A DNA stretch of 52,852 nt from a virus (taxonomy: Duplodnaviria; Caudoviricetes). This document shows positions 1-52,852 of the stretch, piece by piece. The translations under genes were made by a program, and so were the position numbers. The first letter of the stretch is position 1. Each line of letters opens with the position of its first letter. The stretch lies in IMG/VR virus record IMGVR_UViG_3300037427_000580, positions 1-52,852 of that record; one strand, given 5' to 3'. The notes beneath the pieces are model-generated. The model did not search any database. It saw only the letters and a list, made by a program, of their open reading frames with translations, and was not told the origin of the DNA.

Positions 1-384
1 AAATCCCTTATCAACAGCCTGTTTAATTTTCTCCCAAGCTATTGTTTTCTTTGGATAAGGACCACAAACAATCTCTTTATCACCTTCGGCTAATATCGCT
101 AGTGATAGTACATCATTTGGATCAAATCCAATATCTGAATCAATGAACATCATATGGGTATAACCACTACGTAAAAATTCATCAACACAATAATTTCTTG
201 CTCTAGTTATTAGAGACTCATTAAACAAATAGAACATCTTTATATCCATATTATAAGCTTGTCCTATCTTAGCTAAGTCACAACTAGATTTTGTATACAT
301 ACCATGGCATTGTCCGCCATACATCGGGGTAGCTACAAAGATTTTCTTTTTACGTAAATCTTCTAACTCAACTGATATTTCCAA
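1..384 (-). CDS. GT-A fold glycosyltransferase-like protein (partial, runs off window start)
   Basis: Not in ORF track. Manual translation from TTG at 384 (AAGGAG upstream): MEISVELEDLRKKKIFVATPMYGGQC...NESLITRARNYCVDEFL...MMFIDSDIGF...CGPYPKK; DxD motif; family common in T4-like phages. Confidence 0.75.
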   Translation of the reverse strand, partial: MEISVELEDLRKKKIFVATPMYGGQCHGMYTKSSCDLAKIGQAYNMDIKMFYLFNESLITRARNYCVDEFLRSGYTHMMFIDSDIGFDPNDVLSLAILAEGDKEIVCGPYPKKTIAWEKIKQAVDKGF

Positions 385-413
385 AATCAAACTCCTTGTT
401 CATTATTAAAACC

Positions 414-443
414 ATTATATACCAAAAAGCCCATCTTTGTCAA
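414..443 (-). promoter_or_regulatory. sigma70-like early promoter
   Basis: TTGACA(443-438)-18 nt-TATAAT(419-414) upstream of the 1..384 gene. Confidence 0.65.
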
Positions 444-454
444 GACAGGCTTTT
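425..454 (-). terminator. Rho-independent terminator after cobS-like gene
   Basis: AAAAGCCTGTCTT-GACA-AAGATGGGCTTTT stem-loop ending in a U-run. Confidence 0.7.
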
Positions 455-467
455 CTTTTTTTATTGA

Positions 468-1658
468 TTAGTAAGGTATCTCTTCACTATCAACAGTTTC
501 ACTATCAGTGGAAACTTCACTATCAATTTTAGTGTATAAATCTTTGAAAGATAATTTAGTATCTTCATCAAATCTATTTATGCACATATCAATGGCTGTC
601 ATTTTGTCATTGAAAATTGAGAAGGCTTTCGCTATGTGAACTAGCCTTCTAGTTGAGATAATCTCATCAACACCACCATCATAGAAAGTTTTTCTAATGA
701 TATCAGCCCAATCGACAAGTTTATTTGAAAAATTGATATCGTTGATTTTCAAATCATCAAATACTTTACCAAGTATTTTCTTTTCAATTGAAACTGAAGG
801 GTATTCTTGCTCAACAGTAATTGGGAACCTCTCAAGAAAGGCTTCATTCATTACGTTGGTACCGATAAATCTACCATCATCAGAACCCTTACCTTTAGTG
901 TTAGCAGTGGCAACAATAGTGAAACCAGCTTTTGGTTTAACAAACTCACCAGTTTTCTTGATGAAATAACCTTTGCCCTCAAGAATAGATTGAAGACACA
1001 TAACTTTGGCTGGGTTAGCCAAGTCAAGTTCATCAAGAAGTGCTACTGCACCCTTTTCCATCGCATTGATGATAGGGCCTTTGAAGAACTTTGTATCGCC
1101 CTCAATAAGTCTGAAACCACCGATTAAATCATCTTCATCAGTTTCAACAGTAAAGTTGATTCTGATAACTTCTCGCTTGGCTTGGGCACAAGCTTGTTCG
1201 ATACCGAATGTTTTACCATTACCAGACAAACCAGTCACATAAATTGGGTAAAACATTTTTGAACTAACAATCTTTTTAATAGATTGAAAGTTACCGAACG
1301 GAACGAAAAGTGGATCAATCGCAGGGATTAGATTCTCAGTAAAACCGTTATGATCAACAGTTAAACTAGCTTTAGGGGCTGGTATATAAGCCGCTTCAGC
1401 TTGATTGGGAACCTCCCCAATAACTTCGGCTTTAACAGCCGTTGTAGCAGTTTCTTGTTCACCTACTGGTAGCTGATACAAGCCTCTGCCGACACGGTAC
1501 TTCCAAGCACCGTTATCGTCTTTAGTATAGATTAAAAAGTTCGGTTTGGGAAACCCCATACCTTGAATCTCTTTAATCTGGGCGGCAGTAATTGTGTTGG
1601 TACCGAATTTCTCAATTGCAGTATCAACAAATTTCTGTTGTTTATCATTTAAAATCAT
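468..1658 (-). CDS. cobS: MoxR/CobS-like AAA+ ATPase
   Basis: Walker A GLSGNGKT, DEDDLIGGFRL, Walker B LLDELD, ATANTKGKG, AFLERF, ISTRRL; the phage CobS-like family of T4-like marine phages. Confidence 0.92.
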   Translation of the reverse strand: MILNDKQQKFVDTAIEKFGTNTITAAQIKEIQGMGFPKPNFLIYTKDDNGAWKYRVGRGLYQLPVGEQETATTAVKAEVIGEVPNQAEAAYIPAPKASLTVDHNGFTENLIPAIDPLFVPFGNFQSIKKIVSSKMFYPIYVTGLSGNGKTFGIEQACAQAKREVIRINFTVETDEDDLIGGFRLIEGDTKFFKGPIINAMEKGAVALLDELDLANPAKVMCLQSILEGKGYFIKKTGEFVKPKAGFTIVATANTKGKGSDDGRFIGTNVMNEAFLERFPITVEQEYPSVSIEKKILGKVFDDLKINDINFSNKLVDWADIIRKTFYDGGVDEIISTRRLVHIAKAFSIFNDKMTAIDMCINRFDEDTKLSFKDLYTKIDSEVSTDSETVDSEEIPY

Positions 1659-1685
1659 ATTTTCACTCTCTCTAATTATTAAAAA

Positions 1686-1748
1686 CGAATCACTTACACT
1701 ATTATAATAGCAGGTTCTCTGGAAAAGTCAACCCCTCAAACCATATTT
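1686..1748 (-). promoter_or_regulatory. Early promoter repeat copy A
   Basis: AAATATGGTTTGAGGGG-TTGACT-16 nt-TATTAT...GTGATTCGTTT. Confidence 0.75.
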
Positions 1749-4102
1749 TATGCCACTAAATCAATAAATTTTGAAAGCATTAATCGGCTAGACTTTTTAC
1801 CTTTGTTAGCTTTTCTAAAAGCTTGTCTTATCTGAGCCGTAGTAGCAGTTTCAGAAACTTCTATTGAACCATTTGAAGTTTCTAAATCTGAACCGAGAAC
1901 TGCAAACTGGGTAGTGTAACCAGTATCTGTCCTATTGGATAGTATTGTGAATTTTTCTTTTTTCATTTCTACCCAAGCTGATTCTTTTTGAAGATGGCTC
2001 ATTTCTCTAGGCAATTCACTTATCGCTGAAGTTTTTCTATTTGGAAGAATATGAAACCCTATCACATTAGTTTGGGTAAAATCAGCTAGTGACTTCAAAA
2101 GGGTTCTAGTCACTACATCACCACCATACCAATCACCATAATTAAGTCTATATTGCCTTTTAGTTATTGGGTTGACAAAAGAATGTCTTGGTTTTCTTGA
2201 GAACCCATATCTCTTTTCAATATAAGCTTTACCCAATCTAGCATCACCTTCAAAGTGGGACCAGTAATAAAGTGGGTGACTTTCTCCATCAGTTAAGAAA
2301 ACTGTATTGACAATATCTAATCTATTTTTCTTTTGAAACATTGTCACCAAAGTATGGGCTGAAACTATCGCATCATTCAATGGAGTACCTGACAACCAAA
2401 ATCTTTTCTGAACATAATAGCTACCATATTTACTACTTTGTCTATATCTATTTTCCCAATATTTACCAATCGCTAGAACAGTAGCCGCGGCTTTTTGAAA
2501 TTCTATTCTAGACATTTTGTTATTGAAAAATTCTAATAGATGAAAATGACTAGAAAAGGTAGTTTCATTTTTTCTATGCATTTGTGAAGATTGATTCTCA
2601 TTAGCTTTTTCTATATTCTGAGCAAACCACCCATCATTATTATCTGAGAAAGCATATACTACAAAAGGTATCTGAACTTGTCGGCAAAAGCTAACTAAGT
2701 TTAATAACTGATCTACAGTATTTGATAACTGACTAGCCATTGAACCACTCCAGTCTATAAACATTATTAAACCGTGGTTCTTACCATCTGGAACAATAGT
2801 CATCTTTTGAAAAATGTCATCTGAAAATTTGTAGTTGTTCATTTTCAAAGTATCGATAACCCCAGTTTTAGAAACTGTCGCCCTCTTATATTCGGCAGCC
2901 TTTTTCTTCATTTCAAATTCTTTAACAAGGTAGTTGATAGTCTTTTTATTGTTGACTTGAAATTCTTTGTACATTTTCATACCAGCATTAATCATATCGG
3001 TATTTTGAGAAACATCTTTAAGAATTTCTTTATAACTTCTAACTCTTTCAGTTATTTCTTTTTCTTTAAGATTAAGTTTGAAATTTTTAATATCAATATC
3101 TTTAGAAGTTGAACCAAATTCTGTTTTAAGATTTTCTTCTAAGGCTCTATCAGTTTCAGAGATGGGTAAATCAGGATCAAGAAGATCGTTTTCACCACCA
3201 TCTTTACCAGACTCACCTTCTTCAGAAGAATTTGTTAAAACTTCTTTATCGCCATCAGAGTCATCTAAGCTAGAACTATCAGCATCACCACTGTCGCCAT
3301 CATCGCCGCCATCATCTGACTCACTATCATCATCAGAGTCTTCAGAACTAGATGAATTTCCTTCTTCATCAGTTTCATCATCACCCCAACCATCATCAGA
3401 AAGGCCTTGCTGATAGTTTTCAAAATCATCATCACCATCTTCATCATCAAATTCATTATCGCCATCTTCTACCTCATTTTCTTCTTTTTGCATTTTCATC
3501 ATTTGATCTGCTATAGCCTCTTCTTGGGCTTTTTCTTCTTGATGTTCTGCTTTTGCCATATCAAATAATTCGTGAGCAACTTTAATTGCATCATCAAAAG
3601 TTTCTAGGGCAGCCATTTTGTCAACCCAAACTTTTTCATTCTTTTCTATTTTAACGCCAACTGTTTGCCCACACTTGAACAAAACATTTAATCTATCTAT
3701 CAGCTTATAGTTATTAATATGTTCGGCATCTTTACCGAACAAACCTTCTGATAATAATTTCTTGTAAGATTTAACAAAAGAACTTCTCAAACCAGGATAT
3801 CGCCTCTGAATTAATTTCTCAATTCTGGCATCTTCAACTACGTTTAAGAAAGTTTTGAAATTCTTAGGATTATCAGTACATTCTGATAACCATTTATCAG
3901 CATCGGTCCATAATGCATGGCCAACTTCGTGCCCTACTAAATGATCATATGTAAAATCTTTCATATCTTCCCATAGTGGGAGAGTTAAGATACGATCTTT
4001 TACATTGAAACTTGCAGTATCAACACTACCGTGGACAATATCAATATTTTCTGTCGCTAATAGTTTGGCAAGAACTTCTTTTGAATTAATATTTAATGTC
4101 AT
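1748..4102 (-). CDS. CobT-like VWA-domain protein with N-terminal HExxH metallopeptidase-like domain and acidic linker
   Basis: HEVGH and NVVEDARIE in the N-terminus; D/E/S-rich linker; MIDAS FIDWSGSM, SGTPL, FLTDGE; adjacent to MoxR ATPase. Confidence 0.88.
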   Translation of the reverse strand: MTLNINSKEVLAKLLATENIDIVHGSVDTASFNVKDRILTLPLWEDMKDFTYDHLVGHEVGHALWTDADKWLSECTDNPKNFKTFLNVVEDARIEKLIQRRYPGLRSSFVKSYKKLLSEGLFGKDAEHINNYKLIDRLNVLFKCGQTVGVKIEKNEKVWVDKMAALETFDDAIKVAHELFDMAKAEHQEEKAQEEAIADQMMKMQKEENEVEDGDNEFDDEDGDDDFENYQQGLSDDGWGDDETDEEGNSSSSEDSDDDSESDDGGDDGDSGDADSSSLDDSDGDKEVLTNSSEEGESGKDGGENDLLDPDLPISETDRALEENLKTEFGSTSKDIDIKNFKLNLKEKEITERVRSYKEILKDVSQNTDMINAGMKMYKEFQVNNKKTINYLVKEFEMKKKAAEYKRATVSKTGVIDTLKMNNYKFSDDIFQKMTIVPDGKNHGLIMFIDWSGSMASQLSNTVDQLLNLVSFCRQVQIPFVVYAFSDNNDGWFAQNIEKANENQSSQMHRKNETTFSSHFHLLEFFNNKMSRIEFQKAAATVLAIGKYWENRYRQSSKYGSYYVQKRFWLSGTPLNDAIVSAHTLVTMFQKKNRLDIVNTVFLTDGESHPLYYWSHFEGDARLGKAYIEKRYGFSRKPRHSFVNPITKRQYRLNYGDWYGGDVVTRTLLKSLADFTQTNVIGFHILPNRKTSAISELPREMSHLQKESAWVEMKKEKFTILSNRTDTGYTTQFAVLGSDLETSNGSIEVSETATTAQIRQAFRKANKGKKSSRLMLSKFIDLVA

Positions 4103-4105
4103 AAA

Positions 4106-4178
4106 CGAATCACTCTCTCTAATTACTCTTATAATCTATCATACTGGCAGGTTTTGTCAACCCCTTGAACCATATTTT
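4106..4178 (-). promoter_or_regulatory. Early promoter repeat copy B
   Basis: AAATATGGTTCAAGGGG-TTGACA-16 nt-TAGATT...GTGATTCGTTT-ATG. Confidence 0.7.
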
Positions 4179-4189
4179 TTTATTAATTC

Positions 4190-4411
4190 TTATACGGCAG
4201 TACCGTCATCAGTATCTAATTCTACTGTTGTGATAGACATCAAATCATCAGCTTTAAGGCCTTCTTGCTCAAAACCTGCGATAGCATTAGCTTCAGAAAT
4301 AGAGGCAGTATCGCCGTAAGAATTAGCAAAAGTAGTGCTAACTATGAACTTATCGCCGTCAGCAGTAGTAGTTAAATGTTCAATTGATGTTGTAAAAAAT
4401 GTATTTGGCAT
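4190..4411 (-). CDS. Small acidic early hypothetical protein (73 aa, MPNTFF...)
   Basis: ATG at 4411 follows an AGAGAG purine tract and lies downstream of promoter copy C; the ORF-track start at 4447 falls inside the conserved motif. Confidence 0.7.
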   Translation of the reverse strand: MPNTFFTTSIEHLTTTADGDKFIVSTTFANSYGDTASISEANAIAGFEQEGLKADDLMSITTVELDTDDGTAV

Positions 4412-4439
4412 ATTTTTTCTCTCTTTGTTATTATTAAAA

Positions 4440-4502
4440 CGAATCACTTACACTTATATAATAGCAAATTGGTAGGTTATGTCAACCCCTTAAACCATAT
4501 TA
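4440..4502 (-). promoter_or_regulatory. Early promoter repeat copy C
   Basis: TAATATGGTTTAAGGGG-TTGACA-16 nt-TATTAT...GTGATTCGTTT. Confidence 0.75.
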
Positions 4503-4518
4503 ATTTAAAAAAATATGG

Positions 4519-5424
4519 TTAACCTTGAAAATTAGTAATTAATTTCATATTATAATTATTAGGCTTGTTTGTTAAGTTTTCTTTTACACCTGGTTTATAT
4601 CTGAGTTTATTTTTCTTAAATGGTCCATAGTCAACATAATGATGCCATCTACCATATTTCCAAACTACTCTAGCTACATCTGGGTGTAAGTCAGCTAACA
4701 TTTTAGATTTATTAATTGTACCATCTACATTATATCCAGTCTTTTTAAACTGATCATTCTCTGTAAATTCTGCGTGGTAAAACTCTTCAGTATTACCACC
4801 CTTAACAGTTTGTGTTGCTGATTTACCTTGCATAAATGCATTGAACTGAATCGTAACATCTCCATCTTTCAATACTCTTAAACAAATATCAGTATCTTCA
4901 TTATATCTACCACGCCACCTGTGTTTACAATCGTTTCTAATCAGCAATGTGGAGTAGATTCTTGTATTTGCTACAAATGGTGGATATTTCTGATTTGGTG
5001 CAATAAAGAATCGATACTGAAATCCAGAGATAGGAACATTTTCAAATCTTTCTACGAAATCTTCGGCAGCCCTAAAGATTACACCACTCTCAACACGTAT
5101 ACGAATATTATTATGTAATCTATAAAAATCATCTATATTATCATCTAGTACCCAATGATAATCTGCACCAATAGATATTGAATGATCCCAACACCAGTTT
5201 CTTGCTCTCCCTGGGCCATCACCATGGTTACTAAAGGGAAGTTCTAATAGTGTTACATAATCACGTATTTTAAAATTATCTAAAGCTTTCTGATAATTAT
5301 CCCAATCTTGTGGTTCAACTGAAATATAATGTGGTATTTTCATTCTAGCTAGACTTCTTGAAGTCTTCATAGATTCGTGGCGTGTTTTTGATATTATATA
5401 AACTGGGTGTCTAGGATTTGTCAT
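4519..5424 (-). CDS. TAGT/GREB1-like (TET/JBP-associated) glycosyltransferase
   Basis: YIISKTR, VEPQD, RARNWCWDHS, HWVLDDNI, NTRIYS, WRGRYNEDTDICLRVLKDG, KGGNT motifs. Confidence 0.8.
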   Translation of the reverse strand: MTNPRHPVYIISKTRHESMKTSRSLARMKIPHYISVEPQDWDNYQKALDNFKIRDYVTLLELPFSNHGDGPGRARNWCWDHSISIGADYHWVLDDNIDDFYRLHNNIRIRVESGVIFRAAEDFVERFENVPISGFQYRFFIAPNQKYPPFVANTRIYSTLLIRNDCKHRWRGRYNEDTDICLRVLKDGDVTIQFNAFMQGKSATQTVKGGNTEEFYHAEFTENDQFKKTGYNVDGTINKSKMLADLHPDVARVVWKYGRWHHYVDYGPFKKNKLRYKPGVKENLTNKPNNYNMKLITNFQG

Positions 5425-6374
5425 TCAAAAAATTTCTCTAATGTTGGCCTTTGTGATGTTTTTATTTCTATATCATTAATTATATAATCATACTCTTTTC
5501 TGAGCAAAGTGTCAAGTCCCAAATTATTCCATTTTTGTTCACTTATACTATCTGCTTTATTCCAAGCACTTTCAAAAAAATGTTGGACAATAAAAGATTT
5601 ATCTGATATCTCATCTATACTAGGCAAAGTATGCCCAAATAATTCTGTCTTTCCATCTAATCGTGTTGGAGTTTCCATTGAGTAGCATTTACTCTCACCC
5701 AACCAAGCTGGCAGAGGACAGAAATATATCGGTTGATAAACTTTGGCTGTAGTATCTGTTGAACATATTTTCTTTACTGTCCATAATACTGAGTTCCATT
5801 CATCTGAACTAGCTTTGGGATCAGTTTCTAATTTCTTCATTATCCAAATTGCCAAGTCGTGTACTTGCTTAGATGTATTGGGCCCAACTTTAATTGGGAA
5901 AGCAGTTAATTCTTTTCCGTCCCAACTATTGTCGTGTACTTTCATTGGTGGTTTATTTTCGCCCCATTGTGGTGCAAATCCACCAGTCTTTTTACTTGGC
6001 ATTGTAGCGAACCAAGAATCATATTCTGGTAAAGGCTTCAATACTACGGCGTCCATATCAAGTACTACACCCTCTACTTGTGATGCTCTCTTTAATCTAA
6101 TTGCATCAGCAACGTGGGCTATTGAATGGCCGTTAGTTAATGCTTTATGAACTATCTCATAATTTAACATTGAACTTGCATCTTTTATTTTGATAGATGG
6201 ATATTCCCAGTATGTAACTTTCTGATATGTCCAGACTTCAACTTCATTGCCCATCTTTTCGTGAGCCTTAAATACTAATTCGTGAAATGGAGAGAATCTT
6301 AATTCACTTCCTCTCCAAGAAGTGGGACTACTTGATTCTGTAGGCTTATTGCTCCAGAATAAAATTATTTTCAT
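5421..6374 (-). CDS. GT32/alpha-1,4-glycosyltransferase-like (DxD) protein
   Basis: FW near the N-terminus, G..V.VWTY, IKDA, AHVADAIRL, GVVLDMDAVVLKPL (cf. SDxxR...GGxxxDxD). Confidence 0.7.
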   Translation of the reverse strand: MKIILFWSNKPTESSSPTSWRGSELRFSPFHELVFKAHEKMGNEVEVWTYQKVTYWEYPSIKIKDASSMLNYEIVHKALTNGHSIAHVADAIRLKRASQVEGVVLDMDAVVLKPLPEYDSWFATMPSKKTGGFAPQWGENKPPMKVHDNSWDGKELTAFPIKVGPNTSKQVHDLAIWIMKKLETDPKASSDEWNSVLWTVKKICSTDTTAKVYQPIYFCPLPAWLGESKCYSMETPTRLDGKTELFGHTLPSIDEISDKSFIVQHFFESAWNKADSISEQKWNNLGLDTLLRKEYDYIINDIEIKTSQRPTLEKFFE

Positions 6375-6712
6375 TCTTCAATCCATCTCATTAAAGAGTT
6401 TTTAGTAATCTCTAACTTAGGGTACCACATAGATTTTGTTTTCTCTGTTGGTTTCATCTCTGAGTCAACTGCTGAATACTTTCGACAAAATTCTTCAAAG
6501 TCTTCTTTGTTTCGAAAATGTAATTGTATAGTTTTGAAAGTTTTTTTATCTTCTTGCTTATACTCTGGCATTTCTTTCCAGTGTTGTTTCCAAGGTTCTT
6601 CAACTACAGTTTCATCAAGTTCTGGCATAAAAGAAGTTAAGTCTGCATTGGGTTTTTCTTTGACGCCCAATAGACTTTCATACTCCGTAGATTCTTTAAC
6701 GTCTTCTGACAT
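6371..6712 (-). CDS. Conserved small protein of TAGT-type loci
   Basis: W..MPEY.QE...HF....DF..F...KTKS.WYP pattern, which I recall next to TAGT genes in phages; translationally coupled to the GT. Confidence 0.6.
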   Translation of the reverse strand: MSEDVKESTEYESLLGVKEKPNADLTSFMPELDETVVEEPWKQHWKEMPEYKQEDKKTFKTIQLHFRNKEDFEEFCRKYSAVDSEMKPTEKTKSMWYPKLEITKNSLMRWIEE

Positions 6713-6721
6713 ATGATTCTC

Positions 6722-6922
6722 CTATAATTTTATAGCTATGGTTACCAGTATAGCAATTAATAACACGTTTGTCAAGATCATTTGAATACATAATATTAAA
6801 TGATACCACACCCATCTATGCTTATATAAATTCTCTTTAGAAAAAGTTAAATCTTCGGCTTGTTCTTCTTCTATTTCAACTGGGTGCTTTTTTATACCGA
6901 GTGTTGTCAACCAATCCATCAT
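6722..6922 (-). CDS. Small membrane protein
   Basis: 66 aa with a hydrophobic C-terminal helix; ATGA overlap with upstream gene. Confidence 0.65.
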   Translation of the reverse strand: MMDWLTTLGIKKHPVEIEEEQAEDLTFSKENLYKHRWVWYHLILCIQMILTNVLLIAILVTIAIKL

Positions 6923-7362
6923 GATAAATTCCTTTTTCTTAACTTATCTAATTTTCTTTTCTTTCTTTGAGCAAGTTCTAAATGATATCTATTTGCTCGA
7001 CTCGTAAATCTTATACCATCTAATGTGTCTATAGCTTGTTGAAATAGTCCAGCAGTTACGTTCTCAAACTTGATAGTATTAACAGTACCATCTAGTCCAG
7101 CATATCTACATCTAATTTCTTTATGTCTTTTAACTTTGAGAAACAATCCAGGATATTGATAATGTGTTTCTTCGTTTAGAAACATCTGTTCTGATTTATT
7201 TACTATAATCGGATTAAACACTGGAATTATAGTCTCAGCATCACCAGGATTACCCAGGACGAATGCTTTTGCATCTATTGATAAATCACTAGCAGTTATA
7301 CATAATAACCGAGTTTTTAGTAATTTAGCTTTGAGTTTGTCGAATATTTCTTGGTTGTTCAT
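6919..7362 (-). CDS. Peptide deformylase-like protein, catalytically degenerate
   Basis: VFNPIIV, YPGLFLKVKR...I...Y, A..FQ...D.LDGI.F scaffold intact, but EGCLS is EETHY and QHEXDH is QQAIDT. Confidence 0.75.
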   Translation of the reverse strand: MNNQEIFDKLKAKLLKTRLLCITASDLSIDAKAFVLGNPGDAETIIPVFNPIIVNKSEQMFLNEETHYQYPGLFLKVKRHKEIRCRYAGLDGTVNTIKFENVTAGLFQQAIDTLDGIRFTSRANRYHLELAQRKKRKLDKLRKRNLS

Positions 7363-7483
7363 AATCTCTTTCTAATTTTCTATTCAATCTTCTATCTTTA
7401 GCTTTACCAGATTTCTTAAAAGATTTTTCCCAGGCTCTACTAAGTGAATGAGTCTTATCTCGTTTTATTCTCTCGTTTGCCAT
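7325..7483 (-). CDS. Small very basic hypothetical protein (52 aa)
   Basis: Manual: MANERIKRDKTHSLSRAWEKSFKKSGKAKDRRLNRKLERDYEQPRNIRQTQS; fills the gap between MTase and PDF-like gene; GGAG upstream. Confidence 0.5.
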   Translation of the reverse strand: MANERIKRDKTHSLSRAWEKSFKKSGKAKDRRLNRKLERDYEQPRNIRQTQS

Positions 7484-8027
7484 ATAAGTTTATCGCTCCA
7501 TTTTTTATCTTCACTTCGTCTTGTTGCCAATCTGGCCTTTCATCAAAATAATACCAAGCACAATTATCTTTACCAACTGATTTACTATCTGGGATCCATT
7601 TTACTCTACCAACACTTATAACACTACGTAACATATCTTGATATGGTATGCTTTGTTTCGTGTGGATCCAATCTGCATCAAATAATAAAAACATACCAAC
7701 TTTACTAGAAAATTTCTCTATCATACTATGTAGGATTTTCCTATCCCAGGGTGGATTAGTTATGATAAATTGTGTAGATGGTTTTATAATCAATTCAAAC
7801 ATATCCCACTTTTCTATCCAATCAGCTTGGGGTTCAATATCAGAAGCTAATTGCAACTTTGCACCTGTACAATGATCTTCAATATGTTCTACTAATGTAC
7901 CATCTCCAGCACATGGCTCAATATAAGTAAAATTATATGGCAAGTGAGGTACCACTGGAAGAAAAGCTTCCAACGGGGTTGGGTAGAAATCTCTTTCTTT
8001 TCTTTCATAGTCACTCCTCTTTCCCAT
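7455..8027 (-). CDS. Amino (N6-adenine/N4-cytosine) DNA methyltransferase
   Basis: DFYPTP, SAM-binding IEPCAGDG, catalytic ITNPPW. Confidence 0.85.
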   Translation of the reverse strand: MGKRSDYERKERDFYPTPLEAFLPVVPHLPYNFTYIEPCAGDGTLVEHIEDHCTGAKLQLASDIEPQADWIEKWDMFELIIKPSTQFIITNPPWDRKILHSMIEKFSSKVGMFLLFDADWIHTKQSIPYQDMLRSVISVGRVKWIPDSKSVGKDNCAWYYFDERPDWQQDEVKIKNGAINLYGKRENKTR

Positions 8028-8701
8028 TATATTCTATTTCTCTTATGCCACATTTCTAAATCTTCGTGTGTGTTTATTTCAATACCATCAAATTTCACTT
8101 TAGCTACACCTATCTCAACTTCATTTTTTAACCAACGTAACTGTTCTAATCCTTCTATTGTTTCTTCTTCTGAAACACCATAGTGTGGATAATTCCACAA
8201 TGCACTTCTTCTATAACCATATACACCCAAATGCCATTCACCATAACCAGTAATACCTCTACCAAACCAACAAGCTTTACTATCTGCTCTAACAAGCTTT
8301 ACAGAATTTGGATCTTTCTTCTGTTCTTCTGGCATATCTGTGTATACAGTACTAACTGGATAATAATCTAATAGTTCAACACATTTCTCTATACACTCTA
8401 CAGTAACATCTGGCATATCGCATTGTACATTTATAAACTTCTCATACTTATCTAGTTCTTTCCATTTCATTGCACCAGCAACACGTTCAGTACCATTGTT
8501 GTACATAAATTGATCAAAGTATACTACATCAGCAAAAGATGAAATTACATCATCATCTGTAGCAATATAAACTGGAAGTCCTGATTTACCAGCGGCTTTC
8601 GCCACATACTTCACCATAGGGATACCATTTAATCTAGCTATAGCTTTTCCATGAAATCTTGTACTTCCATATCTAGCTGGTATGACAATACAAGTATTCA
8701 T
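8027..8701 (-). CDS. kdsB: 3-deoxy-manno-octulosonate cytidylyltransferase (CMP-Kdo synthetase)
   Basis: VIPARYGSTRFHGK, IATDD, NGTERVA, INVQCDMP, DPNSVK, HLGVYGY, EGLEQLRWL; start moved to ATG 8701 just after the gp46 stop. Confidence 0.88.
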   Translation of the reverse strand: MNTCIVIPARYGSTRFHGKAIARLNGIPMVKYVAKAAGKSGLPVYIATDDDVISSFADVVYFDQFMYNNGTERVAGAMKWKELDKYEKFINVQCDMPDVTVECIEKCVELLDYYPVSTVYTDMPEEQKKDPNSVKLVRADSKACWFGRGITGYGEWHLGVYGYRRSALWNYPHYGVSEEETIEGLEQLRWLKNEVEIGVAKVKFDGIEINTHEDLEMWHKRNRI

Positions 8702-8702
8702 C

Positions 8703-10418
8703 TTATGCGGCAATTCTACTAAAGTTTTTAATCTTTTCGAATTTGATTTGATTTCTAAACTTTTCAGCAAGAATATCTCCTTTGTGTGAGATAACAAACA
8801 CGTTAGTTTGATTATCCAATTGATTTAACAATTTCAAAAATTCATCACACCCATTATTATCTAAAGATGCATCAAACACTTCGTCTAGCACTAATAAATT
8901 TGTATTAATAGAGTTCTTTAGTTTAGCTATTGCTCTCCAAGTAAACAGTAATGCTAAGTCAATTCTCATCTTTTCACCTTCTGAAAATGATGCATAAGAA
9001 AATTCATCTCTGTGTCTACTTCTGATTACTTCATTGAATTGCTCATCTAACTCAAACAACACGAAAAAATCTAAAGCGGCAAGATATTTATTAATCAATT
9101 TATTCATAACGGGTACGTATTGCTTAATAATTTTCTTTTTTATTCCATCATCTTTCAACATATTTACTGCTACACCAAACAACTCTTTCTCATTGACTAA
9201 CTCTTCTTTCTTAGTCTCATATATCCTTTTATCATCTTCGTGTGTCTTTAAAGTTTCTATAGCATCAGTAGAATCTACACCCGTAGATTTTATCTTTTCA
9301 ATTTCATCTTGATTTTTCTTTATAGACTTATTTAGGGATTTTATATTTGAATTATTCTCGGTTATCTGTGTCTGTAGTGAATTAAGTTCTGTTTGCTTTT
9401 CCATCAACTCCATAATTCTTTTATCAAGTTTAGCAACTTCATCTACAAGTTTATCTTCACCATCATATATTTCTTTCTGTTGTTCTTCGTGTTCTGCTAT
9501 CTTTTGTTTCTTGATAGTCTCATCAATTTCTTGTGAACAAGTTGGACAATTATTTGTTTCAGCAAAGAACTGGATCTTTTTTTGTATGTTCTTTACTTTA
9601 GTACTCATTCTTTTGTGTATATCATCAAGTTTAGTTCTTTTAGTTTCTTCACCTTTAAGTGGTAAAACTTTCTCTGATAGTTTTTCAATATCTAACAATA
9701 TAGTATTAGATGTTTGTGATAGATCATTTATCTCATCTTGGGCACCATCAATCAATCCTTGAAATGTAGCTATCGTATCATCATTCTGTTCTTTAAGCTT
9801 ACGGATATATGATTGTTGGGTTTCTATCTTATTCATAAGTAAATCTATTTGATAGTCTGTATCACGGATCGATTCTCTGTTATCTGCTACTCTATCTTTT
9901 AGTAGTTTACCCATATTAGAGAATATACTAATGTCTAATAAATCTTCTATAACTTCTCTTCTATGAGCAACAGATAGTTGCATAAATGGAATAAATGTAG
10001 ATGCACCGAGTACAACTATTTGAGTAAAAGATTTAAAGTTTAATTTGATAATAGTTTCTTCTAATTGCTTTTGATAATCTCTAGAAGAACCGGGTTGATT
10101 AAGTAAAGTATTATCTTGATATATTTCAAATAAAGCTGGCTTAATTCCTCTCTTAATAATATAGTCTGTTTTACCAATAGTAAAATTAACGTGAACTTCT
10201 AAACCACCCATATTAATTGAGTTAAGCATTTGAGACTTAGAAATTTTTCTAAATGGTTTATTGAATAGTACAAAGCATAATGCATCAAGTATAGTAGATT
10301 TGCCAGATCCATTTTCTCCAACAATAATAGTGTTTGCATGTTCATTTAATTTCACTTTAGTCCATACGTTACCCGTTGATAAGAAATTCTTCCAACGAAT
10401 ATCTTTAAAATAAATCAT
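8703..10418 (-). CDS. gp46: Recombination endonuclease ATPase subunit (Rad50/SbcC-like)
   Basis: WKNFLSTGN, GENGSGKST, CPTC zinc hook, FSEGEK, LDEVFD. Confidence 0.97.
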   Translation of the reverse strand: MIYFKDIRWKNFLSTGNVWTKVKLNEHANTIIVGENGSGKSTILDALCFVLFNKPFRKISKSQMLNSINMGGLEVHVNFTIGKTDYIIKRGIKPALFEIYQDNTLLNQPGSSRDYQKQLEETIIKLNFKSFTQIVVLGASTFIPFMQLSVAHRREVIEDLLDISIFSNMGKLLKDRVADNRESIRDTDYQIDLLMNKIETQQSYIRKLKEQNDDTIATFQGLIDGAQDEINDLSQTSNTILLDIEKLSEKVLPLKGEETKRTKLDDIHKRMSTKVKNIQKKIQFFAETNNCPTCSQEIDETIKKQKIAEHEEQQKEIYDGEDKLVDEVAKLDKRIMELMEKQTELNSLQTQITENNSNIKSLNKSIKKNQDEIEKIKSTGVDSTDAIETLKTHEDDKRIYETKKEELVNEKELFGVAVNMLKDDGIKKKIIKQYVPVMNKLINKYLAALDFFVLFELDEQFNEVIRSRHRDEFSYASFSEGEKMRIDLALLFTWRAIAKLKNSINTNLLVLDEVFDASLDNNGCDEFLKLLNQLDNQTNVFVISHKGDILAEKFRNQIKFEKIKNFSRIAA

Positions 10419-11163
10419 CTACCCTCTTTCTCTTTACTTTCTCTAAATAATCTGAAATTTCTCTAGTGGGTTTCCAACCCAACTTTAAAACTGGAGATAT
10501 ATCCATTTCATTATTATTTACTTCGAAAGATTCACCTTCCATTTTTTTAACCCATACCATATTAAGATTCTCGACAATATCAGTTAGCTTAGTAGTCTTG
10601 CCTGAACCTATGTTATATACACTATACAGTTGTTTAAAGTCTTTGTCAAGAAAAAAGATTATAGCATCTACAATATCTTCAACGTGGATAAAATCTCTCG
10701 TATGATCTGTGACATATTCTAATCTATTGTAATATAGCTTAGTCATAAACATATCTTTTCTACTACGTGGTCCGTATACTGTAGAAAATCTTAAACCCAA
10801 TTGCTCTGGCATTGCCGTTGCTTCGTTCATCTTTTTAGTTGCCGCATATGGATTCTTCCACCAATGTATCGCACTAGATGAAGAAGCATAGATTAATTTC
10901 TTACCATAATGATGACAAACTTCTTGAACGTGTTTAGTGTTTTCAACATTCTCTCTGTAATACTCTTCTTCATTACCTATACTATTTCTAACACCAGTCA
11001 TAGCGGCAAGATGTATAACTACTTCTGCATCAGTAGAAAATAATTTTATATCTTTCTCTCTTTTAAGATCCCAGTAATCAATTTTATAACCAAGTCTTTC
11101 TAACTTTGGACATAAAGTCCCACCAATAAAGCCATCACAGCCAGTTACTGCTATCTGTGTCAT
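10405..11163 (-). CDS. NAD-dependent epimerase/dehydratase (SDR)
   Basis: VTGCDGFIG, HLAA, ASSS, YAATK, RDFIHVED. Confidence 0.92.
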   Translation of the reverse strand: MTQIAVTGCDGFIGGTLCPKLERLGYKIDYWDLKREKDIKLFSTDAEVVIHLAAMTGVRNSIGNEEEYYRENVENTKHVQEVCHHYGKKLIYASSSSAIHWWKNPYAATKKMNEATAMPEQLGLRFSTVYGPRSRKDMFMTKLYYNRLEYVTDHTRDFIHVEDIVDAIIFFLDKDFKQLYSVYNIGSGKTTKLTDIVENLNMVWVKKMEGESFEVNNNEMDISPVLKLGWKPTREISDYLEKVKRKRVDDLF

Positions 11164-11276
11164 AATATTTCTACTTGAGAAGTTTTCGAAAATGCAACTT
11201 TAAAAAGTTCAGTATGTCTGTAGTGCCAGGGCTGAAATCTGCCAAGCATTTGTGTAGTTGGTTTATGTCTATCCAT
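11160..11276 (-). pseudogene. Truncated HxGH-type cytidyltransferase remnant (38 aa)
   Basis: Alternative frame reads MDRHKPTTQMLGRFQPWHYRHTELFKVAFSKTSQVEIL*, resembling GR(F/W)QPWHxGH nucleotidyltransferase N-termini. Confidence 0.55.
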
Positions 11277-11611
11277 TTTTCCACTCTATAATCAATATCT
11301 AAATAATGGGGTACTTCAAACAGTTGATTTGTATCTTCATATTTACTTTCTTTGATTGTATCCATCCATATAGTAAAATCAGCTTTAACAATATCTCTCA
11401 TCTCTTGACGAGGTGCTATAAAATCTAAAATACCTTTTTGTTGCACCATTCGTTCTAATTGGCGCCATCTACCACGTTCACTAAAATCCCAATCATTATG
11501 TAATGTACGATAGAAATCTGCATTGTGATGTGGTATACAAAAATGATATGCTAATTCTTTTGCTAAAGTTGTTTTCCCTGAACCGGGTAAACCGAATATT
11601 AATATTTTCAT
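11171..11611 (-). CDS. Adenylylsulfate kinase-like P-loop kinase
   Basis: GLPGSGKTT, NAD..R...DWDFS..GR.RQ, DFIAP, WMDTI...YEDTN..F. Confidence 0.8.
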   Translation of the reverse strand: MKILIFGLPGSGKTTLAKELAYHFCIPHHNADFYRTLHNDWDFSERGRWRQLERMVQQKGILDFIAPRQEMRDIVKADFTIWMDTIKESKYEDTNQLFEVPHYLDIDYRVEKWIDINQLHKCLADFSPGTTDILNFLKLHFRKLLK

Positions 11612-11973
11612 TTGAATAAATCTTTCAATGTATCTTTAATTTCTTGTGGTATTCTAGTGGGTTTTTCATCAACGACATATGCACACTTTACTATAGCTAG
11701 AAATATTAAATCTTTATCTCTAGTTATCACTTGATTTAAACCAACACTTGCACCTTTTATGTAATCTAAATTAGTTGTTACTGTTAGTATATCATCAAAT
11801 CTTGCAGGAGATTTGAAGTCTGCACAGACATTAGCTACTGTAAAATTAAATTTAAGATTATAATCACGAATTGGTTCTGAACGAGCCCTTTCTATATACT
11901 TAAAATAATTAGCATAGTAAACTACTCCTAAAAAATCTGTATCTTCATGATATACTCTTATAGTATGTTTCAT
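11608..11973 (-). CDS. ybgC: YbgC/FadM-family acyl-CoA thioesterase (hotdog fold)
   Basis: RVYHEDTDFLGVVYYANYFKYIERARSE, PARFDD, PTRIP. Confidence 0.85.
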   Translation of the reverse strand: MKHTIRVYHEDTDFLGVVYYANYFKYIERARSEPIRDYNLKFNFTVANVCADFKSPARFDDILTVTTNLDYIKGASVGLNQVITRDKDLIFLAIVKCAYVVDEKPTRIPQEIKDTLKDLFK

Positions 11974-13034
11974 TAGACTTCCATATACAAAGCTTCATTA
12001 TATAATGTTCGCATCAAACTGTCAAGCTTTTTCTTGGGGACAGATGTTTCCATATTTTCGATATATTTAGAAAGTATAGTAACAGTATCTTGAGTTTGAT
12101 TAATTAAATCATCATCACCTTCTAAGTGTAAATTCAAATGATCGTCTACTATCTGTATTGCTATTGGACTTTCTTGATGAAGTTTATCCATAAACAAATC
12201 AAACGTATAAGGATTTTCTTTTTGTTGAGTTACTACTTTAACATAGGTACCTTCATACATAGAATAATCTTGATGTAAAATCTCATCAGAAGTTTTCTTA
12301 ACATCATCATAGAATATCTTATGAAACATACGATAAGGATTACGTATCATTTCTAATTCTCTTGTATTAGTATCAAAGATATGAAAGCCTTTGGGATCTT
12401 GATAATCACTCCAAGTAAGTTCATATTGTGTACCAAGATAATTAATATTACTATTAGTAGATTTTGTGTGGAAGTGGCCAGAAACAACCATATCAAAATT
12501 TTTAAAATCTTCTACACTCATACCGTGTTCGTTAGTTACACCTCTCATCATAGGTGAACCAGCAATTTCTAGATGTCCGAAACAAACTTGTGCTTTAGAG
12601 TTTTTAATATGATTCATACTATCAGAATAATTACTAGAATTAATCCATGGTAAAAATAGAATGTCAGTTCCATCAAAAGTTTGTACTGAAGGATCTGAAT
12701 AGTAAGAAACTTTATGTTTATCAAATAGTTCAGCCATAGAATTGATATCATTTGTGTTCTTATATGGTACATCATGGTTACCAATAATAACGTGAAAATC
12801 AATCCCTCTATCTAAGATAGGGTGTAATAGTGTATCTTTAAGATGTCTGAGAGTTACAAAGTTTATATACTTACGTCTATCTACAATATCACCAAGATGT
12901 ATTACAGTATCTATGTGGTGTTCATCTATATATGGTAGAAATATATTATCTACAAATCTTTTGAAGTAATCTAAAAAGTGTTGCGAATCATTTCTAACAC
13001 CCCAATGGGTGTCATTAATTATAGCTATCTTCAT
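11973..13034 (-). CDS. gp47: Recombination endonuclease nuclease subunit (Mre11/SbcD-like)
   Basis: DTHWG, HLGD..DRRK, GNHD, GHLE, SGHFH. Confidence 0.97.
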   Translation of the reverse strand: MKIAIINDTHWGVRNDSQHFLDYFKRFVDNIFLPYIDEHHIDTVIHLGDIVDRRKYINFVTLRHLKDTLLHPILDRGIDFHVIIGNHDVPYKNTNDINSMAELFDKHKVSYYSDPSVQTFDGTDILFLPWINSSNYSDSMNHIKNSKAQVCFGHLEIAGSPMMRGVTNEHGMSVEDFKNFDMVVSGHFHTKSTNSNINYLGTQYELTWSDYQDPKGFHIFDTNTRELEMIRNPYRMFHKIFYDDVKKTSDEILHQDYSMYEGTYVKVVTQQKENPYTFDLFMDKLHQESPIAIQIVDDHLNLHLEGDDDLINQTQDTVTILSKYIENMETSVPKKKLDSLMRTLYNEALYMEV

Positions 13035-13592
13035 TTATTCAGCCATAAATTTGTCTAGGGGAGCAACTGTCTTTCTTTTCTTTCTACGTTTATGTTCTTC
13101 AAAATTTACTATGAAATCATTCATATACTCTTCACTCCATTCATTATATTTTATCTTATCAGCATAAGTATTATTATTACCATCGTGAGTATGTCTTTCT
13201 GACGTTTCACCGAATAGGTTAGTATTCTCTGATGCTTTATACTTTGTATACAAATACTTCTTCTCTTTTTGTATACGTCTTAAAAATGCAAAATAAATTA
13301 TTTGTGTAAAATATGCAAAAGGATTTCTGGATTTCTCTGGATTAAAGTTGTCAATATATTGTAAACAATTTTCTACTCCATCAGATATCATTTCTTCTCT
13401 GAATGTATAATTCACAAAATTTGGCTTATATGATAAATGTGTTGCTATCTTCATAATACAATCACCGATATAAAACGGCACTCTAGGGCGAGTATCTGAT
13501 TTTGAATCAATAACAGATTCTCGGTATTTAATCATTTCTGCTAGGAATTTTTTGTTATCCACATAATTATGTTTCTGTCGCTTAGCCATCAA
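13035..13592 (-). CDS. gp55: Late-transcription sigma factor
   Basis: YVDNKKF, PNFVNYTFREEMISDG, NPFAYFTQI..AFLRRI; C-terminal LDKF clamp-type motif. Confidence 0.96.
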   Translation of the reverse strand: MMAKRQKHNYVDNKKFLAEMIKYRESVIDSKSDTRPRVPFYIGDCIMKIATHLSYKPNFVNYTFREEMISDGVENCLQYIDNFNPEKSRNPFAYFTQIIYFAFLRRIQKEKKYLYTKYKASENTNLFGETSERHTHDGNNNTYADKIKYNEWSEEYMNDFIVNFEEHKRRKKRKTVAPLDKFMAE

Positions 13593-13954
13593 TGCACCGT
13601 ATGTGGGAATGTATTAGAACTGTAAATTTTTTTCATAGCCTGTTTCACTCTTTCTTTCATTGTTTCTTCTGTTTCTGGTTCCATTTCGCCTCTAACATTA
13701 ACAAGAGACTTATAATAAAATTCTTGTGTTTCTTTAGGTACTTCATTAGACATTATCACATGTTGCATACTAATGTCAACACTTATTTTCTCTTTCTCAA
13801 ATGGTACCCAAAATGTAGTAATCATAGCTGGACCACCAAAGTGCTGAATGAAATCCAACTTGAGTGGTTCTGATACTGTAAGTTTAGTATCATCTTTATA
13901 TGTTATGTCAGCTATCAATGTTTCACCATTTGATAGTTTAATTACAGATATCAT
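13589..13954 (-). CDS. Conserved T4-like hypothetical protein (Sm-like fold suspected)
   Basis: IKLSNGETLI...P...W.PF pattern; usual position between uvsW and gp55 in marine T4-likes. Confidence 0.65.
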   Translation of the reverse strand: MISVIKLSNGETLIADITYKDDTKLTVSEPLKLDFIQHFGGPAMITTFWVPFEKEKISVDISMQHVIMSNEVPKETQEFYYKSLVNVRGEMEPETEETMKERVKQAMKKIYSSNTFPHTVH

Positions 13955-15452
13955 CTTTTAACCTTATGTTGTATATCTTATAATCAAATTCTTCTTCATT
14001 ATACATTTTCACTCTGACGGCAAAGTGTTTAAGAGTAAAATTATGCCAAGACTTCCAAGATAAATCATCAGAAATATCGTATAGAGTCGCCAAAACTTTT
14101 TTATCACTTTTACGTAATCCTCTACCTATAGATTGTAAATTTCTTATACGAGACTTACTAGGACTAGCAAAAATAATATTGTGTAAGTTTCGTATATTAA
14201 TGCCAGTTGAGAATGTGCCATAACTAGCCACGATAATTGCATCTGACTCTTTCTCAGTAATTTCCCTAGCACGTTCTCTTTCTTGAGCATCAACCCCTCC
14301 ATATATAAAAAATACTTTTCGTTTACCATTTACACTACTATTTATGAGTTCATAAATTATTTTACCATGTTTTTCTACCATCTGAAATAATATAAGAGTA
14401 TTACCTTTTCTACTTAATGCTAAGTTTTTTATAAAATTATTTCGTGGTGTATGTCCTGCAAGAAATTTAATCTCTTCATCATACTTCGCATTACTCATCA
14501 TTTTACGTGTAGTATCAGTATATTTAAGTACTAATGCTTTAATTTTCAAGTCTGCTATTGTCTTACTATCAATTAATTCTCTAGTAGATATGGCCTTCAT
14601 AACTGGACCAAACAATCCCTCTAGTACTAATCTATGTGTTTGTGTTTCATCTAATGTACCAGTAAAGCCAAATCTATATTCACAATTCTCTAACTTAGTC
14701 ATTATCTTTGTAAGAGAGTTAGCTTTGAATAAATGTGCTTCATCACCTATTATCATATCAAACTGATCAAACCATTTCTTTGGTAATTTATAGATAGATT
14801 GCCAAGTTGAAATAAAAATGTCTGCATCTGCATTTTTGTCTTGACCTGACATAATTAAATGTGTAGAATAGGTATTGTTAGAATCAGAATAATCTTTAAA
14901 ATCTTTATCTAACTGATATACAAGTGATGTTGTGGGAACTATTACTAATTTACGCCCCGGAATATAATCACATAACATAAAAATAATCAAAGATTTACCA
15001 CTAGCAGTTGGAGATAATATCAAGGCTCTTTCGTTTCGGATAGCATGGGCAAATGCTCCTAATTGATAATCTCGAGGCTTTATTTTATAATTTTTACAGA
15101 AGAGAGCGGCCTCGTTTAACGATATATCATTTATATCATCTAAGCCGTCACGTATATCTAAATCGTAATCTCTTTGTTCAGCAAAAAGTTTTAAGTGATG
15201 TAGAAGTCCCCGATATATAAGTTTAGTGTTGACATTGAATAATCTAATCTTACCGTCCCAATAGCGATTACGATAAGCTGGCATAAATGAAGCCCCAGGT
15301 ACATCAAATGTAAAGTACTCACTTAACTCTTTGGCGATACCAGTTTCTGTCTCAATAGAGACATATACGGCGTCTCTTTTGGAGATTCTGATGGTATCTC
15401 TTCTTTGTCGGGAAATATTTTTAGTGTCTTGTATGGATAACTCTTTGTCCAT
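13938..15452 (-). CDS. uvsW: SF2 DNA helicase
   Basis: WDGKIRL, PRDYQ, SPTASGKS, DEAH, TGT, QSIGRGLR. Confidence 0.96.
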   Translation of the reverse strand: MDKELSIQDTKNISRQRRDTIRISKRDAVYVSIETETGIAKELSEYFTFDVPGASFMPAYRNRYWDGKIRLFNVNTKLIYRGLLHHLKLFAEQRDYDLDIRDGLDDINDISLNEAALFCKNYKIKPRDYQLGAFAHAIRNERALILSPTASGKSLIIFMLCDYIPGRKLVIVPTTSLVYQLDKDFKDYSDSNNTYSTHLIMSGQDKNADADIFISTWQSIYKLPKKWFDQFDMIIGDEAHLFKANSLTKIMTKLENCEYRFGFTGTLDETQTHRLVLEGLFGPVMKAISTRELIDSKTIADLKIKALVLKYTDTTRKMMSNAKYDEEIKFLAGHTPRNNFIKNLALSRKGNTLILFQMVEKHGKIIYELINSSVNGKRKVFFIYGGVDAQERERAREITEKESDAIIVASYGTFSTGINIRNLHNIIFASPSKSRIRNLQSIGRGLRKSDKKVLATLYDISDDLSWKSWHNFTLKHFAVRVKMYNEEEFDYKIYNIRLKDDICN

Positions 15453-15515
15453 AGTATTGCATGATCTTTCTTAAATTTTTCAATTCGCATTTTTAATAGT
15501 GCGATTCTATCTTCG

Positions 15516-15947
15516 CTATCCAGTGATGAATCTATTCCAGTCGATTGCATTTTTTATCTGAAACCCTCTGTTATTTATCTGTCTTAAAACAGCCTCTAAA
15601 TAGTTGACTTTCTCTTCTTGTACTGATACCCTAAGACTATGTTCTGTAAGAGCATCATCACTATCAACATATAAATCAACTTCGTTCTTTAATAATTTTT
15701 TGTAAAATTGTTCTCTACCAAGTTCTTTTAATTCTTCTTGATCTAGTTCACCTAGATAATACTCTAGTATTAATCTACGTTTCTTTTTAAGTTCAGCTTT
15801 AGCTTGAAACATTTTTATTCGTTCTGCCATAAATATCTTTAAGTATTTATTATGAACTACTGGTATATTCGAACTTTCTGTGGCTAATTCAGTTTCGTCC
15901 ATCTGACTATCTTTATTCCACATTTCCATAATATCTTCAATCTTCAT
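15516..15947 (-). CDS. uvsY: Recombination mediator
   Basis: W.KDS..D, IP..H.KY, YY.G, R.FQIKNAIDW.RF. Confidence 0.92.
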   Translation of the reverse strand: MKIEDIMEMWNKDSQMDETELATESSNIPVVHNKYLKIFMAERIKMFQAKAELKKKRRLILEYYLGELDQEELKELGREQFYKKLLKNEVDLYVDSDDALTEHSLRVSVQEEKVNYLEAVLRQINNRGFQIKNAIDWNRFITG

Positions 15948-16095
15948 TCACATCTTCCTTTTTACGATAAACTTCTACGTAACTTTCACATTTAGGACAA
16001 GATAAATTAGTTACCATATCATAATCTTCATTATCTTCTTCAATATCGTGATCCCCACCCCAAATCAATTCATTACTACAATGCCAACATCTCAT
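15937..16095 (-). CDS. Small zinc-ribbon-like protein (52 aa)
   Basis: Not in ORF track. MRCWHCSNELIWGGDHD...VTNLSCPKCESYVEVY; two CxxC pairs; ATGA overlap with upstream gene. Confidence 0.75.
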   Translation of the reverse strand: MRCWHCSNELIWGGDHDIEEDNEDYDMVTNLSCPKCESYVEVYRKKEDVNED

Positions 16096-16346
16096 ATATC
16101 AGTCCCTTTACTTTGTTCTAAAACTTCCACTATCTTCTTTTCAGTAGAACATATAACACGTTCTATATCTTTTGCTCTACCATATTCCATATAAAGTTTA
16201 GCAGTCATTTTTTTAATTAGTACTGGATCGTTAGCACCATTAATACACTCTTCTACAGTTTCAAATGAAGGCCTTTCGAACACGTACATATCTTTCATTC
16301 CATTGGGTAACAATGTACTAAAAATAATAACAATCAAATAATCCAT
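16092..16346 (-). CDS. Hypothetical protein
   Basis: 84-aa ORF tightly packed with neighbours; F...EEC...C pattern. Confidence 0.65.
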   Translation of the reverse strand: MDYLIVIIFSTLLPNGMKDMYVFERPSFETVEECINGANDPVLIKKMTAKLYMEYGRAKDIERVICSTEKKIVEVLEQSKGTDI

Positions 16347-16348
16347 AA

Positions 16349-16603
16349 CTATCTCTTTTTTAATTTCTTCTGTGGTTTCTCTATCTGTGGTTCATCTTTG
16401 GGTGATTTATTGAAAATAACTTTCTGTCTCATTGCTAATTGAGAACGGAACTTATGTTTATGTTCTGGTACATTTTCAATATATATCTTTATAGCAGTAT
16501 AACCAAATCCTTTAAATAAAAGTAATCCATCTTTCCATACAATACCCTTTCCCTTATCTAATTCAAGAGCAAAATTACCATATGTGTATGTTAATATAGA
16601 CAT
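16349..16603 (-). CDS. Hypothetical protein
   Basis: 84-aa ORF, tight packing. Confidence 0.6.
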   Translation of the reverse strand: MSILTYTYGNFALELDKGKGIVWKDGLLLFKGFGYTAIKIYIENVPEHKHKFRSQLAMRQKVIFNKSPKDEPQIEKPQKKLKKR

Positions 16604-16613
16604 TATAACACAA

Positions 16614-17147
16614 TTACTTTACTGTGTCAATTGAATACTTCCTATATGCAAATTGAACTGAACCCACTAGATATTCTATTTCAGTTCCTTGCACGTTAAA
16701 TTCTAATGCACCTAAACTTATTGGGTACAAATCTATGAATTTAATTTCAATGTTGGGTTGATATTGTGCAGTAGTAACTAGAAGAGATCCATCTGAATGA
16801 GTTAACCCTGCGTGTGTGTTTGTTTGCTGTAATGTAGATTGTAGATTTGCTCTTTGTTGAAAGTTATCTGGATATCCTAATCCTTCTAACCAATCATATA
16901 TTTCTTTAAAGTTTTTTAAATCTTCGTCTACTTGAAATCTTAAATCTAATGGAGAGAATACAAGCTTATCGCCTGGTACTGGTATCTTAATAAAGATATT
17001 TTCTTGATCTACTTGTCCTAATGTGATGTCTGGTATAGATGCCGCTGTACAAAAATAATTGACATTTGGTAATTTTTGAATAGCAAATTTAAAACCCTGG
17101 GGTGATAAAAAGCTAAGATTTCCGGGCATAGTTCCTTGAAGTGCCAT
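16614..17147 (-). CDS. gp3: Tail completion / tube terminator protein
   Basis: FLSPQGFKF...P.V.YFC..A.IP.I.LG, PGDK, F.VDEDL.N..EI..W, F.DL.P.SL. Confidence 0.85.
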   Translation of the reverse strand: MALQGTMPGNLSFLSPQGFKFAIQKLPNVNYFCTAASIPDITLGQVDQENIFIKIPVPGDKLVFSPLDLRFQVDEDLKNFKEIYDWLEGLGYPDNFQQRANLQSTLQQTNTHAGLTHSDGSLLVTTAQYQPNIEIKFIDLYPISLGALEFNVQGTEIEYLVGSVQFAYRKYSIDTVK

Positions 17148-17169
17148 TGCGTAAACTCCTTATATACTC

Positions 17170-17177
17170 TATTTATA
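17170..17177 (-). promoter_or_regulatory. gp55 late promoter
   Basis: TATAAATA upstream of gp3. Confidence 0.8.
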
Positions 17178-17202
17178 AGTTTACGCAATGACTAGTTTAT
17201 AA

Positions 17203-18222
17203 TTAAGGCTTCATAGCATCAATGCCAGGAAGATAGTCACTCATACCCAATAATTCTCCAGTAGAGAATTTACCATCGAACGGATCTAATTGTCCGTCAT
17301 GAATTTTATTAGCTATCATAACAGCAACGTCAGACACTTCTTCGGGCATATTTGTCATTGGAGCCATTTCTACCATTCCAGTATCCATACCTCCCCAAGT
17401 ATCAGAAGTTTCCCAACTACCATCAATAACAGCCATTACTCTTTCAACATAGTAAGGACCCCATTGATCAATTATAGCAGTCAATTGTGTATTTGGGGCA
17501 AACATAATCATATCAGAAGCTTGTCCAAAAGCTTTCACTCCGTATTCTTCAGCAACTTGTAAAGCCGCTGGTGAATCTGTATGCTGTGTAATGATATCAG
17601 CACCTTGTTGTATTAATACTCTAGCGGCATCGCCTTCTTTACCTGGATCATACCAAGTATTTACCCATACTACATCTATATCAAAATCAGGATTTACAGA
17701 AGTAGCACCTAACCAAAACGAATTAATTCCACGAATAACTTCCGGGATAGGAAATGAAGCAATATAACCAGCTTTACCTTTTTCACTCATCATTCCTGCA
17801 ATCACGCCTTGTATATATCTACCTTCATAAAACTTTGAAGAGTAAACTGACATATTAGGGGCAGTTTTATAACCAGTGGCATGTTCAAATTTCACATCAG
17901 GAAATCTTTTAGCAACTTTTAACATTGCGTCCATATATCCAAATGATGTAGCAAATATAATATCAGCACCTTGCAGAGCCATATTAGTCATAACTCTTTC
18001 AGCATCAGGACCTTCAGCAACATTCTCTACATAAAAAGTTTCTACTAATCCACCTAGTTCTTCTTCAACCATCTGTCGGCCTTGATCGTGCATATATGTC
18101 CAGCCATGATCGCCTACTGGTCCTACATACACAAATCCCACTTTAACTTTTTCATCTGCTAAAGCGGGTGTAATTAAAAATAACGACAATAATACTATTG
18201 TCAATGATCTAATAAAATTCAT
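17203..18222 (-). CDS. BMP/PnrA-family ABC transporter substrate-binding protein
   Basis: KVGFVYVGPVGDHGWTYMHDQGR, FATSFGYM, EHATGYK, FPIPEVIRGIN, WYDPGKE, QHTDSPA; signal peptide ending ALA; start moved to ATG 18222 (AAAGGA upstream). Confidence 0.93.
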   Translation of the reverse strand: MNFIRSLTIVLLSLFLITPALADEKVKVGFVYVGPVGDHGWTYMHDQGRQMVEEELGGLVETFYVENVAEGPDAERVMTNMALQGADIIFATSFGYMDAMLKVAKRFPDVKFEHATGYKTAPNMSVYSSKFYEGRYIQGVIAGMMSEKGKAGYIASFPIPEVIRGINSFWLGATSVNPDFDIDVVWVNTWYDPGKEGDAARVLIQQGADIITQHTDSPAALQVAEEYGVKAFGQASDMIMFAPNTQLTAIIDQWGPYYVERVMAVIDGSWETSDTWGGMDTGMVEMAPMTNMPEEVSDVAVMIANKIHDGQLDPFDGKFSTGELLGMSDYLPGIDAMKP

Positions 18223-18331
18223 TGATAATCCTTTCGAGGGTGTTGCGGCAGGATCGTAAGGAGATACTCTGCCAGTTTTTGATAATACGTTACATTTGTC
18301 GTAACACAACTATATAGTATTTCAAAAACCC

Positions 18332-18359
18332 AAAAAAAAGAGGGCCGTTAAGCCCTCTT
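18332..18359 (-). terminator. Rho-independent terminator after gp23
   Basis: AAGAGGGC-TTAACG-GCCCTCTT followed by a U-run. Confidence 0.88.
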
Positions 18360-18382
18360 AAAGTTTTTATGTGATACTGAGA

Positions 18383-19795
18383 TTACATTAAGTTATTAAC
18401 TTTTGTTAATCTGTAATACTTGTTACCATCTCCAGAACCAAGTCTAGCCGCAACACCGTTAGCATCAGCAGTAGCGAAAGGATTTGCTACCATACCGTAA
18501 CGAGTTTTGAAACCAATCTTTGGTTGAAAAGATTGCTCACCAATTGCTCTTACCATTTGAAGAGGTACATAAGGACAATAGAAAAGTCCAGCATCAAAGG
18601 CACTAGAACCTTTATACCCTAATGTGTAGTAATGAGCCGCAGAAGCGCCTGAACTTGCAGGTGCGAAATAAGGATCGATATACACTTTGATTCTTCCGTT
18701 AAGAACACCAGCAAATGTATTTCCTGTATCGTCTACGTTTAGGTTGTTGTTTAGAGCAGGTGTGTAGTCAAGTACACCAGCCATTTGAAGTGCAGAAGCT
18801 ACATCAGAAGAACATAACATTACGTTACCTTTACCTCGTCTGGTTGCTTTTGCTAGTTCGTTAGCATCACGTTCAATGTTGAACATTAAGCCTTTGAACT
18901 TTTCAACACTCCAACGTCCATTTGAGTCTGTATCAAGATCAAATGTACCAGCGGCAGTTGTGTTGTTTTGTGAACCAGCTACAGCAGAGTAGTTAATTGT
19001 TCTCACAACTTCTCTGTTGATCTCAGCTAAGATTTCAGCAGATAGTATGTTTGACAATTCGGTTTCAGCATCAAGTCCGTGAATTGCTTTCAAGTCTTGT
19101 GCTAATTCCATTGTGTACTCAGCTTTTAGGGCTCTTGAAACAGCAGTTACAGAAATTTTCTCGATTGAGAAAGCCATTTCGTTGAAACCGTTATTAGCAG
19201 TTCCGTCACCCAATGCTTCACTTTGAGCAGTTGTCATACCTGTGTGGACGTTATAAGCACCACCAGTTGACGAAGCCGATCTTGCAGTAGGATCAGTTCC
19301 TGCCATTACTCCACCAGCAGAAGAGTTAGCCGCTCCGAAAGAGGCTGTATTCGCTCCGTTACCAGCGCCTCTAGATACGTGAGTTCCTGCTTCATTGAAG
19401 AGTGCTTCACTACCTGATTGAGATGCTAGTCTGGATCTCATTGCGAAAATGAGTCCTGTTGGTCCAGTCATTGGTTGAACACCGCAAACATCATATGCTA
19501 TAAGATTTGGCATAGAACGTCTTACGAGTGAGATTAAAACGGGATCAAAAGTGTCTACACTACCAGCAGATGCTGTAGAACTTGAGGCTCCCATTGCGTT
19601 AGTTGGCGCCGCTTCTCCAAGTAGAGAAGGACTTCTATATCCACCAGAACCAGCGTTTTGCTCTCTGGCAGAATTTTCTTGGTTTTCAAGAAGAGTTGCA
19701 GTTACGGCTCTCTTATGGGCATCCTTTATTTCTGCTAAATCAGGGTGCTCAAGAACTGGCTGCCACTTCTTTTGAAGTTCATCAGATTGATACAT
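18383..19795 (-). CDS. gp23: Major capsid protein
   Basis: DPVLISLVRR.MPNLIAYD.CGVQPMTGPTGLIFAMR, KAEYT.ELAQDLKAIHGLDAE, YCPYVPL, FQPKIGFKTRYG. Confidence 0.99.
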   Translation of the reverse strand: MYQSDELQKKWQPVLEHPDLAEIKDAHKRAVTATLLENQENSAREQNAGSGGYRSPSLLGEAAPTNAMGASSSTASAGSVDTFDPVLISLVRRSMPNLIAYDVCGVQPMTGPTGLIFAMRSRLASQSGSEALFNEAGTHVSRGAGNGANTASFGAANSSAGGVMAGTDPTARSASSTGGAYNVHTGMTTAQSEALGDGTANNGFNEMAFSIEKISVTAVSRALKAEYTMELAQDLKAIHGLDAETELSNILSAEILAEINREVVRTINYSAVAGSQNNTTAAGTFDLDTDSNGRWSVEKFKGLMFNIERDANELAKATRRGKGNVMLCSSDVASALQMAGVLDYTPALNNNLNVDDTGNTFAGVLNGRIKVYIDPYFAPASSGASAAHYYTLGYKGSSAFDAGLFYCPYVPLQMVRAIGEQSFQPKIGFKTRYGMVANPFATADANGVAARLGSGDGNKYYRLTKVNNLM

Positions 19796-19836
19796 ATTAG
19801 TTTCTCCTTTAAACTATTTTCAGCCTTTAGTTACAA

Positions 19837-19844
19837 TATTTATA
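19837..19844 (-). promoter_or_regulatory. gp55 late promoter
   Basis: TATAAATA upstream of gp23. Confidence 0.85.
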
Positions 19845-19849
19845 AATTA

Positions 19850-20968
19850 TTACTTTTTGATGCTTCGAGATATGGCCTGCGTGTACGCGGCCATAGAGCC
19901 GTTCACTTGGTTACTATCTTCCTCTATATTCTCCAGAGGTTCTTCCTCACTCACATCATTCTCATTTACCACTTCCCCGTCTTTTGGAAAATAGTTCTCC
20001 TTGATAGTCTTTAGCTTGTCGATATACTTCTCGTCTTCTACATCAACACCTTCAGCTAGGGACTTCAATTTCTCTTTCTGAGTCTCTGTTAGTTCTTCGC
20101 TAACTTGAATGAAAGCTTCATTCTTTTTCATCTCAGATAATGCTTTTTTAACTTCGATATTCTTTTCGATTTCTTCATTGACTGATTTTTCTAGTTCTTC
20201 AACTTTAGAAGCCATCTCATCAACAATATCTACTTTATCTTCTGGAATGTCAATATAGTTTTCTGTGAAAAGATTACGTAAGCCAACCATAAAGTTTTCA
20301 ACGATTTCAGAACGTATGCCTTTTTCGATGGCAAGTTCATTATCTTTAACCCACTCTTCAGCGACATACTCTAGATAATCGTCAAGCTTTTTAGTTAAGT
20401 CTTCTTTTAGAGACTCTTTTTCAGCTTCGATTTCAGCATTCATATCTACTGTTGCGTTTTCTAGTACTTCATTTACTTTTGAAAGTACAGCGGCTTCAAA
20501 GATTGTTGTTGCTTTATCTTTAAAGTCTTCTGACAAATCTTCGTTACCAAATAATGCTTTAACATCATCTGAAATATCGATATCGTCTTTAGATACTTTA
20601 ATTGTTTCTTTAAGTGTTGGTGCTTTTTCAGTTTCAGCTACTTCTTCATTAGCAGGTTTCATCATGGTTGTTACCATATCTTTAACACCTGATTTATTCA
20701 TAGAGTTAAGTTTCTGAACCATAGCATTGATCATACCAACTTTAGTACCAGGGAGTTTTTGAGCAGGCTCACCGGCTCCCTTTTTGGCTTCTTTGCCTGA
20801 ATTTGACTTAGGATCTGGATCTGGAATTTCTGAAGGATCACCCATTGACGCCTTTTTACCTTCGTCAATTGAACTATCATCTGACTCAACAGCTTCAACT
20901 TCCTGATCAGCAACCACGTCCTCGAGGATTTCTTCCTCTTGAGTGTTTTCTTGAACTTGATCGGACAT
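19850..20968 (-). CDS. gp22: Prohead core scaffold protein
   Basis: LSEDFK.KA.TIFEAAV, DYL.YV.EEW..N.LAIE.GI..E, IKENYF; synteny. Confidence 0.93.
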   Translation of the reverse strand: MSDQVQENTQEEEILEDVVADQEVEAVESDDSSIDEGKKASMGDPSEIPDPDPKSNSGKEAKKGAGEPAQKLPGTKVGMINAMVQKLNSMNKSGVKDMVTTMMKPANEEVAETEKAPTLKETIKVSKDDIDISDDVKALFGNEDLSEDFKDKATTIFEAAVLSKVNEVLENATVDMNAEIEAEKESLKEDLTKKLDDYLEYVAEEWVKDNELAIEKGIRSEIVENFMVGLRNLFTENYIDIPEDKVDIVDEMASKVEELEKSVNEEIEKNIEVKKALSEMKKNEAFIQVSEELTETQKEKLKSLAEGVDVEDEKYIDKLKTIKENYFPKDGEVVNENDVSEEEPLENIEEDSNQVNGSMAAYTQAISRSIKK

Positions 20969-21008
20969 CTATTTGCTCCTTGTTTTGATCATTTTATTAA
21001 TTACAATC

Positions 21009-21016
21009 TATTTATA
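21009..21016 (-). promoter_or_regulatory. gp55 late promoter
   Basis: TATAAATA upstream of gp22. Confidence 0.85.
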
Positions 21017-21020
21017 AATT

Positions 21021-21671
21021 TTATAGTTTTGATAGAAAATCTTCAAAGACTTTCAACTTTACATTCTCTAACTCACTTCTCGAGGCTGTTTTAACCTCAT
21101 TCTGCATGTCAGCGATATCGGCTTCACGTATCATACCGTTATCCCATACCCATTCTTTGCTTTCCATAATGCCATTAACGAAGGCACTAGGTGCAGATGG
21201 ATCAGCAACTATATCAGCGGCAGTTGCTAGATAAAAATCTTTTTGTACTTCTTGGGCGCCGCCCTTTTGCTGTAAACTTCCCATACCACGACTTGATACA
21301 CCAAGTTGTGCGCCTTCTTTCATAAGAGACTCAACTATTTTACCATATGGTGTTTCAGTCATAATTTTTGCTTTACCAATGAAATTAGAACCTTCTTTTC
21401 TTAGTGATGTTATAAGATGTGACACTCTCTCTAAATTAATAGTAGGTCCTTGTGGATGTCCAAGTTCACCATATGCTCTCTTCTTTTGAATATATTCTTG
21501 ATCATATCTTGCTACTTCATTAGCTAGAATGGCACTCGGATAAACTCTTCCATTTCTATTTTTAATATCGCCTTGCATAAAGACACCTTCTATATGAAGA
21601 CTTTTCTTTCCGTCTTTTTCTTCGTGCAGATATTGAACTTCTTCAAAGTTGTCTTCACATATTAGTTTCAT
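21021..21671 (-). CDS. gp21: Prohead protease
   Basis: NRNGRVYP, GELGHP, GVSSRGMGS, DIVADPSAP.AFV. Confidence 0.97.
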   Translation of the reverse strand: MKLICEDNFEEVQYLHEEKDGKKSLHIEGVFMQGDIKNRNGRVYPSAILANEVARYDQEYIQKKRAYGELGHPQGPTINLERVSHLITSLRKEGSNFIGKAKIMTETPYGKIVESLMKEGAQLGVSSRGMGSLQQKGGAQEVQKDFYLATAADIVADPSAPSAFVNGIMESKEWVWDNGMIREADIADMQNEVKTASRSELENVKLKVFEDFLSKL

Positions 21672-21928
21672 TAGATTGAATCTCCTGCGGCTACTTGTGT
21701 ACCCGATACTGTAGTAGGTCCACGTAATCCCTGGCCAATAAATAAATTAACTACCATCTGGCCATTAGCGGGTATTTTTATTGTTCCGACATCGGCATCA
21801 TCAGCCGCGTTTCGGACTGTTACAGTTACAGCAGAAGTATGTCCACAAAGATGAACTGCTGTACAGTCATCAAATTTTGTAGTACCAGTAGCTAGTGCTG
21901 TAGATGTCCCTTTTACTGTTATTCCCAT
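21671..21928 (-). CDS. Hypothetical beta-rich head-region protein
   Basis: 85-aa ORF coupled to gp21, in the gp68 slot. Confidence 0.6.
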   Translation of the reverse strand: MGITVKGTSTALATGTTKFDDCTAVHLCGHTSAVTVTVRNAADDADVGTIKIPANGQMVVNLFIGQGLRGPTTVSGTQVAAGDSI

Positions 21929-21938
21929 TTCTTTGTCC

Positions 21939-22403
21939 TTAATTATTTTGCATAATATCTAAGACTTTCATTAAGCCTTCTGGTCCACTGTCCAGTAACT
22001 TTTCAACTTTAGCCTTAGTATCAGCTTTTTTAATTCTTTTATCGAATGACTTAGTGATCATATTGGCAGTTTGCATATCAATCATCATCTGTTTGCCATT
22101 CTTAAACTTAATTTTTTGAGCCTGTTTATCTTTAACTATCTTACGTAAAGTATCTAAAACGCCTTCATCTAACTTTTTTTTTTCGTCTTCTACTTCGACT
22201 TCTTCTTTGATACTTCCGTTAAAGATATGATCTTGTCCTCTAGGCTCAGCATCAGATTTAGTAACTTTATGTTTAGCTACAAACTCTTCTTCCCCTTTAG
22301 AACGAGGCTTATATTTAATTGCTTCATCATCAGAATCTTTCGGTGCTATGTAATCTTTAGCATCGGCTTCGCCAATGAAATTACTGAACTTCTGTAGTCG
22401 CAT
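21939..22403 (-). CDS. Putative prohead core protein (gp67/gp68 slot)
   Basis: Charged protein between gp20 and gp21; synteny only. Confidence 0.55.
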   Translation of the reverse strand: MRLQKFSNFIGEADAKDYIAPKDSDDEAIKYKPRSKGEEEFVAKHKVTKSDAEPRGQDHIFNGSIKEEVEVEDEKKKLDEGVLDTLRKIVKDKQAQKIKFKNGKQMMIDMQTANMITKSFDKRIKKADTKAKVEKLLDSGPEGLMKVLDIMQNN

Positions 22404-22632
22404 CTGTTGGTTCCTCTACTGGTTCGGCTGTCGCTACTTCTGGTTCTACAGTAACTTCTGGTTCTACTTCTTGAGTTTTCATAAAGTTAGCCGCAACATC
22501 TACTCTTTTTAGTTCTACTGCTTGTGCTACTCTATCTGCCATTAATTTATTAACAGCATTTTTAAACTCACCTGAATTACCAGACATTGCAAAATTTACT
22601 GCATCTGCGGAAGTGTATTCTTTCTCAGCCAT
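22381..22632 (-). CDS. Putative prohead core protein (gp67-like)
   Basis: Small acidic protein right after the portal gene; TATAAATA at 22652-22659. Confidence 0.55.
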   Translation of the reverse strand: MAEKEYTSADAVNFAMSGNSGEFKNAVNKLMADRVAQAVELKRVDVAANFMKTQEVEPEVTVEPEVATAEPVEEPTDATTEVQ

Positions 22633-22664
22633 AATTTATTCTCCTATTGCATATTTATAATTGT

Positions 22665-24203
22665 TTATTCCTCAGTCTCCAATTCATCATCGGATTCTTT
22701 CTCACCTTCAATTTCTTGATCTATTTGTTCAATATCTTCTTCAGTTTGCTTTAAAACATTCTCTCTAATCCACTTTTGAGAGAAATATCTTCCTGTATAT
22801 TGATCTATATCTTGTAATAAAGTCATTCTTTCTCTTAGAATTTCACCATCTCTTAATTCTGAGAAGTGATTATCTTCTTGAAAGTCAAACTTTAATAAAT
22901 CTCTTACTTCAGCCCATTCACCTAAAGTCATAACACCCTTAAGCATAAGCTGTTTTTCTAATAAAACTAAAAATAATTCTGAGAATTTAGAACGTAATCT
23001 ATTAACAAACTTAGAAAATTTAATTTCATCTCTTGTTATTTCAGAATTTCTACCAACATTAAACTGTGTATCTGTCTCTAATCGTGAGATAGGTACGTTT
23101 AATGATTCATAAAGCTTACGTCTAAAGTATTGTACGTCATCTAATTCACCAAGATTTTGTCCACCTGGTAAAGTAGTAATTTCAGTTCCTCTTCCACCCT
23201 CTCTTCTAGGGAGCCAATAATCTTCTAGCATAGTGAGAAATTTTCTATCATCTCTTACTTCACCAGTATTAGCATCATACACAAGTTTGTTCTTGTGTTT
23301 AATCATCATATCTCTTAGGTATTGTTCAGCTTTTTGCTTCGGTAAATTACCAACATCAATGTAGAATATTCTTCTTTCAGGTGCCCTAGCTAATCTGTAA
23401 ATAACAGTAGCATCTTCTAGCATTCTTAACTGATTAAGTGGTTTAATAGCTTTATGTAAGTGTGATAGTACAGAATAGTTTCTAGTGTCTAAAACTCCAC
23501 TATGACAATAAGCTATGGCATCTGGTGCAATTTTAAGTCCAGAATTAGTATCATTAACACCCTTGTTTTGATATAGATAAAACTCTTCGTACTTCTTATC
23601 AAATACTTCTTTCATTAATGCCGCAGAGTCTATCTTAGCTTTTGGATCTCGTACTGGCTTTTTAACTTTTTTGATTTTTCTTGGATCAACGTAACGTAAT
23701 TCTTTGATACCCAATCTAGGACTTTTTAAATCTATAACACAATGATAGTAAATTCTTCCATCTACATACCATTTACGAAAGATTTCATAACCCTTAGTAT
23801 TCATTCTAAGCATCTTCAGAATAGAATCAAACTCCATACGTATGAGTTCTTTGATATCGTCTGAAAGATAACCCTCTTCAACATCGTCCATGTTGATTTC
23901 TACAGGCATTTGATTATCATCAACAATAATAGCCTCGTTGATGACATCATCTATTGCCCGTTCAGCCTCTGGTTGCAGAGACATTTCTCTGTATTTTGTT
24001 ATAAGGGCTGATTCATTTTTGATTTTATTTTCAAGATCAACTGTTGTTCCGAATGCTCCACCTTCAGCGATAGTTAAAGAACCATCATCTGATGATGGGG
24101 GAACAAATGAAGGTAGATTCTGAGCATCTTTGTCAGGCCTACCTATACGAAATCCGAATAGTTCAACTGCTTCTCGCAGAAAACCCTTTCTTTCTCCTGC
24201 CAT
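22665..24203 (-). CDS. gp20: Portal vertex protein
   Basis: WYVDGR, NQLRMLEDA.VIYRL.RAPERRIFYIDVGN, EDYWLPRREGGRGTEI.TLPG. Confidence 0.98.
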   Translation of the reverse strand: MAGERKGFLREAVELFGFRIGRPDKDAQNLPSFVPPSSDDGSLTIAEGGAFGTTVDLENKIKNESALITKYREMSLQPEAERAIDDVINEAIIVDDNQMPVEINMDDVEEGYLSDDIKELIRMEFDSILKMLRMNTKGYEIFRKWYVDGRIYYHCVIDLKSPRLGIKELRYVDPRKIKKVKKPVRDPKAKIDSAALMKEVFDKKYEEFYLYQNKGVNDTNSGLKIAPDAIAYCHSGVLDTRNYSVLSHLHKAIKPLNQLRMLEDATVIYRLARAPERRIFYIDVGNLPKQKAEQYLRDMMIKHKNKLVYDANTGEVRDDRKFLTMLEDYWLPRREGGRGTEITTLPGGQNLGELDDVQYFRRKLYESLNVPISRLETDTQFNVGRNSEITRDEIKFSKFVNRLRSKFSELFLVLLEKQLMLKGVMTLGEWAEVRDLLKFDFQEDNHFSELRDGEILRERMTLLQDIDQYTGRYFSQKWIRENVLKQTEEDIEQIDQEIEGEKESDDELETEE

Positions 24204-24263
24204 ATTATATCCTTTACGTGTGTCTAATCATATATTTATGACTCACGAAATCACTTGCTGGAA

Positions 24264-24812
24264 TTAAATTCCGCCTGCATTTCCTGTAGTACCACCTGAT
24301 ACTTCCCAATAATCATACTGAAAAGTCACAGTATATTCTTGGATTGTTTCGGCGTCCCAAGCCATATCTATAGTAGACACTTCTGATGGATATAATCCGA
24401 CAAAGTTGTATACTCGTAGAATTTCGCCAGTTTTAGAATACTGAGTTACCTGTGCTGAAGCTTTATACAGAGTTGGAGCAGAACCGCCAGTAGTTCTCAA
24501 GTTACCTTGAACACTATTGATAGAGTGATTCCATTGTTCCATTGCATTTCTGATTGTCATATCTTCATCATTAATGATAGTAGGACTCCATTCTGCGTAT
24601 GTTCTATTACCCGCTATCTTAATCTGTCTACCAAAATATGGAACTTCAATAGTTCCTAAAGTAGCCGCAGGTATTTGAGCCCCCTTACACATAAAGGGGA
24701 CTTGAGCATCAGCAACTCCATTAATCGGGTTTGTAATATTCACTTGAAAAAGTGAGTTTCTTGCACCACCCGACTTTAAGGCACCAGAAAATTCGTTTAC
24801 ATTAAAAGCCAT
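24264..24812 (-). CDS. gp19: Tail tube protein
   Basis: GGAR.SLF, VPYFGR.IK.AG.RT..EW, YP, F.YDYW. Confidence 0.95.
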   Translation of the reverse strand: MAFNVNEFSGALKSGGARNSLFQVNITNPINGVADAQVPFMCKGAQIPAATLGTIEVPYFGRQIKIAGNRTYAEWSPTIINDEDMTIRNAMEQWNHSINSVQGNLRTTGGSAPTLYKASAQVTQYSKTGEILRVYNFVGLYPSEVSTIDMAWDAETIQEYTVTFQYDYWEVSGGTTGNAGGI

Positions 24813-24835
24813 TTTTTTATCTCCTGTCTACCTAT

Positions 24836-26779
24836 TTATGTTGCTTTCCCTACAATTTCAGAAAATTCTATTCCAGAACGAACTGCAACAAAGTTAAGTT
24901 GAATGTAGTTTATTGAACGTGCTGGTTTAACATAAATGTCTCCAACAAATTCGTTTCTATCGATTACTTCACCCGTATTGTTAGTGCCATCACATACAAC
25001 AGCAAAGTCTGTAATACCTCTTCGCCCTTGAACATCTCGTAAGAAAGGCTCTACTAAGTTTTTGAATTGTGAACGTGTGAAAGTATCATTAAATTCAAAT
25101 AGAGTGAATTTAGCGGCAGTTGAGATAGCTTTTTCTAGAACTATAAACAATCGTCTTACATTAATTCTATCGAAAGCACTAGGTTGAGCCAACATAGTTT
25201 TATCACCGAACAATACAGTACCTTGTCCAGGGAATGTTACTACTGGGTTAACACCCTTCTTGTATAGTTCATCTCTATCTGCTTTTGATGGATTGAATGC
25301 TAGTTTGATACAATTCTTAACATTACCTCTATTGAAGCCTGCTGGTGAATACCATGGATCTCTAGTTAAGTCTGTTTGAACCATAAGCCCTGCAGTATCT
25401 CCATTTAAAGGAACATATCTATATACATCATTATATTTGTCATACTGATATTTCCATCCAGAGTCCATAACTGCATAAGAAGAACTAGGTAGTGTATCTC
25501 TATATGCGATAATGTCTGTTCTTTCTTTACCAGCATAAGAGTTGTTATTAACACAATCTGCTCTTTCTGGTGAAACAACTGCTACACAGTCTTTTCTTGA
25601 ACCAGCTATGTTAGATATCATATGTGTAGCTACAGTTACAGCATTTGCTGAACCGAGTACAAGTGATATATCAACATCTTCTGCTGATTTAAATTTATCT
25701 AATCCTGCAATTATGGCAGAAGTACCAGGGCTGGTACCATCTATTCCCTTACTCATAATATTTGTTACAGGTAGAGCCGCGGCCGCATAAGATATACCAG
25801 AACCAGCTGTTCCGTTATTTGTAGAACCAGCTATTTTTCCAGAATTTGTTAAGTTAGTGTTGTGGGCTCCCCACCAAATCCAAGATGAACTTTGATTGAT
25901 TACATCTTTGTAGTAGTTTCCTCCACCTTGTTCTGTTTTGGCGTCAGAAGCTACTGAGACATTTTCCCAAACTTCTAATACTTGTCCTGCAGAACCAGAG
26001 ATTTCTCCTCCATGATCGACAACTACAACGTGTACTGCATCTCCAGTTGAGTTAACTGTATTTGCGTGTGTAGTAGTTGTGGGTGCATTGTCTACACTAT
26101 TAAAATATTCCCATCTTCTTGTAATATTTACTGCACTTCTAGTAACAGTATTACCTGTGTAATTACTATCTAGAGTGATTGTGTTACCAGACATAGATGC
26201 TATCTTACAACTGTGCTTATCTGGTCCTAGTAGAATTAAATCTCCTACAGCGAAACTGTTTCCAGGTGTAAAAGAGTTAGTATTAATTTTTAATAATTTT
26301 GTGTTCTGTGTTATTGTGTGGGTTTGTGCTACTGTTACTGCACTTTCATATGCCGCTTTTCCTTGACATACAGATACTTTTAAACTATTTCCCATTATTC
26401 CAGGATATTTTGCTATCCAGTCACCATTATTAGATGCATGGGTGAAAGCTTCTTCATAGTGTGTAGTATTTTTAACATATGCACCGACTGAACCAGTCAC
26501 GGCATTTTTAGCTGTTGAAGAGTCTACTACTCGTACTGTAAATAAGGAATTACCATAAGATAAAAAGTTTGCCGCAGTAAAGAAGTCACTAGCTGTATTA
26601 GAATTGGGTTTTGAGAAAGTTGATACTAATCTATCTTCGCTATCGATTAATACTCTCTCTTCAACAGGACCCCATTTAAAATGTCCAGCTAATGCCCCGG
26701 TTGTAGTCGAAACTGCAGGCACAACAGTAGTAAGATCAACCTCACTAACATTAACTCCAGGTGATACTTGAAATGCCAT
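24836..26779 (-). CDS. gp18: Tail sheath protein
   Basis: SPGV...E.DLT, W.SPAG.NRG, FDRINVRRLF, FEFND. Confidence 0.97.
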   Translation of the reverse strand: MAFQVSPGVNVSEVDLTTVVPAVSTTTGALAGHFKWGPVEERVLIDSEDRLVSTFSKPNSNTASDFFTAANFLSYGNSLFTVRVVDSSTAKNAVTGSVGAYVKNTTHYEEAFTHASNNGDWIAKYPGIMGNSLKVSVCQGKAAYESAVTVAQTHTITQNTKLLKINTNSFTPGNSFAVGDLILLGPDKHSCKIASMSGNTITLDSNYTGNTVTRSAVNITRRWEYFNSVDNAPTTTTHANTVNSTGDAVHVVVVDHGGEISGSAGQVLEVWENVSVASDAKTEQGGGNYYKDVINQSSSWIWWGAHNTNLTNSGKIAGSTNNGTAGSGISYAAAALPVTNIMSKGIDGTSPGTSAIIAGLDKFKSAEDVDISLVLGSANAVTVATHMISNIAGSRKDCVAVVSPERADCVNNNSYAGKERTDIIAYRDTLPSSSYAVMDSGWKYQYDKYNDVYRYVPLNGDTAGLMVQTDLTRDPWYSPAGFNRGNVKNCIKLAFNPSKADRDELYKKGVNPVVTFPGQGTVLFGDKTMLAQPSAFDRINVRRLFIVLEKAISTAAKFTLFEFNDTFTRSQFKNLVEPFLRDVQGRRGITDFAVVCDGTNNTGEVIDRNEFVGDIYVKPARSINYIQLNFVAVRSGIEFSEIVGKAT

Positions 26780-26840
26780 TGTTTATCTCCTTTAAGATTA
26801 TACCAAGATTTTTTGCATTTAGTTTGCTTTATTACACCAA

Positions 26841-26848
26841 TATTTATA
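26841..26848 (-). promoter_or_regulatory. gp55 late promoter
   Basis: TATAAATA upstream of gp18. Confidence 0.85.
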
Positions 26849-26868
26849 AAAAACACTTTTTAAGTGAT

Positions 26869-28509
26869 TTAGATTCTATACCAGTTATCTTTGTTTTTAC
26901 TGTTGATAAATTCTTCTATATCAGCTTGATTGTGTACAATTCCTTGCTCAGGCTGTCCATCATCTACAATTGCAAAGGGTAAAGCTTGTTCCTCTAACAT
27001 TCTTAACTTATCATCATAGATTCTTTGTCTTATATCTGTATCAGTAATGTCTCTAAAATATGTTTGTTTGGCTAGCCAAGAGAATAAAACACAACACATT
27101 ACTAAATCGTCATGCGAACCCTCTTCAGCTTCATAGCTTCCATTTCTACTTATAAAAGTAGATAATTCCACTATCAAGTCATAGTCTTGTATAATAAATT
27201 TATCTTGTTCAACTAAATCTTTTAGATTAGAACAACCTATTCTTTTGACTTGTTTTGTTGTTCTTATTCCCATAGATGTAGAACCAGAAAATCCACCACT
27301 TATTTGTTGTCCTGCTCTACCCTTAAGAGTAGTTGACAACATATTTTCATACTCTAAGTCTTGATGTAATATATCTGCTACTTGTTGTCCTATATCATTA
27401 ACTTCAACAAGAACAAATGCTTGATTGTAATGCATTCCCACATTGTATATAATTGTCGGATATACAAGAGGTGACATATCTTTACTTCTAAACTTTGCTA
27501 CTAATTGATATGGCATTTGTGTTATATCTACTACAACAAATGCAGAGTAATCTAAACCAACACCTCTTGAAACATCAACAGACATTGCATATGTGTGTCC
27601 CTCAATAGCATCTTCATATACATCTACTTCTTCCCAAACTTTTCGTGGTTGAACGTGTGCTAAATTTTTTAATTTAGTTGGGTGTATGAGAGTACCAGCA
27701 GAACCGAGAAATTCACAATCAAATTCTTGTCTAAACTGCTCATCTGATGTATTAGCTATCGTTTCTAATTTCCATTGTTCATCTCTTCCTGGTACTTGGT
27801 CCCAATGAACTTCGATAGGTACATATTTACTATTCTTTTCTTCTGCATCAGTCCACATCTTATAGAAATGATTCATACCATTCGGTGTAGATACGATAAT
27901 AACTTTCGAACTTTGTCCAGAAGATATCGTAGGATAAACAGAACTGAAAAACTCTTCAGCCATATTATTACCCACAAATGCAAATTCGTCTAAGAATATC
28001 AGATTGTAAGAACCACCACGAATAGCTGAAGATGATGTTGCGGCTGATACAACTTTAGAACTATTCTCTAATTCTATGTTACCTTTATTCCACACAACAA
28101 TTCCTTGCTGTAACCATTTTGGTAAGTATTCATATGCTAATTGTATTTTACCTAACAAATCTCTTGCAAGAGAACCTTTGTTAGCAAGAATGGCTATGTT
28201 CTGACTATCATGGAATAATATTAGCCATAATATGTAAGCTGTAACTGTTGTTGATTTTCCTGATTGTCTTGGTAGTTTACATATACTAAAACGATTATTA
28301 TTAAATGTTTTAACCATCTCTTCTTGAAAGTCATACATTTCAAAGGGTATTAGTCCTCTGTCTACGTTAATAATCTTAACATAATTCTTTGCAAAGTATA
28401 CTGGATCTTTAGAACATTTTAGAAATTCGTTTACACTATCTTTAGTATATTCAACTTGTACACCCTTTGCTTTAAGATTTGGATTTCCAAGATACGTATT
28501 AGTTGGCAT
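26869..28509 (-). CDS. gp17: Terminase large subunit
   Basis: YLGNPNLK, PRQSGKST, FLDEFAF, STPNG, DVSRG.G.DYS, HDDLVM. Confidence 0.98.
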   Translation of the reverse strand: MPTNTYLGNPNLKAKGVQVEYTKDSVNEFLKCSKDPVYFAKNYVKIINVDRGLIPFEMYDFQEEMVKTFNNNRFSICKLPRQSGKSTTVTAYILWLILFHDSQNIAILANKGSLARDLLGKIQLAYEYLPKWLQQGIVVWNKGNIELENSSKVVSAATSSSAIRGGSYNLIFLDEFAFVGNNMAEEFFSSVYPTISSGQSSKVIIVSTPNGMNHFYKMWTDAEEKNSKYVPIEVHWDQVPGRDEQWKLETIANTSDEQFRQEFDCEFLGSAGTLIHPTKLKNLAHVQPRKVWEEVDVYEDAIEGHTYAMSVDVSRGVGLDYSAFVVVDITQMPYQLVAKFRSKDMSPLVYPTIIYNVGMHYNQAFVLVEVNDIGQQVADILHQDLEYENMLSTTLKGRAGQQISGGFSGSTSMGIRTTKQVKRIGCSNLKDLVEQDKFIIQDYDLIVELSTFISRNGSYEAEEGSHDDLVMCCVLFSWLAKQTYFRDITDTDIRQRIYDDKLRMLEEQALPFAIVDDGQPEQGIVHNQADIEEFINSKNKDNWYRI

Positions 28510-28939
28510 TCGTTTTTCTATCTTCTATGTTTCTATCTCTTTCGTTTATAAAAACTCTATTTTTTAAATGTTCTTCTGCTATATCATCTTTAGATTGTCC
28601 GTGATAAGCAACTGCGTGATGTTCATCAATCATCTTTAGATTTATATTATGTGTACCACCATACCATAATTCTCCAAGTATTCTACCAAACTTTCCCTTA
28701 GCATCATAAGTTTTTGTTCTCAAAGTGACATCACCTGCTGTTACCCATTTAGTAAGAAATTCTTTAGCTTTTAGTCCATACACTTTCTCTTCAGCATCAC
28801 TTGTTCTAGATTCGGGTGTATCGATACCGTGAAGTCTTACTCTTTCTTTATGTAACCAAACTCCGAAACCCAAATCGATATCAACATCAACAGTATCTCC
28901 GTCAATTACTTTTACTACTTTTACATTATATTCGTACAT
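28499..28939 (-). CDS. Thermonuclease (SNase-like)
   Basis: VIDGDTVD, RVRL.GIDTPE, GKFGRILG. Confidence 0.9.
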   Translation of the reverse strand: MYEYNVKVVKVIDGDTVDVDIDLGFGVWLHKERVRLHGIDTPESRTSDAEEKVYGLKAKEFLTKWVTAGDVTLRTKTYDAKGKFGRILGELWYGGTHNINLKMIDEHHAVAYHGQSKDDIAEEHLKNRVFINERDRNIEDRKTNAN

Positions 28940-28940
28940 T

Positions 28941-29336
28941 TCATCTCCCGTTTATCATTTTTTGAAGTTCAGCAGTTGAACCAACAAACAATGCATTTGT
29001 TACTTGTTGAGGTTGTTCTTTTTCATCTTCTTTTTTTAAGTCTTTAACTTTCTTTTGAATCTCTAGTAAGTCTTTATTCGCATCTACAAGTGTCTTGGTA
29101 AGTTGAGATACAACTTCAAATGCTCTAGGGTGTTCACTAGCTTTCGCTAAGTCAATTAAATTATCTAAAGCTTCTGTACCCTTTTCAATAACTCCGTACA
29201 AATTTTCTCTTGCATATTTGTAATCGTTATCTACATCTTCAGGCACATTAACTTCTGTTTTTTCTTTTTCTACTTCCACTAAATCAGTCCCCACTTTGAA
29301 AACATCATTTAGATTATCTGTCACATTATTTTTCAT
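28941..29336 (-). CDS. gp16: Terminase small subunit
   Basis: DY.YAR.NL, HPRAFEV, NALFVGSTAELQ. Confidence 0.93.
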   Translation of the reverse strand: MKNNVTDNLNDVFKVGTDLVEVEKEKTEVNVPEDVDNDYKYARENLYGVIEKGTEALDNLIDLAKASEHPRAFEVVSQLTKTLVDANKDLLEIQKKVKDLKKEDEKEQPQQVTNALFVGSTAELQKMINGR

Positions 29337-30175
29337 TGAAAGAAATCTTCCCTATCAAAAGCAAATCCATAATTAGAGTTTGCTGATATTTGGTTTATAG
29401 GAACACTAGCTGAACTATTTGATGTCGGCTGTCCATTCGCTAAAAGTCCTGGTGTTAAAGTTATTTTTTGTAGTTTATCATCTGTCGTACTAATAACTAC
29501 ATTTCCAGTAGCAGTATTACTAGAAGGAATAAACTGATTAACATAAGCCCTACGTATAATACCACGATTAGTAACAGGTCCAAATATATATCCTTTTATT
29601 CTAAATTGAAATGTATATATTATTGCTCTACGTGTGTCAAAATCACCATCATATGTATCTTCTATTGTCATACCAGTAAGCACAGTAGGAACATCTACGT
29701 ATTGATTTAATTCTTTAACTATCTTTATACTATTTGTCCACTCTGGGCGAAAGTATGGTAATATCTGTTCTACTACTTGTACTGCATCTTCATTGTTTGC
29801 GAACATACCATAAAGAACCATATCGATATCATATGGAGCTGGAGTCCAAGTTTGTCTTAAAGTATTGTTTCCTCCACCTTTACCAACTTGTTTATTAGAA
29901 CGAGCTAGTACTCTTTCTGGAGCGTAAAGCATAGATTCAATTTCGAAAGATAACCGCGGTAACACCATTGCTATCTCTCTTCTACCATCTGGATCACTTC
30001 TAAGTTTTGCTAGAAATTTTTCTTTTGGGCCGTATGCAATGGGTACACGTATCTGTTGAGTACTTTCGCCTGCTTTATTGAAACGTACTACATCTATATC
30101 ATTAAACATATTACCAAACATGATAATATATTTACGTATGGCGCTATGATAGTGAAATTGTCCAAACATTACCAA
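29333..30175 (-). CDS. gp15: Tail sheath stabiliser/terminator
   Basis: FG..FN.I, VPIAYGPKEKFL, LPRLSFE, QVVEQILPYF.P. Confidence 0.94.
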   Translation of the reverse strand: MVMFGQFHYHSAIRKYIIMFGNMFNDIDVVRFNKAGESTQQIRVPIAYGPKEKFLAKLRSDPDGRREIAMVLPRLSFEIESMLYAPERVLARSNKQVGKGGGNNTLRQTWTPAPYDIDMVLYGMFANNEDAVQVVEQILPYFRPEWTNSIKIVKELNQYVDVPTVLTGMTIEDTYDGDFDTRRAIIYTFQFRIKGYIFGPVTNRGIIRRAYVNQFIPSSNTATGNVVISTTDDKLQKITLTPGLLANGQPTSNSSASVPINQISANSNYGFAFDREDFFQ

Positions 30176-31683
30176 TCAGTCCCTTCACTAAATGGATTCC
30201 GTTCTGTAAAGTCTAAGAAACCAGTTTTTTCTGTTTCGAATAATTGATTATTCGCTGTTGAGTTTGAGTGTGTTGTATTAGCAGTATTCTCTAATAATAA
30301 TCCACTATTATCTTCAAGTTTAATACCACCTGCAAAAGTTTCTACAGTAAATGTAACTGATGGCACATATGGAGTACCATTAACATTGACATAACCTCTT
30401 CCAGCACTACTCATACTAACACTAGTAACTCCAGAGCCAGTTAATATAGGTGTCCCTGTGGCTGTTTGTCTATCAGGTGGATTAGTAATATTAACTGTTG
30501 GTGGATTTTCATAATATTTACCACCTTCAGTAATTGTAATACTTGTAATATTTCCTTGACTATTAGCTGTAGCTGTTCCAGATGCCGCAAAATGTATAGC
30601 ATTATTTGGAGCGGCAATTGTTATTGTAGGTGCTGAAGTATAACCACCACCTGCAGATTGAACAGTTAAACTTGCAACACCATTATTAGTATTAAGAGAA
30701 GATGTTATAACAGCATCTTGTCCAGAAGGAGAGGCTGTAACTGAAACAGATGGTGGTTGTAAATAAAATCCACCTGCTCTCGTAATATTTGTCCCTGTAA
30801 CAGCTCCACTTGATATTGCCGCTGTCGCTGTTGCATTTAATCTTTGTGTTGTTTCTGGATCTGAGAAAGTTACTGGAACATTTGCTATATATCCAGAACC
30901 ATATTGATTTGTATTTAATGTTGCACCCGTTACTGCACCACCTGATATTGCCGCTGTAGCTAAAGCTTTCTGTGCCGCGGGTGGGGCTCCAAATGTAACT
31001 GCTGGAACAGTTGCGTAATCTCCAGAATTTGTTACTGTAACACTACCAACTCCACCATTTGAGAGTATCGCTGTACCAACTGCTCTTTCTTTATAAGTTT
31101 CAAGAAGTACTTGAAAGTTAAGTACGTTGATAGTGTGTCTTGCGGCCAGATCATCAATCGCTTTAACACCTGTTTCAACAACTTCGTGACTGTATTCGAA
31201 CAACTCACAACGTAAATCATACATCTGTAAAGAACCCATTTGGTAGAATATTGGTTGCTTATCTACATATTTAATTTCGTAAAGCTGTCCTGTGAGTGGA
31301 AAGAATATTAAATCACCTTCCATTGGGCGTTGTATTTTATCGCCTTGATTATCTAACTTAATAGCACCTTCTGGTATTTCTTCTTGATATCTTCTATGTG
31401 ATACTGAGAAAGTAATCTGATCTCTAACTTCTAGATTAAACTTTGATAGAAACTCACCCTCTCCATCAAAACCCTCTACGTTCTTAATATACATTTCTAT
31501 TGGATATGCACTATCAAATTTAGATAATACATCTTCACCAAACAAATCATCTTCTTTTATGAGTTGTCTTGGAATATAGAAATTGTCATAGCCATAAATC
31601 TTAATTGATTCGATTATTAAATCTTCAATTAGATTCTGTTGCCCACTATGAGCATTATTATTAAAATAAAAATTAGTTGGCAT
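30169..31683 (-). CDS. gp14: Neck protein with internal repeat insertion
   Basis: EDLIIESIKIYG, RP.EGDLI.FP, FYQ.G, C-terminal DFTE.NPF; about 250 aa of G.GY...P.V repeats inserted. Confidence 0.92.
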   Translation of the reverse strand: MPTNFYFNNNAHSGQQNLIEDLIIESIKIYGYDNFYIPRQLIKEDDLFGEDVLSKFDSAYPIEMYIKNVEGFDGEGEFLSKFNLEVRDQITFSVSHRRYQEEIPEGAIKLDNQGDKIQRPMEGDLIFFPLTGQLYEIKYVDKQPIFYQMGSLQMYDLRCELFEYSHEVVETGVKAIDDLAARHTINVLNFQVLLETYKERAVGTAILSNGGVGSVTVTNSGDYATVPAVTFGAPPAAQKALATAAISGGAVTGATLNTNQYGSGYIANVPVTFSDPETTQRLNATATAAISSGAVTGTNITRAGGFYLQPPSVSVTASPSGQDAVITSSLNTNNGVASLTVQSAGGGYTSAPTITIAAPNNAIHFAASGTATANSQGNITSITITEGGKYYENPPTVNITNPPDRQTATGTPILTGSGVTSVSMSSAGRGYVNVNGTPYVPSVTFTVETFAGGIKLEDNSGLLLENTANTTHSNSTANNQLFETEKTGFLDFTERNPFSEGTDW

Positions 31684-31688
31684 TTAAA

Positions 31689-32432
31689 TTATCCAATCAT
31701 GTCCATTACGGGCATAGAAAACTTTGATATTATTTCTTCTTCTAATCTTTTTATCTCTTCTTCAGCTTCGCCCCATATAGCAGAACCATTAAAACTTACA
31801 CCACCAGGGAGTTGCATACCTTCAAACTTCTTGAGATTTTCTCCCCATTGACGTTTGATAAGTTGTGTTGTATATTGTCTTAACCACCAATCTCCCCATA
31901 CAGAAGTATGTGTATCTGGATTTAAAACTTTATAACACTCTACAATAAGATATTCACCAGCAGTTACTTTTGAAACCCAGTCCATATCTATATAAAGTTT
32001 ATCTGTATGTCTATTGAAACGTATACCTTGTTGCCCTACAAATATCTCTTGCATCAAGGCAATATTTTCCATATTGGTATAGTAACCAGAGAAGGCCGAC
32101 TTGCTCCAGTCGAAAACTTCGTTTAATGTTAACTGATATCTAAGATTAAATAGATTGTTTGCATTGAGTCCTGTTCCAACTGGAAAAACTCTAATGATAC
32201 CACTAACAGTTGATGGTATATCAATATATTTGTTTGTAATATTTGCTGTTGTTATAGTATGCTTTAAAAAATCTTTTTCAGTTCCGTCATAATGATAATC
32301 TCTATAGAAAGATAAAGCATCATCAATACGATCATCTACTTGATCATCATCAACATTTATTTCAACAACTGGATGTCCTAATCTTCTAAGACAGTAATCC
32401 TTCAATGTTGTTCTTGAATTGGGAGTTGACAT
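31689..32432 (-). CDS. gp13: Neck protein
   Basis: YCLRRLG.PV.EINVDDDQ, QWG.NL.KF.G.QLPGGV. Confidence 0.96.
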   Translation of the reverse strand: MSTPNSRTTLKDYCLRRLGHPVVEINVDDDQVDDRIDDALSFYRDYHYDGTEKDFLKHTITTANITNKYIDIPSTVSGIIRVFPVGTGLNANNLFNLRYQLTLNEVFDWSKSAFSGYYTNMENIALMQEIFVGQQGIRFNRHTDKLYIDMDWVSKVTAGEYLIVECYKVLNPDTHTSVWGDWWLRQYTTQLIKRQWGENLKKFEGMQLPGGVSFNGSAIWGEAEEEIKRLEEEIISKFSMPVMDMIG

Positions 32433-32446
32433 AATTTTTCCTTACT

Positions 32447-32470
32447 TTTAATTATGTCTCTATTTATAAT
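32447..32470. repeat. 24-bp direct repeat containing late promoter (copy 1)
   Basis: tttaattatgtctctatttataat, identical to 33918-33941; includes TATAAATA on the minus strand. Confidence 0.9.
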
Positions 32471-32494
32471 ACTTCCTACATTAGTTAGGCTAGA

Positions 32495-33892
32495 TTAGTT
32501 GTCGTCCATATGTGTATTAAAAGGTGTGTTCGTTGAAGTAACATCATCTAAATCTTTCAAATGTCCATATGTACCATTTGCTATAGCAGTAGTTATTTCA
32601 ATGTTTTTTGTAGTATAATTATCATATTTCCAACCATCAAAATTTATACTCTGGCCTTGAGTACCCGCCAATCCAATATCACCAGTTCTGTTACTAGCAT
32701 CTTCAAAAGCACAGTCAATGGCTCTTACGGCATTAGCAGATCCAGAATAAGGAGCCATTACTGTACCATAATTCAAAAATGTACAATGTTTAAATGTTCT
32801 TTTATAAGTAGTACTAGCAGTATTATCATATCTCCAAGAAAAATTACCACCATTCAAGTCAATGATACAATTGAGCATTGAACCAGCACCTTTGCCATCT
32901 CTGGTAATAGCACACTCATAGTTAGTAGTTGAAGTTTGATGTCTATGATAAGTAAGATTGAACATAAATTGACGATAAGTTAAAGTTATTGGATCAGGCG
33001 CACTATTAGAACTACCCCAAGAACTACTGAAAATAGGGTGATCTCGTCTACCAGTTGTTCCGTCGTGATTGTGCCATAAGAATATGTTGTTGGGTTTTGC
33101 ACCTCCACCACAGAATGCAATCCGTTTTTGAGCAAATGGATCTGTTGACGAAGTATCATGTCCAGTACTATGAGTGATTTTGAAATGTCCATAACCTCCT
33201 GCGGCGGGTTTGAGATATATTAAATCACCGTGTGCGGCAGTACTAGTAATCAAAGTATCAAGACTTACTGCATTTGCTTCATCAACACCACCAGTAACTT
33301 CTCTAACTGTTCCCGATGTATGTGCGATATATATGGTTTTGAAAGCAAGTCCAGGAGAGAAATTGAGACTACAAGCTACTGCGTGAGAAGTAGTAGAAAT
33401 ACCATCAGTTGCTTTAAGTCTTAATGTAAAGTTACCAGCATGTGCTGTATTTGTTGATGGTGTAAATGTAAATGTACCACCCGATGCGGCAACATTAGTT
33501 ATCTGATTAGGGCTAGCTGGTGCAGTATCGTAAGCATACGTAATTGGAAAACCTTCTGGATCTTCAGCGGCTATCGTCAAGGCACTTGTAGCACCAGAAG
33601 ACGATAATTCAAGTGAACTAGCTGGTGTTGTAGTAAGTCTTGGCGTTTCATTAGCACCTGTGCTTACTCTATCCCATTCTGCTCCGTCCCAAATATATAA
33701 TGCCTTCGTAGCTGTAGCAAAAGCATAATCACCTGCAACATTACCAGAACTCGGTAATGCGGCCAAATTTGCGTATACTGTTACAGCAGTATCGGAATCT
33801 TTTGTTGAGTCCCAAACACCTTTACTAGTATTGTAAACAAATCCTTGATATATTGCCCCATTACTTGGACTACTTGGAAAGTTTAAGGCCAT
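32495..33892 (-). CDS. Putative virion structural/adhesin protein
   Basis: MALNFPSSPSNG N-terminus, Ig/cadherin-like DPEG..ITY segment, variable C-terminus. Confidence 0.7.
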   Translation of the reverse strand: MALNFPSSPSNGAIYQGFVYNTSKGVWDSTKDSDTAVTVYANLAALPSSGNVAGDYAFATATKALYIWDGAEWDRVSTGANETPRLTTTPASSLELSSSGATSALTIAAEDPEGFPITYAYDTAPASPNQITNVAASGGTFTFTPSTNTAHAGNFTLRLKATDGISTTSHAVACSLNFSPGLAFKTIYIAHTSGTVREVTGGVDEANAVSLDTLITSTAAHGDLIYLKPAAGGYGHFKITHSTGHDTSSTDPFAQKRIAFCGGGAKPNNIFLWHNHDGTTGRRDHPIFSSSWGSSNSAPDPITLTYRQFMFNLTYHRHQTSTTNYECAITRDGKGAGSMLNCIIDLNGGNFSWRYDNTASTTYKRTFKHCTFLNYGTVMAPYSGSANAVRAIDCAFEDASNRTGDIGLAGTQGQSINFDGWKYDNYTTKNIEITTAIANGTYGHLKDLDDVTSTNTPFNTHMDDN

Positions 33893-33917
33893 TTGTTATT
33901 CTCCTCTTAAAATAGAC

Positions 33918-33941
33918 TTTAATTATGTCTCTATTTATAAT
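33918..33941. repeat. 24-bp direct repeat containing late promoter (copy 2)
   Basis: Identical to 32447-32470. Confidence 0.9.
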
Positions 33942-35968
33942 TATAAAATAGACTGTGAAATTCTTAAAGTCTGATCATCAATTTTAAACAAGTCGTTTAA
34001 ATGTCCAGTTTTATGAGTTGGTACACCAGATTTAGAATATGTTTTATAATGTGCAGATAAGTGACTACCAGCATCAGCACCATCTGTAAATGTTACCCCA
34101 TTTTGATTTCCACCTTGCGAACCACCGATTGTTGGATATCTAGCTTTATCACTTAATCTTATTCCAAATATCTTTCCGTTAAAACATTCAGTACCATTAT
34201 TAAAAGCACCTATGTCTACTTGTCCAGTCATTGAATGAGAGTTTGATATAGTTGTAGTATCTTCTATGCCATCATGGTATAATTTCCATACATTACTTGC
34301 GTTTCTTATTAATGCAATATGATACCAAGTACCTGTAGCAGTAGGTGTCCAACTAAAGTTTGCACTACCACTTGCATTATAAAATCTTATTTTATTAGCA
34401 GTTTGATAATAGTATATCTGACTACCATTAATAGTTATAAGAGTTTGACTTGAGGCAAGTGTATCGAAATTAAACCAACCTTCAATTGTATATTCTCCTG
34501 TACCACCAGCGGCTCCACTTGAATATCTTATAAAGTTATTATTTGTACCAGGAAAATCTCTACTTTTTTGTCCACTAGAAGTAAATGGAAGAGTTGTACT
34601 TGCAGGAACTGTTCCTGTAACTGAATTGCCAGTAGATAAAGTATCTTCTTGACACGATATTAAATCTGTATCTGAATCACTTGTGAATTTTTCTGTGGGC
34701 TTTGAAAAATAAAATGATTGTGTAAATTTAGTACCTTCAGGTGTTGTTCCAGTATCATCATCAAAAGCACAATTAGTTAATTTTAAAGCTCCATCTACAC
34801 CACTATAACTACTAGTAACATCATTGTAATTTACAAAAGAACAATTAATAAAATTGGTAACTGGTACATTAAGATTACTGTTGTTATATTGCCAACTAAA
34901 TTTTGCCGCAGTAGCAGAAGAAGATGGATTATATGTTGTTTGACTTGCACCATCAACTCTATAATCAAATAATACATTTTGAAAAGAACAACCACCTTGT
35001 CTTCCATATGGATCACCAATCATAGCTTCTATATAACTACTTCCTGTATAAATTTCTCTCCAGAATGTTAGATTAAACATTTTTCTCCAATATGTTCTAA
35101 CTGGTGATGCCCCACTTGCGGCAGTATAAGATGCGGCTGTTTGAGCATCTAAAACTTTTGTAGATGTTCCAGTACCAGCTGTATGTATTATAATAATATA
35201 TGTGGGATCTGCACCTGATCCTGCAATTGCAAAATGTTTACCATCAAATAAATCACCAGCATAAGGAGTATCAAAATTTGTATTATTAACATCTAATGTA
35301 AAATATCCATAACTCGAACCAGCTTTTGGAGTTAATTTAACAAGATCACCGTTTTGTGCGGTAGATGTTAGCATAGTAGTTAAACTTATAGGAGATGCTC
35401 TTGTTCCACCTGCTAAAATTCTTTCTGTACCACTTGTTCCAGAATCTGAAATTCCTGTACCACTAAGATATGCATTTTTAAATGCAAGATATGGTGTATA
35501 TGTTGCTTTTAATGTTGCAGTAGCAGTACCAGTATTAACTTGATCACTAGCATTAATAGTTACAGAACCACTCCAAGTACCCTCGTTTGCTTTTACATTT
35601 GTAATTCTTACATGGTTATTAGATGCAGTATGAACAAATGTAGCTGTATTTGTATCTGCAATACCAGAGTTTGATACTGTAACTGTAATTGGTTTTGTAT
35701 CATCTGTAACTGTATATGTTAGATCGGCAGTATTACCACTTGTTCCAAATTCAAAATCAGTTGCATTTAATGTCACAGCTGGAATCGCATTTTGATCTTT
35801 TAAATAATACCAACCAGAACCATTAGATATAAAAACTCTATTTTCTGCTAAAGTATAAGCTAAAGAACCAGCTCCTTGTGAAGCGGCTAGTGTGTTAGTT
35901 AATGCGGCCTTGTTTGCTACATTTAATGTACCTTTTGCGACATATCTTTCTGTACTGTAAGTTGACAT
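33941..35968 (-). CDS. Virion protein with shared N-terminal module and LamG-like domain
   Basis: NSGIADTN.ATFVHT.SNNH module; YTIEGWF, WYHIAL.R, LY.DG, FNGKI. Confidence 0.75.
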   Translation of the reverse strand: MSTYSTERYVAKGTLNVANKAALTNTLAASQGAGSLAYTLAENRVFISNGSGWYYLKDQNAIPAVTLNATDFEFGTSGNTADLTYTVTDDTKPITVTVSNSGIADTNTATFVHTASNNHVRITNVKANEGTWSGSVTINASDQVNTGTATATLKATYTPYLAFKNAYLSGTGISDSGTSGTERILAGGTRASPISLTTMLTSTAQNGDLVKLTPKAGSSYGYFTLDVNNTNFDTPYAGDLFDGKHFAIAGSGADPTYIIIIHTAGTGTSTKVLDAQTAASYTAASGASPVRTYWRKMFNLTFWREIYTGSSYIEAMIGDPYGRQGGCSFQNVLFDYRVDGASQTTYNPSSSATAAKFSWQYNNSNLNVPVTNFINCSFVNYNDVTSSYSGVDGALKLTNCAFDDDTGTTPEGTKFTQSFYFSKPTEKFTSDSDTDLISCQEDTLSTGNSVTGTVPASTTLPFTSSGQKSRDFPGTNNNFIRYSSGAAGGTGEYTIEGWFNFDTLASSQTLITINGSQIYYYQTANKIRFYNASGSANFSWTPTATGTWYHIALIRNASNVWKLYHDGIEDTTTISNSHSMTGQVDIGAFNNGTECFNGKIFGIRLSDKARYPTIGGSQGGNQNGVTFTDGADAGSHLSAHYKTYSKSGVPTHKTGHLNDLFKIDDQTLRISQSIL

Positions 35969-35973
35969 TCTAA

Positions 35974-37110
35974 TTACCCACCCTTATCGAATATAGCTTG
36001 TATTTGTGCTTGTGTTAATGCGCCATCGTAAACTTGTATGGCATCTAGAGCAGATGGATAAGTCATACCAGAATAAGTATAACCTGCTCCAATTATACTT
36101 ACTCTATTATAACTTGTACTACCAGCAACACTCTTATCTGTAATCTCTTTTGTCATTGTGCCACTAGCATCAACATATCCATCAATATTATTATTTGTTT
36201 TATGTACATAAGCTAACATACGCCAAGTACCATTTATCATAGATGTAGTACCTTTCGTTGCAGAGCCACCTCCACAAACACATATCACACCATCTTCTAA
36301 TCCAAATCCACACCAAACAGATCCTGTAGTATCACCAAAGAAGGGAATACCTGGAGAATATGCACTATTCGTACCATTATTCTGTGTTCCTTTGTACCAA
36401 ACTATAAATGTTTTTCCGTTACTACTATTAGCATTTGCTAATTCACCCATTGTTAAATAAGCACTCGCACTAGTTCCACTTAAATATCCACCATTGAGAG
36501 TACCACCCGTTTGGTTACTATATGATGGTGAACCAGTTGTAGTGGGAGTTCCCCAAGATCCTGTTTTACCCATAGCACCACCATTGAAAGTTAAACCTAA
36601 CAATCGAGTTGTACCAGCTGGTTGATGAAGTTCTTCAGTATAAGAATAAACTACATTTGCAGATGCTTGTCCAGTATTACTCTTAGAATCTTGAGCCGAA
36701 ACTGTAATAGTAAATGTCTTACTTGTACTTGCTACTTTTGTAACTTTTATATGATTATTGCTTGTTGTATGTACAACTGTAGCATCATTAGTATCAGCAA
36801 TACCTGAATTAGCAACTGTAATTGTAAGAGCGGAATTTGCTGTAACATCATCATTGACAGTATATGTTATATCAGCTACAGTTCCACCAGCTGAACCTCT
36901 TGTAAAAGTTGTTGCATTTAAAGATACTGTGGGATTTTCATCAACACTATCTAATCTAAACCAACCAGTACCATTTGTAATATAATAATCTTGCCCTAGT
37001 GTAGAAAATGCAGTATCTCCAGCTGTTAATCCACTAGTGGGTAAAACACTACCATTTGCATAAGGCAAAGCTTTTCTTGTTTGATGTCTTATTGTTGAAT
37101 ATGTTGACAT
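35974..37110 (-). CDS. Virion protein with shared N-terminal module and LamG-like domain
   Basis: NSGIADTND.TVVHT.SNNH; W.MLAYV, QVYD.ALT..QI. Confidence 0.72.
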   Translation of the reverse strand: MSTYSTIRHQTRKALPYANGSVLPTSGLTAGDTAFSTLGQDYYITNGTGWFRLDSVDENPTVSLNATTFTRGSAGGTVADITYTVNDDVTANSALTITVANSGIADTNDATVVHTTSNNHIKVTKVASTSKTFTITVSAQDSKSNTGQASANVVYSYTEELHQPAGTTRLLGLTFNGGAMGKTGSWGTPTTTGSPSYSNQTGGTLNGGYLSGTSASAYLTMGELANANSSNGKTFIVWYKGTQNNGTNSAYSPGIPFFGDTTGSVWCGFGLEDGVICVCGGGSATKGTTSMINGTWRMLAYVHKTNNNIDGYVDASGTMTKEITDKSVAGSTSYNRVSIIGAGYTYSGMTYPSALDAIQVYDGALTQAQIQAIFDKGG

Positions 37111-37119
37111 ATTTTCTTC

Positions 37120-38247
37120 CTAATGTGCTGAAAAACCAGTGGGTACGGTACCCTTTATTTTATCACCAATTCTGAAAAAACCTTTAGAAGTTCCAGAACC
37201 ACCACTTGAACCTGAACCAAAATTAAAAACAATATTGCCGTCAGCACTACCACCTAAATTGTGTCCACTTCCAGTAGTCCCAACATTTGAAGCGGGTGCA
37301 CCACCGTCACTCCAACCAATAGTTCCTGTACCATCTTCACTACGCCCTACCCAACATTTTCGGGTGTTTGAATTATAAGCATAATGAAAAACAGCCCCAG
37401 TCGCAGTTCCTAAGTTTGAGCCTGCCCCAGGTGCATACATTTGTGCATTACCACCATAACAATTAACTGTACCCGTAGTATTATAACCAAAAGCACTTGA
37501 AGTTGCTCCGCCAAACAAACCCCACATTAAATATGCTCCAACGGCACCACCACTATTTTCAGAATTAGCTAGTGATGTACCTTCAAAATCTAATTCAAAA
37601 TAATAATTACCAACTCTAAGAGGATTACTTCTCCAAGCCTCTGCTCCAGTACTATTTGTAGCTCCAGATACTGCAAATCCAGAATCGCTACCATTTAATC
37701 CTGAAACACCATTCCAATTAGCACTCCAAGAAAGTGAACCTGGAAAAGTTATTTCTTGTCCTGATGGTTCTAGATATACTGTTTTTGTAGTTGTAGCAAC
37801 ACCATCATTAATTGATAAAGTAAAGTCAAAATCACCACCATAAGTTCCCATTGCAACTCTTACGTGATTATTAGAAGTAGTGTGTGTAAATGTAGCGGCA
37901 TTCGTATCAGCAATACCTGAATTGGCTATTGCCATAGTAGATAGAGTTGCTCCAGGACCATCATCAGAAACAGCATATGTAAAATCCATAACAGCAGACG
38001 AACCAGCATATTTGGAACGGCTGTCAGTAGTTGAATTATCAACTGCTCCAGCCCTTGTTATTGTGATAGTTGGAGCATTAGAGCCTTCTGATAGAATAAA
38101 CCAAGCACTACCATTCCAACAATATAACTTTCTATCACTTGTAGTATATGCTGTTTGTCCTTCAACTAATCCAGTTGTAGGTAAAGCGGCTAAATTTGCA
38201 TATAATAAATGTTCAGGTTCATAACGTACACTTTGATATACTGTCAT
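37120..38247 (-). CDS. Virion protein with shared N-terminal module and SPRY/lectin-like C-terminus
   Basis: NSGIADTN.ATFTHT.SNNH; G.YYFE, K.WVG, C-terminal VPTGF. Confidence 0.68.
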   Translation of the reverse strand: MTVYQSVRYEPEHLLYANLAALPTTGLVEGQTAYTTSDRKLYCWNGSAWFILSEGSNAPTITITRAGAVDNSTTDSRSKYAGSSAVMDFTYAVSDDGPGATLSTMAIANSGIADTNAATFTHTTSNNHVRVAMGTYGGDFDFTLSINDGVATTTKTVYLEPSGQEITFPGSLSWSANWNGVSGLNGSDSGFAVSGATNSTGAEAWRSNPLRVGNYYFELDFEGTSLANSENSGGAVGAYLMWGLFGGATSSAFGYNTTGTVNCYGGNAQMYAPGAGSNLGTATGAVFHYAYNSNTRKCWVGRSEDGTGTIGWSDGGAPASNVGTTGSGHNLGGSADGNIVFNFGSGSSGGSGTSKGFFRIGDKIKGTVPTGFSAH

Positions 38248-38251
38248 ATTA

Positions 38252-41200
38252 TTATCTCTCTGTTAAGAGCCAACCTTGAGCGGCATTATAATAAACTAAT
38301 CCAAAGGCTGCCCTATTTGTTGATATTGTTAAGTTAGAAGCATCACCTTGTATTTTATGACTGTTTCTATTAACTGTAATATTATTTGTACCTGCTTGTC
38401 CTGTAGCATCTATAATTCTTAATTCATCACCTATTGTAGCAGAAGCTGGTAATGTAAGTGTTCTAGCGGCAGAACAATCAACAAGATAACCTTTATCTTT
38501 GGCAAGTGTGACATTTGAAGAACAGGCTTCGTAAGCTACTCCACCACCATCAGAACCATCGGCACCTGGAACACTTAATGATACCCATTGATTAGAACTA
38601 CCATCTTCGTATCGTATAAACATTTTAGCTACTGATGAGTCGAACCAGAGATCGCCATTTTTAGGAGTCCCTGGTGCAGTATCACTTACTGTTGCAGAAC
38701 CTGCCGCGGCCGAGACATTGAATGTTCTTAATGCTAAAATATCTCCAGATGCGGGTGCTCCACCTTGGAAAGTAATATTTGGACTTGCATATGTATAGTC
38801 TGTTGTAGGACGTTGTACAATACCGTTAACTGTTACAATTACATCATTTAATCCCACAACAGGATCAGCTAACTTATATACTGTATTCGAACCATTACAA
38901 GTAAAAGTTTGAACATTTATACCAGCTTTATTAGTAAATCCACCTGAAAATGAACGAATCATAACTGCTGTGCCAGATGCAGGTGCTGAACCAAATGTAA
39001 CTGTTGTTCCTGCTATTGTATAATCAGTTGTTGGACGTTGCATCAAGCCGTCTACAGATACAATAATGTTATTTGCTAGATTTGTAGCTATTGGTGAAGT
39101 AAAAGTTGTAGCTGAACCAGAAGCAGTTGCGACAGTAAAATCTCCCCCAAAATTTCCATTAGCACTTACAGAAGTACCACCAGTTGCAGAAATTGTTAGA
39201 GTATTATTAGCATTATGTCCTGCTATTTGAATATTATTTCCTGGTTGAATATTCAATCTTTGTGTGGCGCCTGTTGCTATAACAGTATTTCCACCATTAA
39301 TTGCTACTGATGAGAAAGAGTTACCACCTGCTCCACCAGTAATTGTAATTGTTTTAGTAGTACCTGTACCACTGGCTGTAACTGTTGAACCTACGAAATT
39401 CAATGTTGTAGCCGCAGTTGATAATGAACTACCTTCTTCTTGAATTGTTAAAGAACCACCAACAGAACTTGGTGCCCATCTACTATTTCCATTATCCCAA
39501 ACTAATGCTTGTCCATCAGATGGTGATGCATTATGTACATTACTCAATGCAGATATACTAGCCGCGGCTATTCTTGCATCTGCTCTAGCATTCGTAAAAT
39601 ATAAATTAGATGAACCTTCTGTTATTTCATCAGTATTATCTTTTGTTGCCACTTGTGCATCAACGTAGGCCTTAACAGATTGTTGACTCGGTGGCCTACT
39701 AGCTGAGTTTGTTGACATATTATCTTCATCAATTAAAGATAAATCTCCTGCATCTACATAAGCTTTTACTGATTGTTGTGATGGAGGACGAGTAGCACTA
39801 TTTGTACTCATATTGTCTTCATCAATAAGTGTTAGAGCATTAGGTTGTGCATCTACATATGCTTTAACTGATTGTTGGGAAGGAGGCCTAGTAGCTGAAT
39901 TGGAAGACATATTATCTTCATCAATTAGAGATAATCCAGATGCATCAACATAAGCTTTAATAGATTGTTGTGTAGCAAGTGCTGTCGCTGAGTTTGAACC
40001 CATAGCATCTTCGTCTAAAATATCGGTAACTGATACTGCACCAGTACCACTTAAACCATCAAACTCTACTGTACCTGTTATATTAATACCACTAGCTGTT
40101 GTTTCAAATTTTTGAGAACCATTATGCTGAAGAGTAACAGCACCTGCTGTTTCAAAAAATGCACTAGTTTTAGCTTGATCAACGCTATTAACTCGTATAT
40201 CAGTACCTGAAATTCGTAAGATACCTGTGTCGTTTTCTATTCTTGATTCAGTACCAGTATGATAGATACTTAAATCTTGATCGGTACCAAAGTTTAATCT
40301 ATCATCTGTTGTGCCACCACTGTCACGAAAATTAATCAGTTGCCCGTCTGTGTCTAGTGTACCACCTAATGAAGGTGTAGTATCTTCACTAAGATTTTGT
40401 AAAGCTGAGATTGTAATTGTTTTAGTAGCACCTGTTCCAGAAGCAGTTACTGGAGTACCAACAAAATTTAATGTTGTTCCAGAATTAGATAGAGAAGAAC
40501 CTTCTTCTTGAACTGTTACTCCACCAGCACCGAAATCTGTATAAGCAGAACCATCATTTGTAAACTGCCATTTATCAGTAGTTTCATTCCATCTAATAGC
40601 AACATTAGTAGCAGAACCTCTTTCAATTTCGATACCACCATTTTCAGAAGGAGTACCAGATTGATTACTATTAATTGTTATTAAATTATCAGCAAGTTTT
40701 ATTGTTTCAGTATTAACAGTTGTACTAGTACCTGCTACTGTTAAGTTACCAGATACAATAACATTATGTGAAAATGTAACTTGTCCACCAACACTTTGTT
40801 CATCTCCAGACGCATTACCAGTTTCAAGAAATAGTGTAGTAGCATTTGCAACTTGTAATCTATCACTTATTAATGTTCTGAGTGCTGTATTAGTACCTGT
40901 TAAATTAGTATTAACTAATGTTGTTCTGGCAGTTTCAGCCGTAACTAAACTTCTGATTGCTGTATTTGTTGCAGTTAAATTAGTATTAACTAATGTATTT
41001 CTATTTGCTTCAGCCGTAACTAATGCTCTTATGGCAGTATTAGTACCTGTTAAATTAGTATTAACTAATGTATTTCTATTTGCTTCAGTAGTTATTAATG
41101 CACGTAATGCCGTGTTTGTTGCAAGTACTGTAGAATCGTCTGTACCTCCTGCACCAGCGGCTAACATTGCACCAGTTATGGTACCTGCTGTTATTGTGTT

Positions 41201-41296
41201 ATTTGCGTGAAGTTTTGCGTTTGTACCGAAAACTACTGTTGATGGTGAGTTTACTGCCAAACCATGCTTGGCTACGAATGCTTTTGATGATGCCAT
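38252..41296 (-). CDS. Tail fibre / baseplate-associated repeat protein
   Basis: Internal repeats; GNLTV.GT.TTVN..DN, DLWFDS, V.G..QRPT.DY, gp9/gp10-like TLTLPA..GD...ID C-terminus; TATAAATA at 41337-41344. Confidence 0.8.
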   Translation of the reverse strand: MASSKAFVAKHGLAVNSPSTVVFGTNAKLHANNTITAGTITGAMLAAGAGGTDDSTVLATNTALRALITTEANRNTLVNTNLTGTNTAIRALVTAEANRNTLVNTNLTATNTAIRSLVTAETARTTLVNTNLTGTNTALRTLISDRLQVANATTLFLETGNASGDEQSVGGQVTFSHNVIVSGNLTVAGTSTTVNTETIKLADNLITINSNQSGTPSENGGIEIERGSATNVAIRWNETTDKWQFTNDGSAYTDFGAGGVTVQEEGSSLSNSGTTLNFVGTPVTASGTGATKTITISALQNLSEDTTPSLGGTLDTDGQLINFRDSGGTTDDRLNFGTDQDLSIYHTGTESRIENDTGILRISGTDIRVNSVDQAKTSAFFETAGAVTLQHNGSQKFETTASGINITGTVEFDGLSGTGAVSVTDILDEDAMGSNSATALATQQSIKAYVDASGLSLIDEDNMSSNSATRPPSQQSVKAYVDAQPNALTLIDEDNMSTNSATRPPSQQSVKAYVDAGDLSLIDEDNMSTNSASRPPSQQSVKAYVDAQVATKDNTDEITEGSSNLYFTNARADARIAAASISALSNVHNASPSDGQALVWDNGNSRWAPSSVGGSLTIQEEGSSLSTAATTLNFVGSTVTASGTGTTKTITITGGAGGNSFSSVAINGGNTVIATGATQRLNIQPGNNIQIAGHNANNTLTISATGGTSVSANGNFGGDFTVATASGSATTFTSPIATNLANNIIVSVDGLMQRPTTDYTIAGTTVTFGSAPASGTAVMIRSFSGGFTNKAGINVQTFTCNGSNTVYKLADPVVGLNDVIVTVNGIVQRPTTDYTYASPNITFQGGAPASGDILALRTFNVSAAAGSATVSDTAPGTPKNGDLWFDSSVAKMFIRYEDGSSNQWVSLSVPGADGSDGGGVAYEACSSNVTLAKDKGYLVDCSAARTLTLPASATIGDELRIIDATGQAGTNNITVNRNSHKIQGDASNLTISTNRAAFGLVYYNAAQGWLLTER
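39640..40025 (-). repeat. Four 93-99 bp coding repeats (LIDEDNMS.NSATRPPSQQSVKAYVDA)
   Basis: tcttc(a/g)tc anchors at about 39723, 39816, 39915 and 40008. Confidence 0.9.
40865..41115 (-). repeat. Three 75-bp coding repeats (NRNTLVNTNLTGTNTAIRALVTAEA)
   Basis: taaattagtattaactaatg at 40901, 40976 and 41051. Confidence 0.9.
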
Positions 41297-41349
41297 TAGA
41301 TTTCCCTGTCCGTCTAATAGATTATTATTTTCTTTCTATTTATAAGAAA

Positions 41350-42153
41350 CTAAAGTGCATCTATTTTTAATTTATCATTCGCATTTTTAATATAGTTTAT
41401 AATATCTAGTCTACCCATTCCTGCTCCAGTTGAATTTTCTAGATAATATTTATTGATGTATACTATAAAAGCTTCGATATCTTTAGGGAAACATTCTCCA
41501 CCAAATCCTAATTCTCCATCAGAATTGGGAGCTTTCATATGACTTGGTCCAATATTTTTCATTTGTGACAAAGCACCAACCATTTGTTCATAATTTATTT
41601 GTGGAGGTAATTTTCTTTTTAATTCATGAAAAAATGTAACTTTAGTAGCTAGAAAAGAATTATAAGCATACTTAATTGCACTAGCAGTTTGTCTATCTGT
41701 TTCATAAAATCTTTTATGATGAAACACTTTCTTCCAAAAATCGATATTCTTTTTAGATGTTCCACCCACAACAAAGATTTCTTTTGTTTCAAAATCTTCT
41801 TTTGCGTGTTTAGCCCGTAAAAATTCTGGACAATATGTTACATTGTCGCTATATTCTTTTATGAGATCGGGTGTTACAGTACTTTTTAATAATACTGGTT
41901 TTGATGTTCCTATTTGATGTAGTACATCTTTTATTATAGTATCATCACACTCACCTTTAAATGCTCTTAGAGTATCAAAGTTTCCAGGTGCTGGTACACA
42001 AACTATAAAAGCATCTGCTTTTGATGATGTTATTGTTAAATTGTTTTCTAAAACTGGATCTATTAAATCTTGTTTTATTTCTTTTGCATTTTCTTCTAAG
42101 TAATCGCTTACTGTTTTTCCTACTACTCCGTAACCAACAATACCTATTCGCAA
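41350..42153 (-). CDS. UDP-glucose/GDP-mannose dehydrogenase-family protein (short form)
   Basis: GIVGYGVVG, VCVP.P, KSTV.P, PEFLR, KY..N.FLA.K, GFGGECFPKD. Confidence 0.88.
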   Translation of the reverse strand: MRIGIVGYGVVGKTVSDYLEENAKEIKQDLIDPVLENNLTITSSKADAFIVCVPAPGNFDTLRAFKGECDDTIIKDVLHQIGTSKPVLLKSTVTPDLIKEYSDNVTYCPEFLRAKHAKEDFETKEIFVVGGTSKKNIDFWKKVFHHKRFYETDRQTASAIKYAYNSFLATKVTFFHELKRKLPPQINYEQMVGALSQMKNIGPSHMKAPNSDGELGFGGECFPKDIEAFIVYINKYYLENSTGAGMGRLDIINYIKNANDKLKIDAL

Positions 42154-42554
42154 ACTCTTCTCCTTAAATCGCTAGAACTAAATCTATGTTCTCTTTTATT
42201 AAAAAATAATTCAATATCTCTTTTCTTACATATATCACGGCCAGTAAATTCTTTATTTCTATATTCTTCACCTAATATTCTTATATGTATATCGTACATA
42301 GAAAGTATATCATCTAAATCTTGTTCAGTAGAATATGGTATTATTTCATCAACATATTTGATGCCGTTTAATTGAGTATATCTTTCTACGATTGTTTGTA
42401 CAGGTGCATTCTTTTCTTTACGATCAATTGTGGGATCAGTTTGTAGTCCACATATTAAATAATCACATTGCTCTTTAGCTTCACGTAACATCTGAACGTG
42501 TCCAGCATGAAGTAAATCGAATGTACTACAAGTAAAACCTATTTTCATTTTCAT
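42144..42554 (-). CDS. tagD: Glycerol-3-phosphate cytidylyltransferase-like protein
   Basis: TFDLLHAGH, ER...L....YVDEII, FSSSDLR. Confidence 0.88.
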   Translation of the reverse strand: MKMKIGFTCSTFDLLHAGHVQMLREAKEQCDYLICGLQTDPTIDRKEKNAPVQTIVERYTQLNGIKYVDEIIPYSTEQDLDDILSMYDIHIRILGEEYRNKEFTGRDICKKRDIELFFNKREHRFSSSDLRRRVCE

Positions 42555-42560
42555 ACATAA

Positions 42561-42589
42561 ATCATAACATAAAACTTTATAGTTGTCAA
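42561..42589 (-). promoter_or_regulatory. sigma70-like early promoter
   Basis: TTGACA-17 nt-TATGAT with extended -10 TG. Confidence 0.75.
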
Positions 42590-42595
42590 CTACTT

Positions 42596-45500
42596 TTATG
42601 AAACTGCTGTTATTCCATATAAGTTTGATTGTGGTACTTGGAAATCTTTATCGTACACAGATTGTCCTTTAACTACTCTCATATTTGATATATATCCTTT
42701 GAAAGATTCTAAACCAGCTAGTCCTCCAACAGAGAATACATCAGCAGTACTATTACTAGAATCATCTTGTCCAGTATGAACACAAGAACCATTTATCATT
42801 ACAAAAGCCTGATTAGCTCCAGTACCCTTTCTACAAACTGCTATATGAGTCCATTTCTGAAAAGGTATTTCAACTGTAGTATCGAAATTAGAACCAGCAC
42901 CCTTATAATACCACACAAAATGATCAGTAGCCTGTATCGTACTCACTTTTGTTGAGTTATTAGTATTATAGCCCTGATGGCCCCAAAAAGTTTCATTAGC
43001 CGCAGAAGTTCTATCTCTCCAAATCCAAGCTTCCATACAATATGCACCTGAACCAAAAGCGAAATCCGCGTGAGATGGTGTTGTTATATAATCACCAGTT
43101 CCGTCAAAATATACAGAATACATACCACCTATAGGAGCAAAATTAGATACTGCGGCATTTCCACCAGTTGTCAATGAATGATTACCCGCTGAACCATCAG
43201 ATATAGATGCGGCGTGACAAGTTAATAATTTAGTATTTGAAGCTGTAACTGTTTGTCCAGCTTGGAATGATGTTGATGTTGTGAGTGTTTGTAACTTCGG
43301 CTCAAATGGATATTTTGAATCTCTTGTCCATCTAAAATCTCCCATATTGAGAAAACTATAATCAGTAGTCCAATTTTCACAGGCTCCCATAAATAAAGTC
43401 TTATAGTAATTAGCCATATTCATATTTGCAAGCCATTTATTAGTTAAGACACCATTAACAAAACAATTTGTACTATGGCCTCCTGCTTGAGCATGTTTAA
43501 TTGCTTGTCTAGTTATTGCTACGTGATACCAAGTGTCATCAGAACAAGTTACACCACTAGTTTGTTCCCCACCATTTCCTTCTTTAAAGAAACGAAATGT
43601 GTTTTGTCTACATCTAATACCAGGGCCATGAGTCTGTTCACCAGAACTTGTAGTGGGTTGTTGAAATTGGAATATACCACCCTTATCAGCACTTTCTGTA
43701 TGATCTTCAAAACGTACCCAACACTCCAATGTATAATCTGTATATCCATTTGGAACCCAGAAATTTTCAATCCATTCGCCGTTAAGGTTTTTATAAATTT
43801 CAGCTTTATTATCAAAATCATATCTATTAAATGGAATCACAGTCTGATAATTATCACCTTTAGCCCAAGTAGGTATACCAGAAAATTTTACTTGGCTTGT
43901 ATCAGAAGCACTAGCCGCATAGCCATAAGAGTTTCTCCAAGGTACATGGCTAACAGGATCTACAATACCACCCTCTTCAAAATTCCATAAAATTTTACAA
44001 TTAGTAGCAGTCATTGAAACATTAACATTAGTTTCTGATGGATATTTACCACCTGTTTGAGTTAAAGGTCCATTTGGAGGTGTGAAATTTCCAGTATAAG
44101 CGGCTTGTCCCTTCATAAATCTAACATCTGTTATATGTCCAGAGAAACCTGTACCAACATTAAAACCACCTGAACTAATGGCTTCTGTCGCAATTCCAGC
44201 TCCCGACTCTGTGGCTCTTAACTGTCCATTAATATATAATTTAGCAACATTACTAATTCTAGTACCAGCAATGTGATACCAAGTATTGATTTGTAATGGA
44301 TTAGTCGCTGAGTCCATATCATATTTTGGATAATTGGAATCACCCCATTTACGAAATTGTAACTCGCCGTCAACAAAACCTATCCACAATTTACCAGATC
44401 TTTGGCTAGTCGAATGGGGAAGATTATCACCAGATAATATTTGCTGATTAAAATTTGATAAGCCAGCAGAATACTGTTCGCCAGTATTGGTAGCATCAGA
44501 GTAAAAAGATTTTATATAAACCCAACACTCTAGAGAAAAATCTTGTGAAGAAGTTAACTCAAATGCCGCAACTACATCTGAGTGTGTGCTAGACTGTAAA
44601 CCATAAAGTCCAGATTGACGATTTCTAGTTGGAAATAATGCAGAACCACCGTGTATAGATTTATCCCAAGGTGATGTCATATTATAAGGAGAAGCAACAA
44701 TAGCCTCAACTCCACAATCTTGGTAATAATCAGCACCAGTTTGTGTATTTCTAGGCAAAGAGTTCATATAATTTCTACCAGTTAAATCTTTTGTATCTGA
44801 TATGTATGGCATTAAACCTGTTCTAAATATTGTAGTACCTGAACTATAATCTGCTAAAGTTTCCGTAGGTGGTGTGAAGGCTGCCGCATAAGCTTGAGCA
44901 CCTTTGACAATTCTTACGTCAGCTATGTAACCTTTAAAATAATTTCCAGCACTAGCCTGAGTAGCACCCAATCTAACTGTACCAGAAGTTCTATTAAATG
45001 CTTTTACAGTAGCAGATCCAGTAACAGTAGCACTTCCTACTAGAATACCATCAACATAAAATTTTAATCCGTCACTAGCATCTCGACACATTGCTATGTG
45101 ATGCCATTTACAAACATCAAAAAGTCCTATTCCGTTCATATATGCAGGTGAACCAACAATGTCATTACCATCAAATCCACCAACTTGCCATCCAGTTGAT
45201 GCATTATATTTTATTCCTACAACATTTTGAGATTGTCCTGTCGCCGCCATTTCAAATAATGTTCTAGTACCTGAATTATCAAATGACATAAACCACATTT
45301 CTATAGACATAGCACCAGAACCAAATTCAAAATCAGCATTTTCTCCAGGTATATTTTGATCTGTGATATCTAAGTAATCATTGCCTTCAAAATACATACA
45401 ATAACCTTTTGGTCCATAAGGTGAAACACTACCTACAAGCATTTGATCTGTTGAGTTGGACCATGTTAAATTTGATATAGTAGTTCCATTAGACATGGCA

Positions 45501-46201
45501 GTTAATGCTGGAGGTCCAGCACCCCACTTTGAAAACTCATTATACTTATCATTGCCAAATCCTGTCAGAGCCGCCCAATCGTATACTGTATCAGGAACTG
45601 GCTCTAGAGAACTATATTCTATTGTTAATGAATCTGTTCCAGTATTAACACCATCTGTAGCTGATACAGTCAAAGTTGCTCCAGTCCAATCAGTAGCTTT
45701 AGTGTTTGTTATTCTAAGAGTGTTATTTGCTGTAGTATGAACTATAGTAGCTTGACTGGCGTTTGCAATACCAGAGTTAGCGAAAGTAACTGTTGTTGGT
45801 GTTCCTTCTGGTTCTACTACTGTATAAGTAACATCAAGAGTATTACCTGTTGAACCCCCTACTTTAATAGAATCTACACTAAGAGTTATATTTGGAGAAG
45901 TATTAACTGTAGTTATTTTATACCAACCTGAACCATTAGATATAAAAAGTGTATTATTACCACTACTATAAGATAGTGTTCCAGCAGGTGAAGCAGGCCA
46001 AGCCAAAACATCATTATTTGCTACAACTGTAACTGCGGCCCCACCTTGAACACCTAAACCAGCTTCAATGACACTTACGTTAGCTTGGGAATCTGTTATC
46101 TTTAGATTACCACTATCAGCTCCCATAATAACTCTTGAGGCACCTGTACCGATTGTTACAGTATTTCCTGATGTTTGTGAAAACGGAACTTTTTGTACCA
46201 T
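42596..46201 (-). CDS. Large virion protein with multiple LamG/concanavalin-like domains
   Basis: Shared NSGIA...HT..NN module; four E(M/C/A)W...W.H.A..R LamG-type repeats. Confidence 0.82.
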   Translation of the reverse strand: MVQKVPFSQTSGNTVTIGTGASRVIMGADSGNLKITDSQANVSVIEAGLGVQGGAAVTVVANNDVLAWPASPAGTLSYSSGNNTLFISNGSGWYKITTVNTSPNITLSVDSIKVGGSTGNTLDVTYTVVEPEGTPTTVTFANSGIANASQATIVHTTANNTLRITNTKATDWTGATLTVSATDGVNTGTDSLTIEYSSLEPVPDTVYDWAALTGFGNDKYNEFSKWGAGPPALTAMSNGTTISNLTWSNSTDQMLVGSVSPYGPKGYCMYFEGNDYLDITDQNIPGENADFEFGSGAMSIEMWFMSFDNSGTRTLFEMAATGQSQNVVGIKYNASTGWQVGGFDGNDIVGSPAYMNGIGLFDVCKWHHIAMCRDASDGLKFYVDGILVGSATVTGSATVKAFNRTSGTVRLGATQASAGNYFKGYIADVRIVKGAQAYAAAFTPPTETLADYSSGTTIFRTGLMPYISDTKDLTGRNYMNSLPRNTQTGADYYQDCGVEAIVASPYNMTSPWDKSIHGGSALFPTRNRQSGLYGLQSSTHSDVVAAFELTSSQDFSLECWVYIKSFYSDATNTGEQYSAGLSNFNQQILSGDNLPHSTSQRSGKLWIGFVDGELQFRKWGDSNYPKYDMDSATNPLQINTWYHIAGTRISNVAKLYINGQLRATESGAGIATEAISSGGFNVGTGFSGHITDVRFMKGQAAYTGNFTPPNGPLTQTGGKYPSETNVNVSMTATNCKILWNFEEGGIVDPVSHVPWRNSYGYAASASDTSQVKFSGIPTWAKGDNYQTVIPFNRYDFDNKAEIYKNLNGEWIENFWVPNGYTDYTLECWVRFEDHTESADKGGIFQFQQPTTSSGEQTHGPGIRCRQNTFRFFKEGNGGEQTSGVTCSDDTWYHVAITRQAIKHAQAGGHSTNCFVNGVLTNKWLANMNMANYYKTLFMGACENWTTDYSFLNMGDFRWTRDSKYPFEPKLQTLTTSTSFQAGQTVTASNTKLLTCHAASISDGSAGNHSLTTGGNAAVSNFAPIGGMYSVYFDGTGDYITTPSHADFAFGSGAYCMEAWIWRDRTSAANETFWGHQGYNTNNSTKVSTIQATDHFVWYYKGAGSNFDTTVEIPFQKWTHIAVCRKGTGANQAFVMINGSCVHTGQDDSSNSTADVFSVGGLAGLESFKGYISNMRVVKGQSVYDKDFQVPQSNLYGITAVS

Positions 46202-46244
46202 AATTTATACCTTACCTTTTTCTATATTTATCTATAGCAAAACT

Positions 46245-46607
46245 TTATCTTGCTACGCCTATTCTTGTTATCTTTAAATTCAATGTTCCTGTTGATGCAG
46301 GTGTTGCTCTTAATCTAAGTGTTCTTGGTGGACCCACATCTGAGTCTGCTGAGAATGTTACTAGATTTGTTGATTGAATATCTGAAAATTGAGTGTAGTC
46401 ACAATCTGTGGCTGAAGTCATAGCTACAACAACTGTACAATAATGAAAGTCTGTGCCCTTTGTCGCCATGATATTATAAACTACAGAACTTGTATCTACA
46501 GCTTGTACAGAGTCAACAGTTGATATTGACGTTCCCGTTGCAGTTGTTGATATCTGTGAATATTTGTCTGCTAAATCCGCAAATATTCTTGCTTTACTTT
46601 TTGCCAT
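46245..46607 (-). CDS. Small virion-associated hypothetical protein
   Basis: Beta-rich; resembles the C-terminal domain of the upstream gene. Confidence 0.6.
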   Translation of the reverse strand: MAKSKARIFADLADKYSQISTTATGTSISTVDSVQAVDTSSVVYNIMATKGTDFHYCTVVVAMTSATDCDYTQFSDIQSTNLVTFSADSDVGPPRTLRLRATPASTGTLNLKITRIGVAR

Positions 46608-48157
46608 TATGCTTTCCTTATACGTGTAGCTTGTATTTTAAGTTTTACTGATGTTGTTGCAGGTTGAACTTTTATTCTACATAAATTATCAGCCACATCA
46701 GTAGTTACTGCCATTATGCTTCCGTTACTATTTATACGCCCAAATTCTGAAACGTATGATGAACCTCTATCGTGTGCAACATTATACGTTCCGAAAGAAA
46801 CACCATTTGGATTTGTTGCTTGTATTAGATATTGTGCAGAAATGAAATCAGCAGTAGGAAACTGATCGATAACTGTTGCTGACGTATCATCAAAAGACAA
46901 TATCTCTTTTGTTTTAAGAACAGTTGTATTCGCATAATGAACTTCGTTTTGTGCAGATAGAACTGCTGGTTCTGGTCCATGAGAATCAATTGTAATAACA
47001 TCATTATTTGAAACGGGTTCAGTAAGAACAACTCTTTCACCATTTACGGCTGTCCAGTCTGTTGTTGCTTTTAGTTTAACACCATTCAAAAAGACAGTTG
47101 TTTTATTTAATTCATATTCTAATCTTTGTCCAAATCTATCATTACCATTAAAAGTAGTTTGTCCTTGTGAAGCATTAAATTCAAAAGATTGATAAGGATA
47201 TGCTCCTATAGACTCAACCATTACGACATCATTATTGCCTGCGGCATCTTGAAGAACAATTGCACTACCATTTGTTGCAACGAAATCCGTATTTGCTCTT
47301 AGTCTAAGTCCGTTTAAGAATACTTTAACTCCACCACCTAATGGATTAGCCGCTGTATATGATAATGTTTTACTTCCAGCATCTGAACCACTAATTGTAG
47401 TTTGTCCTGCGGTAGTGACATAGTTGAAGTGATCAAAAGATTCAGAACCATATTGTTCAATAGTGATAATGTTATTGTTAGCAATACCATCTTGAAGAGT
47501 TATTGAATTAACATCTGTTTCTACATAGTCAACTGTTGGGCGTAATTTTACACCATCTTTATAAACTGAGACTGAACCGACTGTATAGTTAAGAACACCT
47601 TGACTATCAGAAGAACCTTTAATTAATGTTTGTCCTGTATTACCAGTAAAATCCCATTGTTGAACAGCTAAAGAGGCTCTAACAGATACGTTAGCAGTAT
47701 GTCTTGAAGAACCTTGATAAGCCGCGGCACCAGTAAATGTAACTGGCCCAGTAAAATTAAATTCATTTGATGAAGTAACGGGTTGAGTAAAAGTAACAGC
47801 ACTATTAAATGTAGCATTCCCGGCAAAAGTAGTATTACCAGACATAGTTGCGCCAGAAAAATTACCTGATGCTGATGCGGCTCCAAATGATAATGTACCA
47901 CTTCCGTCTGTTTTTAGAAAATGTCCTGCAGAACCATCAGTAGCTGGAAAAGTAAGATTTCCATTTGCTATTTGAAATCCACCAGAACCTACTGTAAGAT
48001 TATGTGGATTTGATCCAAGTTCGAAAGTGTGAGTTGCGTTTGCGGAATATGCTCTTCCGTCTCTGATGTTTAATGCTAATTCACCAGCGGTGATATTAGA
48101 TAATGTAGGTACCTTACCCTTAACGGAGGTACGTTTTATCTTTACGACGGAAGCCAT
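46607..48157 (-). CDS. Tail fibre-like protein
   Basis: IKR....P......GELALN N-terminus; LKTDGSG.LSF; three GQT...Y...V.LNG.KL...D repeats. Confidence 0.75.
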   Translation of the reverse strand: MASVVKIKRTSVKGKVPTLSNITAGELALNIRDGRAYSANATHTFELGSNPHNLTVGSGGFQIANGNLTFPATDGSAGHFLKTDGSGTLSFGAASASGNFSGATMSGNTTFAGNATFNSAVTFTQPVTSSNEFNFTGPVTFTGAAAYQGSSRHTANVSVRASLAVQQWDFTGNTGQTLIKGSSDSQGVLNYTVGSVSVYKDGVKLRPTVDYVETDVNSITLQDGIANNNIITIEQYGSESFDHFNYVTTAGQTTISGSDAGSKTLSYTAANPLGGGVKVFLNGLRLRANTDFVATNGSAIVLQDAAGNNDVVMVESIGAYPYQSFEFNASQGQTTFNGNDRFGQRLEYELNKTTVFLNGVKLKATTDWTAVNGERVVLTEPVSNNDVITIDSHGPEPAVLSAQNEVHYANTTVLKTKEILSFDDTSATVIDQFPTADFISAQYLIQATNPNGVSFGTYNVAHDRGSSYVSEFGRINSNGSIMAVTTDVADNLCRIKVQPATTSVKLKIQATRIRKA

Positions 48158-48252
48158 ATATATGCCTTATTATGTTCAACCCTATATAGGGATATATTTT
48201 AATCTTTTAAGTGGGAAGTATAAACTCCCCACTTTATCTTACTCTTTATTTA

Positions 48253-49944
48253 TTAGTAAGTTCCACCATCAATAACACAATCTAGTTGAGCAAGTGCGTG
48301 GCCTGTTCCCCCGGTATTAAGTGTTGTTGTTGGTTCAGCTTGATTATCTTTAAACAAGATGTATTTTCCGTCAGATGCATCTCTTAGAAGTCCAGAATAC
48401 TTTTGTGTATTACTTGCATTATAAGTTCCGTAGAAACCAATGTCAACTGCATCTGCATTTGCACCAGTCTGATTAGCGGCTAACTTCAATGCTGAGTCAT
48501 TAACTGTAACTGTTGTTGAAGATACAGTAGTTGTTGTACCACTAACTGTCAAATCTCCAGTAACAGCTAAGTTTCTTCCTACTGAAACGTCTCTGGTAAC
48601 AGTAATATCTCCATCTGCGTTTCCAAGAGCAATTGTTACTGCGGCATCTTCAGCTCCAGAGTTTGCAATTGTAAAATCATTACCTGCATCGGCTAATGTT
48701 GCAACATAGTTACCAGTTGTATCTGTTCCTAATGCAACAGAGTTTGGCTGAATAGCCGCGGTACCAGTTACGTTACCAGAACCATCAAAAGATGCTGATG
48801 TCCAAACAACATCACCTGTCATTCCGATTGTTCTACCAGTTGCTAATGCTGTGGCTGTACTTGCGTTTCCTGTTACGTTACCGGCAACATTTACTGATGC
48901 TCCGTCTTTAAGTGTAACTACACCAGATGATACTGAAAAGTCACCACTATCAAAAGATGCAACACCTTTGTTTGATGTTGATGCTTCTTCACCTGTGACT
49001 GTTATTGTTCCAGAACTTTCTGCTACATCTATACCTTCACCAGCGGCAAAAGTTATTGTTCCACCCAATGCTGTTGCAGTAGTGTTAGAGCCATCTGAAA
49101 CTGTGATACTTGAATTTGTTAGTTTGCTATTAGCGATAGAACCTGATAACATTGCATTATCTACTGCACCTGCGGCAATAGTTGATACACCAGTATCAGC
49201 AACAGTTATATCACCAGTGATAGTTGCAACAAGTTTACCTATAGTTGCTTTATGTATACCATCATCACCATCATCTTTGAATATTATTTCGTCAGCTATA
49301 GCTGGTACTTCAGCAGTTCCACCTTCAACAGCTAATGCCGTAAGTGCAACTTTATTAGCAGTTGATATATTAGATAATTTACTATCTGCTATTGAACCAG
49401 CAAGTTGGGCATTTGAAACACCAAGTGCTTTTATTGTTACTGCACCTGATGATACAGCAAAATCTGCCGTGGCAAATGATGCTACACCTTTAGCTGTTGT
49501 AGTTGCATCATCTCCTGCAACTGTTACTGTTGAGCCTGAACCAGATGTTGTTATTCCGCTTCCGCCCGCTATTGTTAAAGTACCTGAAGATGGTGCCGCG
49601 TTGCCACTATCTCCTGCAAAAGTATCACCAGCGGCAGTACTAAATGATATTGCGCCGTTTGATTCTCTTGCTATTGTTACTGATGCTGAACCTAGTAAAT
49701 CTATATCATCATAAGCGGATCCGTCTTTAGTTAGACGTATACTTGCACCACCACCTGTGTGTGTAACAGCGGCCGTGTCAACATTATATCTATCACCTGA
49801 GATTGTTATAATGTCAGAACCGTTTGTAGATGAAAAGAGTTTTCTATCAGCAGTATTAAGGGCTAATTCTCCAGCTTGAAGCGAACCTCCTGATGGAGCT
49901 GAACCTCCCGTATTCGATCTTTTTAGTTTAATTACCGCAGCCAT
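48253..49944 (-). CDS. Tail fibre-like protein
   Basis: IKLKRS....P....L..GELALN; KGVASF repeats; G/S/T/A-rich; ends IDGGTY. Confidence 0.75.
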   Translation of the reverse strand: MAAVIKLKRSNTGGSAPSGGSLQAGELALNTADRKLFSSTNGSDIITISGDRYNVDTAAVTHTGGGASIRLTKDGSAYDDIDLLGSASVTIARESNGAISFSTAAGDTFAGDSGNAAPSSGTLTIAGGSGITTSGSGSTVTVAGDDATTTAKGVASFATADFAVSSGAVTIKALGVSNAQLAGSIADSKLSNISTANKVALTALAVEGGTAEVPAIADEIIFKDDGDDGIHKATIGKLVATITGDITVADTGVSTIAAGAVDNAMLSGSIANSKLTNSSITVSDGSNTTATALGGTITFAAGEGIDVAESSGTITVTGEEASTSNKGVASFDSGDFSVSSGVVTLKDGASVNVAGNVTGNASTATALATGRTIGMTGDVVWTSASFDGSGNVTGTAAIQPNSVALGTDTTGNYVATLADAGNDFTIANSGAEDAAVTIALGNADGDITVTRDVSVGRNLAVTGDLTVSGTTTTVSSTTVTVNDSALKLAANQTGANADAVDIGFYGTYNASNTQKYSGLLRDASDGKYILFKDNQAEPTTTLNTGGTGHALAQLDCVIDGGTY

Positions 49945-49956
49945 GGGCTAAACTCC

Positions 49957-50634
49957 TTACTTTGCTTTTAAAACTTCTCCGAGTCCCTTTCGAGGACTAT
50001 CTTTTGTCTCTTTATTTATAATTATTGAATCATCAACATCTTTGGAACCATAACAAAGATTCATATAGAAAGTTTTATCTTGTTCTGCTTTCTCTAATTT
50101 TTTCTCATAAACTTCAATTTTTTGAGCCCATTCTATCTGTAGACTTTGTGGAATAGGCATATTTTCATTATCTACTCTTAATATTTTTAAATCTTCTTTT
50201 AATTTTGTATTTTCTTCTTGTAAACGATTAATTTTAGTTTCAAATCTATCTGTATCTTGTTCAAAATTTCTTTTTATATTCATTAAATCATTAACTGGAC
50301 TTATTATTCTTCTTGGCATTTTATCTTGTTCTACAATATTTGCTTTATCTTTAATAAGCTTTGCAGGCCTAATTCTTCTTTTCCAAACTAATTCTAGATT
50401 ATCTTCATAGTATGCTACTTCTTTTTGTAGCTGTACTATCACTTTATCTACACCAGAAATTCTTTCAAGAGCAGAATCTAAACCTTCTTTCTTCTTATCT
50501 AAGTCTTTTAATTTCTTAGCTTGTAGAACTAATTGAGCCCTTAAATTAATTATAACTTGATTTAAGTTAGCTATCTGTTCTGATTGAGATGCTAAATATG
50601 TCTCTTCAATTTCTTCATTACTAAAATCACTCAT
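49957..50634 (-). CDS. Coiled-coil hypothetical protein
   Basis: Heptad-rich K/E/L composition; GGAG RBS. Confidence 0.65.
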   Translation of the reverse strand: MSDFSNEEIEETYLASQSEQIANLNQVIINLRAQLVLQAKKLKDLDKKKEGLDSALERISGVDKVIVQLQKEVAYYEDNLELVWKRRIRPAKLIKDKANIVEQDKMPRRIISPVNDLMNIKRNFEQDTDRFETKINRLQEENTKLKEDLKILRVDNENMPIPQSLQIEWAQKIEVYEKKLEKAEQDKTFYMNLCYGSKDVDDSIIINKETKDSPRKGLGEVLKAK

Positions 50635-50643
50635 TCATTACTC

Positions 50644-51504
50644 CTAGTAAGTTGCTCCATCTATGTCACCAAAAGTCGGAGTGCCATTTGCGGCAATCTG
50701 TAAAAATTCACCATTTGTTCCCGTTACAAAAGCTAATCTACCAGCAGTTGCTCCAATTGGAACTCCGTTTACTGTAAATGATCTTATTCCTGTACCACCA
50801 CTATTGGCAGATAAAGCTGATGACAAGTTTAAAGTATTTATAGTCGCTGTCCCAGTTACAACTGAGTTTGTAGTTTTGATTGTATTGTTTGCATTTGTGA
50901 TAGTTGTTGTTCCAACAGTCACAGTATTAGCTTGTACTTCTTTAGCACCAACTGTTACAAAGTTATTTGCAGAACCGATACCCATAGCACCAATATATCT
51001 AGCACCTGCAACATAAACTTTTCTTGAACCACTTACAGAACTTGGAATATTTGTACCTATAAAATGTACAATCCCTGCTTGATAATCGAAAAACCATTCA
51101 TCATTGTTACCAGAACCTGTTCCGAATAGTTGTGTACCAGAACTTACTGGATTAGTCGCACTTGCGGCATCTGAATATATTTTAACGAGATATGTTGAAC
51201 CAAATTCAGGTGGAATCCAATCTGTTAAACCAGTTTTCCAAGTTCTTCTTGCTGTAGATGTTCCATCTTCTGCACACTCTATTGATGTTGTAGTATCATA
51301 TATTCGAACATGGGTTGATGTTGCACCCGGTTTAGTTGCGGGAATCTTATCAGCTTTAGTCCAAACTTTATCGCCTCTAATAAGCAATGGAGATACAATA
51401 GCTTCATTCGGTGCTTTCTTAGCCGCATTAGTGTCTGTTTTTGCTACACCATAACCTAACTTTTTCCAAAGATAGTCAATTTTTCCTGAATCAGATATAG
51501 CCAT
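50644..51504 (-). CDS. Conserved virion structural protein
   Basis: KIDYLWKKLGYG..KTD, WFFDYQAG.VHF, ARY.G; ends IDGATY. Confidence 0.7.
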   Translation of the reverse strand: MAISDSGKIDYLWKKLGYGVAKTDTNAAKKAPNEAIVSPLLIRGDKVWTKADKIPATKPGATSTHVRIYDTTTSIECAEDGTSTARRTWKTGLTDWIPPEFGSTYLVKIYSDAASATNPVSSGTQLFGTGSGNNDEWFFDYQAGIVHFIGTNIPSSVSGSRKVYVAGARYIGAMGIGSANNFVTVGAKEVQANTVTVGTTTITNANNTIKTTNSVVTGTATINTLNLSSALSANSGGTGIRSFTVNGVPIGATAGRLAFVTGTNGEFLQIAANGTPTFGDIDGATY

Positions 51505-52852
51505 TAGCTTGGATCTCCAATAGATAGTGCTGTTAAACTGTCATCACTATTTAGAACGATTGAAACTAGTATTTGATTTTGATGAGAGTTTGTAGAAGAA
51601 ATTGTTCCAAGAGTCAATGTGAATGTTCTATTAGTATATGATGTTCCGTCTGCTATAATGTCAGCACCTGTTTCAGCAATACCATTACTTCCATTACCAC
51701 CATTTCCTGTGTTTGAGCCTGGAACTCCAGAACCAGCATATTGAATAGATGCATCACCCCAACCATTTAATGAAGAAGCAGAATCGATAGTTGTTCCCGG
51801 TACAGCGACATATAATCCTGAAACTTTTCCAGTCAATGTAATACCGAAACGTGACACAGTTGTTCTCTTAAATGCAAAAACAAAATGTTGGGCGCCAGAA
51901 CGGCCTGTATTTAAATTTGGACCAGCTGGTAAATAACCACTTGCTAAATTAGTTGTGAAGTGCTTTAGTGTATCGTATCGAACAACTGCTTCTGAAGTAC
52001 CTGCTATTGTTCTATTACCTGTCCACACATTGTTTGAATAATAATCAGTAGAACTATTAAAAGCTGGTGTACCACCAGTTAAACTGTGTATACGTTTTCC
52101 ATCTGTATCAAATCCAGCTCCTAGTGAATCTGCTACTGCAATGTTCTCTTCGTCAAGAGATTGACTACCATTATAAGCTTGTACAATAGTCCCTGATAAT
52201 ATTGCGGCACTACCAGTACCATTTGGATTTTTTGCTTTAAGTTGTATTAATTCTGCTCGTTTACCACCACCATTTACAGCAACATTTAGATTAGCTATAG
52301 CATAAGGCGATGAAACACCAATATTAACATTTGGAACACTACTTGTCAACATAGTTGTACTTCCATCTATATTCGCATATGTGTAGTTATTTGTTCCGAA
52401 TGCCGCACCAGAAGTACCTTCTTGATTTGTTGAGTTTTCTACTACAACTGGAGAAGTTGTGTTTTGATAACATTGTCCAGTAAAATTACTAATAGTTACA
52501 CCACTAAGAGTAAGAGTAGCATTATTAGTGTAATATGGTACACCAGAAATATACTTTAAAGTTCCAGCAGAATTTTGAGTTAATGATGCTCCACCAAGAT
52601 TGACTGTCGGTGCTGAAGTAAGACTGTCTTTAATAAATTTAACTGTGTTTGAATTACCCAATGTAGATTGAATTTGATAAGAATGTAAACCCGTGGCGTG
52701 AGAACTTCTTGATACTCTAGCTTTATAACCTTCATATAATCCAGGTGCATATATTCTGGCTGAAGTTGCAACTGATGTACCAGCGGCATTGAAACCATTA
52801 TAATCTGTTTCTGAATCTATAATCAAACTTGAATATGTACCCGCATCATCGG
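51504..52852 (-). CDS. Large virion structural protein (partial, starts beyond the window end)
   Basis: Frame is open to the window edge; G/S/T/N-rich, YISGVPYY. Confidence 0.7.
   Translation of the reverse strand, partial: DDAGTYSSLIIDSETDYNGFNAAGTSVATSARIYAPGLYEGYKARVSRSSHATGLHSYQIQSTLGNSNTVKFIKDSLTSAPTVNLGGASLTQNSAGTLKYISGVPYYTNNATLTLSGVTISNFTGQCYQNTTSPVVVENSTNQEGTSGAAFGTNNYTYANIDGSTTMLTSSVPNVNIGVSSPYAIANLNVAVNGGGKRAELIQLKAKNPNGTGSAAILSGTIVQAYNGSQSLDEENIAVADSLGAGFDTDGKRIHSLTGGTPAFNSSTDYYSNNVWTGNRTIAGTSEAVVRYDTLKHFTTNLASGYLPAGPNLNTGRSGAQHFVFAFKRTTVSRFGITLTGKVSGLYVAVPGTTIDSASSLNGWGDASIQYAGSGVPGSNTGNGGNGSNGIAETGADIIADGTSYTNRTFTLTLGTISSTNSHQNQILVSIVLNSDDSLTALSIGDPS

Follow-up and report, generated by a model that had tools for sequence, protein, structure and literature searches.

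The T4 alpha-GT, a DNA glycosyltransferase of the PF11440 family, co-purifies with the replicative clamp gp45 (Sommer et al., 2004, cited and re-tested in PMC13216743), an arrangement in which modification can follow replication. The T4 clamp ligands gp43, gp55, and gp33 carry a hydrophobic-acidic C-terminal peptide behind a variable, flexible linker (PMC2988020 and PMC7892883); PMC2988020 describes the three C termini as interchangeable ligands of one common gp45 site, assigns the gp45-binding epitope of gp55 to its C terminus, and refers to an RB69 gp45-peptide complex that has already been solved. Pairs of glycosyltransferases that act in succession are also described. In the GT-I/GT-II clusters, GT-II adds the first sugar and the GT8-like GT-I adds the second (PMC8256090; bioRxiv 10.1101/2023.12.21.572611), and the TAGT enzyme of T2/T6 (PF20691) adds a second glucose to alpha-glucosyl-hmC in a route via dCMP hydroxymethylase (PMC13216743 and PMC13390438). 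A ParB protein activates a DNA dioxygenase on double-stranded DNA in the 5mYOX176/ParB176 system, and glycosyltransferases and ParBs are given as the commonest neighbors of 5mYOX (PMC13229309).

The locus compared with these systems lies in a 52,852-nt stretch of viral DNA (the window), which contains 52 genes and belongs to a record that is 29% complete. Three ORFs follow one another on the minus strand: a small partner of 113 amino acids (6371–6712), a GT-A fold enzyme of 317 amino acids with a DxD motif, hereafter GT (5421–6374), and a TAGT of 301 amino acids with a match to PF20691 (4519–5424). Both gene junctions read tcat on the plus strand (6371–6374 and 5421–5424), which on the coding strand is an ATGA overlap of stop and start codons; the preliminary description had joined the three genes in this way, and the overlaps and positions were all correct. 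A sigma-70-like promoter match on the minus strand (TTGACA-17-TATACT with TG, 6747–6775) agrees with the consensus at 11 of 12 positions, is a consensus match only, and lies 35 nt before the start codon of the partner. No T4 late promoter (TATAAATA) was found near the three-gene module, nor was a terminator-like site found downstream of TAGT.

The order of GT and TAGT is that found in metavirome contigs 14 and 43, where a GT8-like GT-A gene is followed by a JGT/TAGT-like gene; the source is a marine metavirome in both cases, and the first sugar is added onto 5hmC there. The contig 14 and 43 clusters, however, include genes for a C5-methyltransferase and a TET, neither of which was found with the window's cassette, and their published descriptions, on which this comparison is based, mention no clamp tail or X partner of the kind set out below. 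Compared with the T4 alpha-GT, the enzyme here has a GT-A/DxD fold and a polymerase-like tail, and its clamp binding is predicted. The downstream gene is a clear member of the T2/T6 TAGT family, but it is paired with a different glycosyltransferase and no hydroxymethylase was seen. The likeness to the ParB176 system lies in the pairing of a DNA-modifying enzyme with a ParB-like protein and in the architecture of that protein: in ParB176, a nucleotide-binding domain at the N terminus is connected by a long linker to a small domain at the C terminus, and relatives of the window's partner consist of ParB_N, a linker, and X, whereas the partner itself has lost ParB_N and no dioxygenase is present. 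The preliminary description had put forward an undescribed hypermodification pathway; that is not wholly the case, given the published accounts of the T4 alpha-GT-gp45 association and of two-glycosyltransferase and ParB-linked DNA modification clusters.

On sequence grounds, TAGT is assigned to its family with confidence (PF20691, E = 1e-42, 146.8 bits where the cut-off is 27.5, covering 2–205 of the 205 profile positions; phrog_842 "beta-glucosyl-HMC-alpha-glucosyltransferase," E = 2.2e-44). The enzyme encoded upstream had been called GT32-like. Its match to PF04488 (GT32, Gly_transf_sug) fell below the Pfam cut-off (E = 0.0036, 18.4 bits against 23) and was the only family listed at E ≤ 1, with no match to a GT8 family model by sequence; a precomputed PF04488 call was present for 2 of 120 GT homologues among the matches listed. 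The AlphaFold2 model of GT (pLDDT 92.1, pTM 0.90) was compared with solved structures using VIA-align, and the highest values were obtained for the GT8 domain of WbbM (6u4b_A; Z 12.5, rmsd 4.0, 230 residues aligned), the Skp1 alpha-GalT (6mw8_A; Z 11.6), and glycogenin (3u2t_A; Z 11.4), followed by the GT8 entry 3tzt_B (Z 10.6) and LgtC (Z 9.4). The GT32 enzyme Och1 (9n3s_B) gave Z 9.4 with an rmsd of 3.8 over 181 aligned residues, and the top Foldseek match was the SetA GT domain (E = 1.1e-5). The modeled fold is thus closest to GT8-type retaining GT-A enzymes, a GT8-first ranking that is soft because the leading Z values differ by only about 1. The GT32 label of the preliminary description needs correcting on both counts, the profile score and the fold. 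The DxD motif, D106-M-D108 (6051–6059, minus strand, as computed from residue numbers), is the metal/nucleotide-sugar binding element, and both aspartates are invariant in 37 aligned homologues. A GT-A fold with DxD is common to many GT-A families, GT32 included, and the usual acceptors of enzymes with this fold are glycans, lipids, and proteins. All 123 homologues of GT are unnamed metagenome proteins, and tblastn against 50,697 GenBank phage records gave no match.

The N-terminal third of the partner is disordered, and the protein also contains an unnamed domain of approximately 70 amino acids, here termed the X domain, with the signature W..MPE[YF].QED ... F.N.ED..F ... KTKS.WYP. Its AlphaFold2 model (mean pLDDT 66) has a beta-alpha-beta-alpha core at residues 61–109, and residues 1–40 are unstructured. 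Searches of Pfam and PHROG gave nothing significant for the partner family, and the ESM Atlas returned unnamed viral clusters only. The partner shares homology with the domain that forms the C terminus of GT-ParB_N-X fusion proteins (BLASTP E = 2e-12; Pfam). The module is conserved: by BLASTP, the partner was detected next to GT at 26 of 78 loci, and TAGT is present in 21 of 28 records with the GT-A enzyme, including all six that are at least 90% complete. A profile search with X recovered 3,285 representative clusters at E ≤ 0.001; among 10 longer X-bearing proteins scanned, the domain was fused to a TAGT in six, to a PF04488 glycosyltransferase in one, and to ParB_N in one. Natural fusions of the types GT-ParB_N-X, GT-TAGT, X-TAGT, and X-GT were seen, which suggests that X is a widespread, unnamed accessory domain marking DNA glycosyltransferases.

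GT ends in ...RPTLEKFFE, and the TLEKFFE tail (5424–5444, minus strand) is a putative gp45-binding motif of the gp43 type. In the model, a low-confidence linker (residues 301–311) leads into a short helix (312–316). A tail of the form [ST]L[DE][DEK]F[FM] was found at 11 of 78 viral loci, in the variants SLDEFF, SLDDFF, SLDDFM, SLEDFFE, and TLEKFFE. The motif is present in 10 of 120 homologues, and it is kept while the linker in front of it diverges (SQRPTLEKFFE, TQTSTLEKFFA, and TQISSLEKFFA), although GT evolves faster than any other gene of the locus. By this pattern of variation, the tail behaves as a short linear motif. All nine gp43 polymerases identified by PF00136 in the same or related phages end in a motif of the same type, nearly identical to the GT tail (SSLEDFFG, SSLESFFG, ATLEDFFG, STLENFFT, MTLEDFWK, ASLEDFFS, and ATLEDFFS/T). 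When 2,787 distinct ORFs encoding 60 or more amino acids (1.22 Mb) were searched with the expression [ST]L[DE].F[FMW].{0,2}$, there were 24 matches, made up of 14 gp43 proteins (five of them assigned by identical tail and length only) and 10 GT proteins, with no other family represented. To our knowledge, no gp43-type C-terminal motif has been described for the T4 alpha-GT, and in a literature search of a limited collection, no glycosyltransferase was found to be described with a gp43-like tail; the T4 clamp ligands that share it are a polymerase and transcription factors.

The window's own gp55 late sigma factor (13035–13592, minus strand; phrog_234, E = 4.4e-57) served as a comparator. It ends in APLDKFMAE, and a D[KQR]F[IMV]-type tail is kept in about 37 of 79 relatives. 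The pattern L[DEK][DEKQRL]F[FMILV], which was composed after inspection of the data, occurs within the last 10 residues of 2 of the 52 window genes, GT and gp55, against 0.027 expected from tail shuffles, and these are its sole two occurrences in 17,000 residues. The resemblance between the two tails, first noticed in the preliminary description, therefore appears to go beyond chance.

Docking of the GT C terminus on the clamp was also predicted by complex modeling, as had been proposed. Neither gp45 nor gp43 was found in the window, in a fragmentary record and with no positive control match in the gp45 search; the gp45 trimer was instead taken from the record of a relative and modeled with GT residues 284–315 from the same record. 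The complex scored 0.60 (0.59, 0.60, and 0.60 in separate runs), compared with 0.02 for the best of three controls, and was classed by the tool as weak support. Of 80 solved complexes, 58 reached the pass mark, as did 2 of 110 mismatched pairs, and scores of 0.60 or lower were given by 7 of the 80 solved complexes and by both of the passing mismatches. At least 87% of contacts were common to the runs, and the pLDDT of the partner chain was at least 46. The pass may reflect model memory because a gp45-peptide complex has already been solved. Docking of GT on gp45 via its tail is thus supported by this prediction, by the variable linker, and by the restriction of the tail to large T4-like phages, described next, but most strongly by the match to the gp43 tails, which was not available to the preliminary description.

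Tail-bearing records came only from phages of about 135–210 kb (estimated as record length divided by CheckV completeness). Four of the five larger tail-bearing records contain gp45, and none of 40 tail-less records do, six of the latter being at least 90% complete. ParB_N, the CTP-gated clamp domain of ParB proteins, showed the opposite distribution: it was absent from the six tail-bearing records scanned (the window and five relatives) and present in 22 of 40 tail-less relatives (Fisher p = 0.022, for records that are phylogenetically non-independent). Four of seven long partners and one fused GT scanned carry ParB_N; in smaller phages, the domain is found on the enzyme or its partner instead of the tail. 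The GT tree requires at least three changes in the tail and places a tail-less clade with a ParB-X partner, from phages of ~51–55 kb, among the tail bearers. Supported branches provided only two independent contrasts for the pattern of tail, ParB_N, and phage size, both concordant, and the test was underpowered (sign test p = 0.5). Five tail-less GT homologues occur in large phages (~172–228 kb), in which the partner and gp45 were not detected. These data suggest that ParB_N and gp45 are alternative tethers.

Our preferred reading, to which we lean by a small degree, is that the locus is an accessory three-gene cassette with which a marine T4-like myovirus glycosylates its DNA, GT being tethered to the clamp by a polymerase-like tail. 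The cassette would be transcribed probably in the early or middle period, with the three genes translationally coupled. TAGT would add the first sugar to a modified pyrimidine in phage DNA, and the GT8/GT32-like GT-A enzyme, a DxD enzyme of the retaining type, would extend that sugar or add another. By analogy with GT-I and GT-II, addition of a second sugar to the TAGT product by GT is plausible. The C-terminal [ST]L[DE]xFF tail, in copying the clamp-binding tail of the gp43 polymerase, would enter the hydrophobic pocket of gp45 and hold the enzyme at newly replicated DNA. The partner, as a free-standing X domain, is likely to bridge or activate both enzymes on double-stranded DNA, and in smaller phages without gp45, ParB_N on the same enzyme or its partner would replace the tail. 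The analysis establishes the gene structure, the family and fold, the identity and specificity of the motif, and the patterns of fusion and distribution; we infer physical binding to gp45, action on DNA, which sugar is added first, and the nature of the sugar and base.

We consider it improbable that the tail docks instead on another protein of the cassette, either the X partner or TAGT, and that its likeness to gp43 is convergence on a generic hydrophobic-acidic peptide. Such contacts would agree with the form of the partner, which is a short X-only protein at each of the 10 tail-bearing loci with an identified partner, and with the fused GT-ParB_N-X proteins that have no tail, because of which tail and covalent linkage can be said to alternate. 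The partner also contains an internal DLTSFM motif (6626–6643, minus strand), present as previously noted and located in the disordered N-terminal part; a loose version of it, [STDNQAG][LFV]x[DSTEA][FLMI][FLMIV], composed after data inspection, precedes the X core in 18 of the 22 short partners, and its semi-conserved [ST]Lx[DS]F[LMI] character hints at peptide contacts within the module. However, the tail agrees with the clamp-binding tail of gp43 at each residue, no other family represented among the ORFs searched has it, and it is missing wherever the phage has no gp45, although X partners occur there. The contrast between the scores obtained with gp45 and with an unrelated protein in its place also argues for clamp docking, at the level of support given above.

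An equally improbable alternative to a DNA glycosylation cassette is that the two glycosyltransferases act on a glycoconjugate of the host or the virion, such as LPS, capsule, or a capsid protein, with neighboring KdsB-like and epimerase genes perhaps supplying the sugars. The nearest solved folds, WbbM, glycogenin, Skp1 GalT, SetA, LgtC, and PBCV-1 A64R, use polysaccharide, protein, or glycan acceptors, and a KdsB-like gene (PDB: 3k8d, E = 4.4e-21), an epimerase, and a kinase are all found no more than 5 kb away. The genes expected for a known modified base were also sparse. The preliminary description had reported no TET/JBP or hydroxymethylase in the window, and this holds for the 29%-complete record, where neither Tet_JBP (a profile that matched no control genome) nor the thymidylate-synthase family was found. 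The search for base-hydroxylating genes that it proposed was extended to 28 related records, six of them at least 90% complete: Tet_JBP was found in none, with the profile silent in control genomes too; the thymidylate-synthase (ThyA) family was found in one; and the C5-methyltransferase PF00145 was found in none, with control matches in 9 of 14 genomes. No oxygenase match was obtained among 20 conserved or mid-sized neighbors scanned in small complete phages for a hidden dioxygenase; these gave matches to terminase, portal, sigma-like, phosphoesterase, replication-organizer-like, and UDP-glucose dehydrogenase proteins. The methyltransferase of the window is of the amino-methyltransferase type, with an NPPW motif.

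Against a glycoconjugate acceptor, those members of the TAGT family that have been tested, namely the T2/T6 enzyme (PMC13216743) and GT-II (PMC8256090), use DNA as their substrate. The enzyme, partner, and TAGT are repeatedly fused or adjacent to ParB_N, and the tail reproduces a motif for docking on the replisome. The KdsB-like, epimerase, and kinase genes were considered as suppliers of the sugar donor, but an obligatory link was rejected, since a relative of 77% identity has the partner and GT genes and lacks KdsB and the epimerase. The locus of that relative stops at GT, and TAGT is outside its coverage.

Least probable is that the tail binds gp45 for regulation, competing with gp43, gp55, or gp33 for clamp sites and so timing replication or late transcription, or concentrates the enzyme in replication factories, with no role in processive catalysis behind the fork: gp45 ligands do share one site through interchangeable tails (PMC2988020), and the share of glucosylation in T4 reportedly depends mainly on something other than the alpha-GT-gp45 contact (PMC13216743), but clamp-less phages use a DNA-associated ParB_N on the enzyme or partner, which fits DNA tethering better than clamp competition.

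Under the preferred reading of a clamp-tethered DNA glycosylation cassette, the seven-residue tail copied from the polymerase provides a sequence-level handle on the coupling of a DNA-modifying enzyme to replication. "Orphan" glycosyltransferase contigs have been treated as less obviously DNA-directed (bioRxiv 10.1101/2023.12.21.572611), and the tail would offer independent evidence of DNA action for a large class of such phage glycosyltransferase pairs with no nearby TET or hydroxymethylase. As a broader and doubtful generalization, DNA glycosyltransferases of uncultured marine phages might ride interchangeable sliding platforms, gp45 via a tail taken over from the polymerase in T4-like phages and ParB_N on the same enzyme or its X partner in small ones, and the acceptor or precursor pathway may be undescribed because complete genomes with TAGT and GT show no known hydroxymethylated-base route. 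If the acceptor is neither 5hmC nor 5hmU, this would be new DNA chemistry, with consequences for restriction evasion and for the reading of marine viromes.

The cassette is accessory, as shown by five records that are close relatives by gp55 and all lack GT and TAGT; one of these is 146 kb and 76% complete. A metagenome scan recovered six loci, five of the window type at 77–100% identity. None of the six reached gp45 or gp43, and a 56.7-kb contig among them extends at the opposite end. A blastn search of the region against cultured phages gave matches to the TAGT part only, at 68–76% identity.

The window comprises 52,852 bases at 34.8% G+C, is 29% complete by CheckV and carries all of its genes on the minus strand; its content (gp55, gp47, gp46, UvsW, UvsY, major head protein, portal, sheath, tube and terminase) is that of a T4-like myovirus fragment. 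Three ORFs make up the module: a small partner of 113 aa that contains the unnamed X domain (6371–6712, −), a GT-A enzyme of 317 aa, hereafter GT (5421–6374, −), and a TAGT of 301 aa (4519–5424, −). Both junctions read tcat on the plus strand, corresponding to an ATGA overlap of stop and start codons; the arrangement agrees with the preliminary description. A sigma-70-like promoter match (11/12 positions, consensus match only) is located 35 nt 5' of the partner gene, and a consensus scan detected no T4 late-promoter motif near the module. The window also contains 11 copies of TATAAATA between 17170 and 50842 (−), every one on the coding strand and most of them positioned just 5' of structural-gene ORFs; the total is not above chance (11 observed, 9.2 expected).

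The downstream gene is confidently assigned to TAGT from its profile matches (PF20691, E 1e-42; phrog_842, E 2.2e-44). The product of the middle gene was originally labeled GT32-like, which overstates the similarity: the match to PF04488, the GT32 "DXD" region, is 18.4 bits against a curated cut-off of 23, and the AlphaFold model (pLDDT 92.1, pTM 0.90) has a GT-A fold that most closely matches WbbM (Z 12.5), Skp1 alpha-galactosyltransferase (Z 11.6), glycogenin (Z 11.4) and SetA (Z 11.4), compared with Z 9.4 for the GT32 enzyme Och1. Foldseek concurs, with matches to SetA, LgtC and GTB at about E 1e-5. According to the model, the best fold matches appear to be GT8-type and related retaining enzymes. 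The DxD motif (D106 and D108) is invariant in 37 homologues. On these grounds, "GT32-like" can serve only as a short label for a DxD-containing GT-A enzyme of the retaining type. All 123 homologues at E ≤ 0.001 are unnamed metagenome proteins (one of them, 78% identical, is listed on a 149-kb contig), and tblastn produced no match in 50,697 GenBank phage records.

The GT terminates in a motif that follows a low-confidence linker and is modeled as a short helix. An ending of the form [ST]L[DE][DEK]F[FM] is present in 10/120 GT homologues and 11/78 loci, usually with 0–1 residue after it (six in one homologue), and in window-type relatives the linker varies while the motif is fixed (SQRPTLEKFFE, TQTSTLEKFFA and TQISSLEKFFA), although no gene of the locus has diverged more than the GT (77% identity versus 88–91% for its neighbors). 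All other homologues end about 15 residues sooner or differently. Several GT subclades (P0011, P0020 and P0031; L035 and L038) have different short hydrophobic tails, ...NQG[IL]FEFA... and ...PNFLFNGKRTA, which resemble, and could be, clamp-binding peptides of another kind, such as ones directed at a host beta clamp.

The tail was previously likened to the C terminus of gp55, the late sigma factor, which in the window reads PLDKFMAE. A likeness to this D[KQR]F[IMV]-type ending is evident, but the closer match is gp43, the DNA polymerase. All nine gp43 C termini identified in related records with PF00136 read SSLEDFFG, SSLESFFG, ATLEDFFG, STLENFFT, MTLEDFWK, ASLEDFFS or ATLEDFFS/T, and four of the nine come from records that also hold a tailed GT. 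In three relatives gp55 ends in KLELFMV or DLKDFLE, and by our count the D[KQR]F[IMV] tail is kept in about 37/79 further gp55 proteins. The pattern [ST]L[DE].F[FMW].{0,2}$ was searched against 2,787 distinct six-frame ORFs of at least 60 aa drawn from 1.22 Mb of loci together with the window, and the 24 matching ORFs were 14 gp43 (five assigned by identical tail and length only) and 10 GT copies, with no other family among the 2,787. The hydrophobic acidic C termini of gp43, gp55 and gp33 are reported to bind the gp45 sliding clamp interchangeably, the gp55 motif is preceded by a divergent flexible linker, and the RB69 clamp has been co-crystallised with an 11-residue polymerase tail (PMC2988020).

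In about 42/79 gp55 relatives (L086–L165) the hydrophobic C-terminal epitope is missing, and the protein closes with a stretch of basic residues and then ...VHEE or a similar sequence; marine T4-like phages may therefore not all couple late transcription to the clamp in the same way. The gp43 gene is split in two marine T4-like records into adjacent ORFs of ~480–485 aa and 362–368 aa (L174 in G006; L175/L176 in G009), with the clamp-binding tail on the second ORF.

Docking of the tail on gp45 was also assessed by complex prediction, using a gp45 trimer (alignment of 37 rows) and GT residues 284–315, both from one relative record rather than the window. The three runs scored 0.59, 0.60 and 0.60 versus 0.02 for the best of three controls, an outcome that the tool rates as "weak support". 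The pass mark was reached by 58/80 solved complexes and 2/110 mismatched pairs; among these, just 7 of the 80 solved complexes, together with both passing mismatches, had scores of 0.60 or below. At least 87% of contacts were common to the runs, and partner-chain pLDDT was at least 46. The structure of a similar complex is already known, and the pass may therefore stem from memorisation by the model; the predicted fold is evidence of likeness to a clamp ligand and not of binding. Taken on its own, the predicted tether of the GT to the clamp via its tail is likely.

Genome sizes were estimated by dividing record length by CheckV completeness. Tail-bearing records belong to phages of about 135–208 kb. 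gp45 (PF09116) was found in 4/5 larger tail-bearing records and in 0/46 further records, comprising 6 short tail-bearing fragments and 40 tail-less records (6 of these at least 90% complete). ParB_N was found in 0/6 tail-bearing records versus 22/40 tail-less records. Fisher's tests on the tail distribution gave p values of 0.022 and 0.0018, which are not true probabilities because the records are related. The tail needs at least three changes on a GT tree of 110 proteins and three changes across 51 locus rows, two of them forced by well-supported branches; nested among the tail bearers is a tail-less clade with ParB_N-X partners in phages of about 51–55 kb. There are only two independent contrasts, both concordant with a large genome and a short partner (sign test, p 0.5). 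Against the pattern, two tail-less clades occur in phages of about 172–228 kb, and neither a partner nor gp45 was seen in their fragments of up to 58 kb.

The 113-aa partner matched no family in Pfam or PHROG. It is a clear homologue of the domain found at the C terminus of naturally occurring ~510-aa GT + ParB_N + X fusions (BLASTP E 2e-12; Pfam), and ParB_N is present in 4/7 partners of 189–219 aa from the loci. An X profile search recovered 3,285 representative clusters at E ≤ 0.001 (2,293 at E ≤ 1e-10), mostly with lengths near 85–130 aa, corresponding to free X, and 190–250 aa. Ten longer members were scanned with Pfam: six are TAGT fusions, one is a PF04488 GT fusion, one is a ParB_N fusion, another contains a LAGLIDADG-like stretch and the last gave no match. 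Because of its fusions to TAGT, GT and ParB_N, we consider X to be a domain dedicated to accompanying DNA-type glycosyltransferases. The X model is poor (pLDDT 66), with 40 unstructured N-terminal residues and a core that is a small beta-alpha-beta-alpha unit. The DLTSFM sequence of the partner falls in the unstructured part, and a loose version occurs in 18/22 short partners (the pattern was defined after the data were seen); it appears to be a conserved short motif of partners.

A degenerate-pattern scan of IMG/VR produced 78 loci with the GT. By BLASTP against the window proteins, TAGT is in the same locus in most of these and an X partner is in 26; by HMM, TAGT is present in 21/28 larger records and in 6/6 records that are at least 90% complete. 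Gene order varies: partner-GT-TAGT in the window, TAGT-partner-GT directly after gp43 in one T4-like clade and, in one record, a GT 7 kb from the other two genes. Window-type copies in five metagenome contigs have the same order at 77–100% identity. GT and TAGT are both absent from five records with gp55 64–85% identical to the window's (one of 146 kb, 76% complete), and the module is therefore accessory. In phages of ~28–35 kb (L074, L021, L026, L057 and others), the GT, TAGT and ParB-X genes end the early block, immediately 5' of the small and large terminase subunits and portal; terminases are reported as frequent neighbors of phage DNA dioxygenases (PMC13229309).

The window was said to encode no TET/JBP or hydroxymethylase, and searches of this 29% complete record for Tet_JBP, thymidylate-synthase-family and ParB_N genes were indeed empty; the Tet_JBP negative is weak because that search matched in no control. 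Extended to 28 related records, six of which are small phages of 28–35 kb and at least 90% complete, the searches placed the ThyA family in one record, and C5-methyltransferase and Tet_JBP in none. No oxygenase was found among twenty neighbor proteins scanned. Many phage dioxygenases are reported to escape PF12851 (PMC13229309).

Published systems offer several precedents. T4 alpha-GT co-purifies with gp45 (Sommer 2004, re-tested in PMC13216743). For metavirome contigs 14 and 43, GT-II is described as adding the first sugar to 5hmC and an upstream GT8-like GT-I the second (PMC8256090; bioRxiv 10.1101/2023.12.21.572611), and the window likewise has a GT8-like GT upstream of TAGT. The T2/T6 TAGT is reported to add a second glucose (PMC13216743, PMC13390438). 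ParB-like proteins, in which a linker joins a nucleotide-binding domain to a C-terminal domain, are described in PMC13229309 as activators of a phage T-dioxygenase on dsDNA; GTs and ParBs are named there as the commonest neighbors of such dioxygenases. The proposal that a clamp-docked GT adds a second sugar to a TAGT-modified base is supported in its first part by the gp43-type tail; from precedent we infer in which order the sugars are added and what the substrate is. The whole model of a clamp-tethered DNA glycosylation module is plausible, and on balance we lean toward it. To call it an undescribed pathway was too strong, with T4 alpha-GT-gp45, GT-I/GT-II pairs and ParB-linked modification already in print. 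As far as our literature search reaches, what is new is a GT-A enzyme bearing the clamp-binding tail of the polymerase, the way in which this tail alternates with ParB_N, an X domain that marks DNA glycosyltransferases, and the presence of GT plus TAGT in complete genomes that lack a known hydroxymethyl-base route.

Immediately upstream of the module are a peptide deformylase (6919–7362, −) and a 190-aa amino-type DNA methyltransferase (7455–8027, −) with an NPPW motif, which matches only the middle part of the 458-position phrog_799 profile (E 1.8e-26); in L013, where the genes are arranged differently, the methyltransferase (57% identity) also adjoins TAGT. Three genes are inserted around gp46, in the stretch from gp47 to the methyltransferase: a KdsB-like CMP-Kdo synthetase (8027–8797, −; PDB: 3k8d, E 4.4e-21), a short NAD-dependent sugar epimerase/dehydratase (10405–11163, −) and a P-loop kinase (11171–11611, −). 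The KdsB and epimerase genes are variable accessory genes because they are absent from a 77%-identical relative of the locus. The KdsB ORF as listed has a TTG start and overlaps gp46 by 95 nt; similarity to KdsB begins near residue 31–37, and translation therefore probably starts at an ATG further downstream. In a second T4-like clade, a conserved protein of 306–313 aa without a Pfam match adjoins the tailed GT in 11 loci (L003:6416–7357, L005:10967–11908 and nine others), and a full UDP-glucose/GDP-mannose dehydrogenase is encoded close to the module (L011:4753–5943). In the window, an ORF similar to the "UDP-glucose dehydrogenase" PHROG phrog_9148 (E 6.8e-32) is located inside the structural gene block (41350–42153, −).
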